This document shows positions 1-64,000 of a stretch of DNA of 64,000 bases, in pieces. The stretch is taken from positions 64,001 through 128,000 of the IMG/VR virus record IMGVR_UViG_3300012979_001162. One strand, given 5' to 3'. This DNA comes from a virus (taxonomy: Duplodnaviria; Caudoviricetes). How positions within the stretch are numbered: position 1 is the first letter of the stretch; the number at the start of each line of letters is the position of its first letter. A program made the translations under genes and the position numbers. Under the pieces are notes generated by a model, which saw only the letters and a program-made list of their open reading frames with translations, searched no databases and was not told the DNA's origin.

Positions 1-125
1 CCAACACAATGTGAAGCATACCACCGCAGCCCTCACCCATATCATCATATAAAGTTTTAACGAGTTTGCAGATTTCCGTAACTTCTTCCGACCAATACTT
101 ACACTTCATATCTTAATCTCCTCAA

Positions 126-575
126 TCATTTTGTCTTGCTTAACAATGGCCATTCTTCTGCCAATGTAAACTCTTGTATAGTATTTTTTCTCTTGTCTCT
201 TTTATAACACATTTTATCATTTTTGACAAAAAAATGACCCCTTACTGTCATAGCCCCGGCAATAATCTTTGCTTCGTCTGGCAAAGTTGAATCAATTAAT
301 ATATAATCATATCTTTTACCACGAGGATAAGGGTAATCTAAAGAAATAAGCTCCATCCAACTATTATTATTTCTAGGTCTATCGAAACGAATTCGTAATA
401 ACCCTATAACATGTCTATCAAAAGGTAAGTCTGACACCAATCCGTCGTCTACAATTCGATGAATATCTTTGGCACTATTAAACCAAATTCCCACCCTACA
501 TCTTTCTTTACGACATTGTTTGGATGCAATTTTAATTAAATCAGAAATGCTTTTTGCATTCTTTATTTTCTTCAT
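126..575 (-). CDS. hypothetical phage protein (149 aa)
   Basis: ORF with GAGG RBS, co-oriented with the left arm. Confidence 0.7.
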   Translation of the reverse strand: MKKIKNAKSISDLIKIASKQCRKERCRVGIWFNSAKDIHRIVDDGLVSDLPFDRHVIGLLRIRFDRPRNNNSWMELISLDYPYPRGKRYDYILIDSTLPDEAKIIAGAMTVRGHFFVKNDKMCYKRDKRKNTIQEFTLAEEWPLLSKTK

Positions 576-586
576 AGTAATACCTC

Positions 587-739
587 TTAAGCTTCAATTC
601 CAAACTGTTCATACAGTCTTCCTTGAGCTTCTAAAAGAGCGCCCCAAGCCTCTTTGTCGGAGTAATACATAGCCAACTGAATAGCAGTATCAATCTTGTA
701 TTTAATGTCAGTAACATCGTAAAATGAATTTTTGCTCAT
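587..739 (-). CDS. small hypothetical protein (50 aa, MSKNSFYDVT...), not in the ORF track
   Basis: ATG at 739 after GAGGT RBS, first gene behind the promoter at 754-836. Confidence 0.6.
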   Translation of the reverse strand: MSKNSFYDVTDIKYKIDTAIQLAMYYSDKEAWGALLEAQGRLYEQFGIEA

Positions 740-753
740 TTATCTTACCTCTC

Positions 754-836
754 AATCATTTTGTTGTGTATAGAATAGCACCAAAGTTCAAGTTTGTCAA
801 GATACTTCGGTGCTAATTTACAATTTATTTACAATT
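754..836 (-). promoter_or_regulatory. promoter cassette P1: tandem AATTGTAAA, TTGACA-17-TATTCT, ACAAAATGATT leader
   Basis: -35 at 795-800, -10 at 772-777, repeats at 817-825 and 828-836. Confidence 0.8.
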
Positions 837-1251
837 AAGTTTCATTTTTAAGTCTTTCCATATACTCTGCCGTACCATTGTACTCTCTCAACATCTTTTC
901 TTTATGTATTTCATATGCTTTAAGCAAATATTCCGACGAATAAGGGTTGATACCGTATGGTTTCCAACTATCTATTATTTCTTCTAATGTAATATAATCA
1001 TCTTGGATACTTGGATCATATTTGGCCATATCCATATAATAATCCAAACATTCACAGTATAGTTTAATAAGAAAAGTTTTGCCAAAATTTCTAGGTGTAT
1101 CTGTTATTTTGCCTTCACATAAATTACCTAAAAATTTCTTTTGTGCCTCTGAAAGTACAACCGGGTATTTATTTTTAAATATTTCTCCCCATATATGTGG
1201 ATCTCTTTTGGGATGCTCTATATAATCCAAACACATATCCAATGTAATCAT
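835..1251 (-). CDS. hypothetical protein with a terminase/helicase-like P-loop fragment
   Basis: LSEAQKKFL ... TPRNFGKT motif in a protein of only 138 aa. Confidence 0.55.
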   Translation of the reverse strand: MITLDMCLDYIEHPKRDPHIWGEIFKNKYPVVLSEAQKKFLGNLCEGKITDTPRNFGKTFLIKLYCECLDYYMDMAKYDPSIQDDYITLEEIIDSWKPYGINPYSSEYLLKAYEIHKEKMLREYNGTAEYMERLKNET

Positions 1252-1853
1252 ACTTCTTCCTCCTCGGTGTTGTTATTTTCATTCAAAAATGCCGTAAACT
1301 CGTCATACTTTCTTTGCTTAATTTTACCGGGCTTCCCTTTGATGTCGTAGGCAAGATACTTATCGAATAGCTCTGCAACATATTTTCTCGCATTCTCATA
1401 ACCCTTGGAGAGACCTTCCCTGTATCCCTTGGGGCTTTTACCCTCGGCAAGATTAAACTTGCCCTCCCCCTGAGATCCGCCCGTAACATTACGCAATTGC
1501 CAGCCCTCGTCGGCATACTGCTTGATATAATACTGTTCCTTCTCGTTGCACTCCTCCTCAGGGCAATAGCACAATACCGTTATCTTGTATCCGAATGGAT
1601 TCGTCTCTTCATTATACAGCCCGTATTTACGAATACTCAAATCAATCCACTGCTTATAACCACCAAGGTGCTCTGCAAGGCGCGTTAAGACGCTCTTAGA
1701 GGCGAGGCCTATATATGCAAATTTAAACCCCTGCTCGTTAATACGATAAAAGCAATATATCCCGCTCTCCTTCTTTGCATCTGGGCAGACCCGTAGTATC
1801 TTCTTTTCATTTTCTGCTTTAATTGCATATATCTGTCTGTAATTCGTAGCCAT
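1248..1853 (-). CDS. GIY-YIG family nuclease
   Basis: GIYCF...AYIG...RL..H...EQYYI..Y...N motif series. Confidence 0.75.
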   Translation of the reverse strand: MATNYRQIYAIKAENEKKILRVCPDAKKESGIYCFYRINEQGFKFAYIGLASKSVLTRLAEHLGGYKQWIDLSIRKYGLYNEETNPFGYKITVLCYCPEEECNEKEQYYIKQYADEGWQLRNVTGGSQGEGKFNLAEGKSPKGYREGLSKGYENARKYVAELFDKYLAYDIKGKPGKIKQRKYDEFTAFLNENNNTEEEEV

Positions 1854-1864
1854 AACTAGTCTCC

Positions 1865-3466
1865 TTAATCATTTTGTTGTGTATATTCATCAATCGTAAG
1901 TTGGAGGAATTTGTTTCGTCCGTAAAACGGATTAGCAAGCACGCCTACCGCCACAATCTCGCCATCATTACCAAGAGTCTGCCAATCCATACAGTTCCAC
2001 TTAACAATAATAACTCCAGTCTCATTGTCAATAATTTTTAAATGTTTCTTAGTCGAAAATGTACTTACCTCATAATCATTAGTTCTCACCAATACCTTAA
2101 CTGGAGGAAAGCCTTCACCGCTTATACGATTAATTGCGTTCAGTTGCTTCACCAAATTCTCGTTAATCTGGCTCGGAGCAAGTTCTATGTCTGCCTCTAT
2201 ATTAACAGAGAACTCAACATCTTTTAGCTCTTCCTCTATAACCTCTTTGAACTGTTCAAACTTATCTATATCTATAAATGCACCCGCGGCATTAGGGTGC
2301 CCCTGACAAAGACACGATCCCGTACCATTTGCAATCTCAAGGAAGTTCTCCGTTCCCACGCTTCTCATACTACCTGCATATTGTCCGTCTTTTATTTTCA
2401 ATATAAACAACGGTCTTTGATATATCGAGAGCAACTTGTTACCGAGAAGCCCCGTAATTTCCGCATCCGTGTCATTGTCGAGCATAAAGAACATACACTT
2501 TCTATCAAGTTGGGATTCGCCTTGCTCAAGTAATCCATCGAGCATTTCTGCTACAACCTTATTCTGCTCTTCTCTGCAATTCTTCAGATCCTTAACTAAC
2601 CCATCAATCTCGTCCTCATCTTCTGCGAGAAAAACGTTCATCGCCTTTTCATTCTGATGCATTCTCATAGCAGCATTAACTAGTGGTCCAATACTAAAAC
2701 TCACCGACTGGCTATCAAATGTATAGTTCCCAACCATCTTTTGTACCATAGGATTCCTAAATTGGGCGAGTCCTCGATATGCAATGTATCTATTTTCTGG
2801 TTCTGCCATACTTGACATATCTGCAATCAATCCTATTGCTGCGTATGCCCATAGGTCGTCGCTATAATCGGTCAAATTTTGATAGTCACAGTATTGCACG
2901 AATTTTAGACAAACGCCAGCCCCTGACAAGAACTCATTCGGATATCCATTTGCAGAACTCACGAGCACGAAATCCAATCCGGCATCAAATAGTCTCTGCT
3001 CAGGCAAGTGGTGGTCGAATACTACAAGCTTCACACCAGTATTGAGTATTCTCTTGTAAACCGAAGGATCGTTATTAAGAGAATCAACAATTATCATTAC
3101 GTCAACACCTTCAAGCAACTTCAAATCAAAATCCTCGGCACCGTGTTTTTTACCATCATTGATAACACATTCAACATCGGCTCCACACCTACGTAAATAC
3201 CGTGTTATAATAGCATTCGAACTGCAACCATCTGCATCTACATCTGCCAACACTAGGAACTTATCCCCCATTGTAATTGCATCGTCTATAATTTGATATG
3301 CATCATCAAGCCCCTTAAGTTTTTCAAAGGGTATCATATCGTCCTCGGTAGGTTTGAGAAAATCGCTAACATCCTCAATTCCTCTCGCATCAAGTATGGC
3401 CTCAATTATTTCAAAATCATCTTCCATCTGTCTGCCATCGAGTTTGGCAGTTAACACTTTTTGCAT
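1865..3466 (-). CDS. recJ: RecJ-like single-stranded DNA exonuclease (DHH family)
   Basis: DVDADG, FDHH, LSGAGV, GLIAD, GPLVNAAMR, GSMRS and GHPNAAG motifs. Confidence 0.9.
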   Translation of the reverse strand: MQKVLTAKLDGRQMEDDFEIIEAILDARGIEDVSDFLKPTEDDMIPFEKLKGLDDAYQIIDDAITMGDKFLVLADVDADGCSSNAIITRYLRRCGADVECVINDGKKHGAEDFDLKLLEGVDVMIIVDSLNNDPSVYKRILNTGVKLVVFDHHLPEQRLFDAGLDFVLVSSANGYPNEFLSGAGVCLKFVQYCDYQNLTDYSDDLWAYAAIGLIADMSSMAEPENRYIAYRGLAQFRNPMVQKMVGNYTFDSQSVSFSIGPLVNAAMRMHQNEKAMNVFLAEDEDEIDGLVKDLKNCREEQNKVVAEMLDGLLEQGESQLDRKCMFFMLDNDTDAEITGLLGNKLLSIYQRPLFILKIKDGQYAGSMRSVGTENFLEIANGTGSCLCQGHPNAAGAFIDIDKFEQFKEVIEEELKDVEFSVNIEADIELAPSQINENLVKQLNAINRISGEGFPPVKVLVRTNDYEVSTFSTKKHLKIIDNETGVIIVKWNCMDWQTLGNDGEIVAVGVLANPFYGRNKFLQLTIDEYTQQND

Positions 3467-3471
3467 CTATA

Positions 3472-6400
3472 TCACTTCTCCTTATTCAAAACCTTTGCCA
3501 CATCGCAACATAGTTCGTAAAAACTTTTATCGTTACCATCCGAGTCAATTACCTCAATATCAAACTGCGAAAGTATCGATACTGCCCTTTCAAAAAGCTC
3601 ATCGCCGTTTTTACACGATAATATGCTTAAAATTTCTAGCATTCCCATACTCATGACTTTAACTCCCCATCAAAATTTGTATTATGTTGTTTGGTCCATT
3701 GCTCATAATAATCCTGTATACTATCAATCTCCTCTGTAGCGAGACTCGTCCCATAAGTAATCTGCATCTCAGATCCTTGACACGGACACACATCCACCCA
3801 CGGAGCCACTCCTCGTCCGCACACAGGGCAAATCCAACCTTCCTGCTTACTAGCGCTCTGAGGAAATGGCTTCCATTCAGAGGGTCTATATACCAAATCA
3901 TTGACCGCAAAACTACAACTTGGGCAATGATAGTTACCACCCGTAGTATTCTCCATTTCTTTTCCACATCTAATACACTGCATAATTAACCCTCCATTTT
4001 GGTTGCAAATTTATCACAGTATCTAGTACAAAACCAAACAGGCAACTTTAACGCATCCTCACTTAAATCTTTTGTAAAGTATGTCCATTTGAGATGTTTA
4101 TGCTCGGTTTTCTGATACCATTTTTCATCAGTGTCAGTTTCGTCAATTCTACCACAAATAGTACAAACTTTAGTAGGCAATCTGCTCTCTTTTGCTATTT
4201 GTTTACCTGTGTGAATATCGGGTACCTCATAATGTCGAACAAGCAACACTGTTTCATAAGTATGTTTATGATCGGCACGTGGTTGACCTTTCTTCTTTGA
4301 TTTCTTTTTATATGTCGGAATCTCGTCATCAATTAAATTTATTTTGTCGCCCATCATTCTACCTCACTTTCAAGCCACATTTTAATAATATCTTTGCAAT
4401 CCGGTACATCTTCTTGCTCTGGCAAGAAGCGGCAATTGCCATAAATTTCGCAGTACGCACAAGGAAATTGTCTAGAATCATCTGCCGACTTACACATAAT
4501 AGATTCACACTTCTTGCAGTATTGCTCATCCCACCATTGACTCCAAGGCGAATTGTCCCACATTCCATTTGTATCAAGCCACTCTGCCAGTTCTTCTACC
4601 GACATTGATTTTAATCTTTCAAAGTTATTCATTCTCTTCCTCCGTCCAATCCAACGCTTGCCCACAATCACAATGATGCTCAGGATAATCAATTTCTTGA
4701 TTTCCACAACAAGGACACTCATATCCCCAATCGTCATTTGGTGTAGGAGAAAAATAATGTCTATACTCCCAACTGATTGGCTTCTTCGGAATCTGCTTTT
4801 CCAGTGCCTCCTTGATGATTTTCAGTTCATTTTCATCATGCGTACCTAGGTCGATATATCCATATTCTAACTGAGAGTTAATATGTCGCAAGGCTTCTTT
4901 CCTATCTTGATCCGTCATACCGTCACCTCAATCTCATTTAACTTCTTTTCAATCTCTTTAAGTTGCTCTTCTGCATTTCTGTCCTTGCACCGAATTGACC
5001 AATAACTTCCACTTCCCCAATTAGTATACTTATAATACCATTTATTATCCCTCAATGCATAAATACAATCACTTCCTTGCACTTCCGTCACGCCGAGCCG
5101 ATTTGCCTTATCTCGCAACTCGTTATATTTCTGCAACTTCTGATTAAACTTAAAAATTCTCTTGGCAGCCGGAACGCCACCTTTCTTGTTTTCCTGTTCA
5201 AATTCATCACACACGGTCTCGCGCGTAATGTAACAATTGTACTTGTAGCACCATCTTTCCGTCTTTGCAACATCATAATGTGCTGCGTGGTCGCTGGGTT
5301 TCTTCGGCTTATTAGAGTGCATACAGTTGCCACAGCATTTTGCAAACGTCAAATTCATAATTCCACCTCACCCAAAAGCATAATTGCCGAAATGATCAAC
5401 AATCGGCTCAATAATCTCAAACGCTCTCGTATCATCATTCCATTTAAAGAAAATTCTTTCCTCGGCGAGATTATACAAACCCTCTGTAATATGCTCTATT
5501 ACGGCATAATCATAAAGGCATTCACGAATATCCAAGTTGTTAAGCTCCACCATTCTAATTGCTACATCTCTATCGTTGTAGTACCCAAAGGTTCGATGAG
5601 AACCGAGGTCGGGCCAACCGTCCTTATCTATTTCATATTTCTGAAAACAAGTTATAAAATACATTTAATCGTCCTCCACATAATCATCAATAATCACGCA
5701 ACCGTCCATCTCATTAAAGCCAATACCAACGTGAGTTGCGTGGACATACCTTCCACATCCCGGAATCATCACCACGCAGTTCTCTGGAAACTGCTCCAAT
5801 TTCTTTTTAAGTTCTTTTACTGTCATAACTACCTCTTAAAACTCTATTTTTATATGTTGATAAATATATCATCTTGTTTCATTTTTTCGAGAGTGTCGTT
5901 AAGCTTATCCATATTACAACCATCATCACACTTTCTATATAATTTTCTATCATCTCTGTTAACAAGCAATTCGCAATCCCAAGTACAAATGAAGTCCCAT
6001 TTCATATTAAAAGGACGCTGCCACCAAGGATTTACATCTTTTGGCTCTGTCTTCCAAAATCCATACTCTTTGAGATTGTTTAAATCATAATCTTCTTTAA
6101 TAATGTATCCTGTAAAATCTTTATACATAATTACCTCTTAAAATTCGCATTTTATTCGCCATCAAGTTCAAAATCACCATTCAAAAGGTCACGAACAGTT
6201 ATATATACTCCCTGCAAATCATAACGTCTAACCCATTCATGCTCATTCTGATGACGTTCTGCACAACGCATAAAAGTTTCCTGTCTGTTAATTTCTCTGT
6301 CGCACATACTTACGACAAGTTTTACTCTTTCTTCTAATGTCATATATTTAATCCTCTTTTGCAACTTCAAATTCTTGCTCTTTCGAAAGCCACTCTTTTA

Positions 6401-8735
6401 TGCCAAACACTGAAAGCGTGTAGTTACTTGCAATCTGTCGAATATTCATAAAATACGGAGTGCCATCCCATCTGGTGGACGTAATCAACAATCCCTCCGT
6501 TAAGAATCTTGCAAGTTCCTCATCTGACAAACCCTGTAGCCATTCACGATTTGTCATTTGTATACAATATAAAGTGTTAGGGTCTTTGACCTCCAGTGCA
6601 TTATAGTCTACCTGAGAAATGTCTTGCTTAATATATTTGCTTTCCACTACAAACCTCCTCGGCAATCATTACGCTTCTTTGAAGATAGTCAAAAATATCT
6701 CTAGAAGTATGACACCAGAATCTTTCACCGTCTTCATTTTCTGCACATATGCCAATATCTAATAGTGTACCTACCCAAGAATGCTTGGGAATAATATCCT
6801 CGCTATATCCGACAATCTTAATATTTTCTTTACGGCAGTATTGTGCCATCTCATATAAATCATATGATAGCCACGCATTCCACATCTCGTGATAACCTAT
6901 TTCATCACGAAGCAACTTATTCTTAAGGGCTTCTTGAATTTCTTCTGCGTCCTTGCGATACTTGGTATAGAATTCTTTATCAGTCAGTTCTACTTTAAAC
7001 ATAGCAGAACCATCAACCCATTTGCCTTCGTCTTCCAATCTCCATGCTACACAAACTTGAAATGGAGTAACCTCTTTAACGATGTGAGTGCCTAGACAAC
7101 GGCGATTTTCCATTTTCCATCCTTTAATCTCTTGACCAACCTTGAGGTTTTTAGCCGTTACAAATTTAGTATCTTTTCTCATTTGTTTTCCTCCAACATT
7201 TCTTTTGAAATTTGGTTAATTAGTTCTTCTGCGGTATCCGTATCAATCGAATCGCCATAGTTGTACATTTCACCACTGAAACGCTCCTGCATCTTCTGCA
7301 CGGCGTCGGCTTTGATATACTTGACATCATCACGAAGAGTAACAATCTGTCCGCACAAATCATATTGACAACGAGCCTCTCTGTTAATCCGCTCATTCAA
7401 CTTCTCATTCTCCTCGGTAAGTTCATCGCATTTCGAACTCAATTCACGACAAGCAGAATCGGCACAATCATAGGCTTCTTGCCACTTTTGACTTTCCTGG
7501 GCGAGTTCCTTAATCTTATCATGCATTCGCCCCTTATCCATACAAGCATCGAATGTCTGTCTCTTCCAATAATCTTCTGAATCGATGAGTTCCTTGATAA
7601 AAGCAAGAGCATCTTCACACATATCTTCTTTACAATTATGATTAAAACCATTAAGAGTGTAGTGATAAGGGCATATATGACAATTATCACCCTCGTGGTT
7701 TATGCAACACTTCAAAGCCTTTATAATCTGTTCGCGTTCCATTATTCTTCCTCCCATTACATATCATAGTATCCATACGAAAACGAATAAAGCCAACATC
7801 CACATTCCTTGCAATAGGCATCGTATTCAACAATTCCAATACTATCCTCGCGGATAACGTTTCGCTTTTCGATGTTTTTACTGTCTTTACTATGGCAGTC
7901 TTTTTTGTGTTTAAATTGCATATCTTCGTAGTCCAACATCATTCGACTACCTCAACTTCCTCACCAAATTTTTCTCTCAATGCTTCCTCGGCACTTTGAC
8001 GAATTATTTCCATTCTGTCTGGGTTGATAACGAGAGCCAGGGCCAAGTCTGCATTTGCCATTTCCATAATATCTTTAGGAGAGTTTAAGGTTAAATAATA
8101 TTCCTTATAGGTCATTTGTTCCTCCTATACTCATCGAACTCTCTAAACTTATCAGTTGCTCTTCTCAAACTTTCTTGTTCGTTTACCACGCTGTTCCACA
8201 GCTTCTCGCGATACATCTTTTCAAACTCTTCAATCGCATCCTCGATTGTCTCCGCTTCCATAAAATTGTCCCAACAGGCCGTACATCTCCACATATACTT
8301 GGCTCCGCTTTTTTCGTAACGATCCTTATCACGAGAACAGAACTTCTTGGCATAGGTAGGAATATATACTATCTCGTAATCATTACGGTCGTTATAATGA
8401 AACTCATACTTAGGATCTTCGTACACACTTGAATCGCTATATACAGTTATACCGTCATTTACCCAACGAATGCCATGCTTAGTATCTTTAAATCTCAAAT
8501 CACGCACCCTAACATACGACTTTGGATCGAATGTCTGCACGTAAGACGCAATGCTAATTGCGTGTCCTCGCATATCAAATTCTTTATCTGTGATAATTTG
8601 GAACTCGTAGCTTTGAGTGTTGATTATAATGTCAACATCTGATGTGTTGTAGTCTCTTAAGAACGAATCTACTGCGTGTTGAATTTGCTCTTTTGTTAAG
8701 ACATTGGTAAATACGGTAACATCGTATACTTTCAT
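3472..8735 (-). other. cluster of ~14 small leftward hypothetical phage genes, several with Cys-rich Zn-ribbon motifs (e.g. 3651-3983, 3986-4357, 4625-4918, 4915-5358, 5368-5664, 5850-6128, 6152-6370, 6628-7182, 7179-7757, 8112-8735)
   Basis: tightly packed or overlapping minus-strand ORFs with GGAG/GAGG RBS; no recognisable function. Confidence 0.65.
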
Positions 8736-8808
8736 TTGTTTATTTCTCCCTCGATTTTTGTGAATTTTTCGCTATAATTGGGTGGAATTTAAAGTTTATT
8801 TCGTATTC

Positions 8809-8893
8809 AATCATTTTGTTGTGTAATAAGTATAGCACCAAAAGTAGATTTTGTCAATATCCTTTGGTGCTAGTTTACAAATTATTTACAATT
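8809..8893 (-). promoter_or_regulatory. promoter cassette P2
   Basis: TTGACA 8852-8857, 17 bp, TATACT 8829-8834; tandem TTGTAAA at 8874-8893; leader motif 8809-8819. Confidence 0.8.
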
Positions 8894-8898
8894 ATGAA

Positions 8899-9948
8899 TT
8901 AGATTTCGTCGTCTAACTCATCATCTAATTCTTTTATATCTTTAATGTTCTCTTGAACAATTTCATCCCATATTTTCTTGCCGTGATCCGAGGGTGAATC
9001 CTTGCTTCCGATTGTAATACAATCTCTATAGTCAAACCATTTGATATTCACTTGGCGCATTACGGCACATCTACGCAGCGTATCCGCATTGTCTTTAACC
9101 CATTCTAACTTCAACCCTTCGTCAAACATTAGTACAATGTTCTTTACATTCAGACCGAGCATCAGTTTTGCCTGATACTCGCTAATGCTATGAGAGCCAA
9201 CCGCTACACAATTTCTGATACCCATCGTGTGAAGTTGCATACAGAACTTCTCTGCCTCACCGACATATAAAGTGTCAGCACCGTACAAATATTGATAACT
9301 CTCAGAATAGTTATACAAACACCTAGATATATTTGCGACATAAGGGTCGAGATAAAGATACTTACAATCATATTCTCCTATCTCGTCCTCGTTCAAGCGT
9401 CCTTTGATAGCAACTATACTTCCGTGCTCATCACGCCAAGGAAAGACTATTCTATTCGTGATTGTATCAAACGATATGTTGTAAAACTTTTGAGTTTCAA
9501 GACTAATACCATCTCGAAGAAATCTCAAACTTCCATGTCTTTTATATTGATTAAGAATGTCGTCATCGTAAGTTTTGAGTTCTGCCTGGGCATTCTTTCC
9601 TATATTCTGATATATTCCTCCGAACAAAAGCTTACGTTGTGGAGGTCTCCAGTTGCTATCAAGTCCTAAAAGTTCTCTTGCTTTATTTAATACTTCCTTG
9701 AATTCTACGGATTTCTCAGCACAAATATAAGAGAATATATCCTTGTGGACCGAAGTCACGAAGTCATGGACATTTAAAAATTCGTTATCTTGCAGTCTAA
9801 TGCTAATATTTCGCCCACCCTCTTCAGAGCGAGCGAATCTAATTGATCCATTGCGCATAAGGATGTGAGCGAATCCAAATGACTCCAACAATGGAATGAT
9901 TGTTTCTTGTGGAGACTCAAGCATTAGTTTTTTAATATCTCCTATCAC
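8899..9948 (-). CDS. DNA primase (Toprim domain)
   Basis: RIVFPWRD..G.IVAIKGR, YVGEAEK, VAVGS, MFDEG and KDSPSD motifs; lies downstream of the helicase. Confidence 0.8.
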   Translation of the reverse strand: MIGDIKKLMLESPQETIIPLLESFGFAHILMRNGSIRFARSEEGGRNISIRLQDNEFLNVHDFVTSVHKDIFSYICAEKSVEFKEVLNKARELLGLDSNWRPPQRKLLFGGIYQNIGKNAQAELKTYDDDILNQYKRHGSLRFLRDGISLETQKFYNISFDTITNRIVFPWRDEHGSIVAIKGRLNEDEIGEYDCKYLYLDPYVANISRCLYNYSESYQYLYGADTLYVGEAEKFCMQLHTMGIRNCVAVGSHSISEYQAKLMLGLNVKNIVLMFDEGLKLEWVKDNADTLRRCAVMRQVNIKWFDYRDCITIGSKDSPSDHGKKIWDEIVQENIKDIKELDDELDDEI

Positions 9949-9983
9949 TCACACCCTCACCTCCAATCATTGTGTATTGTTAA

Positions 9984-11219
9984 TTAATCTTCTTCTTCGT
10001 ATCTATATTCTATCGCCTTCAACTCGCACCACTTAATCAGCCATTCCTCAAGACCATCCTCACGATGCTCAAGGTATCTAAGTCCGCAACTTCTAAATTC
10101 GAAGCAAGGCTCTCTGCGATTCCACTCCAGGTGTCCGATACTAAAGCAATATTCACTATCACTTTCTCTGTGTTTCTCCCACTTCACAAGGTCAAAGTTC
10201 CACTTGTGGTAGTCGGGCGTGGGCGGATCTCCGACGAAGGTGCATTTGCGGATTTCAAAATTCTTAAATCTCATTGGCACTCCACCCCTTCTCTTTCAGA
10301 GTTCTAATTAATCCAAGTTGTTTAATGAGTTGTTTATGTTGCTTCCACGTATCATTCATTTTATTGGTTACATACTCTTCATCAAGATTGCCAAATACTC
10401 TATCTCCAATAGAATAATAAGCATCAAACCCACGTTTCTTGTCTGTTGCCATCACATAGTCAATTGAACCGTCTTCCATCTCTACTGTTAATTCGTAGAA
10501 TCCACGCCGTTTACATTCACTGCAAGTGCAAACTGCCGTAATGGTTCCGGTAAGACCATCGGATGCAATCACCTTGTCTCCAACCTTAAACACATAACGA
10601 AACAACTCAATATCCTCATCACTCATAAGCAGAAAGTCTTGCAAATAGTGCTTTTTAACAAGTTCATCCTTAACTTCTGCTAGTTTCTTTGCACAATCTT
10701 CACAAATATCTTTGCTACCAATTTGTTCAATAACGTGCCCTTTGCCATCGTGCACATATAGTGGCATCGCTATAGCAATTTTAGTCTCTTTGCCGCATCT
10801 GTCACAAAAGTACTTAATCATTGTTGTTCTCCTTAATCGCAATCTAAAATAATAACCTTATCTGAATATCCAATGTCCGCAATGCCAGATATATCAAACC
10901 AATTGTACTCGGGCCATAAATGGTCAACATCACATTTTGATGTATCGGCATAGCAACCTTTGACCTCAAAGTCTGGATTTTTTAGTAGAAGTTCTGCTAA
11001 ATCTTTTGCCTTCATCTTTCGTTTCTCCTTCTCTTACGGTGCAATACCTACATCCCATTCGTATTCGTCGTCGCCTTCATATTCTTTTACCCATTTTTTG
11101 TACTCGTCTCCAAGTAGAACTCGGACCATTTGGTCAATGACCCACATCTTGTGGTGACCACCATCAATCTGCCCGTATGTCCATGCGAGGTCAAGAGCAT
11201 CTTCAATTCTTTTCTCCAT
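9984..11219 (-). other. four hypothetical genes (9984-10280, ~10264-10821, 10833-11015, 11034-11219)
   Basis: co-oriented ORFs with RBS. Confidence 0.6.
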
Positions 11220-11232
11220 TTTCGCTTCTCCT

Positions 11233-11317
11233 AATCATTTTGTTGTGTAATAATAATAGTACCATTTCCTCAATTTGTCAAGGTATTTGGTAGTTTGTTT
11301 ACAATTTCTTTACAATT
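11233..11317 (-). promoter_or_regulatory. promoter cassette P3
   Basis: TTGACA 11276-11281, 17 bp, TATTAT 11253-11258; tandem AATTGTAAA at 11298-11317. Confidence 0.8.
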
Positions 11318-12875
11318 ACTGAATGTATCCATGCTTAAATTTCGCTTTTGCTGCATCCGACCAAAGACCCCACGCACCTTGGAATGAGAAAATATATCCT
11401 ATACCAGTATCTGAACTTACTGCCCCCGATGAACGACTCTTCTCGATAAACACCGCTCTATATACCATATCGTCTTTAGGTTGCCATCCAACATTCTCCC
11501 ATTGATTGGTATTCTTGTTAAATACAGTCTTGAATGGGTTGCAATAGAACTTGCTCGAAGGATCAAACTCCTCTTGATACATTGAACGACATAGAATCAT
11601 CAAGTCACATACCTCTTTAATCTGTTTGCTCATTGATAATACAGAACTATCGAGAAATAATTTTCCAAGTGTATTAATTGCCAACTGTAAAGTACAGATT
11701 ACCTGAGTGCCAGGATACTTACGGGAAAGTGTCTCAAATCTACGGCTATCTTGAATAAGAGAAAGCCAACTATTGTCATTATTGGTTGACAAATCTATTT
11801 TGAATGTGTCATAAACACACGTATTTACGCCCCTATTGAGAATATACAAACGCATCTTCTTGATTGCGAGACCAACATCGCTATCTGGAATACTGATAAA
11901 ATAAAGTTGACCTTTATATCTCTTTCTCCAATACTCCTGTGCTTTAGTAATATATTCCCTATCTTCTTTGCTAATGTTTCCGTTGATTAGTTTGGTCTTT
12001 GTTAAGTTATAATAGTTGAAATGCTTAGTCAATATTAATAAAAGGAAACCAATTTTAAACGCTTTGGATCTCTGCTCATTGGAAATTATCATACACTTAC
12101 GACCCTCGTGCATCATCGACATAAGGATGCTGAGAACCATCGTTGTTTTTCCGACATTTGAATAACCACCTATAATAGTCATTCCGTCCGGAATACCATT
12201 TACTTGCTTTGAGAAGTATCTCAAGGCTTCTACTGGGTTGCCCATATAATCATCATCAAAGTATTCAAACGGAGTACCTGCCTCTTCTCCTCTTTCCAGA
12301 GATTCAATGAATTCGTCTGTGATATCTAATTCTTCTTCTTCAAGAACCTTGCTTGAATATCCCGTACCAAAACTTTCAAGCTTCGAAGTATACCAGTCCG
12401 TAACCTGTTCGCTCGACATTTTAGCAAAAAGTTTCAATGGGTTAATTGTCTTTCCCTCATACTGAATTGGCTCAAGCAGATTAAAACCAAACTTATGCAT
12501 ATCAATAATCATATTTGATTTCAGAAGATTATCGAGGTAACTTTCGTAGTTCTGGTTATTTACGCAATCTGCCATATTCTTAATTGCCTTGAAGCCACCG
12601 CTTTCTTCAAGTTTCTCTCTTACATCTTCTGATATATATGTTAAAACGGACACCTCATCAAACACCGTACATTTTTTATCTCTAAGTGTTTTCAAGATAC
12701 CGTAAATTAATCTTGCATCCTTTGTTAAAAACTTAGAACTATCGATATTAGTGTCCTCTACAAGCAACATATCATTGACCATACTTCCGATGACATTTGC
12801 TTCAATATTAACACGCCCCTCAAGTAACTCCTTGGGGATTTTATCGGTAACTCCACTTATGTATAAATTATTCAT
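11316..12875 (-). CDS. dnaB: DnaB-like replicative helicase
   Basis: N-terminal EANVIG..., Walker A GGYSNVGKT, ISNEQ, VYDTF, TLQL and EKSR motifs; ATG overlaps the upstream stop (TAATG). Confidence 0.85.
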   Translation of the reverse strand: MNNLYISGVTDKIPKELLEGRVNIEANVIGSMVNDMLLVEDTNIDSSKFLTKDARLIYGILKTLRDKKCTVFDEVSVLTYISEDVREKLEESGGFKAIKNMADCVNNQNYESYLDNLLKSNMIIDMHKFGFNLLEPIQYEGKTINPLKLFAKMSSEQVTDWYTSKLESFGTGYSSKVLEEEELDITDEFIESLERGEEAGTPFEYFDDDYMGNPVEALRYFSKQVNGIPDGMTIIGGYSNVGKTTMVLSILMSMMHEGRKCMIISNEQRSKAFKIGFLLLILTKHFNYYNLTKTKLINGNISKEDREYITKAQEYWRKRYKGQLYFISIPDSDVGLAIKKMRLYILNRGVNTCVYDTFKIDLSTNNDNSWLSLIQDSRRFETLSRKYPGTQVICTLQLAINTLGKLFLDSSVLSMSKQIKEVCDLMILCRSMYQEEFDPSSKFYCNPFKTVFNKNTNQWENVGWQPKDDMVYRAVFIEKSRSSGAVSSDTGIGYIFSFQGAWGLWSDAAKAKFKHGYIQ

Positions 12876-13372
12876 TAACAATCCTCCTCAAAGTCCAAAA
12901 GAGCTCGTCTAGTCCTTGGTTTATATTTTGTTTCATAATGCTCTTCCACTACAACTTTAGGCGGAGCAACTTCAATTGCTTTCGGTACAAATGCCTTAAT
13001 TTTATCCCTAATTATTGCCGACAAATAGCGTATACGCGCGTATTCAGAACTCTGCAACCTAGCAATCACCGAAGTTAAGTAATCTTTATTTTCTGCTAAG
13101 TACTTAGCGATTTTTGCATTATCTGCGACCTTATTCCAGACCTGCCACTCCTTGAAAAGTGCAGTCGATATAATTTCCTTCTCGCCCATAATATCGCATA
13201 TCAAACGATACACTCTATCCCTATCCTCGGCTACCTTCTTCTTGCGTTCTTCCTCTGCTTCGAACTCGGCTTCGCTGCAAAAGTACTTATTCTTCCCATT
13301 CTTATCTGTGACCTTATATGCCGTAGCAGTATCAAGCTCCGTGCCACAGATTTTACACTTTGCTTTTGCCAT
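12875..13372 (-). CDS. Zn-finger protein coupled to the helicase (possible loader/accessory factor)
   Basis: CKICG...YFCS motif; stop overlaps the helicase start. Confidence 0.6.
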   Translation of the reverse strand: MAKAKCKICGTELDTATAYKVTDKNGKNKYFCSEAEFEAEEERKKKVAEDRDRVYRLICDIMGEKEIISTALFKEWQVWNKVADNAKIAKYLAENKDYLTSVIARLQSSEYARIRYLSAIIRDKIKAFVPKAIEVAPPKVVVEEHYETKYKPRTRRALLDFEEDC

Positions 13373-13373
13373 C

Positions 13374-14517
13374 TCAACCCACCTCTCTCACCGGAACTGC
13401 TGTAAAATCAAGAGTTTCTTCTGCGTGATCATTATAATAAGTCACACTAGCAACTCTATACAATTTGCCATTATACTTGATTATATCGGTGTCCGACTCC
13501 TTATCGAAGAGAGCCTCAAGATAACCAACCTTTTTTTGGAGCTCCTTATTATTACGTGTTTCCACGAGCAATCTATTTCTAAGATTATCGCATTCCTCTC
13601 TGCGATTTGTTAACTCTGTTAGCACCGTATCTAAAGTACGTCTATCTATTTTAGTTACTTCATCTTTTGCCATCTCAATTCCTCCTTAATCATCGCAATA
13701 TTCAATCTTGATTCTATACTTATCAGGTTTGTCCTCACTAAGAAAGTCTTCCTTGAAAGATAAAATTAAATCTCCGTTGTCATCCTCGACAACCTTACTT
13801 TCAAATATAGTATAATTGCCATTTTCGTCTGGCTTATCGCACATTATTCCATCCCATTCCTCAAGCGCATATCTAATCTGATTTTCTACTTCGTACTTCT
13901 TAAGCATAATTTACTCCAATCCATCCCAGTGACCATACTTCTCATACATTGTCTGACGGTCATACTCCAAACTGTTTTCTGCATATTCTTTGCTCGTGCA
14001 AATCATCCTCGTAAAAGGATCTTCGCAAAGCCCATAACCATCTACGTGCTTCTGCACAATCGCCCACACCTCCTCAAAAGTATATGGACCATTATGGGTC
14101 ATCGTCAGAATCTCAAAATCTAACAATATGCTAACCGCCACCTTCTGCATAGTATGCGTAATTTTCTTCTGTTTCATTTTCTTCTCCTTATGTCAAAAAT
14201 TGGGGCAGTGGCTTTCACCACCACCCCTGTTTCAGAAGCAATATATGATATCGCTCCAAGTAGCCTTAATTTAGGAATCGTTCCTCAAGTTCTGCAATGT
14301 CCATCTCTTCCATATGGTCAAAGCCTGGTATATGGATTGATATATCTTCATCCATCTCAAGTAACTGCCTCGTAAGATTCAGTACGGTTGAAACGCCGAA
14401 ATCATATGCCTTTCTTTCAGAATCGGTCATACCTTTACACACACCGGTTTCAATCTTCTTAAGTAGCTTTTCTACTTCGTTAGGAACATCCATTGCGTTA
14501 AAAAGTAGTTCATTCAT
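13374..14517 (-). other. four small hypothetical genes (13374-13673, 13686-13907, 13911-14177, 14266-14517)
   Basis: co-oriented ORFs with RBS. Confidence 0.6.
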
Positions 14518-14519
14518 AA

Positions 14520-15782
14520 TTAAACCTCGTCGTTAAGTCCAAGAATCTCCTCGATAGCAAGGACGTCATTAGTCTTCATCTCTGCGCTGAGCTTATTCGA
14601 ATAAGCTACAAGATGTGCCTTAACCTTTGACTTAGTAGTCGCATCACTCGCCTTGAATGCTGCTCTAATTGCATTAAGTCTGTCGTCATCAAGAGTAATC
14701 ATTTCGTCCTCGTCTGCAATTTCTTCCTCAGGGAAGATGTCGTCAATCTCTTCTTCTACATCAAAGGGAGGAGTTGTATCCTCAACCACTTCATTCTTCT
14801 CCTCAACCTTTGCAACCACTGCCTTAAGCTGTTCCATAAGTTCGTCGTCCTCTTCCTCTGCTACGGGCTCCGTCTTCTTAGTAGCCTTCTTGGTTGTGGT
14901 CTTCTTAGTAGCAGGAGCAACACCGCCATTCTTTCTTTCAGCCTCGATAGCGTCCTTAATTGCCTGAATAAACTCGTCGCAATCAAGATTGATTTCGTCA
15001 GTGATATACTTAAATCTGCTCTTTGCATCTGCAACAAGAGCATCGTCTCTGAACTTAATCTTACGAGTCTCGTCAATTACTGCCTTACGCTCCTTCTTCT
15101 TCTTGGTCATAGGATTGGCATCTCCTACTTCCTGCTTCTCAATGCTTCTATCAAAATATCCGAAACCAATTACATGACTAGAATTCTTAATGCTGTTGAA
15201 ATACTTCATAGGCATATTAGCAGTAAGAGAAGTGTAATTAGCACCGGTGAACAAATCAGACTGATCCTTCTCCTTAACGTGAGATGTCCAATAAGTCTTT
15301 ACACCTACCTTTTCAAGTCTCGTAATTTCCTTCTTAACAGTGTCGATAACACGATCCATACCTTTACCGAAACCACCTTCAACACTATTGATACTGGTGG
15401 ACTTGGTGAAATCCTTCTTACTAATATTTTCTCTGTTCCACGCATCAATTGTATATGCCTCCGCAATTTCAAATGCAGCATCAAGAGTATCAAGAACCAC
15501 AACCTTAAGGTCTGGATAATCCGAATCCTTATTCTTTACGATATCATCAACAACTTCCTTCATCTTCTTCCAAGTAGGAACAGACTCTGCAACTACACCC
15601 TCGATTGCAGACACACCGTCCTCGGTTCCCATATCCAAAACAATATAGCCTTCAGAACCAAACTCCTTCTCGCAAATCTGATACATCAAAGTTGTCTTAC
15701 CAAATCCACTGGGGGCCATAATGCCTACCATATAATCATTAATATTAGTACTTACACTAACTTTCTTTCCAAACTTACCCAT
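14520..15782 (-). CDS. AAA-type ATPase (Sak4/AAA_24-like recombination protein) with acidic C-terminal tail
   Basis: Walker A APSGFGKTT, Walker B VVLDTLD, GGFGKG, SHVKEK and AKSRF motifs. Confidence 0.8.
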   Translation of the reverse strand: MGKFGKKVSVSTNINDYMVGIMAPSGFGKTTLMYQICEKEFGSEGYIVLDMGTEDGVSAIEGVVAESVPTWKKMKEVVDDIVKNKDSDYPDLKVVVLDTLDAAFEIAEAYTIDAWNRENISKKDFTKSTSINSVEGGFGKGMDRVIDTVKKEITRLEKVGVKTYWTSHVKEKDQSDLFTGANYTSLTANMPMKYFNSIKNSSHVIGFGYFDRSIEKQEVGDANPMTKKKKERKAVIDETRKIKFRDDALVADAKSRFKYITDEINLDCDEFIQAIKDAIEAERKNGGVAPATKKTTTKKATKKTEPVAEEEDDELMEQLKAVVAKVEEKNEVVEDTTPPFDVEEEIDDIFPEEEIADEDEMITLDDDRLNAIRAAFKASDATTKSKVKAHLVAYSNKLSAEMKTNDVLAIEEILGLNDEV

Positions 15783-15816
15783 TGTTTTATCTCCTTTTAA
15801 TCATTTTAAATTGTAA

Positions 15817-16935
15817 TTATATATCTTCGTCCTCGTCTTCATCTTCGGGGAACACATCTTCAGGTTCATCACTAACGATAGGCAACTTCTTAAGGTCTTC
15901 CTCGGTATAAACTGTCGCTTCGCTTCCCTTAGCGCTATTTCTTGCAAGAGACTGAACTCTATACTCTGTGATTCTCTCTCCGTACATACTACCGCCAAGA
16001 GCCTTAATAGCGTCCTCAAGTTCAATAAGACCCATATCAATGTTATCTCTGGTGTCTTCGTCAAGGTCATCATATGTGATAGCCTGTTCCTCAGCACCGT
16101 CGATCATCTGACATACAAGTCCACACTTTCTAACAGTTGCCTCATCGTCAAACGCCGTAAGCTTCTTCTTAAAGCCCATAGCCTTCTTCTCTGCCTTCTC
16201 ATCTCCGTTACCATTGATAACAAGAGTCATAGGCACAAATCTATTCTCCTTAATAGAACTAAAGTAATAATCAGTATAACAGTTGAAAAGCATCTTCTTA
16301 TTTTCATCATAAGACTCATCATCAATCGCATCCTCAGTATAGAATGTATTAATTGTCATCTCTGCCTTGTAGGGGGTGTCGTCTGGAACCTTGTACATTT
16401 TATCAACAGAAAGCGTTCTGTAATATTGACCCTTGCTCTCGCTATATTGGAAGTCTACTGTGCCGAGAATTCTAAACTTTACGCCATCATATTTGCCGCT
16501 GTCCACAACCTTCTTCACAAGTGTTGCAAACTCCGTCTTCTCAAGGAACTGATGATTCTTCTTCTTTGCATCGTCTTCCTTTCCTTCTTTTTTAAGAGCC
16601 TCTCTCTCGTCGAAAGTCAGAAGGTTGCAAGTATAAATTCTAAATCCCGCTACTTTATCAATAATTTCAGGATTCTTTCTGTCTTCCCACTTAACCTCAA
16701 GTTTTTCAGGCTTCTTGCCGGTCTCTGCTCTTGTGAAGGTAAGGATACGATTTTTCTTGTCGTCCTTCCACTTGCCGCCTCCAATTTCTAACATGAAACG
16801 GTTGTTTCCCGAAATTGCATTAAAACGATATTTCGTATTCTGCCATCCGCTCTCGAAATCACGTACTTCGAGCGCCTTAAAATTGTCGCTGTCCTTTACA
16901 GCTTTGAGTGTTGCAATAATCTCAAAATTTGCCAT
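15817..16935 (-). CDS. probable phage ssDNA-binding/replication protein
   Basis: 372 aa, beta-rich with a very acidic C-terminus (EDEDEDEDI); directly upstream of the AAA ATPase. Confidence 0.5.
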   Translation of the reverse strand: MANFEIIATLKAVKDSDNFKALEVRDFESGWQNTKYRFNAISGNNRFMLEIGGGKWKDDKKNRILTFTRAETGKKPEKLEVKWEDRKNPEIIDKVAGFRIYTCNLLTFDEREALKKEGKEDDAKKKNHQFLEKTEFATLVKKVVDSGKYDGVKFRILGTVDFQYSESKGQYYRTLSVDKMYKVPDDTPYKAEMTINTFYTEDAIDDESYDENKKMLFNCYTDYYFSSIKENRFVPMTLVINGNGDEKAEKKAMGFKKKLTAFDDEATVRKCGLVCQMIDGAEEQAITYDDLDEDTRDNIDMGLIELEDAIKALGGSMYGERITEYRVQSLARNSAKGSEATVYTEEDLKKLPIVSDEPEDVFPEDEDEDEDI

Positions 16936-16974
16936 AATTTCTTTTCTCCTTTTAATTAATCATTTTGTATTGTT

Positions 16975-17175
16975 TTAAAAATATTTTGGATCTAAATTTA
17001 CATTATAATACATATAAACATCTTCTTTGTTTTCACCACACCAAAGATGTTTTGTCTCATCCCGGCAACACGGGCATCGAGTCTCTATATATAAATCGTC
17101 TTCCGACACATTATGTATTTTTGTTCGGTGAACTTCGCCGCAAACTTGGCATTGTACATACACCTTATCCCCCAT
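16975..17175 (-). CDS. small Zn-ribbon protein
   Basis: CQVC...CPCC; GGAGG RBS; first gene after P4. Confidence 0.65.
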   Translation of the reverse strand: MGDKVYVQCQVCGEVHRTKIHNVSEDDLYIETRCPCCRDETKHLWCGENKEDVYMYYNVNLDPKYF

Positions 17176-17197
17176 AAATTAGCCCTCCTTTCGTGGT

Positions 17198-17290
17198 AAT
17201 CATTTTGTTCCCTTAGGTTACTCATATAATACCACAAAAGAAGGTGTTTGTCAATACTTTATGTTATTTATTTACATTTTGTTTACAATT
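17198..17290 (-). promoter_or_regulatory. promoter cassette P4 (drives the replication operon)
   Basis: TTGACA 17249-17254, 17 bp, TATTAT 17226-17231; tandem TGTAAA at 17271-17290. Confidence 0.8.
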
Positions 17291-17523
17291 GTGATTGTCA
17301 TCATCTTATCTCGCACCGTGTATGCGTTCTCATAAACCCAAAAATCCACCGCTTCCTGTTTATATACGAATAATTCTCTCCCTTTAATTACAATACCAAT
17401 CCTATGTTCATCATTGATGATTTGTGCGTTGTCGCAGTCGTATTGCTGCTCCTCAAACAGTGCATGATTAATTACTACCCTGCAGTTTTTATTTTGTAGT
17501 TGGTCCCATAGTTCAAATCTCAT
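17272..17523 (-). CDS. hypothetical protein (83 aa, MRFELWDQ...)
   Basis: ATG at 17523 after a purine-rich RBS; the longer ORF-track start runs through a promoter. Confidence 0.6.
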   Translation of the reverse strand: MRFELWDQLQNKNCRVVINHALFEEQQYDCDNAQIINDEHRIGIVIKGRELFVYKQEAVDFWVYENAYTVRDKMMTITIVNKM

Positions 17524-17565
17524 CAATTTCTCTTCCCCTTTGTCAATCAATATATTGTTATGTAC

Positions 17566-17595
17566 ATTATACACCGAACACCCATTCGGATTCAA
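17566..17595 (-). promoter_or_regulatory. sigmaA-like promoter with a LexA (Cheo)-like box in the spacer
   Basis: TTGAAT-18-TATAAT on the minus strand; CGAAC-ACCC-ATTCG at 17575-17588, one mismatch to CGAAC-N4-GTTCG. Confidence 0.55.
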
Positions 17596-17671
17596 TGCAT
17601 AATTTATGGTAAAATTATGAATAATGTGACTTTTTTGCCTTCATCATACATAATATGGCGTTTTTGGAATA

Positions 17672-18661
17672 TCATTCTTCCGTTTCTTTAATACCATATT
17701 GTTCATATAGGTGTCGCTGGGGCGCGAATTCTCCAAAATATTTCACCTCAGCGTTAAGCCGGGCACGAATAGCATCATCTTTGTTTTCAAAATAACCAAG
17801 ATGCATGTGTTTATTTTCCGCTTTAATATATGCCCTCCACTTACTATGTTTTTTGCTCCATCCCACTCCAATAAATCCACTTTTGTTGTTTTTATATAAA
17901 CTAATATTTTTCGCATTTTGTTCTACTGTTGCCGGTCTTAAATTTGATTTTTTGTTATTTAGCGGATTTCGATCTATGTGATCGCAATATTTACCTTTAA
18001 TCAAATAATGCATAGCAATACTTCTATTTAAAGTGCTATCGCGAGCCTCTAACCTGTGATAGTCATTGTTTTTATTTGAGGTCTCGCTCCAACAGTATTT
18101 TTTAATTTTATCGTAGTCATCAAGATCGAAATAAAATTCTCTATTTGTATTAGATGTCCACCCTATGCCGTATTCTCCACTTAAATCATACTTATTATAT
18201 TTCTTCATTGTTTCCGACGCCCTTTCTGATTGGAAACAGCCACAAGACAGTGTGTGCCCACATTGTAAATGAGATGCTCTTACAATAACATTATTATTCC
18301 CACACTCGCACTCACACAACCATTGCGGCATATGAGCTCCCTTATTATTTATATAATCATCTACACGTTTAACTACTGTTAACCTACTACTCTCAAATCC
18401 GTGCTCCTTCATAACCCAACCCGTCATATCAATAAAATTGGCGTTGCTTGCTCTTTCTTTTTGTAAACAACCACAAGATTGTGTTGTGCCATTTTTTAAA
18501 CGGTATCCAACAACAAGCGTTTTGTTGTGATTTTCGCATGAGCATTCGCATAACCATCGTGGCATATGGGCTCCTTTTGGAGAAACATAATCTTCCACTT
18601 GTTGAACAACCGTAAGCCTTCCAAAAACTCTTCCCGTTAAATCTTCTTTAACTTTAACCAT
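17672..18661 (-). CDS. HNH homing endonuclease with C-terminal AP2 domain
   Basis: duplicated N-terminal RLTVV...WLCEC.C...SCGC repeat, DHIDRNPLNNKKSNLR, and AP2 signature SGFIGV...KWRAYI...LGYF. Confidence 0.85.
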   Translation of the reverse strand: MVKVKEDLTGRVFGRLTVVQQVEDYVSPKGAHMPRWLCECSCENHNKTLVVGYRLKNGTTQSCGCLQKERASNANFIDMTGWVMKEHGFESSRLTVVKRVDDYINNKGAHMPQWLCECECGNNNVIVRASHLQCGHTLSCGCFQSERASETMKKYNKYDLSGEYGIGWTSNTNREFYFDLDDYDKIKKYCWSETSNKNNDYHRLEARDSTLNRSIAMHYLIKGKYCDHIDRNPLNNKKSNLRPATVEQNAKNISLYKNNKSGFIGVGWSKKHSKWRAYIKAENKHMHLGYFENKDDAIRARLNAEVKYFGEFAPQRHLYEQYGIKETEE

Positions 18662-18721
18662 ATAAAACCTCCTTAATCATTTTGTATTGTTTAGTACAAT
18701 GAATAAAGGATTACATATCCC

Positions 18722-19672
18722 CTATTCAAAATACATAGAAAATTTATCTAACAATATTTGAGCATAAAACTCTTCCGACAAAATATCGTACCTTCTCGCC
18801 AACGACTCTGCTTGTTTTGTTTTAGTAAACTCTCTAAACTCTAACCCTGTTTCTTTTACACCTTGTTGAAGATGGTATAACAAACCACTATTTTGAAGGC
18901 TTCCACTCGTTACTCTGATCCCAAGGTCTTTAGATATTAATATCAACCTTCTTTGCACCCAGCGATAACGACGCTCTTGATCTTCTTTGCTATCTTGGTT
19001 GTCATTATCAGATAAACTATTACATCTTGCCTTATATAATCCAAGACTTCTGACCTTGGCAATACGATTAGTTTCCCCAAATGAAATTAATTCATCTTCT
19101 GTAAACCCTTGTTTCAACATATCGTAAGCACTCTCTGTGATGTCAATGATTTTACCACTCTTAAAATATACCTTTAAGTCGCTATGACTTACTTGATTCC
19201 ATTGCATAAAAGTCAGTTCTTTCAAAAGATTTCCTCCAACGCCATAGAACAGTAACCACACTATGCATTTGTCGGTCCAGTTGAGTAGTTGCTCTATAAT
19301 ATCCTCGACGTCATCTTTGCTCAAAATCAGGCTCTTCTGCTTTTCGGTATCAACAACCTCATTCAACATATCTTTCGTCATTTCCTCATAAGTGTTTGCA
19401 ACCTCTATGTTTTTCTTAAATGCAAACCATCTTGCGGCGTGTTTCAAAACCAAGTTGTTATTCTGCAACGTCACAACAGAGATAGCGTGGACGCTTTTAT
19501 ACATTTCCAACGCCTCTTCTGTTGTGAAGTCATAAAACGGTTTGTTGAACTTATGCTCAAATTCAACTGCTCTATTAAGCGTTGCTCTTGTGGTAGTCAT
19601 TATGATAACTTTGCTTCTTTGATACTCCTGTAGAAAGTCTTCTATTTCTACTTCGCTTGTATACACATACAT
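18722..19672 (-). CDS. degenerate tyrosine-recombinase-fold protein, MrpR(YopR)-like repressor candidate
   Basis: recombinase-like layout (LSKDDV...DKCIVWLLFYGV...KEL...SLQNSG) without the catalytic R and HxxR; 316 aa; next to an intact integrase. Confidence 0.6.
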   Translation of the reverse strand: MYVYTSEVEIEDFLQEYQRSKVIIMTTTRATLNRAVEFEHKFNKPFYDFTTEEALEMYKSVHAISVVTLQNNNLVLKHAARWFAFKKNIEVANTYEEMTKDMLNEVVDTEKQKSLILSKDDVEDIIEQLLNWTDKCIVWLLFYGVGGNLLKELTFMQWNQVSHSDLKVYFKSGKIIDITESAYDMLKQGFTEDELISFGETNRIAKVRSLGLYKARCNSLSDNDNQDSKEDQERRYRWVQRRLILISKDLGIRVTSGSLQNSGLLYHLQQGVKETGLEFREFTKTKQAESLARRYDILSEEFYAQILLDKFSMYFE

Positions 19673-19709
19673 CGACTCCTTATTTTTTTATCGTTTTTAT
19701 TATAACACT

Positions 19710-19736
19710 ACAAAATGATGAACGCAATCATTTTGT
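19710..19736. promoter_or_regulatory. inverted pair of the leader motif (ACAAAATGAT-7 nt-ATCATTTTGT) upstream of the MrpR-like gene
   Basis: perfect 10-bp inverted repeat at 19710-19719 and 19727-19736. Confidence 0.6.
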
Positions 19737-19738
19737 TT

Positions 19739-20725
19739 TTAAAAAAGATTGTCAAGAACTCCCTTTGTTTTCTCTCTATCCTCATTAAATACGTCCAAAT
19801 AACGCATAGTTACTCCGATTCCGCTATGACCAAGTTGTTGCGCAATCGCCTTTACTGGAACACCCGCCTTCGCCAAAGCACAAGCTGAAGATGCGCGAAG
19901 CTTATGGAATGTAACTCTTTTAATTCCCGCCCAATCACAATACTTCTCCAACATATCATTAGCATCCCATACAGATAATCTATTATAACCTTTGGTAAGA
20001 AACAATGCCTGAGAATCAACGTCTTTATACTCATTTGCTCTAAACTCAACATATTCTCTCAACATATTCATCGTATTCTCACCCATAGGAATTTCGCGCA
20101 CCTTCTGTCTCTTCTCAACAACCTGAATAACACTATTCTCAAAATCAATGTCCTCCACGTTGATGTTAACAATTGCACTCACACGAAGAGCGGTAGCAAG
20201 AGCAAGACTAATAATAGTCCTGTCTCTCATTCGAAACACTTCGTTCTCATTCTTATCAATCGCCTTGAACAACTTGCTAATCTCCGCCTTTGTTAAATAC
20301 GTTACTTTATGTTCCGTATTATTCTTAGGTCTATTCACAACGCCCATAGGATTTTTATCAATATATCCCCTCTTAAGACACCAATCAAAAAACGTATTCA
20401 AAGAGCTCCAACGAGACTGAAGGATATCATCACCCATTCTCTTAATTCCTCTTGCCGTTTCTTTGGTTTCTAGAGAAATCATATAGTTTTCCACGTCGGA
20501 CGGCGTAATATGTTTGTAGAAATCCTCTGCGACATCACCATCACATACAAATCTTGCAAAATGCAACACGTTGTTGATATACACGTTTACCGTCGTATAA
20601 GACTTTCTATTTGCTCTCATTGAAGTACAATATTCACCAATAATTTTCGGCATCCCCTTCAATTTTTCCTTCATCTTTTCATAAAATTGAGTTTCTTTTT
20701 CCAACCTTCCAGCTATGTTATTCAT
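19739..20725 (-). CDS. tyrosine recombinase/integrase (XerC/D-like)
   Basis: full catalytic set: TALRVS (R), EKR (K), HKLR, LGHS, TMRY; N-terminal SAM-like domain. Confidence 0.9.
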   Translation of the reverse strand: MNNIAGRLEKETQFYEKMKEKLKGMPKIIGEYCTSMRANRKSYTTVNVYINNVLHFARFVCDGDVAEDFYKHITPSDVENYMISLETKETARGIKRMGDDILQSRWSSLNTFFDWCLKRGYIDKNPMGVVNRPKNNTEHKVTYLTKAEISKLFKAIDKNENEVFRMRDRTIISLALATALRVSAIVNINVEDIDFENSVIQVVEKRQKVREIPMGENTMNMLREYVEFRANEYKDVDSQALFLTKGYNRLSVWDANDMLEKYCDWAGIKRVTFHKLRASSACALAKAGVPVKAIAQQLGHSGIGVTMRYLDVFNEDREKTKGVLDNLF

Positions 20726-20737
20726 AATAACCTCCTA

Positions 20738-21665
20738 TTATTTTTTAATTTTATGTCTTGTGATATATTTACGCCAAATTATAGTTGCCACAATCCAAAT
20801 AATCCAATTGCCCTTAAAAATCGTTGCGATTGCCATAACAACAATCCACAAAATAGTGGCCTCGTCGTTTTCTAAGCTATTTGGATGATCGTACCTTCTG
20901 TACCGCTCTTCAAAGCTTTCTTTTGGCGGCTGATTTTTTGCTTTTTCTTGCTCTCGCTCTTCGTCCCGCTTTTTTATCTCATCCAAGAACTCATTCAATT
21001 CCTTCTCTCGTTCTTCCGGCGTAAGATTTTTATTTCTATGGTACTCTGCAAGCCACTCTTCCTTGGTTTGCCCGGGCCATTCTCTAATCACCGTGCCACC
21101 TCCTTATACCGCCATGCTTGTAGTCATCTGCCTTCTTGCTTTACGCAATTCTTTCTTCTGCTCATGTTGTCTCCAGAAGTCGTGTTCTTCACATCTGGTG
21201 AATGCATCACACTGTCTACCATGCTTACACAGACATCCGTGCTGTTTCATTGTCTTGACAGTCATAGCGGTTTTATGATATCTACACATCCCAACCGCTC
21301 TATTTTTACTAATCGTGCTCCCATATAGACCTGGGAGCAATTCCGTCTGATTTACATCCATTATAACATAACCTCCCTTCAATCATTTTGATTCGTCATT
21401 AAATTTCATCAACGCAACTTGCCGCTTCTTCTGCTGCCTCAATTGCATTGCCCATAGATTCTATTGCCTCATTCATCGCATCAATTGCTTCTTCTGCATC
21501 CATTGCCCTTTGGCTGCTTTGAAGATTCTCTGGGATATTATTAAAATAGTCATCTTCTTCAGAGCAAATATTCTCAAGTACATCCTTTAGTTCTTCACCT
21601 TGCGCCGCCCAATCTTCTGCCTTCTTAACCCATTCCATCAATTCCTTGCGTCTATTCTTGTTCAT
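20738..21665 (-). other. three hypothetical genes (20738-21091 with a C-terminal TM segment, ~21104-21361, 21399-21665)
   Basis: co-oriented ORFs between P5 and the integrase. Confidence 0.6.
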
Positions 21666-21696
21666 AATAAAATTTCTCCTTTTAATTTGTATCTTA

Positions 21697-21760
21697 ATTA
21701 TACATTATTTTTTGGTGTTGTCAATAATTTTGTTGTGTATTTTACAAAACGTTTACAATT
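21697..21760 (-). promoter_or_regulatory. promoter cassette P5
   Basis: TTGACA 21719-21724, 16 bp, TATAAT 21697-21702; tandem TTGTAAA at 21741-21760. Confidence 0.75.
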
Positions 21761-22280
21761 ATGCCGTCTTCATTCTCTTTGCCATGGCTTGTCCGTATGG
21801 TTTAAACGCTTCTTGCTCATCATAATTTGCTTCATTTAATATGTTCTGTCTCTCCTCCTCACTGAGAATTCTAGTAACCTTAATTCTATCTGCGATAATC
21901 CAAACCGCGTTATTATTTTCCTTAAACAGATAGAAGCCATTCTCAGGTAATCTATCTGTAAAACACTTCTTTTTTGTTTTTAAGGCTTCTTCTGTGTAGT
22001 CAATATCTGCACAATATTGTACCTCTGCCCACACCCTCCTGAACCTCTTCCCTCGTTGTGAACGATAAGTTCCATCATGGCTCATAAGATGAACAGCCGA
22101 CGGCAAATCTCGGCCTATATGCCATCCAAAACGCGGCGCAAACCCCTTTGTAGGAATACCTTCTGCCATAATCCACTCATTCATTGGTGTCTCTTTTGTT
22201 TTACCAATAAATAGCGGAAATAATACTCCATCGTCTCTTTGTTCGAACAACTTCCATCCTTTTGCAATTTTCATAATCAC
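21759..22280 (-). CDS. hypothetical phage protein (173 aa)
   Basis: GGAGG RBS; FAPRFGWH motif. Confidence 0.65.
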   Translation of the reverse strand: MIMKIAKGWKLFEQRDDGVLFPLFIGKTKETPMNEWIMAEGIPTKGFAPRFGWHIGRDLPSAVHLMSHDGTYRSQRGKRFRRVWAEVQYCADIDYTEEALKTKKKCFTDRLPENGFYLFKENNNAVWIIADRIKVTRILSEEERQNILNEANYDEQEAFKPYGQAMAKRMKTA

Positions 22281-22312
22281 TTTACCTCCTTATTATATAA
22301 TCATTTGTAATC

Positions 22313-22338
22313 AAAAAAGAGATGATTGCTCATCTCTT
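22313..22338 (-). terminator. intrinsic terminator
   Basis: AAGAGATGA-ttgc-TCATCTCTT hairpin followed by a U-tract on the minus strand, right after the 22342 stop. Confidence 0.7.
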
Positions 22339-22341
22339 AAT

Positions 22342-22701
22342 TTATCTTGCCAATCTCTTTTCAATCCACTCTCCGATAGACGATACATCGAACTCACTCT
22401 TGTCGGCACATAAAACCTCAACTCCCATATCTTTGAGTTGACTCATAAGCATTAACAACTTTGCAGTGCTTCTTGAAAGTCTTGTAAGGTTTGTTATAAC
22501 TACCGTATCTCCATTTTTTAATTCTCCAAGAAGGTGCTTAAACTCTGGTCCAATGTCCAAACCGCTTACACCATCATCACAAAAGAAGCCATCAACTTTT
22601 AAGTTATTACCCTCACAATAATCGGCAATTACCCTCATTTGTTCATTTATTTCCTCTTTACTTGCTAACGCAACTCTACAATATCCATATACTTTACACA
22701 A
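22342..22701 (-). CDS. stand-alone serine-recombinase (resolvase) catalytic-like domain lacking the catalytic Ser
   Basis: YGYCRVA (canonical Y.RVS), DDGVSG, GDTVVIT.LTRLSRS; 119 aa with no DNA-binding domain. Confidence 0.75.
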   Translation of the reverse strand: MCKVYGYCRVALASKEEINEQMRVIADYCEGNNLKVDGFFCDDGVSGLDIGPEFKHLLGELKNGDTVVITNLTRLSRSTAKLLMLMSQLKDMGVEVLCADKSEFDVSSIGEWIEKRLAR

Positions 22702-22757
22702 TACAAACCTCTCCTTTTATAATCATTTTGTTTGGTATCTATTCAACAAAGACCTGC

Positions 22758-25700
22758 TTATTCGCAGATCTTGTTGATATCATTTTGCATTTGGCTCAAG
22801 CACTTATCGCAAATATGAAAAGATATAATGTTATCTACTGGATGAATACGCTGAATTTTTATGCTAATATGTCCATCGACCGCACTACAAACTAGACAAC
22901 GATTCCCTTCTTCACTTTGAGTTAATTCAATAATTTTATTTTCCATTATACATTCCTCCTAAATATTTTATTCTTCTATATGAAACTTATCATAACATTC
23001 TTTGTGAACGCCACTATTGAAGATGTCTATAATTGCAATTGCTACTTCCTTTGCATACTTCATAAGCTCAACATGCTCATCTATTTGTTCTGGATACAAT
23101 CTTTGGTGTCCGGCAGACATATAAATACCGGATGGATAACATTTGTCGCCATGATAATCTTCTTGAAGATAAAATTCAATCTTATCATTAAGTCTCTCGT
23201 TTGTTCTAATCGCTACACTATAAATATTTCCATTAGACGGATATTGTGAAAACCACACCTTTGTTCCGTCGATGTCATATCTGTAGAAGATATCACCCTC
23301 ATCTCTTGCTTTTGTTAATTCTAATACTGTTTTCATAATTATCCCTCCATTATAATAAGACATCTATCATCTCTATTGTAAATTCATCATGTTCATAGTC
23401 CAACCCAACATAAGCCATTTCGGCCCAACACATAGCATCTTCTGCATCATCATGTCCAACAACCGGCTCAAGCCTTTCATACAAATCATAACTCTCCCTA
23501 TAATAATACGCACATTTTGGGTCTTTTGTAAAGACCAATCTTGCTTCTACGCCATAACTAAATTTCATAATTAATCCTCCACAATATATCCATGCAATGA
23601 TAACCAATTTCTCTGCTCTGCAGAAAGCCCGGGACGATAATGTTGAAAATATCCATACTCATCTTCCAGCGCAACTTTTACCCAGCCTTCCATTTCCAAT
23701 GCTATTTCGCCACCACCAAGATGATGAGCAAGCGTAACGTGCTCGCAATGATTGCAAGGATAATGTCTACCCTCCAGAGAAAGCCAACCAATCTTCCAGT
23801 CTTTGTCCTGTTCCTGATAATACTCAAACATCTTTTCTTTAAGCCACTTAAGCTCCTTGACAATTTTTTCAGCCAGAGCATACTGCCTGTCGCTCAAATC
23901 ATAATCAATTATATAATGTCTTCCAATATCAATATTACCAAGAGTAATTTCGTTTCCCGATCTTGACAGCTTTATAAGAGAAATCTCTTGATAAACACAA
24001 TCTCCAATCTCTTCGCCCCATGTCTCTGGACTAGTCGGAGACCAATACGTACCCTTGGGAAAACTGAAACAAAGGAAGTCAAAGAAATCATTAATCATGT
24101 TCCACGTCATTTTAAAGGTATATTTTCCGTGAAAACTATATTGCCATTTCTGCGGTTTGTTCAACTCCAAAATTGTATCTTTCCATTCATTCCAAAATAC
24201 AGAAACATCATATTTCTTTTGGACCATCTTAACTGCATAGTTGTGTTTCGGGCAATTCATAAAGTCGCACTTCTCACAATCGCATTTAAAAGGATTGATC
24301 GTTCGACCAATATCAAACTTCTGACCTTTAACCGGAACAAATTCCAAATACATATTAGTCCTCCTTAAGAATGCTTGCATATTTCTTTAAATTTACATTC
24401 AACCACATTTCTCCATCCTTTGGCCCACAAAGAACAACTCCAAAACAAGCGTTATCTCTACCAAACTGGTAGATCACATCATTAACACAATAATCATCGC
24501 CATCCTTACGATACCAATCACCCTTAGACTCTTTCAGCAACTTCTTAAATTCGTCAATGTGTAATCCATGAAACTTCGGCAATCTCCAATCTACCGAAGG
24601 GTCAAGCTCAATTTTACACTTCGCAAACAGATTGCGCAGCGTCACTCTTTCGTGCCACTCAAGCCTACAATAATCCAAGCCTTCCTGAAAGCTCAGCGCA
24701 TCGGCAATGACTTCAAGGCCAGACTTCAGACACATGCGTCTTCTTTCTTCCATATCCCAAAAATAATCAATGCCGCGACAATCTTGCTTTAAGAGCGCCC
24801 AGCAATCGTTGCCGGTTTTATCTATCACTCTGTTCAACACATTAAACTCATAACTCGTAAGCGTTTTATATGCTTTTCTCATTATCTTTTCTCCTTAAAA
24901 AGTAAAATCTTGATACACCTCAGTATCACCCTTAAGCTCTATTCCCTTGGAAATATCATCCCATTTCTGGCACCAATACTTCTTCGTACTTCGGTCATAG
25001 TCTTCTTTAATATAAACCTGTGATGGCTTCGCTTCTTGTTCATTCATCGGTTTTCTTGTGAAGTATTCGCCGCGCTTCAGCTCTTTAAGTTTCATAACAA
25101 CCTCCTTTTAATAATCATCATCCAAATTATCTTGCCAATCTTCTGGCGGCAAGAGTTCTTGCCCAGACAAATTATACCACTGCCCGCACTGACCACATCG
25201 ACAGGCACCATAATATTCATCATACAAATATACCTCGTTTCCGCAATGACATGTACCATGTGCATCATCTCTGACCGTCCACGATTCTTTTACAATCTTA
25301 TCAAAGCGCACAAACTTACCTGGGTTTTCTAAACACCACTTATAATTTTTAAGTGCGTCTGGATTAAGATCATCAAATACTTTTCCATTTTCATCACACG
25401 GAAAACCAAATCCGTTTCTATGACCATCATCAAATACCTTACTGTATTCGACGACCGTTCTGTATTGTGCCGGTGTGTAATTTTCTATCATAACCAAATC
25501 TCCTTATGGTTCATAATCAAACTCTCGAAGTCCGCCGCTATCCCTGACGTATTCCATACAATCTTCGATATCAAACTCCTTATCCATCTCTTCGCATTCT
25601 CCTTCGTAATACAAGAAAATCATATCGATTAAATTATTCATTGTGGTCTGCGGTTCATAACCTTGCCCTCTAATCCAATTTGCCATATGGTCATAGTCAC

Positions 25701-26875
25701 ACCATTTTTCTTTTGGATAAGTTGAATAATCCTTTTCTTCAAACCATCTACCAAACCAGTCTACCATATTGTTTGCCTCCTTCAAAAATATCCTTTATCG
25801 ATTTTTACTTGCAATAACTCTTGCTCTCCATTCGTTATATAGAATTGCATTTTCAAGAGTATCAACATTTGTTTCTTTATCGTAGTCCACGGAATATTCT
25901 CTTGGATGTACTTCTGATAAAACCTTAATATTATATCTTTGACCATCGTCACAAATACAATAAGCAAATGTATTTCTCGCATAATCATATCTGCCCTTAG
26001 AACATTTTAAAATTTTTCCTTCGGGCTTATTTCCTTTAAACATTTTTCTTGCGGTCATATAACCCCTCCTTCTATTTCCAATAAGTTTTACAAAATCCCT
26101 GATTCGGGTCGCCATAACTCCTCATATCACACTCTTCATACGTTCCTTGATATGAAGCCGACACAAGTTTTAGCGGATATTTGAGCTTATCAACCTGTTT
26201 GTCATAACATCCAATTTCAATTCCCTTGCAACGATTGCTCTGTAAACAAGTCTTTCCACGCTTCAAAATATCTTCCATTGTAGACGGATACTCATCACCA
26301 TCGAATATCATTCCTTCGCATTTGTTCCAGTATGCAAGAATTCCATACAGGTCTGCTGTTTCTCTTGTATCGTCATATTCAAATACATACCCATAATCAT
26401 AGTAGGTATCCTTGATATATCCTCCACCAAATTCCTGCGGTATCAAAATCTTATAACGATCACCATCTGTTAAATTGCTTCTCTTTGTAGTTTTATCTGC
26501 TCTCATCCAAGAAAAACTTCCCATATTATTTATTCTCCTTTATTCAAACCAATAATCTCCACACGGAGTATCTTCATTTACTTGTGTAATGTGCAACATC
26601 TTTCCGGGGGTTCCGTTAAAATATTCTCGACAAATATCAAGAGCCTCATCTTCTGTTCGGTCTCCAATGTAATCAACTCGCTCATTAATATAATCATAGA
26701 ATCTCAGTTCCTCAAACAGTGTCTGAATCTCTTCTATGGTCATATAGAAAAATGTCCATTCTGCAATTCTATAACAAGTTACTGATTCGACTCCGTCATT
26801 ATAATAAACATTCCCAGATATATGAACGACCTTGCGGTCGCCGTTCATTTCTACTGAGTAAAAATATCTATCCAT
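22758..26875 (-). other. cluster of ~11 hypothetical genes (including 23571-~24353, 24355-24882, 25108-25497, 26072-26524, 26540-26875)
   Basis: tightly packed minus-strand ORFs with GGAGG RBS. Confidence 0.6.
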
Positions 26876-26887
26876 ATTAACCTCCTA

Positions 26888-27535
26888 TTAATTAATCCAT
26901 TTTAATGTTGTATCTCCGTGATAACCCTTATACCAAACAAACCACGCATAACACTTTGCACTACTCGCTTTCTTGGGTGTACCATCCTTGTTATAAATCG
27001 TATTACCCTCTTTGTCTTTTGCTGTAAAATCACCATTCGGGCCACACAACACTCTGTTGACACAAACATATACAGTCTTTGGCGGCGTTTCTGTAAATAA
27101 CTTTCTTCTGCCCTCACTCTCAAGGAACTGTATAGGTAAAAACAATGCAACCTTGCCACCCTCAGGAACTAATTCTAAACAATGTTCTACCCATTCTTTT
27201 GCACAAGCGTAAGGTGGGTTGGTTACTATATTTGGGGCCAACGTTTCTGTACATTCAAAAAAATCAACTCCGCCCTGTCCATAACCCCTGTCAATTAGGT
27301 CTGTGCTTACTACGTCATAGCCAAGTTCTTCGAATCGCCGGGCTAAATGTCCCCCTCCGCAACAATTCTCCCATATCCCACCATCAAAGGCTTCTACTCC
27401 ACAAATCAAATCGGCACACAAAGGCTCGGAAGCATAATAATCATGCTCGGCTCGGTCATGATTTGTATGATTCGATGCCCCTAGTGTTACGAATGTTGTT
27501 TTATGATTGCCCGTCCAGTCTTTCTGCTGCTTCAT
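26888..27535 (-). CDS. DNA amino-methyltransferase (N6-adenine type)
   Basis: motif I WENCCGGG, STDL, VDFF and catalytic IVTNPPY. Confidence 0.85.
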   Translation of the reverse strand: MKQQKDWTGNHKTTFVTLGASNHTNHDRAEHDYYASEPLCADLICGVEAFDGGIWENCCGGGHLARRFEELGYDVVSTDLIDRGYGQGGVDFFECTETLAPNIVTNPPYACAKEWVEHCLELVPEGGKVALFLPIQFLESEGRRKLFTETPPKTVYVCVNRVLCGPNGDFTAKDKEGNTIYNKDGTPKKASSAKCYAWFVWYKGYHGDTTLKWIN

Positions 27536-27814
27536 GATGTCTATTTCCCTTTCTTAAATTAAATTCCTAAATCCATTTCTCGATAACGTATAAACTTCTC
27601 TTTCGTTTCTACGTTCAGCTTCTTCCCATAAGGAGAAAATGGATCTGTTGTAATGTTCCTCATGTCGTTGAGCGCCTTCTCAAAAACCTCGCGCTCGTCA
27701 TTTATTGTTCTTCTCCAGAAATTTTGACAATCCCTAAAAAAGTGCTCCATTACTAATTGTGTATCGTGTTCATTTAACATTTATACCATCCTTCCACAAA
27801 TCATTTTGTATTGT

Positions 27815-28501
27815 TTAATGTTCATCAAAATAAACTGCCTTTACCTTCTTGTTCCAACATACTCCGCAAGCTGAACAGTTAGTCTCTCTGCCGGGACAAT
27901 GGAACGCATTCTTTGGAATTTCAGGTGTAAATCTTTCATCCTTAAACTTCACATATGCAATAGGCAATCCGTGAGGATTAGGTACTTCCCAAAGTACATC
28001 CCAAGCAGAGAAGAAGATATTATAATTCTCAGGAAGCTTTCCGCCATCATCCAAATACTTATTTACCAAATCATATTTCTTCGTATATGCCATAAACTTC
28101 ACATTAGGAAACTTCTTTGCAAGCTCTACACTTCTTTCCAAGAATTCCACATCAGGATAGTCTCCAGAATCAAAGAATCTTACCATAGGCAGCCCACTGA
28201 ACTTAATCTTGTAATGCAATTGTTCAAAGAAATCATCCGCGCTATTGTTGTACAGTCTCAAATTTCTATAATAGGCACCCTGAACATTCGCAAAGCTCTG
28301 ACATCCGTGTTGAGCATAACACTTCAAATAACAAGGCGCATTCGGATTGCAAACGCTTACAGGAAATGGTACAGAAAGGCAAGCCTTTCCAAGTTTTCTG
28401 TTGTTATTATTTGCACAAATCTCATTGGTACGAAGTGCGAACTCCTCTATCTTTAATATCTTTTCTTCTTGCGTAAACTTATAATTATCTCTCTTTCCCA
28501 T
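27815..28501 (-). CDS. gp88-like (radical-SAM-related) Cys-rich phage protein
   Basis: N.KLG, C.P.APC..KCYA, RFFDSGD, AYTK, CPG...CSACG.CW motifs; start after AGGAG RBS. Confidence 0.65.
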   Translation of the reverse strand: MGKRDNYKFTQEEKILKIEEFALRTNEICANNNNRKLGKACLSVPFPVSVCNPNAPCYLKCYAQHGCQSFANVQGAYYRNLRLYNNSADDFFEQLHYKIKFSGLPMVRFFDSGDYPDVEFLERSVELAKKFPNVKFMAYTKKYDLVNKYLDDGGKLPENYNIFFSAWDVLWEVPNPHGLPIAYVKFKDERFTPEIPKNAFHCPGRETNCSACGVCWNKKVKAVYFDEH

Positions 28502-28549
28502 TTTGCATTTCTCCTTCATTATATCATATTTTAATCATTTTGTATTGCT

Positions 28550-31500
28550 TTAATTGAATGTAATCTCTCTCGTATAATCTTCGTCGTTTTTGTCATCCCA
28601 TACTAGAGCTCTCAGTTCACGTCCTATAGGTTTTTCCATATACACCGTCGGCCTACTTAAATCTTCGTCACTTTCATCATCTGCTACAAACTCCACGCAG
28701 ATACTTGGATAATCCGGATCAGCACTAATTGTAGCGTACAAATATCCACCTTCTACTTCTACTCTTAAGCAATCTTCCTGTTTGCTATACATTATTCATC
28801 CTCCTCAATTTCTACACAAATCTTTTTACAAAGTTCAAATGAGTCGCACCAAGTGTTCATAAAGTTTTGAAGTCTTGTGGCACAATACTCTTTCACGCAT
28901 TCAATGTTGTCAGAATTATCAACCATTCCATAAATATCATATGCCTCGGTAGAACCGCCGCCATAATATCCCATAGCAAACACGCCATCATCTTCGTCGA
29001 AGATTTGCATCAGCTTCATACCGTACCAGCCGCTTGGATCGCATTCTGGGTCTATGTCGATATCGTCAAACGTAAAATCCAATCTCTTAGTTTTTGTCTT
29101 TAACTCAAACAATCTATCTATGGCCTCTGCAGCCGTCATCATTTTAAATTTCATTACTCTTCCTCCTCAAGATACTTCTTACAAAACTTAATTGCATCGG
29201 CTTCTTCCAGTTCGGTCAGTTTATAATTCATCCAGTGCTTATCCCCATCGTTGTCGATATAGAATAGTTCGCTTCCCAGCTCTTCTTCGCAGACGTACCA
29301 CCCATCTTCGTCCTGTCCTACACAAATTCCAAAACAACCCTCATTATAATTTTCCCTATCTATAACTTTCGCCTCTTCAATGAATTCTGTCGGTACATCA
29401 ACCACCTCAAGCCAGCATACATTCTCATTAGCACCAAAATCATCAACATGTTCAATACATTTTATTTTCATTATACTTCCTCCAATTCACTTATATAATC
29501 AATCAAATCATAAACCTCATGCTCTGCGTTCTCCAAAGCATTAATGCTTCTGACCGCATATGGCTCACTCTTCTCAAGCTCTTTTCTACGTAAAAACAAT
29601 AGTTCTGATACAAAATCAAGCAAATCGTCAAGCTCGCTTGGTAAAATACAGTGTTTATCCATAAGTTTATTAAGTTGCATTTTAGTCATATACACCTCAA
29701 CTTTCTCCCGGGTTTAACCGCCCGGGACGGTTTTACTTTTTTTATCGTACAACGTCTATTCTAATGTTGTCCTTATTCATTTCTACGGTCTCAATCAAAA
29801 ACCTTACTCTTTCCTCGCCATCCATATTATCCCAACAATAATCAAGAATGGTCTCAAATAATTCTATTCCAGAATTTCTACCAACACCCGCCATGTCGGT
29901 AATCTTGTGATTTTTACAAAACGTAACCACATCCCCAATAGTTCTAAGCTTTCCTCTTAACAATGCATTAGTCGTTCTCTTTGACATTCCAAAATCCACA
30001 ATCAGCACATTAAAGCATTCTTCCTTGTAGGGAATTGCAACATTTCTTTTAACATATACTGATTCAAGTGCCTTTGATAATGTGATGCCCTCTGCCATTC
30101 TATCTACGATAATATCCATAACGTCTATATTGATCTGTGTCATAATAATTTTCTCCTTTGTAATTAAATCATTTTGTTGTGTATTAGCCATAAATTATCT
30201 CGTTAAACAAGGCATACTGGAAGATAATATCTCCAACTTCACCGTCGATTGTATCTATATCTCCGTCCCAATATTTATTTTCGATGGCTAATTTAATACC
30301 ATTAAGCAACTTGTCGAGCGTAAGATCCCATGTTTCAGACTCGTCTTCGACATCATACATCAATATTGCGTCGCCCTTCTTTAACATATGATACAAAATA
30401 TCTTCGTATGTGCGGTCTTCTTTGCTAAGTTCGTCCCTAGCTTCATAATACTCATTACTATCATGAACTCCGCCCCAATAACCAATATCAGAGGTTGCCG
30501 AACTAATGATGTCAATCATATCATCATCGCTAAATTTAAATGTTGGTGTCACTGAATATTTATTCATTTCTTATTCGTCCTCCTCTTCTTCAGGATAAAT
30601 TACCTCGCCGTCATCGTTATATGACTGACAACAAACATCGCAATACCAATATCCAACTCCGTGGATATCCTCTCTACGCTCACACTCAAAATCACAATCA
30701 GGGCATTCAAAGTAATCGGGATCGTCTTCGAGTTCTTCAATATCATTATATTCAATATCCTCGAACACATCTACAGACTCATCGCTCCCTGAAACCCCCA
30801 CTAACTTATCACTACCACCATTGCCTGCATAAGCAACCAATGACGGAAGGTCCATTGATGCCTTTTTATATGCATCATCCTCGTTACATGCCCAAACATC
30901 CTTGGTAACCACAACCTCAACTACACCACAAACTCTAAACTTCTTCATTTATTTAATCCTCCTTAATAATTTTCATCCACATAAGGGAAGTTCGCTCCTA
31001 CTTCCTTCTTTAAATGAGCCACAACAAAATCTGTAATCTCTTTGCCGAGCGTCAAGATATCATCATACTCCAAGACGATACTCGGTACGCTCATTTCAAG
31101 CATATTCCTCACATACTCTTCTGTAAGGTCATCAATGTTATCCCAATATGTCATATTTGCTTTCTTGTTCATTATTCATCGCCCTCCTCATAATAAATAT
31201 TTTCTAAATTAATTTCATCTACATGATTTACCATCATATCAAGAACATTAAATTCAAAAGAATGTTCGTCGAAATACTTCTTGTTTTTATTAACAAACTC
31301 CACATCATTCTTCAACAACAGCCATTCTGTCGCACCGTCCGGAACCTCTCTCCATTCCAAATCAACCTCGTAGGCGTTTAACTCGTCTTCAAGATCCGCA
31401 TAAAAATAATCGGTAATATATGCGTCCATTCTATCTAATATGTCTTCAGCGCAGGTGAATCTATCACTTTCAATATCACCAAGATTGGCACCTTGTCCAT

Positions 31501-31621
31501 CATAAACACCCCAACGCCAAGGATCATACTCTTCGTCTGCAGTTTTATATTTAACAAGCGTAAATTCTACGCACTCTAAAAATTCTTCGAATAATTCTTC
31601 CCATTTGTTTTGCTTTTTCAT
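28550..31621 (-). other. cluster of ~9 small, mostly acidic hypothetical genes
   Basis: abutting minus-strand ORFs with RBS. Confidence 0.6.
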
Positions 31622-31630
31622 AATGACCTC

Positions 31631-32215
31631 CTAAATCTTTTCTGATTTCAAATTCGTTTTGCATTTACTACAACGATACTTGTCTGCTCTACGCACCGCC
31701 TCGCAATTTGTTTTATACTTCCATTCTGCGCCACAGTCCGGACAATACAATCTATACTTATATGGATTGCATTTATTTGCTTCTGCTCTTGCTTGTTGAG
31801 CCGCATTATGAAATGTCTCATTGTTGGACAATCTACTTGCTTCATAACCCCAACGCTTTCCAATTTTATCCGCCCTTATCTTCCATTCATATCCGTGGTG
31901 CTCTTTCGGTGCAACAAAGTGTCCAACCTCGTGGCACAATACCTTTCGAATACAATCATAATCTTGACCACAGTTTGTACTCAAAGTAATAATACATCTT
32001 GAATGTCTTATTTTGTTTATATTTCTCTCTGATGGATTTTCAAAAGAACAAGTACAAAGTCCAAGATGACTATACGAACTATCGTGATACAGTTCGGGGT
32101 CGCAATGTTCAAAATACTGCGGATACAAGCATCTTGCTTCGTCCTTTACTTCTTTCCAAATCTCCCAAATGCGTGGGTCTGTCACATCTTTGTAAGTTTT
32201 CTTTCGGTATATCAT
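31631..32215 (-). CDS. SprT-like zinc metalloprotease with C-terminal Zn ribbon
   Basis: HEVGH (HExxH), HHG.EWK, CPDC...CSKC. Confidence 0.8.
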   Translation of the reverse strand: MIYRKKTYKDVTDPRIWEIWKEVKDEARCLYPQYFEHCDPELYHDSSYSHLGLCTCSFENPSERNINKIRHSRCIITLSTNCGQDYDCIRKVLCHEVGHFVAPKEHHGYEWKIRADKIGKRWGYEASRLSNNETFHNAAQQARAEANKCNPYKYRLYCPDCGAEWKYKTNCEAVRRADKYRCSKCKTNLKSEKI

Positions 32216-35200
32216 ATTTCCTCCTCTTCATCAACGGGTAAATTGTTGATATAATCATTAAGTGTATACTCAACGCTCATCCAGTACGATTCAAAGTAAT
32301 TGTCGTTCTTACTAAGGTTATGAAGTGCATCGATTGCTATTTCTCTAATTTGGTCGTCAGACAGCTCTACGTCGTGTCCTTCGTCTTCATATTTGCTTTT
32401 TACATCTGCAATCATACAATCAAGCTCATATTCCTCGTGAGCACTTATAAGTTCGCTAAAAGTCAGTGCGAATGCTTTTCCACCTCTATAAATTGTCATA
32501 ATTATTCCTCCTCTGCAAATTTCAAATCGCCAATATTATCAAAAATGCCATTGTCTTCAAGGCAATCTCCATAGAATCCCCAACAACTATCAATCTCATC
32601 TTCATCTTCATATTCTCTAATAACTTCGCCGCAGTGAGGACACTTTTCTTGTTCGATAACCTTTTTGGTTAGTACAAACCCATAAGTCTCGCCTCTCAGA
32701 TACATATCATATGGTTTAACTTCTCCTTCGATGTGATAGTCTGCGCAATCTTTCCAGTTTTCCTCAGTGATAGGAGTGTACTTAATCGAATAAGTTACGT
32801 TGCCATTAGGATGCTCGTGAGGAATTTTAATAAATTCTCCATTCTCATCTTTTTCAGGGATGCCGCCCCATTCATACATGGCTTTTTCTTTAGACACATA
32901 AACCCAACCAACACAACCGGCATCCCAACGGTCATTGTAAGGATAGCAAGAAGAAGTCGATATGGTTAAACCGCTATGGTCATAAAGATTAAGTTCTTTA
33001 ATATACACTTTGTCACTTTCGCAAGCAAGTTTGTACTTTTCTCTTGTAGACAGTTCCTCAAAGTCTTCATATTTCAGGCCACAGATGTTGCGTAGAATAT
33101 CATCAAAGAACTCATCACTATCGTCATAATCGTGTTTATCTCCTAACCTATATCTGTGATGAAAACATACCATTGTACACACATTATCCCATTCTCTTGG
33201 GTCTTCTGCACAATCATCTTGTTCGACTTTTAACGTGTATTCAATTCCCTCGCTATCTACCATCTTAAAAGGACTATGGTAAGCATAATGTTTATTATTT
33301 TTCATTTAATTTTCCTCCTTATAATTTGGATTTGTAATCCACCACTCATTTTTTACATCAATACAAGTAATCGCTTCGTCGGTCTCTTCACATTCTTCCA
33401 ACTGGATAAGCAATTCATATACCTCAGGTTCTTGCAAGAATAACAATTCCATATCTTGACACTGAAGTCTTACAAACAACTCATACGCTTCCTCATAAGT
33501 ATCAAAGTCGCCAAAGTCTTCCTCATAGTCTGTTATGCAATCATTCTCGTCATAACCAAGTCCACTTACATAATATCTGATTTTCATTTTACATCCTCCT
33601 TAAATTCGCTCTCTTGCCATAACAATTTGATGCGATTTATTGGTAAACCATTCGCTTAATTTTTCTCGCAGCACTTCATCAGTAGCATCAATCATTACAA
33701 GTTCAATATATGAATATGCCGTAGATGATCTCAATATTGGTGTATCAAGCTCTGACTTCAAATACCTTCCGTGCTTTGTAAAGAAACATTTTTCTGTCTC
33801 TTTTATAATTTCAAATGGCACTTTCACAACTGTATCATTGCCATGAAATGCATAAATAATGGTTGTAATATTCATATCATCTTCCTCCTTAAATCAATTC
33901 ATAGAGTAAATCAAATCCGTCTTCTTCACACCAATCACATTTTGACTCCTCATTATCTTCTTCATCTATATAATGAGGCAGAATCGCTTGCCTGCCCTCT
34001 CTGCTTTCAATGGCCCATAAACAGTGCTCACACACCCACATCGTTTGTCTTTCCATTTACATCGCCTCCAAAATAATTTCATAAAGCTCATATATAAAAC
34101 CTTCACATTCCACCATATCGTTGTAAACATCAATCATTTCGTATGGCGCTCCATTCTTACCGTGGCCAGTATTGTCAAGCCATAGATAAGCCTCTTCGGA
34201 TGGATCGTAACCATTATAGTAACTCAAAACTTCAGCAGCAAAGTCGCCCAGAGAGTCTTGCTTGTTAATATAAAAACTAAAGTCTTGTCCTGCCGAACTG
34301 TATTTTCCGAAGTCATAGCCACGCTCATCCTCGTACACCGAAAAACCATGCTCTTTAATTGTGTTAATTAATTTCTTACTAAGTTTCATATTAGCCCTCC
34401 TTATTGCAGTCATGAATTTTGTCCGCAAGAATTTCCAACGCTCTCTTAAGCGAGATGTTATAATGATTCTCGTAAAGTCCGACATAACCTGGACGACTTG
34501 TATTTGCAAGACCTGTGATGTAACCGTCTTTTGCCTGTGCAATGTACAAGTATAGATAATCGTCATCTGGGTGATTACTGCCCTTGCAGATAAACACCGT
34601 ATCTGCATTGAGGTCGTTTCGAATTGCTTCCGTAATTGATATGCGATTTTTTGCACTGATTGTTGTAAAGTCGTTTGTAAATTTCATATCAAACCTCCTT
34701 AAATTTCATATGCACTCAGATTCCAAGAGTGCCCTAATTCATAATAAAGCCCATACTTCTTAAACAACTTACTAAATTCTTCTTCCAGTTTCCAAGAACG
34801 ACTTGTATATCCATTCAAAACATAATTCAAACTTCCCTCAAAACTCATACTCAGGGTCTTCGGATTTGCATACTCAAAATAATCTCTTGGATTTCTCTCT
34901 TCATACTCATACAAATCCTCGGCAATCTTCTTGCCCTTTTCTCCGTGCCACGTCTCACTATTGGACCACGCCTTCCCATCAAAGTAGATGGTATTATCTC
35001 CCCAAAGTTCATGCTTTTGACAGAACTCATATATATCTATCGCTAATAGTTTGTACTTACTAAATGCTACGTTATTTTCCATGTTAATCTTCCTCCTCAA
35101 TAATCTTTCTGTAACCCATCTGTAAAAAACCAGATGTCGTCTATTGCGATTCTTAGTATTGCATAATCAGAAGGCGGTTTCCCTTCTGCTTTAAGTCTAT

Positions 35201-35267
35201 CGCATTCTTCATTAAGTCTTTTATAAAAATCTTTTGCCTCCTCAAGAGACATTGACTTGAATATCAT
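32212..35267 (-). other. cluster of ~9 hypothetical genes (including 32502-33305, 34391-34687, 34699-~35082, 35097-35267)
   Basis: co-oriented ORFs with RBS. Confidence 0.6.
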
Positions 35268-35288
35268 ATTCTCCTCCTTATATTTTAC

Positions 35289-35437
35289 ATACACTCATGA
35301 ATTCGTAAGCTTTCTTTAACAGTATCATATTATGCTGCGCTATCCTGAATAAGGATCATAAACCTGGCGATAGCCAGGTGCAAAGATCCGGTTTCAGGAG
35401 TTTGTGCAGCATTATTGAATTTTATTCCCTTGTGTAT
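35289..35437 (-). ncRNA. RT-associated array unit R8 (satellite array)
   Basis: arms ATACAC/GTGTAT; flank A ...TTTCTTTAACAGTATCAT; hairpin 35332-35412 with cGATAg loop; flank B TGAATTTTATTCCCTTG (+ strand). Confidence 0.75.
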
Positions 35438-35452
35438 ATTGGCGCTTATACC

Positions 35453-35609
35453 AACACGCTCTGCGTTTCTGTAGATATATCTTTAACAGTCTCATATTGA
35501 GATCATGAACGGATGTAAATACAGCAGTCAGGGCTGGTGATAACCAGCATTGACTGCTGTACGTCATATCATTCATGATCTGAATTGAAAGCGAAACACC
35601 TTGTGTGTT
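35453..35609 (-). ncRNA. RT-associated array unit R7 (satellite array)
   Basis: arms AACACGC/GTGTGTT; flank A ...ATCTTTAACAGTCTCAT; hairpin 35500-35581 with GATA loop; flank B TGAA...CACCTTG. Confidence 0.75.
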
Positions 35610-35636
35610 ATGCGTTATCTATCCGCAGTTAATTAA

Positions 35637-36548
35637 TTAGTTATTATAGATTTTATCCATAGCAATCTCAAAATTAAAGTTGTTATCAGAAATAACCTTC
35701 TTCATAAGAGCAAACATTCTCCATCCTTCACCCTTGTACTCATTAAGTCTCTTGTTCAATACACTTACTGCGGCCATTCCATATACCATGCGTCCATCAA
35801 CCTTGATACCACAATTATGGAACATTACAAGGTTCTTAAGCGTGTAGAACGCACCTTCGCCCTTATATGCATCAATCCAAGCCTTGCTCTTAGGAGTAGT
35901 GTAAGGAAGTGCAATCATCTTGTACATGAAACTCTTCACAATCTTGTAAAGCTCATTGTAGTTGCTTGCATACTTAATTCTGTTAATATCATATCTAAGC
36001 GGTGCATATACCTTTTTATCCAGGTCAACAACGAAGATATTTTGGCTCTTAACTCTCTTGTAAGGTACGCCCTTGCAGTTCTTTGTAGGAAGAGTATCAA
36101 CGTGCTTCATAAGTTCTGCAACATAATCTTCCATAGTCTTCACGATAACATCCTTAGTGAAGAAATGTGCTCTTTCAACGAACGTATCTCTATCTCTTTC
36201 TTCAAGCTTACCAAGTACTCTGATTTCCTCAAGCATCATATCGAATGAGTACTTAAGACCGTGTCTCTTAACCCATTCGTTGTAACCAGTCTTTCTACCA
36301 TCGTAGGACTTGTAGTTAAGACCTTGGAACATTTGCGCCATAACAAATCTTCTGTGAAGCTGAGTATTTCTTACGTAACCGTCCTCAATGATTTGGTTTG
36401 CAATAGTGTCCTCTACTTTCACGGGATTGCCGTTTTCATCAATGATAATAGTCACACTACCACCATTCTCAAGAGGTACAGTAAAGTACTTGCTAGTGTT
36501 AACTCCCATAGCGTTAAGTTTGTTCATTCTTTCATTCTTGTTCAACAT
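35637..36548 (-). CDS. hypothetical protein (303 aa) between the two arrays, candidate RT-system partner
   Basis: long ORF with AGGAG RBS; no recognisable domain. Confidence 0.75.
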   Translation of the reverse strand: MLNKNERMNKLNAMGVNTSKYFTVPLENGGSVTIIIDENGNPVKVEDTIANQIIEDGYVRNTQLHRRFVMAQMFQGLNYKSYDGRKTGYNEWVKRHGLKYSFDMMLEEIRVLGKLEERDRDTFVERAHFFTKDVIVKTMEDYVAELMKHVDTLPTKNCKGVPYKRVKSQNIFVVDLDKKVYAPLRYDINRIKYASNYNELYKIVKSFMYKMIALPYTTPKSKAWIDAYKGEGAFYTLKNLVMFHNCGIKVDGRMVYGMAAVSVLNKRLNEYKGEGWRMFALMKKVISDNNFNFEIAMDKIYNN

Positions 36549-36613
36549 AATTCATTTCTCCTTCAAATTTGTTTTATTTGCTCTGTATTGCCGAGCGTCG
36601 CATATTTTTTTGT

Positions 36614-37084
36614 TTACTTACCTTCGACCCAACTTCTTAATAGAACCAAATCCGGGTCATTTTTTGATTGGTAAAACCATTTACCCTGCATTATGTCTTC
36701 ATCCCATACCAGTTGTCCACTCACAATCATACACAGTACAAATCCTTCAAGTGCTGCTTGTGAAACCTCTCTCCTTTCTGCAACTATAAGTTGCTCGTCT
36801 GTGATTTCTTCCATAGGAAGCGCTTTGAAATAGTGTCTGCGCTTGTTATCACTCCTTTCGCTCGGTAGAGAGATTTTATAACTTCGATATCTTTGCAGAA
36901 TCCCTTGAAGAATATCTTCTAAGCAATCCTGTTTAAAGACTGGGTTTATCAGCTCTTTTGATTCATCAAACTCTCCGTCCTTAATCAGATAATCATTTCC
37001 AACTTTCATATTTCTTTTTTCAAAGTCAATATGAAATGACTCACCATCGCTTACCCTATTAATAAGCTCTTCATAGATTGACAT
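36614..37084 (-). CDS. hypothetical protein (156 aa) directly after the main array, candidate RT-system partner
   Basis: ATG at 37084 with GGAGGT RBS (37091-37096). Confidence 0.75.
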   Translation of the reverse strand: MSIYEELINRVSDGESFHIDFEKRNMKVGNDYLIKDGEFDESKELINPVFKQDCLEDILQGILQRYRSYKISLPSERSDNKRRHYFKALPMEEITDEQLIVAERREVSQAALEGFVLCMIVSGQLVWDEDIMQGKWFYQSKNDPDLVLLRSWVEGK

Positions 37085-37106
37085 ATAATTACCTCCTTTT
37101 AGTTTT

Positions 37107-37263
37107 ATAGACACTCAATAGTTGTGGCACATTTCTTTATTTGCTTCATAATATCAGATAAGAGAAGCTTTCACGACGCCAGAAGGCGGTAGTCACCGCG
37201 TGGATGGCGTCGTGTGAGCTTATTACTTATCTGGGATTTGAATTTAACTACCTTGTTATCTAT
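37107..37263 (-). ncRNA. array unit R6
   Basis: arms ATAGA/TCTAT; hairpin 37155-37233 (CAGATAAG/CTTATCTG, CACGACGCCA/TGGCGTCGTG, GCGGT/ACCGC). Confidence 0.75.
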
Positions 37264-37276
37264 TGGTGTGCTCCAA

Positions 37277-37429
37277 GATTGCTCATAATTACGGCACATT
37301 TCTTTAATAGTTTCATTTGTACAGGTTCTGCCAGAGCAGCACGCAAGTAGAGCGGCGTGATATCGCCGCACGAAGGGCGTGCTTCTCTGGTTAAATAACC
37401 TGTAGTATGAATTTAATTACCTTGCAACC
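37277..37429 (-). ncRNA. array unit R5
   Basis: arms GATTGC/GCAACC; hairpin 37320-37404 (TACAGGTT/AACCTGTA, CCAGAG/CTCTGG, AGCACGC/GCGTGCT, GCGGCG/CGCCGC). Confidence 0.75.
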
Positions 37430-37448
37430 AACCGCTATGCTGCGGGTC

Positions 37449-37602
37449 CAAATTGCTCACAATATTGATACATTGCTTTACTTGTTTCATATCAAACGAT
37501 AGTGCCTGTCAGGAGCAGGTTAGGACTGGGAAATTTCCCAGTAGTAACCTGCTGATCACAGGTTAACTGTCGTTTCTTTGAATTATATTGCCTTACAATT
37601 TG
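37449..37602 (-). ncRNA. array unit R4
   Basis: arms CAAATTG/CAATTTG; hairpin 37494-37575 (AAACGATAGT/ACTGTCGTTT, CCTGT/ACAGG, AGCAGGTTA/TAACCTGCT, ACTGGGAA/TTCCCAGT). Confidence 0.75.
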
Positions 37603-37620
37603 TCGTTGTACTACGAAGTT

Positions 37621-37772
37621 AAACTACTCACAACCACGATACATTTCTTCATTAGTTTCATGAGTGAAGGCTGGCTCCGAGTAAAGGAGCTGCGATAATC
37701 TACGATAGCGGATTATGGCAGCTCATGTCTCGGGTGCAAAGCCTTCTGCTGAATTTGATTGCCTTGTAGTTT
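37621..37772 (-). ncRNA. array unit R3
   Basis: arms AAACTAC/GTAGTTT; hairpin 37666-37746 (GAAGGCT/AGCCTTC, CCGAG/CTCGG, GAGCTGC/GCAGCTC, ATAATC/GATTAT, cGATAg loop). Confidence 0.75.
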
Positions 37773-37790
37773 GCTGATGTATTTCAGGCT

Positions 37791-37946
37791 TGAATTACTC
37801 ACAACTGCGACACATTGCTATATTTGTTTCATGAATGGAGGTGTAGTCTGAAAGACGTATCTTGATTCAGGAATTATTCCTGAATTGAGGATACGTCCTT
37901 CAGAGTTATGACACCTCCTTGCTGAATTTAGTTGCCTCGTAATTCA
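37791..37946 (-). ncRNA. array unit R2
   Basis: arms TGAATTAC/GTAATTCA; hairpin 37837-37918 (GGAGGTGT/ACACCTCC, TCTGAA/TTCAGA, GACGTATC/GATACGTC, ATTCAGGAA/TTCCTGAAT). Confidence 0.75.
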
Positions 37947-37960
37947 TCACTGTGTTGTGG

Positions 37961-38131
37961 ATGATTGCTCGCAACGATGGCGCATATCTTTAATTGTTTC
38001 GTATTAGGAAGAAAGTGCTAACTTTCTTTGCATCGCAGGATGAGCCGGCGCTCTGCGCCTGCTCTGATCCTGCCATCCCAAAGAAGTTTGTCATCTTGCT
38101 TCCGAATTGAATTTCATTGCCCAGCAATCAT
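37961..38131 (-). ncRNA. array unit R1 (RT-proximal)
   Basis: arms ATGATTGCT/AGCAATCAT; hairpin 38007-38103 (GGAAG/CTTCC, CTTTG/CAAAG, GCAGGAT/ATCCTGC, GGCGC/GCGCC). Confidence 0.75.
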
Positions 38132-38140
38132 TTTGTTGCG

Positions 38141-39424
38141 TTACATAGTTCTGACTAATGCTTCATATACAGCCCTACTCGTCAAGATTGCATTCTGCAT
38201 ACAACCAATAGTCAAATAACCATTGATTTCTTTATCGGTTTTATGACGGTTTGCCGTTACATTCTTGCCGGTGCCTCGCAGAATAGTATAATCATCTCGG
38301 TCGTTCACACTACCAAGACCGCCAATCTTTTTCTTCTTTGTGGCACAGGCTCTAATGGAATCCATCACAAAAGCATTCAGTGTTTCAATATCCTTTTCCA
38401 CATTAATAATCGGCAGTACTGAAGTTGCCCAGGAATACTTGCCATCTCCTTTGTAAAGATAGTCATTAACTCTGTTGGTTGCTTTTGTTAACGAAGTTTT
38501 ACGCTGCTTGATTGTTCGTGCTTCAATCTCCCTTTGAAAGCTTTTAACACGAGACTTGGAGAGTGTGATTTGGTCGCCCTTGATATTAAATCCAAGGAAC
38601 TTAACCCATCTGTCTTTATAGACAATCTCTACTTTCTTAGGATTGAGCGACACTCCATACTTGCTAATAATCTTATTCATATCGGCAATTACTTCCCGTG
38701 GATTATTGTGCAAAGTCATACAATCATCAGAGTATCTACAATAAAAGTTGTACTTATTACTCATAAACTCATCAAGCTCATACAAGATTACATCAGCAAG
38801 AAATGACCCGATTGCATTGCCTTGTCTAATACCGCAATACTGTTCAACAAGGTTGCCATCTAAATCAAACACAAGATTATTACTCCAACACTTACGAAGC
38901 AAATTCATTACGGGTTCTGTTCCTTTTTGAAAACCGAGTTTTCTTTCAATGGTATCAAACACATTGTATATGGCCTCGATGTTAACAACGTCAAAGTAGT
39001 GGGAAAAATCAGACTTGACTCCCACTACTCCGTTATTTGTTTTCATATTGACTAAATTGTTTGAAAATTCTTTTACGGTCTTACCTGTGCCCAAATTCTT
39101 CTGATAAGACTTACAAGATGGATGAATCATTTCGGGAAACAATTCAAACAAGCAGTCGTTAATCAAACTCTGAATACATCTATCCACATTTTCGCCAACA
39201 AATACTGTTCTAAATTCGCCCGGCGTTTCTTTCGGAATTTGAGCCATATGCGGAGGTATAAACTCCATTTCTTCGTTTTTAATTGCGTTATAGATTGCGA
39301 GGCGAACTTGAGGTTGGCACATTTTTCTAAGTTCGCCCTTATCTATGCCTTTGAGTTCCGCTTTCTCAATAAGCGCTTCCCAACGAGACATTTTAAACAT
39401 CTCTTCTAACAGTTTGTTATTCAT
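38141..39424 (-). CDS. reverse transcriptase (427 aa)
   Basis: RT motifs IPK.TPGEFR, DRCIQ, KSDFSHYFD, GIRQGN, RYSDD, LNPKK and FLGF; start MNNKL at 39424 with GGAG RBS, overlapping the HNH stop. Confidence 0.95.
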   Translation of the reverse strand: MNNKLLEEMFKMSRWEALIEKAELKGIDKGELRKMCQPQVRLAIYNAIKNEEMEFIPPHMAQIPKETPGEFRTVFVGENVDRCIQSLINDCLFELFPEMIHPSCKSYQKNLGTGKTVKEFSNNLVNMKTNNGVVGVKSDFSHYFDVVNIEAIYNVFDTIERKLGFQKGTEPVMNLLRKCWSNNLVFDLDGNLVEQYCGIRQGNAIGSFLADVILYELDEFMSNKYNFYCRYSDDCMTLHNNPREVIADMNKIISKYGVSLNPKKVEIVYKDRWVKFLGFNIKGDQITLSKSRVKSFQREIEARTIKQRKTSLTKATNRVNDYLYKGDGKYSWATSVLPIINVEKDIETLNAFVMDSIRACATKKKKIGGLGSVNDRDDYTILRGTGKNVTANRHKTDKEINGYLTIGCMQNAILTSRAVYEALVRTM

Positions 39425-40193
39425 TTTTCCTTCTCCTTTCATTTGGATTAAAGTACTCGTTATCACATGTTTGCGATGCATCATACGACCATTCATTAAA
39501 ATACCGTTCTTCAGCATCTTTCCGTGCCGCAATTGCATCATCAATATTTACAAAATCTCCTAAGTTAACATTCTCTCCATATTTGCAGATGTAAGCTCTA
39601 AATTTGCCGCTATCCTTAAGTTTATGGATGCCAACAATTCCAGTGTTACTATTGGCACAATTTGTATTCATATTGTTTTGACTTCTAGTTGCGATACGCA
39701 AATTACATTTACGATTATCGTTTCTTGTTTCTTTTCCGTGCTTATGGTCAATATCGTATTCTCCGTCATATTCCATAATGATTCGATGCATCAATACAGT
39801 TTTACCATCGCGATGACCAGTAACATAGTTATACATTTTTCCTTTTCCAAGAAACCATGTAATATCTTTGATTTTATCATAATCTTCTATGTCAAAGTAA
39901 AATGCCTCACCTTTATTGGTATATCCAATTCCATAATCTCCAGACAGATCAAATTTATTTGGTTTTGATAAAACTTCTTGCAATGTTTCCTTGTGAATAC
40001 AACCGCAAGACTGTGTTCTATTGTGTGTCAAACTATATCCGTCAATGGCTTTAAGTTCTGGGTTACCACAATCACACTTGCAATACCACATAACCTTGTG
40101 TTGACCACTTGGAACAACTCTATCTGGCGCTTGGCAAATTACCTCCAGTCTTCCGAATTTCATTCCTATCAAACTTTTCTTTGGTGTAATCAT
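39417..40193 (-). CDS. HNH homing endonuclease with AP2 domain
   Basis: FGRLEV..WYCKCDCG..SCGC, MHRIIM..IDHKHG..NDNRKCNLR, TGIVGI..FRAYI..LGDF; paralogous in layout to 17672-18661. Confidence 0.85.
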   Translation of the reverse strand: MITPKKSLIGMKFGRLEVICQAPDRVVPSGQHKVMWYCKCDCGNPELKAIDGYSLTHNRTQSCGCIHKETLQEVLSKPNKFDLSGDYGIGYTNKGEAFYFDIEDYDKIKDITWFLGKGKMYNYVTGHRDGKTVLMHRIIMEYDGEYDIDHKHGKETRNDNRKCNLRIATRSQNNMNTNCANSNTGIVGIHKLKDSGKFRAYICKYGENVNLGDFVNIDDAIAARKDAEERYFNEWSYDASQTCDNEYFNPNERRRKNE

Positions 40194-40226
40194 ATAACAT
40201 TCTCCTTTGTTAATCATTTTGTATTG

Positions 40227-43200
40227 TTATCCTACCCTCGCAATTCCGCCACCAAAGGACTTAACGGCAATTGTACCAAATTCGCTACAATAATCAACAC
40301 TCTTATTCCATACATAAGAGAATGCATAGCCGTCCTTTACTTCTTCGAGTGTCATGCTCCATTCTTCGTCATACTTGCTGATGATAAGGAAACTGTAACA
40401 TTCACCGAACTCAAATATGTTGTGGGTTACGGCATAGACAAGTGAACCTGTTTCTTCTTCGAACTCTCTGATTTTCTTGAGCAACTCAGGCTCTTGGGAT
40501 TCGTCAATGTAGTAACCTCCAAACCCCTCAAACAGAGTTACTGTGCCGTCCTTTTCGAACTTCTTGATGTAGGGTGCGTAGATGTCAAGTGATTTCATTG
40601 CGCTGATTGCGACTTCTTTTTGTGTCATAGTTTAATCCTCCTCAAATTCAGTTTCGTTAATCATTTCATAAGCATTATTAATTGGACAACAAGGACAATC
40701 TACTTCCTCGTCTCCATCGCAAATGTTGTTGTTAATGCATTTTCTGCAAAACTCAGAAAGCTGCTTTTTTGCTACTTCTTTATCAAACATATCAAAGATC
40801 CTCCTGTGCGGTAATCGCCCTCTTCAAAGCATCTGCCATTCTTGGGTCTGCGTTAATTTCATCCATAGTTAAACCGAGTGCTTCAAGCGTGTCGGTAAGG
40901 TCTTGAGTGTAACTGTACTCGTGGTTACCAAGTTCGTAGTTGAACATCTCAAACAAATAATCATCACCACGCTTACGAGCCATCTTTCGCTCAAGTTCGT
41001 GACGTTCAAACATCTTATGCATCGCATCGGCGTCAGATTTGCGAACATAACCACCACCGCCGATGGAATAGATTTTATCGGTATCGTCGGGGGTAAGTCC
41101 CCACTTGGTCATCATTTCGTCGAATTGCTTTTGATTGAATGCGAACCCGAATGGGAATGCATCAACCTCTTTTTGATGCTTGGATTTAAGTTCTGTGTAT
41201 TTATTCATTACATTACATCCTCCTCTTTAAGTGAATATTTTTTGATAAAATATTGTTCCCATTTGTCGTGCCAAGCAAGCCACTCATCATGATGATTGGT
41301 GGAGTTTGGCATATCATCAACAGGAATGGACTCTATGATGCGACAAAATCCTAATGCTATACTGTCTTGAGCTCGAAGTTGAATTTCGCCGTTTTCATGA
41401 TGGACCAAGTATTTATGATCATTCATATATAGCCTCCTTATCCCGTAATCCTACGAGATTTTGTTTCATAATCGAAGTGATTGCCATCGGCAGAATGAAA
41501 GCGAAGCACACAGTAGTCTTTCGTGTTTTGGACCATACTGATACTTGTGAGGCGACCCAGAATATCTTTTTCTCTATTGCCTGCAAGTTCATTTTCCAAA
41601 CGCCACAAATGAGTATGTCCATCTTTCATTTTTCTCAAATCATCAAACAACCATTGTGTGTAGGTGCCTTTCAAGTGTTTTTGTACGTGATTTTCATTCA
41701 TATACTCAAGCAATGCTTCGGTTGTGCCAATTTGTCTCGGAAGTGCATTTTGGCGTTTTTCATATGGGGATATCTTTGTATATCTTGTAACCTCAAACGG
41801 CTCAAATATATTAAGAGGATTTTCCATATAATAGAACTCGTCTTTGTATTCAATAAGTGCATATTTGAAATCAACAAATGCCCCGTTATTGTCTTTCTCT
41901 GCGAAGTATGTAACAAACGCACCTCTTGCAGTTAGATAGTTGAGTAGATTGTTCCACTCTTGGTCGTTCATAGTTGAATGTAGTTTCATTGCCATCTCTC
42001 CTTTTTCTTTTCGCTCTTTGTCATCCTACCCTCACAAGGCATTGTACGAGTGGTCTCGCCGCAAGCCTTGAAGTAGATGCAGTTGATGCAGGGGTGGATT
42101 GGTTGTTTCATAAGAACACCTCCTTTACCATTCCATAAATATTTCATTTATGTTTTTATTTAATTTAAAGTGTCGCATAGAATATTTTTGTTCATTAAAC
42201 ATGCGGTTATTATCCCTCATATCTCTTTCTTTTCCCTTTTCCAGACTTTCAATCGAATCATATATTCCAATTAATTCTCTGAAGCCAGAAGATAATCCTA
42301 CTGTATAAGTTAAAGTATAAACTTCCACCGACGGTACCTCCTTTAATAATTTGTAAAGCAAAATCCAATCTTGTCCTCAATTTCAGAAATTTGATCAGCA
42401 AAGAATCTGCGATAAATGTCTTGATGTTTGACAATGTAGATGTGAGTATCAAGACAGTTGATATACCAATCTATATCATCGACCGGATTTATTTCGCTCA
42501 GTTCTTCGATATACTCAGGGATTTTATCGCCCCATTCTATATCATATTTGTGGCTGAGATATACATCTTGGGTATCAAGTGCAGCCTCCTTTTTGTCAAT
42601 GACTTCAGGACTATCGCTTTTCTTTGGCAATGTTTCATCGAGAATCTGCAAGTCTTCAATAACATCGGGTTTGATGTTTGTGATTAAATCATTAAGTTCA
42701 TCAACTCCCTTTTGGAAGACGGCTCTGATTAAGCTCGTCAAAGACAAATTGTTTTCTTCTACTAACTCGTCGAGTATGTCATCAAGATCATATCCGATGT
42801 CGTCTAATATGGATAAGTCGCATTGTCCACATTTTAATAGGTGCATTAGCGCCCACTCTGATTGTTTGATCATTTGGATACCTCCTTATTCCAAACTTCA
42901 ATTGCTTTCTTTTCTGTAAATCTCGTCACTTTTCTTCGACAGTAGCAACACTGAATTGTTGTGCTAATATGGATACCGAGAAAGTATGAGTGATAAGGAA
43001 GTATCATAGAACACTCGCAGTTACAAGGTTTAATTTCTTTCATGATTATACTCTTCATGTTTTCACCTTCTTTATAATTCTCCATCCTTTGCACGGATGT
43101 GTTGCCCAAATTCTCAGTCCGGCAGACCAGTCGTTGCCGTCTTTGATGCGTTCAAGTAGGTACATCATTCATAGTCCTCTCTATACTCGCAATCATAACG

Positions 43201-44538
43201 TTCTTTTTCAAACTTCTCGCAGATATTGAAGAACATCCGTCTTGCTTCTGCATTTGTAAGACACACTTTCGTTTCTGTCTCAGGTGCTGCGTCAAACCAA
43301 CCACTTCGGTATGAACGAACAGTTGTAACTACATTATCATCGCAATATACTGCGTCGTAGATGATACATTCGTTACCATAGTGCTTATATTTCGCTTTCA
43401 TTCGGTTACCTCACTTTCGAGCCATTCCCTCACATCTCCTGCTTGAACATCGCAAAACTTTGCAAATTTGCATTCACTACACCACTGGTGTCCATTCATC
43501 AGACACACATCATTTTCTGCGATGGCTTCAAAGATTTCCGTAAGTTCATCTATGCTCATTGCTTTGATGCGTTCAAAGTTTGTCATTCTGTGGGTATTAG
43601 CGTCTGCTACATCTAATACAGTTGTGTTTTGGCAGATATATGAGTTTTGTGCCAAGTCTATGAACTTTTCTTTCGGTAAGTCCATCACCTCGCCGAAGTT
43701 CATGGTACAGATGAATTGGTCGGTGCGGACTATTATTTTGTTAGTTTTCATTTGAGTTCCTCCTTGTAGTTCTTGACATTCATCAAGAGCTCAACAACCT
43801 GCTCGGGAGTAAGATAGCCTGCGACCATACCGTCAGAGTCGCACCCCTCAGGCAAGAATCGGTCAATATCGGCAAAGTTATTACCTTTAATAACCGCAAC
43901 CTCTGCGGTGTTAGACTCTGCGTCTTTGGAAAATGTAAAGTCCATATCTTTAGGAAAATGGTTATCGCAGTAATTTCCTGCGCCCCACTGAACGGACACT
44001 TCAAGTCCGTTTTCAAAGGTGATATGGAAACCTTTTCGCATAGTGGATACGAATTTCTTCATTTGTTAAAATCCTCCGTTTATTAAAGTTATTGGTTATA
44101 CAAAAGCAACCATACTCCAAACATAGATGCCTACGAGTATGGGAATTGCGATAATTATTTCCGCAAGAATGATTGCGGTTAGGGTTTTGATTAGTTTCAT
44201 TCGGTTACCTCCTTATTTGTCCACAAATCATTGTGGATATTTTTAAGAACATAGTCATAGATTTTCGCTTCATTGCCGACCAACCAACCGATTGACAGTG
44301 CAAGCCAATGCTCTTGTGTTTTGGGGTTGATTACAAGCAATCCGTGACCACAAGAATCAATATCTGCGTGTAGATTTTCAGGCTTTTCTTCTGCCCAATG
44401 CCACCAATTACAGAGGTCAAAAATATCCTCAGCATCAAAGGTTTCAACCTCTGCATACCCAAGATGTCGTGGTGTCATAATATGAGTTATACGACCATCT
44501 TCAATGACTTGGTCAAAGTGAAAAATATTTACTTTCAT
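40227..44538 (-). other. cluster of ~13 hypothetical genes (including 40227-40628, 40792-41208, 41438-41995, 42343-42873, 43398-43751, 43748-44062, 44197-44538)
   Basis: co-oriented ORFs with RBS. Confidence 0.6.
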
Positions 44539-44539
44539 A

Positions 44540-44791
44540 TCAGTTTCTCCTCATCTTTTCCCATTTTGCTTTTGTGGCAAGACCGCCTCGCATAGTTCGT
44601 TCGGCATAATTCACGTCAAGAACTCTTGAAGCTTCTACGGCAAGAGCGTGATTAATATGAGGCAGTTTATCTCTTATGTCTTTGTGAATTGCAGACTTAC
44701 TGCGTCCAAAGTATTTGCCCGCTTGTCTTACTGTTGCGTTGTTCTCAACGATGTACTGTGCCTCACGGCAAATAAGTTCGTGGTTTCTCAT
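44540..44791 (-). CDS. spoIIID: SpoIIID-like sporulation transcription regulator
   Basis: YIVENNATVRQAGKYFGRSKSAIHKDI...LPHIN..LA...RGGLATK.KW matches the SpoIIID signature over the whole length. Confidence 0.9.
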   Translation of the reverse strand: MRNHELICREAQYIVENNATVRQAGKYFGRSKSAIHKDIRDKLPHINHALAVEASRVLDVNYAERTMRGGLATKAKWEKMRRN

Positions 44792-44792
44792 A

Positions 44793-45143
44793 TTATTTTA
44801 CCTCTCTTTCGTCAAGTGTGACGTATTTCATAAGTTCGTCCATATCGAACTTAAACTCTGGGAAAAGACAAAATCCGCTCGGCTGCATTCTTCCCGTCAA
44901 GTTTCCGAGTTTGTTCTCGATGAGCCATAACAAGATTTTCTCTCCGCAATTGTTAGTGTCAATAAATGCACAATCTTCGGCACATTTAACACTAAGGTTT
45001 ACGGTTAGGTCGCCATATGGCTCTGGGTATCCCTCATAGTGAGTTCTCATACCCACATAGAGATTGTTGTTTTCGGCATAGTTTGCCAAGTGAAATGTGA
45101 TAGGGTGATCTGCACCCCATGCATTAAGTGTTAATCTTTGCAT
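44793..45143 (-). CDS. DUF4313-like protein
   Basis: Y..NNNLYV....EPYGDLTVNL....AFIDTNN...WL..NKLG..TG...SGFC.FP pattern. Confidence 0.65.
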   Translation of the reverse strand: MQRLTLNAWGADHPITFHLANYAENNNLYVGMRTHYEGYPEPYGDLTVNLSVKCAEDCAFIDTNNCGEKILLWLIENKLGNLTGRMQPSGFCLFPEFKFDMDELMKYVTLDEREVK

Positions 45144-45155
45144 AGCATTTTCTCC

Positions 45156-46976
45156 TTAAAATCCGTTTTTGTTATATTCCCATCGAATATCGAGGGTATG
45201 GTAGTGAATGAGGCTATCCCACGCTTGGCGGATAACCTCGCCGAATGTGCAAACTATGTTACCCATTGTTTTGGATTTCCATTTGTATTTGGCATCTTCG
45301 TCTTCCTCGCTTTCGTCAATTTCCTCTATCTCACATATATCCCAATATATGTGTTTTACCCCTCGTTGAATGGCTTTGCGTTTTGCTTCACTTTTGTCTT
45401 TTGCATTGACAAATTGCACAGTTACTCTGCCGCAAATCATATCTTCTTTAAATGTTACCCTGAAGAGTTTCATTATTTTCCCTCTCTTTCTTTTCTTCTT
45501 CAAGACACGACTTGCAATTATCAGTGCAGTTCGTGATTTGATTGCATATAGGACAATATTTGGGCATATTACAGTTCCTCCACTTTGACAAGGTCAATAT
45601 ATACGCCGTGATTGCCGCAACAAGTCAGATTGTGGGCCTCGGCATATTCGTCAACTGTTTCGCCTGCATCACAAAGATCAAAAATCTCATAATAGTCGGC
45701 GCAAAGTCCGGGCAGATATTCTTGGCAGTAATCTGCAACAAGGTCTACGGCTTGAGATGGATCATAAGCATAAACGTGGAATTCTTGGAGCCACGCAGTG
45801 CCCGTGCCGATGAATACGGCATAATAACGTTCGCCGTGGCTGCCTTGGTTAATTTCAATGATAGACATAGTATCACTCCTTTCAATTAAAAAAGACCATC
45901 TTGCGATAGTCTTAAGTTGCGTTTGTTTAGTTTGCGATAGCAAGCTCTTCCTCGATGTCACGTTTGATGCGCTGGCGAATCTCATTTGGGTGCAATTCAA
46001 GCTGCTCGGCAACAATAATAGATTTGCCTTTGGTGATAAGCTCCATTCGAGAAGAGCGTAGGTCTTTCAGAATCTGCTGACGTTCCTCGTATGTGATTCC
46101 GTCCTCAAAATAGTCTTTCATTGCCTGCATAAGTATAGCACAGGCAAGGTCTTTGATGTTTTCGTCATTCATTTGTTTATACCTCCGTGATAGGACACGA
46201 CCCATAAAATTTCCGTGGTTTAAGCCCACAACAAAAGGCACTACCGAAGTAATGCCCTTGACTTGCAGGTTTAAGCAACAATGTTTTCTACAGAAACTCC
46301 GCAATACTTTGCAAAGCATTCAATGGCGTCCTTGTCGGTTTCAACACCGATAATTGACGACGACGGAAACGACGGTGTATACATAAAGTAATCGGCGTAA
46401 CCGTGCTTATAAAGACTGCACCTATGACCATTTTTCGTGCATTCTGCGAGCAGTCCTCTCTTTGCGTCAAGCATAATTATTCCTCCTTTTTATGCAACAA
46501 GTTCTTTAAATCTTATACCAAGATAAACCTCAATTAGTGCGGGATCGTAGCCGCAAAGATGGCAGAATGTGCGACAAGCCGCAACTTGCCCTGCGTGCCA
46601 CTTAAAGAATTTTGCTCCGCTGATTACGCTCGGAAGTGAGCCAACGAGCGTTTCAAGGTTGTTTACCCATATAGCACCACCAAAGATAGGGATTGCGTTT
46701 GGATACTTTTCGTCAAGGGCTTCAATGGCTTTTTGGGTCATAGTTGGTTCTATTGGTTCGGACCATTCTTTTGATAACATAGTTATACCTCCTAAATTAT
46801 CGGCATATGCCGTTGAGTATTTGATAAAATATATTCCACCAAGAGCCGCGGTTTGCTTCTATTGGTGCAAAAAGATCAATAGCACACGCAGTTAAGTATA
46901 TAATTACGAGTGCAAGTATAATTGCTTTGATTGGGTGCTCGAATATCCAGTCGAGCAAGTCTGCAAATGTTGTCAT
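45156..46976 (-). other. six small early-type genes (including 45569-~45868, 45927-~46172, 46271-46474, 46490-46780, and a 59-aa membrane protein at 46797-46976)
   Basis: ORFs with RBS; true starts are shorter than the ORF-track calls. Confidence 0.55.
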
Positions 46977-47079
46977 AGTTTTATACCTCAGATTTAATGT
47001 ATTTTTTTGTGCATTTGAGTACACAATGAAGAGGATAAGCATACACTTATCCTCTCGAATTCTGTATTCAAACGGTCTA

Positions 47080-47637
47080 TTTAGTGCAGATTGGTTTACG
47101 CACAACCCAAACCCTACCACCCTCGGAAATGCTACAATTCTTGCGTTTTGCGGCACTTCTTTTCATTATGCGATATTCAATCTGTACCTAACAGGATAGA
47201 CCTATCCTGCGGGAGTTATCACAATTCCTTGGGTTTCGCCTGCAACCCGTTCCGACTCGGCATATGGCACTTTGTGCTTTTACCGTAAGATTTCACCCTT
47301 TGGGCATAGAAATCTTGTGTGTCGGGAATGCCGCAAAAATGCGGTCTTATATCGCTCTAAATTCAGGTACACCGTTTACCACAGTGTTCGTTTTTATCCC
47401 GTTCAAGACGGGCGTCTGTCTGGCGACTCGACGCTTTCGACGGCAAGATATATATAATCTGTGTGTACCGCCTACCCTACTAATAGGTATAACTATCCCG
47501 TATGTATCACCGTTTCTTTGTATCGGTATCCGCAGTTTCAACAAGTGTCACGCAAGGCATAGTTATCCTATCTTGCTGACTTACGGATATAGGTTGGGCG
47601 TTCTGCTTTGCAACGGTATCGCACCGTTCAACCTATG
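47080..47637 (-). ncRNA. candidate large structured non-coding RNA (boundaries approximate)
   Basis: no credible ORF; many short hairpins (ATAGGTTG/CAACCTAT enclosing AACGGT/ACCGTT, CCCGT/ACGGG, CCGCA/TGCGG, AGATTTC/GAAATCT, CAGGATAG/CTATCCTG); follows a boxA-like element. Confidence 0.45.
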
Positions 47638-47655
47638 AATTTTCAATGAACAAAC
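47638..47655 (-). promoter_or_regulatory. boxA-like antitermination element, copy 2
   Basis: GTTTGTTCATTGAAAATT on the minus strand, identical to 48994-49011; resembles Firmicutes rrn boxA (GTTCTTTGAAAA). Confidence 0.5.
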
Positions 47656-47948
47656 GCAGCACAATAAAGCCCTCGGTCAACGGGGGTTCGGTTCGTGTGC
47701 GGTCTTATGGTATACCCTTTACGTTTTTGTGTTTTGATGCGTTGCATATTGCACAAAATCCCCGTTATGCGTTGCATTTTGTGGGGGTGCTGGGGGTTCG
47801 GTTTTCGTGCGTTCTAATGCGTGAAAACGGATTTTTTACACAAATATTTTTAATTCGTGCGTGTTAAAAAAATACCATAAACAAAACACACAATAATTTT
47901 TGTATGCTTTGTTTGTGCTATTTTTCAAAAGATTATAAAACGCAAATT

Positions 47949-47982
47949 AGGACTACCGCATTTTTTGGCGGTAGTCCTTTTT
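47949..47982. terminator. strong hairpin/terminator after the 47995-48855 gene
   Basis: AGGACTACCGC/GCGGTAGTCCT 11-bp stem; T-tract on the + side, weaker on the - side. Confidence 0.6.
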
Positions 47983-47994
47983 GAATTTGCTTTT

Positions 47995-48855
47995 TTACTT
48001 ATTTTCGATAACTTTATAAATTGTGCTTTTGTCGTTTGTCGGTAACTTGTAACCATTGAACGCATAACGATATACAATAGCTAATGCGTTCATTACCGCA
48101 TTTGTATCCGCTATTGTCAATTTGCCGAATTTGTTACGATTGCAAATAATTTGAAAAATTGCTTTTGCGTGATATGCGGTAACTTTTGCGGAATTTTCAC
48201 CAACAAAATAATTGAAAATCATTTCGATTTGTTCATTGTATCCGCTATTGCTTGACTTGTCAAATGGATTGCTTTTGCCGTTTTCGGTGCAAATTTCAGT
48301 CACTTTATTAAAAGTTTTTGTATAGTTTGCGTTAGGTTTAAAATCCGCCTTTTCTTCAATGTTAGTGTATTTTCTTGCAGTGTGTGTTATCAAATCACAA
48401 TAACCCACACCTAAATCGCCAAAAAAGTGTTTAATTGCTTTTTGTTTATCCTCTTTAGGTTTTTTGTCGGTGTGTGCGTTTGCGTGATATTCACAACGTG
48501 CTTTGAAAATATCCTTGAAGAAAATAGGCTTTTCAGTGGTTGATATTTCAATAAGTCCGCTATCATTGATAGATAACTCTTGAATTTCAACGCTTACCGC
48601 ATTTTTTACCGCCTTTTCAATTTCCTTTTCGGAAATACCGCTAATAAGTTTTACATTGAAAAATGCGTTGATAAAATCCGCTTTTTCAAGTGTTGCTAAC
48701 TTATAACAAAATTCTGAAATAATGGCGTTGTTTTCCTCTGTTGCCTTTTCCAAAATTTCATTTGGAATTGTGGTATAACTTGCATTTTCAATTGCATTTG
48801 CATTTTCTACCATTTGAACCATAGTTAAGTTTGCGTTTGTGTTTGTGTTTTTCAT
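47995..48855 (-). CDS. hypothetical protein (286 aa), first gene of the left arm
   Basis: long ORF with GAGGT RBS. Confidence 0.75.
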   Translation of the reverse strand: MKNTNTNANLTMVQMVENANAIENASYTTIPNEILEKATEENNAIISEFCYKLATLEKADFINAFFNVKLISGISEKEIEKAVKNAVSVEIQELSINDSGLIEISTTEKPIFFKDIFKARCEYHANAHTDKKPKEDKQKAIKHFFGDLGVGYCDLITHTARKYTNIEEKADFKPNANYTKTFNKVTEICTENGKSNPFDKSSNSGYNEQIEMIFNYFVGENSAKVTAYHAKAIFQIICNRNKFGKLTIADTNAVMNALAIVYRYAFNGYKLPTNDKSTIYKVIENK

Positions 48856-48993
48856 AAAATACCTCTTTTCCCCGCTTTTGCGGAATTAAAAAAATAATGT
48901 ATGCATATTGTAATATGCACCACAAAAACAACAAAGTTATTTATTGCCTTTGTGGTACACATTACCCACAAACAACAGTTACACAATTTATAA

Positions 48994-49011
48994 AATTTTC
49001 AATGAACAAAC
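48994..49011 (-). promoter_or_regulatory. boxA-like antitermination element, copy 1
   Basis: 18-bp exact match to 47638-47655, in the leader of the left arm. Confidence 0.5.
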
Positions 49012-49184
49012 ACATAGTGCTAATGCGTTGCATTTGCTTTTGTGCGTTGCACCTATAAAGCGGACTATGTGCGATATTTGACAAATACACTTTTTCCATT
49101 TTTTACCAAAATATCAAAATTTGTCAAAAATCTATTGCGGTAGAGGGTGGCGGATTTTTCCGCTTTTCCCCTTGCCTTGATACT

Positions 49185-49212
49185 ATTATACCACTACCAC
49201 AAAAAATTCAAA
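49185..49212 (-). promoter_or_regulatory. extended -10 promoter at the head of the left arm
   Basis: TGGTATAAT on the minus strand (49185-49193) with a TTGAAT-like hexamer upstream at suboptimal spacing. Confidence 0.45.
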
Positions 49213-50205
49213 TTTTTTGCTATATGGGGCGTAGTTTAAACCGTAGATAATGCCTTGTATCCGAGCCGGATCAAAGGGTAGTCTTTTTAGACACTGACTG
49301 CAAAATAAAAGGCTTAAAATATCTTCAAATCCACCCCCTCAAAACACTCTTATATTTACAACACACCGCTACCTCACGTCTCACTCCATTCCACAACCTT
49401 CAATTCCACTCTCACTTTACCTCACCTAACTTTTCCACAACCTATCCCCCAGCAAATCCCTACCATATCCCCACTTATCCACATCACTTTTCCACAGCCA
49501 AAATCCAAATCGCCAAAACCACAGCCAAACCCAATACTAATTCGCATTTCCGAAATACCACCCCTCCAAACTACTTCGGATTTCCGAAATGGTTTACAAT
49601 CCAAGCCTTTTCCTATCTAAAAGCCACATTCTAACCCACGCCCCAAATAACCTCCCATCTAACCCCAACGCCTCACCCTCTCCAAGCAAAACCCTCGTCA
49701 AATCCATTCTGAGTCCCAAAATACCCAACTACTTAACCTTACCGGGGGTACTTTTAAACTACACAGATACAGAGTCCCTACTCTACGGTATAGGGCACAT
49801 ATACCCGAAATCCCAAATACCAAGTTCTCCAATTCGTTATAAATAATATATAATATGTCTAACTGAATCCCACTTCACTGAATCCCAGTTCAGTATAGGG
49901 GTACGTTAAAACTAAACCCAGATCCAATATCCCATACCAAGTACCCAATAAATAAAAACGCCAAATCCGTTTTTAATTACCCAAAATTCCTACTCCAAAC
50001 CCAATATCCGTATATTAAAAACGAGAAATCCGTTTTTATGTAAAAGTCCACACCTAACCCATTTCTGCGGATAATTACAAAGAATATATTTATTCGACAG
50101 GGATGCGTTAGCAGCCCTGAAGGAAGGAGCTTGTAAAGCGACTTCCTATAGCGACGCAGTCAACAATAAGTATTATATATAATATATAGAGGAGCCAAGC
50201 CCAAC

Positions 50206-50542
50206 CAATAACCCCTTTTAAGAACAACCCCTTTATGACATACCAAACCACCACTACCCTATCCAACAACCCATTCCAAGAGCAATAACTCCCAAAAATA
50301 TTATTTACTTTAGGAAATAATATTAATTCTATATCAATATCTATATCATTATCATTCTCTATATCTATATCAGTGGTTATTGTTAGGTTATTGTAGGTTA
50401 TTGTTTCGACTAGTCTTTTCCTATATATTTATAAAATGGGTGCAATAACCTAATGCAATAACTCTGCAATAACTATGCCTTTTTGGTTTTTGCAATCAGT
50501 TTTTGCAATAATTGTAAACAAATTGTAAATAAATACAATAAC
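50206..50542. repeat. iteron-like CAATAAC cluster (9 copies, both orientations), possible origin or operator
   Basis: direct copies at 50206, 50283, 50443, 50456, 50467, 50536; inverted GTTATTG at 50376, 50387, 50397. Confidence 0.6.
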
Positions 50543-50598
50543 CTATTGACTTATTGTAGGTTTTGGTATATACTACACTCGAACAAAACAAAATGATT
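50510..50598 (+). promoter_or_regulatory. promoter cassette P6 (head of the right arm)
   Basis: AATTGTAAA at 50510 and 50521; TTGACT 50546-50551, 17 bp, TATACT 50569-50574; ACAAAATGATT 50588-50598. Confidence 0.8.
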
Positions 50599-50610
50599 GG
50601 AGGAAAGCCT

Positions 50611-50994
50611 ATGGCTAAATATGAAAACTTCGTGTTTTATGGAAGTTGGAAAGAGCATCTTGATGGGCTACGAGCTCTCTGCGGCGATGATGTTGCCAAA
50701 GAGGTTGTGTGGCAGATTGTCAACTACGGTACATCTAAGGAGTTCGATACCGACGACCAAAAGATTATTGATATGGTCAACGGTATGTGCCGAGACCTTA
50801 TTACCTCTGCCAAGAAGCGCAGACTAGCTTCTATTGAGAATGGTCAACAAGGCGGCAGACCAAAGAAGTATAAACTGGAAGATATGCTCGCTCTACGAGA
50901 TGCCGGTTTATCAGACCAAGAGATTGCCGACAATCTTGGCTGCGACGTGAGAACTGTACGCAAAACTTTAAAAGAAGCAGACGATGAAATCTGA
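50611..50994 (+). CDS. DUF6291-like domain plus C-terminal HTH (replication initiator-related or regulator)
   Basis: FVFYGSWKE...IVNYG...ENGQQGGRP, then LSDQEIADNLGCDVRTVRK HTH; GGAGG RBS. Confidence 0.7.
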   Translation: MAKYENFVFYGSWKEHLDGLRALCGDDVAKEVVWQIVNYGTSKEFDTDDQKIIDMVNGMCRDLITSAKKRRLASIENGQQGGRPKKYKLEDMLALRDAGLSDQEIADNLGCDVRTVRKTLKEADDEI

Positions 50995-51006
50995 GGCGGT
51001 GATGAT

Positions 51007-51498
51007 ATGCAAGATATTTATACAATAGATGGAAAAAATTTTGCCAAATATAATCCAGAACTTGATTGGAGCGGAAAACTCTTTGAACAATATGAAGAGA
51101 TTTCTCCAATAAGTAGGCGTGCCGGGGTGTATGCTTTTACTCTTTGTGGAGAAGTAGTATATGTTGGCTCTAGTATTAACTTGTTTGGGCGACTTCAAAC
51201 CCATATTGCTCATATGCAAGGGAAAACAAACCGAAATAGTACGAGTATTGATCGGAAAAAATATTATTATCTCAATAAGTATTTGCCGTATGTACAATTT
51301 GAGATTCTTTACTTTTATGATAAGTTTGTATCTAAAAGCCAACTGGAAGAAAAAGAGTATGAACTTATAAATCAATACTGTCCAATTTTTAATGTTAACT
51401 ATAAAGATAGATTAAAAAGATGGAACGGCTCCGAACAGGATATTGACAACTTTGTTCATGAAATTACTTCTATGGATGATTTAAAAAGCAAATTATAA
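51007..51498 (+). CDS. GIY-YIG nuclease
   Basis: GVYAF...VYVGSS.NL..RL..H...E.ELI..Y.P.FN. Confidence 0.75.
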   Translation: MQDIYTIDGKNFAKYNPELDWSGKLFEQYEEISPISRRAGVYAFTLCGEVVYVGSSINLFGRLQTHIAHMQGKTNRNSTSIDRKKYYYLNKYLPYVQFEILYFYDKFVSKSQLEEKEYELINQYCPIFNVNYKDRLKRWNGSEQDIDNFVHEITSMDDLKSKL

Positions 51499-51535
51499 CA
51501 CTACAAAATGATTAAAAGAAAGAAGGTGATGTATA

Positions 51536-52034
51536 ATGAGCATTAAGGTAATATTCCTTGATGTGGATTAGGGACGGCGTCCTCAACTCTAACGCCACGG
51601 AAGATATATTCAGAGGCTTCATTGGTCTCGACTACTCCGGCATTAAGTTGCTAAGAGAAATAGTTGACGCTACTAGTGCCGAGATTGTACTCGTGTCTAG
51701 CTGGAAGAGCAGATGGTATAAAGACCACAAGAATTGCCAAGACAATCTAGCAAACTACCTCGACCAAAGACTTGCCGAAGAAAACTTGAAGATATTAGAT
51801 AAGACCGAAGGAAGTTCGTTGGACCGTGGCCACGGCATCGTAGACTGGCTCTCCGAGCACCCCACCGACTCTTGGATTGTCCTAGACGATGAAATCTTTG
51901 ACGACTACGAGGAGTGTGGTATTATGCCCCACTTGGTCAAGACAAGTTTCTACGACGGTGGTCTTAAGGAGAAGCACGTAGAAATGGCTATAAATTTATT
52001 AAACAAAGAAACGGCTGGAAGGAGAATAAAATAA
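51536..52034 (+). pseudogene. HAD-family phosphatase (RNA-repair type) disrupted by a 7-bp insertion
   Basis: MSIKVIFLDVD then TAG at 51569; removing 51566-51572 restores IFLDVDGVLN in frame with IVLVSSW...RG..I..WL...WIVLDD. Confidence 0.75.
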
Positions 52035-52279
52035 TGAATACAACAGAAATGAAACGCTGTCCTTTTTGTGGCGGTGAAGTCTTGTTTGAAAATAATTTCG
52101 CAAGATATAACGCAACTTACCACGGAGAATGTCAAAAATGTGGGATGGTATTTGAATATACTGAAAAGCATGAGGAACTATCCATAGATTACCCAGGACT
52201 CAACGAAACGAGAATATATCACAATATTATCAGACAACGCAACGCTCCGTTTATAGAAGTATGGAATAGTCGAGTGTAA
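52034..52279 (+). CDS. Lar-like (restriction alleviation) Zn-finger protein
   Basis: KRCPFCGG...CQKCG...WNSR. Confidence 0.55.
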   Translation: MNTTEMKRCPFCGGEVLFENNFARYNATYHGECQKCGMVFEYTEKHEELSIDYPGLNETRIYHNIIRQRNAPFIEVWNSRV

Positions 52280-52304
52280 AGAAATGGTTGGAAGGAGATT
52301 TAAA

Positions 52305-53834
52305 ATGAAGCTTAGTAAAATGACTTGGTTTAATGTTGCTGTAGCGGCACTTTGTCTATTTTGTGGGATTTATTCCCTTTGTCGAGGTAATATATTAATT
52401 GGTATTTTAGATATTATTCTTGCTGCATTAAATTTGTATTGTGTTCTTAACTTTATTGCGGCGTGGTGGGAAAAGTCGGATAAAGTAAGACATAAGTTTA
52501 TCTTTACGTGTCCAAAGTGTGACCATAAAATTATACCTACTTTTTGGTGTTGGATTTTTGTTCCACATCTTGGCAGTAAAAGATACTTTAAGTGTGATAG
52601 ATGTAAACATTATAGTTGGATGAAGAGAAAGCAAAGAAGGAGATAGCAACAATGGTAAGTGAAAAATATCAATTCCCCAAAATAACACCCGAAATGCATA
52701 AAGAAATGCAGAAGTGGTATAAAAAGCACAATCACGGCAAGTGCGCTAAGAGATATCACGGTGCTATTGGCGGCGATGTGACATTTGAGATTACACCCAC
52801 AAGTATCGGAAACTTTCTTACGGTGAGATGTACTTGTGGGGCTGAGTTAAACTATGAAGCATTATAAGGAGATAAAGTAATGACAGCAAAAGAATTTCAC
52901 CAAACAAAAGTAATACCCGCACGACAAGAAGTTCAGAGACTTGAACAAGAGTGGGAATATCTGAACCGCTTAGAAAAGGCAGAAGCTGCTGGGTTAGAAT
53001 GGCCCACTTGTGGTAATTGCGCCTACTCTTGTGTGATAATGTGTAGCGACCACAATGAATGTCTCGGCGGTAAGTGCACTTGTTGTCACGACTATTGCTA
53101 CAAGTGGATGGCGGATAATTCAGTATCTACTTATCTGCGTGAACATCACCACTATGACGAGTTTACAGTATTCCGCCTTGAAAAAATATTCGGCGATGAC
53201 ATTCTCAAGTGTGACAACCTCGACCTCGTACTAAAAGCGCTTCAGTTGATGGACGAAGTTAAAGAAAAAGCAAAGGAGAGAAAGTAATGGACAACAATCA
53301 GAACGAATATTTCAGTTCTCTTCTTGAAAACTGTGATGAATGTCCAAATGTCGAAGATTGCATTGACAAGGCATTAGCCAATCTACACGCTGAGTGTGAA
53401 CACTGGGCACAGTTTAATGCCGCATATGAGTTTGCAGACAAATATATACGCGAATATCTATACGAAGAAATTACGAAATACATCAAGGAGGAACCCACAT
53501 GGCTAAACTATTTAAACTAACCGCATACCTAACCGACATCGATGGCTCTTTCGGTGAACAAGATCTCGAAGACTACATAATGTGGCGTTTGCGTGATGAA
53601 CTGCTTGTGGACCATATCCACCTCACCTCTGCCGACGTTGGCGAATGGCACGATGACCACCCACTTAACTATATGGACTGCCCCGAGGCAGAATACGAAA
53701 AATATTTTAAGAAAACCCAGCCGATGATTGAAAGTCTAGTGTATTCACCAAAAGTGATGCACGATCAAATTACCGCAGAACTTCATCAAAAACTTATAGA
53801 TCAGCTTGGTATTAAATTTAAAAAGGAGAACTAA
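52305..53834 (+). other. five hypothetical genes (membrane/Zn-ribbon protein 52305-52646, ~52652-52867, 52880-53287, 53287-53520, 53499-53834)
   Basis: co-oriented ORFs with RBS. Confidence 0.6.
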
Positions 53835-53835
53835 T

Positions 53836-54672
53836 ATGAGTAACAAAAAAGATTCACTTGGCGACCGTATGAAAGAAAACTACGAGAACCGCGCCAAAAC
53901 CTACCTAGTACGCCGTATGCCCGTCATCATTAGATTAGATGGCAGAGCATTTCACACCTTTACAAAGGGTTTAAAGAAGCCCTACGATGAAATTTTCCAT
54001 AACACTATGAATGCGACCATGAAGTATCTCTGTGAGAACATCCAGGGCTGCAAGCTCGGCTATACTCAGTCTGATGAAATCACCCTACTTCTCACCGACT
54101 ATGATACCCTCGACACCGATGCTTGGTTTGATAACAATGTGCAAAAGATTTGCAGTGTATCAGCAAGTATGGCAACTATGGCTTTTAATAAGTATTTGCG
54201 CGAATTTTCAAGAGATACTCTGCGCAGAATTAATAATGCTTTTACATGCACGGCAGAAGAAGCAAATTACGCAACAACTCTTGAAAAGGCGATTGATAGG
54301 GGAGCTATGTTTGACTCTCGCTGCTTCAACATCCCCGAAGACGAGGTGACCAATTGCTTCATCTGGCGCCAGCAAGATGCGACCCGTAACGCCATCCAGA
54401 TGCTCGGTCAGTGCAACTTCTCTCACAAGGAGCTTCAAGGTAAGTCTTGTAACGCCATTCAAGATATGTTAATGCTACAAAAGGGCATCAACTTCAATGA
54501 TATGCCGACTGAGTTTAAACGTGGCGTGTGCTGCCGAAAAGAAGTCTATCAAGATCCGGATGTGGACATTAAAGACGGCTTCTATCCGAGAGCTCGCTGG
54601 GTGCTTGACAAAGAGATTCCCATCTTCACTCAGGATCGAAATTATGTAGAAAGAACTTTTAAGGAGAACTAA
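53836..54672 (+). CDS. thg1: tRNA(His) guanylyltransferase Thg1-like protein
   Basis: RMK..YE, IIRLDGRAFHTFT, YTQSDEITL, FDSR, WRQQDATRN, FKRG motifs. Confidence 0.92.
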   Translation: MSNKKDSLGDRMKENYENRAKTYLVRRMPVIIRLDGRAFHTFTKGLKKPYDEIFHNTMNATMKYLCENIQGCKLGYTQSDEITLLLTDYDTLDTDAWFDNNVQKICSVSASMATMAFNKYLREFSRDTLRRINNAFTCTAEEANYATTLEKAIDRGAMFDSRCFNIPEDEVTNCFIWRQQDATRNAIQMLGQCNFSHKELQGKSCNAIQDMLMLQKGINFNDMPTEFKRGVCCRKEVYQDPDVDIKDGFYPRARWVLDKEIPIFTQDRNYVERTFKEN

Positions 54673-54675
54673 CAA

Positions 54676-55362
54676 ATGAATATTTTTAAAAAAGCAATTA
54701 AAGAAGTGCAAGATATGGATAAAGCCATCGAGGCTTGTAAGGAAATATCCATCCCCACACCCGAACCCGAAGAAGAATGGATTTGGGTAGATGGTTATAA
54801 AGGCACCGACAAAGATATGAAGTGCAGAGGCTATCAGTACGAACTTGGTGTGCAGTATGATATGCCAGAAGATGAACCTATTCAAGAATGTAAAAGCGGT
54901 TTCCATTTGTGCTTGTCATTGCATGATGTTTATGATTATTACTCTATTGGTGAAGGTAATCGTTTTTTTAAAGTTAAAGCTCTAGTACGTGCATCTGATG
55001 CGAAGAAATATCAGTCATCCTATGCGTATTATTGTGATACAAGATGTTTTACGGGCTCAAGGAATAATAAACTTGCATCCAAATCAATTATTTTTCTATC
55101 AGAACTCGCATCTGATGAAATTCTTGAAGGCGCCAAAATAATACATCACTTACCCTCACAATACTATCAAATGGCAATAGACCACAGCATAAACTATGCC
55201 TTCAAAACATATCGGAAAGATGCTCTCATCGAAGATGGCTATTCTGAGGCGTTCGCACATCACATTATATCAATTAATAAGTTCGACATTGCCCACGCCG
55301 TTGGGTCTCAGAAGGATCTTAGTATGGATGTAAATGTGCTTACTATTCTATATAATAAGTAA
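54676..55362 (+). CDS. conserved phage protein
   Basis: GYKGTDKDMKCRGYQYELG...CKSGFHLC...YY...RFFKV motif typical of phage hypothetical proteins. Confidence 0.6.
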   Translation: MNIFKKAIKEVQDMDKAIEACKEISIPTPEPEEEWIWVDGYKGTDKDMKCRGYQYELGVQYDMPEDEPIQECKSGFHLCLSLHDVYDYYSIGEGNRFFKVKALVRASDAKKYQSSYAYYCDTRCFTGSRNNKLASKSIIFLSELASDEILEGAKIIHHLPSQYYQMAIDHSINYAFKTYRKDALIEDGYSEAFAHHIISINKFDIAHAVGSQKDLSMDVNVLTILYNK

Positions 55363-55374
55363 GGAGAACAAACT

Positions 55375-57422
55375 ATGAAAGATTTTAAAAGCGTCCAAGA
55401 CCTCATCATTAAAGCTGCTCTCTACGACGGCATATCCACTACCATTGGGCCCAGTGAACTGATTAAAGGCGATATACTCAAAATTACCTTTTCGAAAGGC
55501 AACCGATGTTCAGCTACCCACATTGAACTTGTAGACAAATACCGAGACCCAGAAGATGCGGCTCTATATTGTTGCAAGCGTGCATTGTACGACTTGCTTT
55601 GTGGCAAGTATGAAGAGATTACATATCAGAAGGAGAATCAAAATGACACTTGAAGAACATTTTAAAGCAGGCTACGAACTTTTCGGTCCAGAGGCTATGA
55701 AGATAATGGACCAATTTTTTGGCGGCGAGATTGACTGGGATACATGCATTGCTAGCGTCGAAGAGCCCGTTATAAACTACCGTATCCACAGAATGATGTG
55801 GGATGAGATACAAGAGAGCCGTCCGAAGAAAATTAAAGTCACTTCTAAATTCGACAGCTACCTTCAGCGTTCCGTTGTAGTGGTAGAGAGTGAGCCACCC
55901 GAGTATTTTTCCGGAGGAACAATAGGTTCGTTTGACGCCATCCCCATCGAGATCGACGACACTATTGAAAACGAATACTACGAACTTGTATATTAAAGGA
56001 GAACTAACTATGTACAGATACTTACTATTTTTCTACCAAGACTACTACCCTCGTGGTGGTATGGAAGACTGCGTACTTAAAACCAACAACTATGACGACC
56101 TAGAGAAGTATATTCACGATAATTATGAGGACGACTGGTATATGGGGACAATTGCGTACTATGATGCTCTCGAAGATAAATATGTGAGTGCGAATATGGA
56201 GACATATGAAAACGAAGACTTTTTTGATAGATGGAGATTTTTAGAATGGGAGGAAAATTCCAATGGTTAAATGTAAGAAAAAGAAAACAGGCGTCCAAAC
56301 GCCTGAATTTAGAAAACCCACCCCACCGCCACCTCCGATGAGTGGATCTAACGCAATAAAGCCCAGTTGTAACTGTGGACACCAACCAACCTACACTTCA
56401 ACACAGAATCCACCTGATACCTTTTCAAGTCTGTTAAAAGCAACATCTCTACAAATTCTCCCAAATGACATTAGCACTATAACCTACGTTTGCCCATACG
56501 AAACACCCTGTGGCTGGTGCTGCAAGTGGGATAAGAAGTGTGATAAGAAGATTGGTCTGGAGCGAGGACAAAGAGTGAATATCAATCCAGTAGGCGATGC
56601 TATAGATGAGCCGATAGGAATTATTGTTAATAAAATCTGCGCATCGGAATCAGACCACGAATGGGAGTGCGTGGGTATATCCACGGGAGGAAGTACGTAT
56701 AGGTGTAGAAAATGTTATGAATATAAAACTATACCGATTAAGACAGAGATACTAGAAACATATATAGGAGGCTGCCAATGACTAACCTAGATATAATCAA
56801 ATACCTCGCCACCAACAACCCTACTCGCCTCGCCGAGCTCCTTGACGACATCTATTGTAGCGCTTGGAATTGTGGAGCATACGCACAACGCAACATGGAA
56901 GAAAATAAGATTTCAGAATTAGAAATGGAATTCTCTGATAGTAAGTGGCTTGAGCAAGAGGCAAATACGAACTTCTTTTTTGACTGCGAACTCGAAGAGT
57001 GGACCAAGGCTATCAACAAGGAGAATGAATGACATGAACGAATATGGCAAATGTTTAGGTTACACTGGAACTCCTTGCCCTAATTGTGGTAGATACCGGC
57101 TTGAACGATATGAAAACGGCAAAGAAATATGCGAAAAATGCGAATGGTGTCCACAAGAAGAACAGTATATTGACCGAGAAAAGATGTATCAAATAGAAGA
57201 AAATGAGATTTTGTGAGGAGATTATACATGGAAGATAAGGATTATACAGTAAACAAAGAAAAGGTATATGGGTATGGGATTGAATTCCCTAAACCACCTG
57301 TTACCACAATCTACATCGGCAAAGATACTGGCGCACAGATTGGCGTTGACAAGAAATTTAACTGGTTCCAGAAGAAGATGATTAAGTGGTGCTTTGGATT
57401 TGAAGTAAAGGAGAGTAAGTGA
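55375..57422 (+). other. seven small hypothetical genes
   Basis: co-oriented ORFs with RBS. Confidence 0.55.
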
Positions 57423-57784
57423 TGGATGAAGAGAAACAGATTGAACAAATGGCGAGAATAACTTGTCAGATGTATACCCCTCAATATGACAAGAGATGTG
57501 CGGGTGTTGGAGAGTGCGATTATAAATGTTTGCATTACCAACGATGTGAAGTTCTATATGCCGTAGGTTACCACAAGCAACCAGAGTGGATTAGCGTCGA
57601 GGATAGGTTGCCTGAGAACAGGGTGAATTGTATTGTATATTATAAACATGCTTATTGTGATAATGATGGATATTGGGCAATTGGAGTGTCTTTCTATGAT
57701 GGAAACGAATTTCAAATTGGATTGGCATATAAGGTCACCCATTGGATGCCAATCCCCGCACCGCCCATAGAAAAGGAGAATTGA
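57419..57784 (+). CDS. DUF551 family protein
   Basis: WISVEDRLPE...VTHWMPIP.PP. Confidence 0.75.
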   Translation: MMDEEKQIEQMARITCQMYTPQYDKRCAGVGECDYKCLHYQRCEVLYAVGYHKQPEWISVEDRLPENRVNCIVYYKHAYCDNDGYWAIGVSFYDGNEFQIGLAYKVTHWMPIPAPPIEKEN

Positions 57785-57785
57785 T

Positions 57786-57959
57786 ATGCATTGGATTAGT
57801 GTAAAAGACGAACTGCCGTATGCAAACGATGATTATCTTGTATATCTGCCAAACGGACATTTTTGTATTGGGTATTGGATGTCCGGAGATTTTTGGAGTA
57901 CGGGATATTATAGTAACAGGCTTGAAGTCACCCATTGGGCATATCTTGAAGCGCCGTAA
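57786..57959 (+). CDS. second DUF551 family protein (57 aa), not in the ORF track
   Basis: MHWISVKDELP...VTHWAYLEAP; AGGAG RBS. Confidence 0.7.
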   Translation: MHWISVKDELPYANDDYLVYLPNGHFCIGYWMSGDFWSTGYYSNRLEVTHWAYLEAP

Positions 57960-58729
57960 TAGAGAAAGGAGAACTAATTATGAAAAACACAATTACCGGT
58001 AAATTATGTATATCTTGTCTAATATGCGGCGAGCCTGTACCGCTAACCGAAATGGAAGAGAGTAGGCTGAATTATGGAATGGACATTCACAGTAAAGTTT
58101 GCGACAAATGCAAGGCGGCAATTTTATATATGAGAGAACAAATGGAGCAAAAGGAGAATTGATTATGCGATATGTTTTTAATATGAACCCATTTGACAGA
58201 CTGAGTTGCTGGTTTCACAATTCTATTGTTGAACCGTTCTCTCGCCGTCACGATAAACACAAGAAAACCCATTATGAGTGCTGTGTTTGCGGTATGATAG
58301 AAGCTCCATACTTTTACGAGGGGCGTACATATAGCTCTATACGATATGACTATGGTTGGCATAAGCTTGACGGTGGCAAGAGATGGATTTGTCATCATTG
58401 TGCAGATCACGGATATGCGCCCAGTTCGGACGGAGAATCGACCTTTGAGGAATGGCACGAGAAGATTGTTGTTCCACAGAGAGTTCGAGTGAGAGAGTTG
58501 ATTAAGACAAAAGATCCCGAATACTACAACGAGTGTTATTTTTATGACGACGAAGAGAGCGTAAAAAGATATTTTGCTCAACTTGGACTTGATGAAGACA
58601 ACGAATAGCCCATTTTTACCTCAAAAACCTTTAACTACTTAGGCAAAATTCAACTTTACCCTCCCCTACCCTACCAACTACACCCCTAAGACATTAACGC
58701 CCTTAAAAACGCTAATTACTTAGGGGTGA

Positions 58730-58814
58730 AATTGTAAACGAATTGTAAACAATTTCAGATACCTATTGACAATTATTCTCAATTATGATATACTTATTAC
58801 ACTACAAAATGATT
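58730..58814 (+). promoter_or_regulatory. promoter cassette P7
   Basis: AATTGTAAA at 58730 and 58741; TTGACA 58766-58771, 17 bp, TATACT 58789-58794; leader motif 58804-58814. Confidence 0.8.
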
Positions 58815-58829
58815 AAAGGAGAAAAAACT

Positions 58830-59081
58830 ATGAAGAAAATTTTATTCGCTTTTATAATTACAGGATTGCTCGCGACGGCATTGACCGGTTGCGGCAATAA
58901 GCAGATGTTTGACACTACCTATAAGTTTGACAAGGCAATTATATCTTTGCCGAATGGAAATGTCGTTGAAGGTAAGGTTGAAAGCTGGACCGACTATGAG
59001 GATGGCGATCAGATACAGGTTAAGATTAATGGCGTTATTTATCTTGTGCACAGTTCTGATGTTGTGTTGATTGCGGAGTGA
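58830..59081 (+). CDS. small lipoprotein
   Basis: MKK, hydrophobic stretch, LTGC lipobox. Confidence 0.7.
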   Translation: MKKILFAFIITGLLATALTGCGNKQMFDTTYKFDKAIISLPNGNVVEGKVESWTDYEDGDQIQVKINGVIYLVHSSDVVLIAE

Positions 59082-59085
59082 TGAT

Positions 59086-60933
59086 ATGGAAATTTTAAGT
59101 AAATTATTGGACAATCAAGACTCACTTGAAGACGCTCTTCGATTAGAGAGTACCCCGGAGGAAGTTAAGGAAACCAAATACGGTAGAAAGTTGCTCAGAT
59201 GGATTAGACGAAGACGTCGTGTAACGAATCGCGTCGTTAAAGCCTTGAGTAAATTTTAAGGAGAAATCTTATGGCTAAACGAGAATTGAAACAATTGAGT
59301 TGGAAGGTTAAGAATTATTTATGTAATTCCAACAGGCTTTGGGATTATGATGTTCTTCAGTATAGAGAAGATCAGATAAAGAAGCTCAAGAAAAAGTGTG
59401 CTACCAAGGAAGAATTTGCCGAGGCAATGCGACGAGAGATGATGTGGCAGTATTTCAGCCGGTGTGAATACGAGGTTATTGTTGAGATTGACGACGACAA
59501 TCGCATTTGGCTTAAGCCTTGGGTAGGGTGTAAAAATCCCGATGAGGTTAAAATTGATGTCACAGATGATGAAAGTTTTGATTGGAGAAGTTTCGCAGAG
59601 GAACATATAGGCAAACAGATTTATAAAAATTGTGCCAAGATTGACATATGGGACCAGCTTTCGTTTAGATGGGACGATTTTATTGATTATTTGTGGCATC
59701 ATCGTTTGAAATACGAGCGAGATAATCCGAAATTTCACAGACAGACGGAGGAAAGCAATGAAACCAGTATACAAATGTGAATATTGCAACCATATGGGTA
59801 CCGAGGATGAGGTACGAGAGCACGAAATTAAGTGCTGTTTTAATTACGACCGTAAGAGTTGTTGGACTTGTAAGCATCGAGATCCAAAATCATTTATGAA
59901 TTTTAAATGTTTGCTTGGCACCGAGATTCCAGAAGGTCATTTGATTGAGTTTTGTAGCAAGTATGAGCGGGACGACAAAGACCCAATAAAAAGTTCTGTG
60001 ACTGATATTTTTGGTGACTTATTTGGAGGATGCTAATGGATAAGAAGCCGTCAGAATATATAAGTGAGTTCCTCAACTTTGTCGCCGAGGCTCAAGTGCA
60101 GTACAGATTGTGCTCCGAAGAAGAGGATAAACAAGAAAAACTAACCCAAGACTACTTACATAGTCTTGAACTCGATGACCTTAAATGCAATGAGCGTAGC
60201 AAGATTGCTACCAAACTTGCTGTCAATCGTAAAGACCGAAGATATTTTAAAGATAGAGTTGAGGAATTCGAGCCTATTGTTAAGTTTTTTGAAGATCAGC
60301 AAAACAAAAAGATGTTAGATAAGCTAAAAGAGGTTTTGGGGCAAGTCAGAAAACAAGAAAATTATCATAAATATAGAACTTATATTCCAAAGGTGTTAAA
60401 GGAGAATAAAGATGGATGAAATAAGAAATTTGTATTTTAAGCGTTCAAATGGAGAGCATCGCCTTTTGGCGACAGATGTAACCGAAGCTGAGGCTTATGA
60501 AGAGATGCAAAAGTTTATGGACCAACATAATTTTAAGAGTTATTACACTCGTGTTTGGGAAGAGGATGGCGTTAAGTGGTACGACGTTGGAAGTTGGAGT
60601 GAATTTTTTAAGTGGACAAATAAGGAGTTGAAGTAAATGGAGACAATTAGGATAAATTCTAGGTTAACTCTTGAAGAAAGAGAAACCATCCTTATTTATG
60701 ATAGCGTGGATAAAATGTGGAGAATGGATACTACCGTACCCAAACACGCAAACAAAGCAAAAAACCAAGGTTGGACCCAGACCGCCGAGTATGTTTATGA
60801 GGATGGGATGGTTTGTGGCGGTGCATTTGAGGCTCCACAGCGTGCAATTACTATCAGAAATGCTGAAAAGAAGCAGATGACCGAGAAACAGATGAGAAAT
60901 TTGCGTTCTGAAGACGAAGAGGAGGAAGAATAA
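59086..60933 (+). other. six hypothetical genes (including 59271-59780, 59758-60036, 60030-60419, 60412-60636, 60637-60933)
   Basis: co-oriented ORFs with RBS. Confidence 0.6.
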
Positions 60934-61024
60934 TGTTTTGGATTGGATTAGGTGTTGGACTTATCGTAGGCGGCACCGTAGGCGCATTGATTGTATCAAT
61001 GTTGGTTATGGGTAAGAATGGCGA

Positions 61025-61072
61025 TTGACTTTGATTGCCAGTTTGATATAATGATTACGATACAAAATGATT
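61025..61072 (+). promoter_or_regulatory. sigmaA-like promoter for the HNH and RNAP genes
   Basis: TTGACT 61025-61030, 16 bp, TATAAT 61047-61052; leader motif 61062-61072. Confidence 0.6.
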
Positions 61073-61084
61073 GGTGGTGAGAAA

Positions 61085-61738
61085 GTGGTAGAAGAGAGAA
61101 TTATTGAAATTAAAGGTGTTAATTATATTGTGTCATCTGACGGTAAGGTGTATAGTGCAAACGACGGCGGACCATCTTATTATCACAAAGAAATTTCACA
61201 ACGTTTAAACAAAGACGGTTATCTTCAGGTTACTGTGGGTTTAGATGGGCATAGAACTCAGTATAGAGTGCACCGTATGGTTGCAGAGGCATTTATACCG
61301 AATCCAGATAACCTACCAGAGGTAAACCATAAGGATTATGATAGAACAAATAATAATGTGGATAACTTAGAATGGTCTACTCACGCCGATAATGTTGCTT
61401 ATTCGGCTGGTACGGGGCACTACAGTCATTATGGAGAGGACAATCCGAATTATGGTTGTGATACTTTAAGAAAAAAATATGCTGCTGATCCAGAACTTTC
61501 TAGAATTAAAAACGGTAGACCCGGCACCAAAAATGGCAGATGTAGAAAGGTTAAGTTGACCAATCTTGAAAGTGGTGAAGAAATTGACTTTGACTATACT
61601 CGTCAAGCGTCTCAATATTTGATGGACAATGGATTTGTACGAGCAAAAAAGATTGATTCTATATCGAATAGAATAACATTGTCCATTGAGAAGGATACAG
61701 TGTTTTATAAAAAATTTAAGGCAGAGTTTATAGATTAA
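61085..61738 (+). CDS. NUMOD4-like/HNH endonuclease
   Basis: YIVSSDGKV..GYLQV..VHRMVAEAFIPNPDNLPEVNHKD.DRTNN.VDNLEW. Confidence 0.85.
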   Translation: MVEERIIEIKGVNYIVSSDGKVYSANDGGPSYYHKEISQRLNKDGYLQVTVGLDGHRTQYRVHRMVAEAFIPNPDNLPEVNHKDYDRTNNNVDNLEWSTHADNVAYSAGTGHYSHYGEDNPNYGCDTLRKKYAADPELSRIKNGRPGTKNGRCRKVKLTNLESGEEIDFDYTRQASQYLMDNGFVRAKKIDSISNRITLSIEKDTVFYKKFKAEFID

Positions 61739-61767
61739 CAGAACAAAATGATTAAGGCGGTGAATGA

Positions 61768-64000
61768 ATGGCAAAATCACAAAAAAACCAAACTTTTGTG
61801 TTAAAAGTTAATACCGGATATCTGTCCAAAAATAATTGGCATTTAACATTTAAGTTAAGCGAAATTAGAAAACAACCGCAACTAGTCGTGAGTTTAGGGT
61901 CATCGCAAGTGTTAAGGTGGATGCCAGAATTAACAGGTAGACCCGATGCCGATGTAAAGGCATCGCAAATCAAACAAGATATAAAATATCTTAAAAAACA
62001 GGGTAATTCGTCTGAAAATAAGCAGAAAATTAGCCAAAAATACGACGAGCTGTATGAACTTCAGTTTCAACCACACTATATGATGTTGGTGATGGATTCT
62101 CCAAAGGACTATAAATATGCTTATAATAATGGTTTTAGCATTACTATTGACTATGGTCATAAAGTAGAAACGGTCAAATACAGAAGATTTCTTGGTACTG
62201 CGGGTTCTATTAAAAAGAGCACTATTATGTTTGTGGACGAAAATATTCATAGCGCACTGATGAAGAAAATCAATAATGGACGTTATGAGGGGCCAGAAGA
62301 AGGCGAATCGGTTAAGACTTATAACGGTATGGAGTTAAATTATAAGTTTATTCCAGCGAAAATCAATGCTTATTTTGCTTTACAGTGTTCGGCTAGTATT
62401 CCAGTACCGTGGCCTAGAGTCATCGTAGTCAAGGACGTATCCACTAAATTTAAGGACGTTGTTAGAATTGTTAGAGATACTGGCGGCGAAAATCCAGATT
62501 GGCCAAGTGTGAGTGACCCTATAGAGAAAGAAATTGAGATTAATACTTGTGATGGTATGGGTCTAATATCTCCAGAGATGAGCGCAAAGTGGTCAGAGGC
62601 ATTAAATGAGGGTTCGGAGCCATTGTCTGGGTTTAATACTCGTTGTGCTTTTCTGAAAGGTATGGTATTTACTGTAGATTTTAAGCAATTTGCTGAAGAA
62701 ATTGCGGGCACATACATCATTAAGGACGCTTGGGGTGACGAAAGAGATATTCGAGATGCAGATGTAATTCTTACAGTATCCATGTTGAAATTGTGGAATT
62801 CATATGCCGGATATGAGGATTATTACGATAATTGCATGAAGAATGGATATGAGTTTTGCATTGCAAAGAGCACTCCACACGAACTACGCAGCGTTCATAC
62901 AACAAACTATCAGTATCTTCAAGATTTTTCGTTTACAGACGAGCAAATTGACGCATTGATTGAGCCTACGGTAACTAAAATTCAAGATTGTCTTGGTCTT
63001 GATTGGAAAAAGCTGATATTGTATATGTGCGGCTCGGGTTTGGACGAGAAAAGTATCGTTCATATGGACCCAATGTGTAAGGCTATTATGGCCAATCCAG
63101 AACTTATTAAAGATCCATATGTTAGGTCAAAAGTAAGTCGAATGATACAAAGAAGGATTAGAGACGCAAAAATAGGTGTTTTGGATGTTACTGGCGACTA
63201 CTCGATTGCTGGATGCGACCCATATATGCTGTTACAACATATGTTTGGGCTTGAAACTACGGGTCTTTTAAAAGCTGGTGAGTGCTATCATAAGTATTGG
63301 TCCAACAAGAAGACAGAAGAAATTTGTATTTTTCGTGCACCGATGACAAGTATCGAAAATGTGTGTAAATTAAAGGTTGTGACCAATCCTGAGTTGGAAA
63401 AATGGTACAAACACCTTAAAACTTGCATTATATTGAATGGATGGGATACTACTGCGATGAGATGTAACGGCGAAGATTTTGATTCTGACGCAAATTTTTG
63501 CACTGATAATAAGGTATTACTTGATGCCTTTGAGTATAAAACAACCCTTATGTGCGAACAGGAAAGCAGTGTAAAGAAGAAGCCAGAAGAAGACGACTAT
63601 GTAAGGTCAGATATCAATGGGTTTGGAGACTCTATCGGTAGCGTAACAAATAAAGCCACAAACATGATTTCTTTACGAGAGCAATTTAATAAAAATAGCG
63701 AAGAATATAAGAGGTTAACTTATCGAATTAGCACAATGATGAACTACCAACAGAACGCGATCGACCGTATAAAAGGCGTTGTGGCTCGTCCAGTTCCCAA
63801 AGAGTGGCTGAACGCAAGAATGTTCAAAATCGAGGAAGATGATGACGACGATATCATTCAAGATAAACAAATTAATGCTAATATCGCAGCAGAAATTAAG
63901 CCGTGGTTCTTTATTTATAGATACTCCCAGCTTAAATCAGAACTTGACAAGTATATGAAGGCGGTTAAATCAAATTGTAAAATCAGGTTCGGTAAAAGCT
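61768..64000 (+). CDS. yonO: YonO-like single-chain two-barrel RNA polymerase (partial, open to the window end)
   Basis: hand-translated ORF of 744+ codons from ATG 61768, absent from the track because it has no stop; DGMGLISP, R..FLKG, NYQYLQ, FRAP, catalytic NGEDFDSD (63466-63489), IGSVTN, AID..KG. Confidence 0.85.
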   Translation, partial: MAKSQKNQTFVLKVNTGYLSKNNWHLTFKLSEIRKQPQLVVSLGSSQVLRWMPELTGRPDADVKASQIKQDIKYLKKQGNSSENKQKISQKYDELYELQFQPHYMMLVMDSPKDYKYAYNNGFSITIDYGHKVETVKYRRFLGTAGSIKKSTIMFVDENIHSALMKKINNGRYEGPEEGESVKTYNGMELNYKFIPAKINAYFALQCSASIPVPWPRVIVVKDVSTKFKDVVRIVRDTGGENPDWPSVSDPIEKEIEINTCDGMGLISPEMSAKWSEALNEGSEPLSGFNTRCAFLKGMVFTVDFKQFAEEIAGTYIIKDAWGDERDIRDADVILTVSMLKLWNSYAGYEDYYDNCMKNGYEFCIAKSTPHELRSVHTTNYQYLQDFSFTDEQIDALIEPTVTKIQDCLGLDWKKLILYMCGSGLDEKSIVHMDPMCKAIMANPELIKDPYVRSKVSRMIQRRIRDAKIGVLDVTGDYSIAGCDPYMLLQHMFGLETTGLLKAGECYHKYWSNKKTEEICIFRAPMTSIENVCKLKVVTNPELEKWYKHLKTCIILNGWDTTAMRCNGEDFDSDANFCTDNKVLLDAFEYKTTLMCEQESSVKKKPEEDDYVRSDINGFGDSIGSVTNKATNMISLREQFNKNSEEYKRLTYRISTMMNYQQNAIDRIKGVVARPVPKEWLNARMFKIEEDDDDDIIQDKQINANIAAEIKPWFFIYRYSQLKSELDKYMKAVKSNCKIRFGKS

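Follow-up and report, generated by a model that had tools for sequence, protein, structure and literature searches.

The locus described here lies on the minus strand of a 64,000-nucleotide stretch of viral DNA (positions 64,001 to 128,000 of the IMG/VR virus record IMGVR_UViG_3300012979_001162), which was analyzed as a whole and is hereafter called the window. All of its genes are encoded on that strand, and those of the system itself are as follows.

38141..39424, minus strand: UG27 reverse transcriptase (RT); Pfam RVT_1, E 3.8e-19; PADLOC RT_UG27, 573 bits, E 9.2e-173
36614..37084, minus strand: small accessory protein, 156 aa, its ATG at 37084; PADLOC RTas346, E 2e-51
35637..36548, minus strand: large accessory protein, 303 aa; PADLOC RTas337, E 5.7e-107

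The RT_UG27 match spans the full length of the RT, the runner-up PADLOC profile being UG26 with 124 bits. The open frame of the RT extends to 39544, and homologues of 425–427 aa start at its residue 41; the ATG at 39424 is probably the true start, because among the matches listed (3455 homologues at E<=1e-30) the full-length proteins mostly have 425–427 aa. A gene for an HNH endonuclease (266 aa, 39417–40217, minus strand; phrog_99, E 1.5e-33) lies immediately upstream of the RT, and its overlap with the long RT frame is a further reason to prefer the start at 39424. A Pfam search found no domain in either the RTas346 or the RTas337 protein. Downstream of the RT stop codon, six noncoding RNA (ncRNA) units (38146–37109) are followed by the 156-aa gene, the 303-aa gene and two further units (35627–35289), and these eight are exactly the units contained in the source record (162,648 b, 95% complete). 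The UG27 group was defined by Mestre et al. 2022 (PMC9226505), and its RT profile, its accessory clusters 346 and 337 (sORF and bORF), a phage location and an ncRNA array are all found here; judged from its sequence, the locus is a UG27 reverse-transcriptase system of a phage. An Rfam search returned no known family, giving only sub-threshold, microRNA-like matches to the long hairpins, and megablast of the locus against GenBank phages gave no match.

The eight units of the window are 165–184 nt long and were delimited with a covariance model, R2.

37963..38146, minus strand: ncRNA unit 1; R2 match 78.5 bits
37793..37960, minus strand: ncRNA unit 2; R2 match 101 bits
37622..37787, minus strand: ncRNA unit 3; R2 match 101.3 bits
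37451..37616, minus strand: ncRNA unit 4; R2 match 124.2 bits
37277..37445, minus strand: ncRNA unit 5; R2 match 119.5 bits
37109..37276, minus strand: ncRNA unit 6, last of the main array; R2 match 101.3 bits
35454..35627, minus strand: ncRNA unit 7 (satellite 1) with its 5' hairpin; R2 match 35454–35620, 42.3 bits, hairpin added by eye
35289..35454, minus strand: ncRNA unit 8 (satellite 2); R2 match 35289–35453, 91.3 bits

Relatives were obtained by fetching 79 loci from IMG/VR with a profile of RT homologues. A first covariance model (R1) was made from the six units of the main array, and R2 was built from A5, a structure-blind MAFFT alignment of 58 trimmed units. Only nested helices were included in R2 (the mini-hairpin, P1a, P1b and UUCA/UGAA, described below), the pseudoknot being absent from both R1 and R2. 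R2 recovers each of the window's eight units, and its 143 matches (131 distinct units) from 38 sources form the alignment A6. Counts for the mini-hairpin stem in A6 lean towards the stem, since the units were aligned to a model containing it, and A5 is free of that bias. At two of the fetched loci (L006 and L015), no canonical array was found directly 3' of the RT.

Minimum-free-energy folding and covariation give the following order of elements in the RNA sense. The 5' part of the unit consists of the mini-hairpin, 2–4 nt, the 5' strand of P1a, an AAG bulge, the 5' strand of P1b (GGYARY) and NN-AAAUUCA; a long, variable central hairpin occupies the middle and is followed by AUG-N7-UANAG, 3 nt and a pentamer plus C; and the 3' part continues from there with two purines, the 3' strand of P1b, AG and the 3' strand of P1a. 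P1a is 93–95% paired and P1b 92–94% paired, each with five pairs changed on both sides. In a strand test, G.U cells (256) far outnumber A.C cells (37), and the fold therefore lies on the RT-sense transcript. UUCA is present in all eight window units, and the second motif reads UAAAG in six, UAUAG in one and UGAAG in one. UGAA can pair with UUCA across the central hairpin and is 96–97% paired in relatives, with variation on one side only. A separate observation concerns the apical loop of the central hairpin, the presumed template (A6 columns 154–157), which is UAUC in 88 of the 131 distinct units and UACC in 10; the UAUC tip occurs in four of the eight window units, at 37364–37367 (unit 5), about 37707–37710 (unit 3), 35539–35542 (unit 7) and 35371–35374 (unit 8). 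The tip is conserved in a template that is otherwise highly variable, and the cDNA would read GATA there.

A preliminary description of the window had drawn attention to five mini-hairpins between the units of the main array, and every unit of both arrays is found to carry one.

38134..38145, minus strand: mini-hairpin of unit 1, UGU-AACGCA-ACA; shares bases with the stop codon of the RT, TAA at 38141–38143
37948..37959, minus strand: mini-hairpin of unit 2, CAC-AACACA-GUG
37774..37787, minus strand: mini-hairpin of unit 3, CUGA-AAUACA-UCAG
37603..37616, minus strand: mini-hairpin of unit 4, UCGU-AGUACA-ACGA
37432..37445, minus strand: mini-hairpin of unit 5, CCGC-AGCAUA-GCGG
37263..37276, minus strand: mini-hairpin of unit 6, UUGG-AGCACA-CCAA
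35611..35627, minus strand: mini-hairpin of unit 7, UGCG-GAUAGAUAA-CGCA, with UAGAUA inside the loop
35439..35454, minus strand: mini-hairpin of unit 8, UUGGU-AUAAGC-GCCAA

The hairpins of units 2–6 are those of the preliminary description, whose stem, loop and stem strings are exact at these positions; that of unit 1 had been missed. Nucleotides within 38134–38146 serve both to end translation of the RT and to fold unit 1, an arrangement that is kept in a relative (L013:2440–2599). Two satellite hairpins had been described as looser versions; both are genuine and lie where they were placed, and the one at 35439–35454, once re-registered, has a stem of 5 bp around a canonical hexaloop, AUAAGC. 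The hairpin of unit 7 has a counterpart in relatives, GCAG-AUAGAUA-CUGC.

The two strands of the 64 kb together contain 13 hairpins that combine an ARYAYA loop with three or more stem pairs, compared with 7.1 ± 2.7 in dinucleotide shuffles, so that the motif alone is not rare. The arrangement is another matter, as five of these hairpins fall on a single strand (the minus or RT-sense strand) inside 700 nt and keep a phase of 170–174 nt, for which about 0.04 would be expected. The further claim that the stems all differ and all pair is borne out well beyond the window: in the 58 units of A5, pairing over the four stem pairs amounts to 91.8%, each of them is changed on both sides, none of 500 shuffles matches the score, and controls with slid strands reach 26–58%. 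That the mini-hairpin is a selected RNA element of the RT's template units is supported by this comparison.

The loop of the mini-hairpin is itself paired in the predicted fold. Its nucleotides 2–6 pair with the pentamer that starts 3 nt after UANAG, about 125 nt downstream in the same unit, giving an H-type pseudoknot of classical geometry, with a first loop of 1 nt, no spacer before the 3' strand of the stem and short groove-crossing loops. The 3' strands in the window are as follows.

37979..37984, minus strand: 3' strand of the unit 1 pseudoknot, UGCGC plus C; UGCG matched by loop CGCA, fifth position a C-A mismatch
37809..37814, minus strand: 3' strand of the unit 2 pseudoknot, UGUGU plus C; loop partner ACACA
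37638..37643, minus strand: 3' strand of the unit 3 pseudoknot, UGUAU plus C; loop partner AUACA
37467..37472, minus strand: 3' strand of the unit 4 pseudoknot, UGUAU plus C; loop partner GUACA, with one G.U
37293..37298, minus strand: 3' strand of the unit 5 pseudoknot, UGUGC plus C; loop partner GCAUA, with one G.U
37126..37131, minus strand: 3' strand of the unit 6 pseudoknot, UGUGC plus C; loop partner GCACA
35471..35477, minus strand: 3' strand of the unit 7 pseudoknot, UAUCUA plus C; loop partner UAGAUA, giving 6 bp
35305..35310, minus strand: 3' strand of the unit 8 pseudoknot, GCUUA plus C; loop partner UAAGC

Only unit 1 is limited to four paired positions out of five. On A5 the pseudoknot is 99.3% paired, with all five pairs changed on both sides, no match to its score in 500 shuffles and 6–58% in slid controls, and on A6 (131 distinct units) it is 96.7% paired. 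A blind mutual-information scan of all A6 column pairs placed the pseudoknot at ranks 1 and 3 and the mini-hairpin at rank 2. Loop and pentamer change together widely in relatives, as in GAAUA/UAUUC, ACUGG/CCAGU, GAAAG/CUUUC and GUGCG/CGCAC. The same pairing is found at a locus outside the model (L005:6290–6600), whose RT is 49% identical to that of the window and whose two units of about 141 nt give no R2 match: the hairpins GUGG-GGCGUU-CCAC and ACAUG-AGAGCA-CAUGU are present as predicted, and their loops GCGUU and GAGCA match AACGC and UGCUC at five of five positions, 3–4 nt after the UAAAG of the downstream unit. The start-side motif of that locus differs, being UUU-N7-UAAAG.

One more pair extends the helix. 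The first G in AAGG, a conserved base immediately 5' of P1b (A6 column 41), is matched by the C right after the pentamer (column 292), the states being GC in 112 units, AU in nine, UA in four, GU in two and an unpaired GA in one. This pair crosses P1b and adds one pair to the pseudoknot helix, from which two purines bridge back to the 3' strand of P1b. In the window its positions (C/G) are 37979/38121, 37809/37936, 37638/37763 and 37467/37592 in units 1–4 and 37293/37421, 37126/37252, 35471/35600 and 35305/35429 in units 5–8. It also accounts for one G of an 'invariant GG'. Judged from the relatives' units, selection maintains pairing of the RNA in the mini-hairpin stem, the pseudoknot, this G:C pair, P1a and P1b.

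These pairings change how the hexaloop is to be read. The preliminary description had taken it for a conserved motif recognized by a protein, and conservation holds for its first base, which is A in 127 of 131 units and unpaired in the model; the other five bases covary with the pentamer, and the consensus becomes ARYRYA once the sixth hairpin is included. The loop looks conserved in this array because its partner (UGYRY) is, and the one-for-one covariation of its bases with an RNA pentamer speaks against a loop motif read by a protein. The idea of orthogonal 'barcodes' selected within an array was also considered and is unsupported, cross-compatibility being 16% within arrays vs 19% between loci.

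Arrays of this kind have been described for UG27 systems in a recent preprint (bioRxiv 10.64898/2026.09.22.753630, September 2026), the text of which reports 82,314 units at 14,118 loci, with unit lengths clustering near 149 and 167 nt and a minority of about 135 nt lacking the pseudoknot. According to that text, the unit has a main hairpin broken by an asymmetric internal loop, a hairpin at its base and a pseudoknot; the central hairpin is the template, copied from the AUC of an AUC-N7-UANAG motif to just after UUYA into hairpin cDNAs of 50–100 nt; and all three proteins are required, five other loci having been assayed. A second preprint cites the UG27 arrays as known. The array, the basal hairpin and a pseudoknot are already known for UG27, as far as the preprint's text describes them, and we infer from its wording that its pseudoknot is the loop–pentamer pseudoknot defined here. 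Three points were worked out in this study, although the preprint's figures may already show them: that the hairpin belongs with the downstream unit, that there is an additional G:C pair, and that the first hairpin lies over the RT stop codon.

The loci described in the text of that preprint resemble the window in their RT group, two accessory proteins, phage location, arrays of units of about 167 nt, extra units in a neighboring intergenic region, and UUYA and UANAG bracketing the central hairpin. They differ in the start motif, which is AUC there and AUG here: the published position of the cDNA start (37998–38002 in unit 1, equivalents elsewhere) reads AUG in seven window units and ACG in unit 1, and a pattern search for the literal AUC-N7-UANAG found scattered matches only, none of them in either array. 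The G of that AUG is constant in 131 of 131 aligned relatives (A6 column 268). We read AUG in place of AUC as a clade variant of the motif and not as evidence against membership in UG27. Taking these results together, we consider it highly probable that the mini-hairpin is the 5' element of each UG27 template unit and that the loop–pentamer pseudoknot forms within the unit, as part of a core that would present the cDNA start site.

The question of which unit owns the hairpin can be addressed by comparing its possible partners, as each hairpin is flanked by a pentamer 25–30 nt upstream and by another about 125 nt downstream. Of the 83 distinct pairs of neighboring units scored, 75 were informative (their pentamers differ), and the downstream pentamer was better in 53, equal in 21 and worse in one; mean pairing out of five was 4.9 downstream vs 3.7 upstream, with 3.0 for random partners. 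The hairpins start 0–5 nt past the 3' end of the preceding unit, and every first unit has one; no hairpin was found after the last unit of either array, where the ribosome-binding site of the next gene follows directly (that of the small accessory gene in the case of unit 6). Downstream pairing, the hairpins of first units and their absence after last units together identify the hairpin as the 5' element of the following unit, and it cannot be called an inter-unit linker, as it had been in the preliminary description, being phased with the downstream unit.

The foremost alternative keeps the hairpin as a separator, whose hexaloop would be read by a protein (the RT, an accessory protein or a nuclease) that either cleaves the array to monomers or brings the RT to each unit. 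The hairpins do begin just where a monomer boundary would be, the unpaired first A of the loop could be a protein contact, and cDNA synthesis needs all three proteins according to the text of the UG27 preprint (10.64898/2026.09.22.753630). Against this, five of the six loop bases covary with their RNA partner and take nearly any sequence family-wide, which leaves one conserved base for reading, and the hairpin is in phase with the downstream unit instead of lying symmetrically between two units. Term searches of the preprint's text gave no processing data, and likewise returned nothing on priming or on mutants or probing of the hairpin or pseudoknot. We regard the separator as improbable.

Much the same data bear on the proposal that the hairpin is a staple between units, its loop pairing with the pentamer of the immediately upstream unit and thereby tying neighbors together or closing the preceding unit. 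The upstream pentamer is the nearer of the two, and three of the six adjacent window unit pairs scored pair upstream equally well; across the relatives, however, only a single informative neighbor pair favors the upstream pentamer, and first units carry the hairpin with no unit upstream, just as last units carry the pentamer with no hairpin downstream. Such a staple is very unlikely. The idea that no RNA structure is involved, the hairpins being chance palindromes, a DNA-level signal (cruciform or recombination site), weak terminators or by-products of short peptide genes starting at ATGAAAC, can draw on the roughly seven such hairpins per window expected by chance and on an ATG followed by 4–37 codons in every unit, but has next to no credibility in view of five in-phase copies on one strand, strand-specific G.U pairs, compensatory changes over 131 units, the absence of a U tract after the hairpins and the coincidence of the ATG with the AUC cDNA start position given in the preprint's text. 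Short peptides from the conserved ATGAAAC were rejected as a candidate: the start is ACG in unit 1, a TAG stands at codon 5 in unit 2, and lengths and ends vary.

The architecture of these units is worth comparing with those of other template RNAs. As in the retron msr-msd, a hairpin-forming template is copied by the RT into short single-stranded DNA, and P1a/P1b resemble the retron a1/a2 repeats in being covarying inverted repeats that close the template, with conserved G residues beside the closing stem. A retron, however, has a single msr-msd ncRNA upstream of its RT, whereas the window has six units directly downstream of the RT and two after the accessory genes, and the present system differs further in its tandem arrays and in requiring two accessory proteins. 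Nor does the RT fall in the retron clade, scoring 48.7 bits with NCBIfam retron_St85_RT (cut-off 235) and far lower with the PADLOC retron-type models than with RT_UG27. In retrons, moreover, a 2'-5' bond joins the cDNA to a conserved G. The canonical retron fold is not known to have a counterpart of the 5' hairpin pseudoknot. Another parallel is the pseudoknot and template-boundary element of telomerase RNA, where an H-type pseudoknot beside the template contributes to anchoring the template in the RT active site and to setting the start and end points of copying. Telomerase belongs to an unrelated RT lineage with an unrelated RNA, and its likeness to the UG27 unit is a mechanistic analogy only. 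A further parallel is DRT2 (UG2), like UG27 a Class 2 UG/Abi RT with a structured ncRNA, for which the text of the UG27 preprint (10.64898/2026.09.22.753630) refers to a fold, seen by cryo-EM, with a pseudoknot involving the terminal hairpin. DRT2 has a single ncRNA upstream of its RT and makes concatemeric, protein-coding cDNA by a rolling-circle process, in contrast to the short hairpin cDNAs reported for UG27.

In the predicted mechanism, the array would be transcribed from the minus strand together with the RT. On general principles of RNA structure, the hairpin stem, the pseudoknot helix and P1b may stack coaxially into a compact core, which would pin the long, approximately 24-nt 3' side of the internal loop and hold the AUG-N7-UANAG-NNN segment beside the base of the unit. 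The core would then provide a fixed platform for the RT and accessory proteins and a set distance to the first base copied, which lies 16 nt on the 5' side of the pentamer. This role may be likened to those of the pseudoknots of the DRT2 ncRNA and telomerase RNA. Assembly of the RT complex on each unit, one of the roles suggested for the hairpin in the preliminary description, is compatible with the pseudoknot model and plausible; the other, a putative cleavage of the array into monomers, is conceivable, since the junctions are just 0–5 nt long. The units of about 135 nt lacking a pseudoknot, as reported in the preprint's text, would mean that the pseudoknot is not indispensable family-wide. 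As a more speculative extension, which we hold to be doubtful, pentamer and loop might constitute a unit-specific address that forces each unit to fold on itself, the coaxial core serving as docking platform and start-site ruler and the junction perhaps marking a place of cutting. If this were true, swapping hairpin/pentamer pairs could reprogram or silence the cDNA output of individual units.

The analysis adds little by way of discovery; its gain is that the pseudoknot and the limits of the units at this locus are defined in precise, testable terms. UG27 systems are widespread in gut phages and produce libraries of short hairpin cDNAs, and an exact definition of the unit is needed for minimal single-unit constructs, for reprogramming of the template and for correct annotation of the arrays. 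Definition of the pseudoknot explains the apparent conservation of the hexaloop and lets a possible role of the pseudoknot in setting the start of reverse transcription be probed by compensatory mutations.
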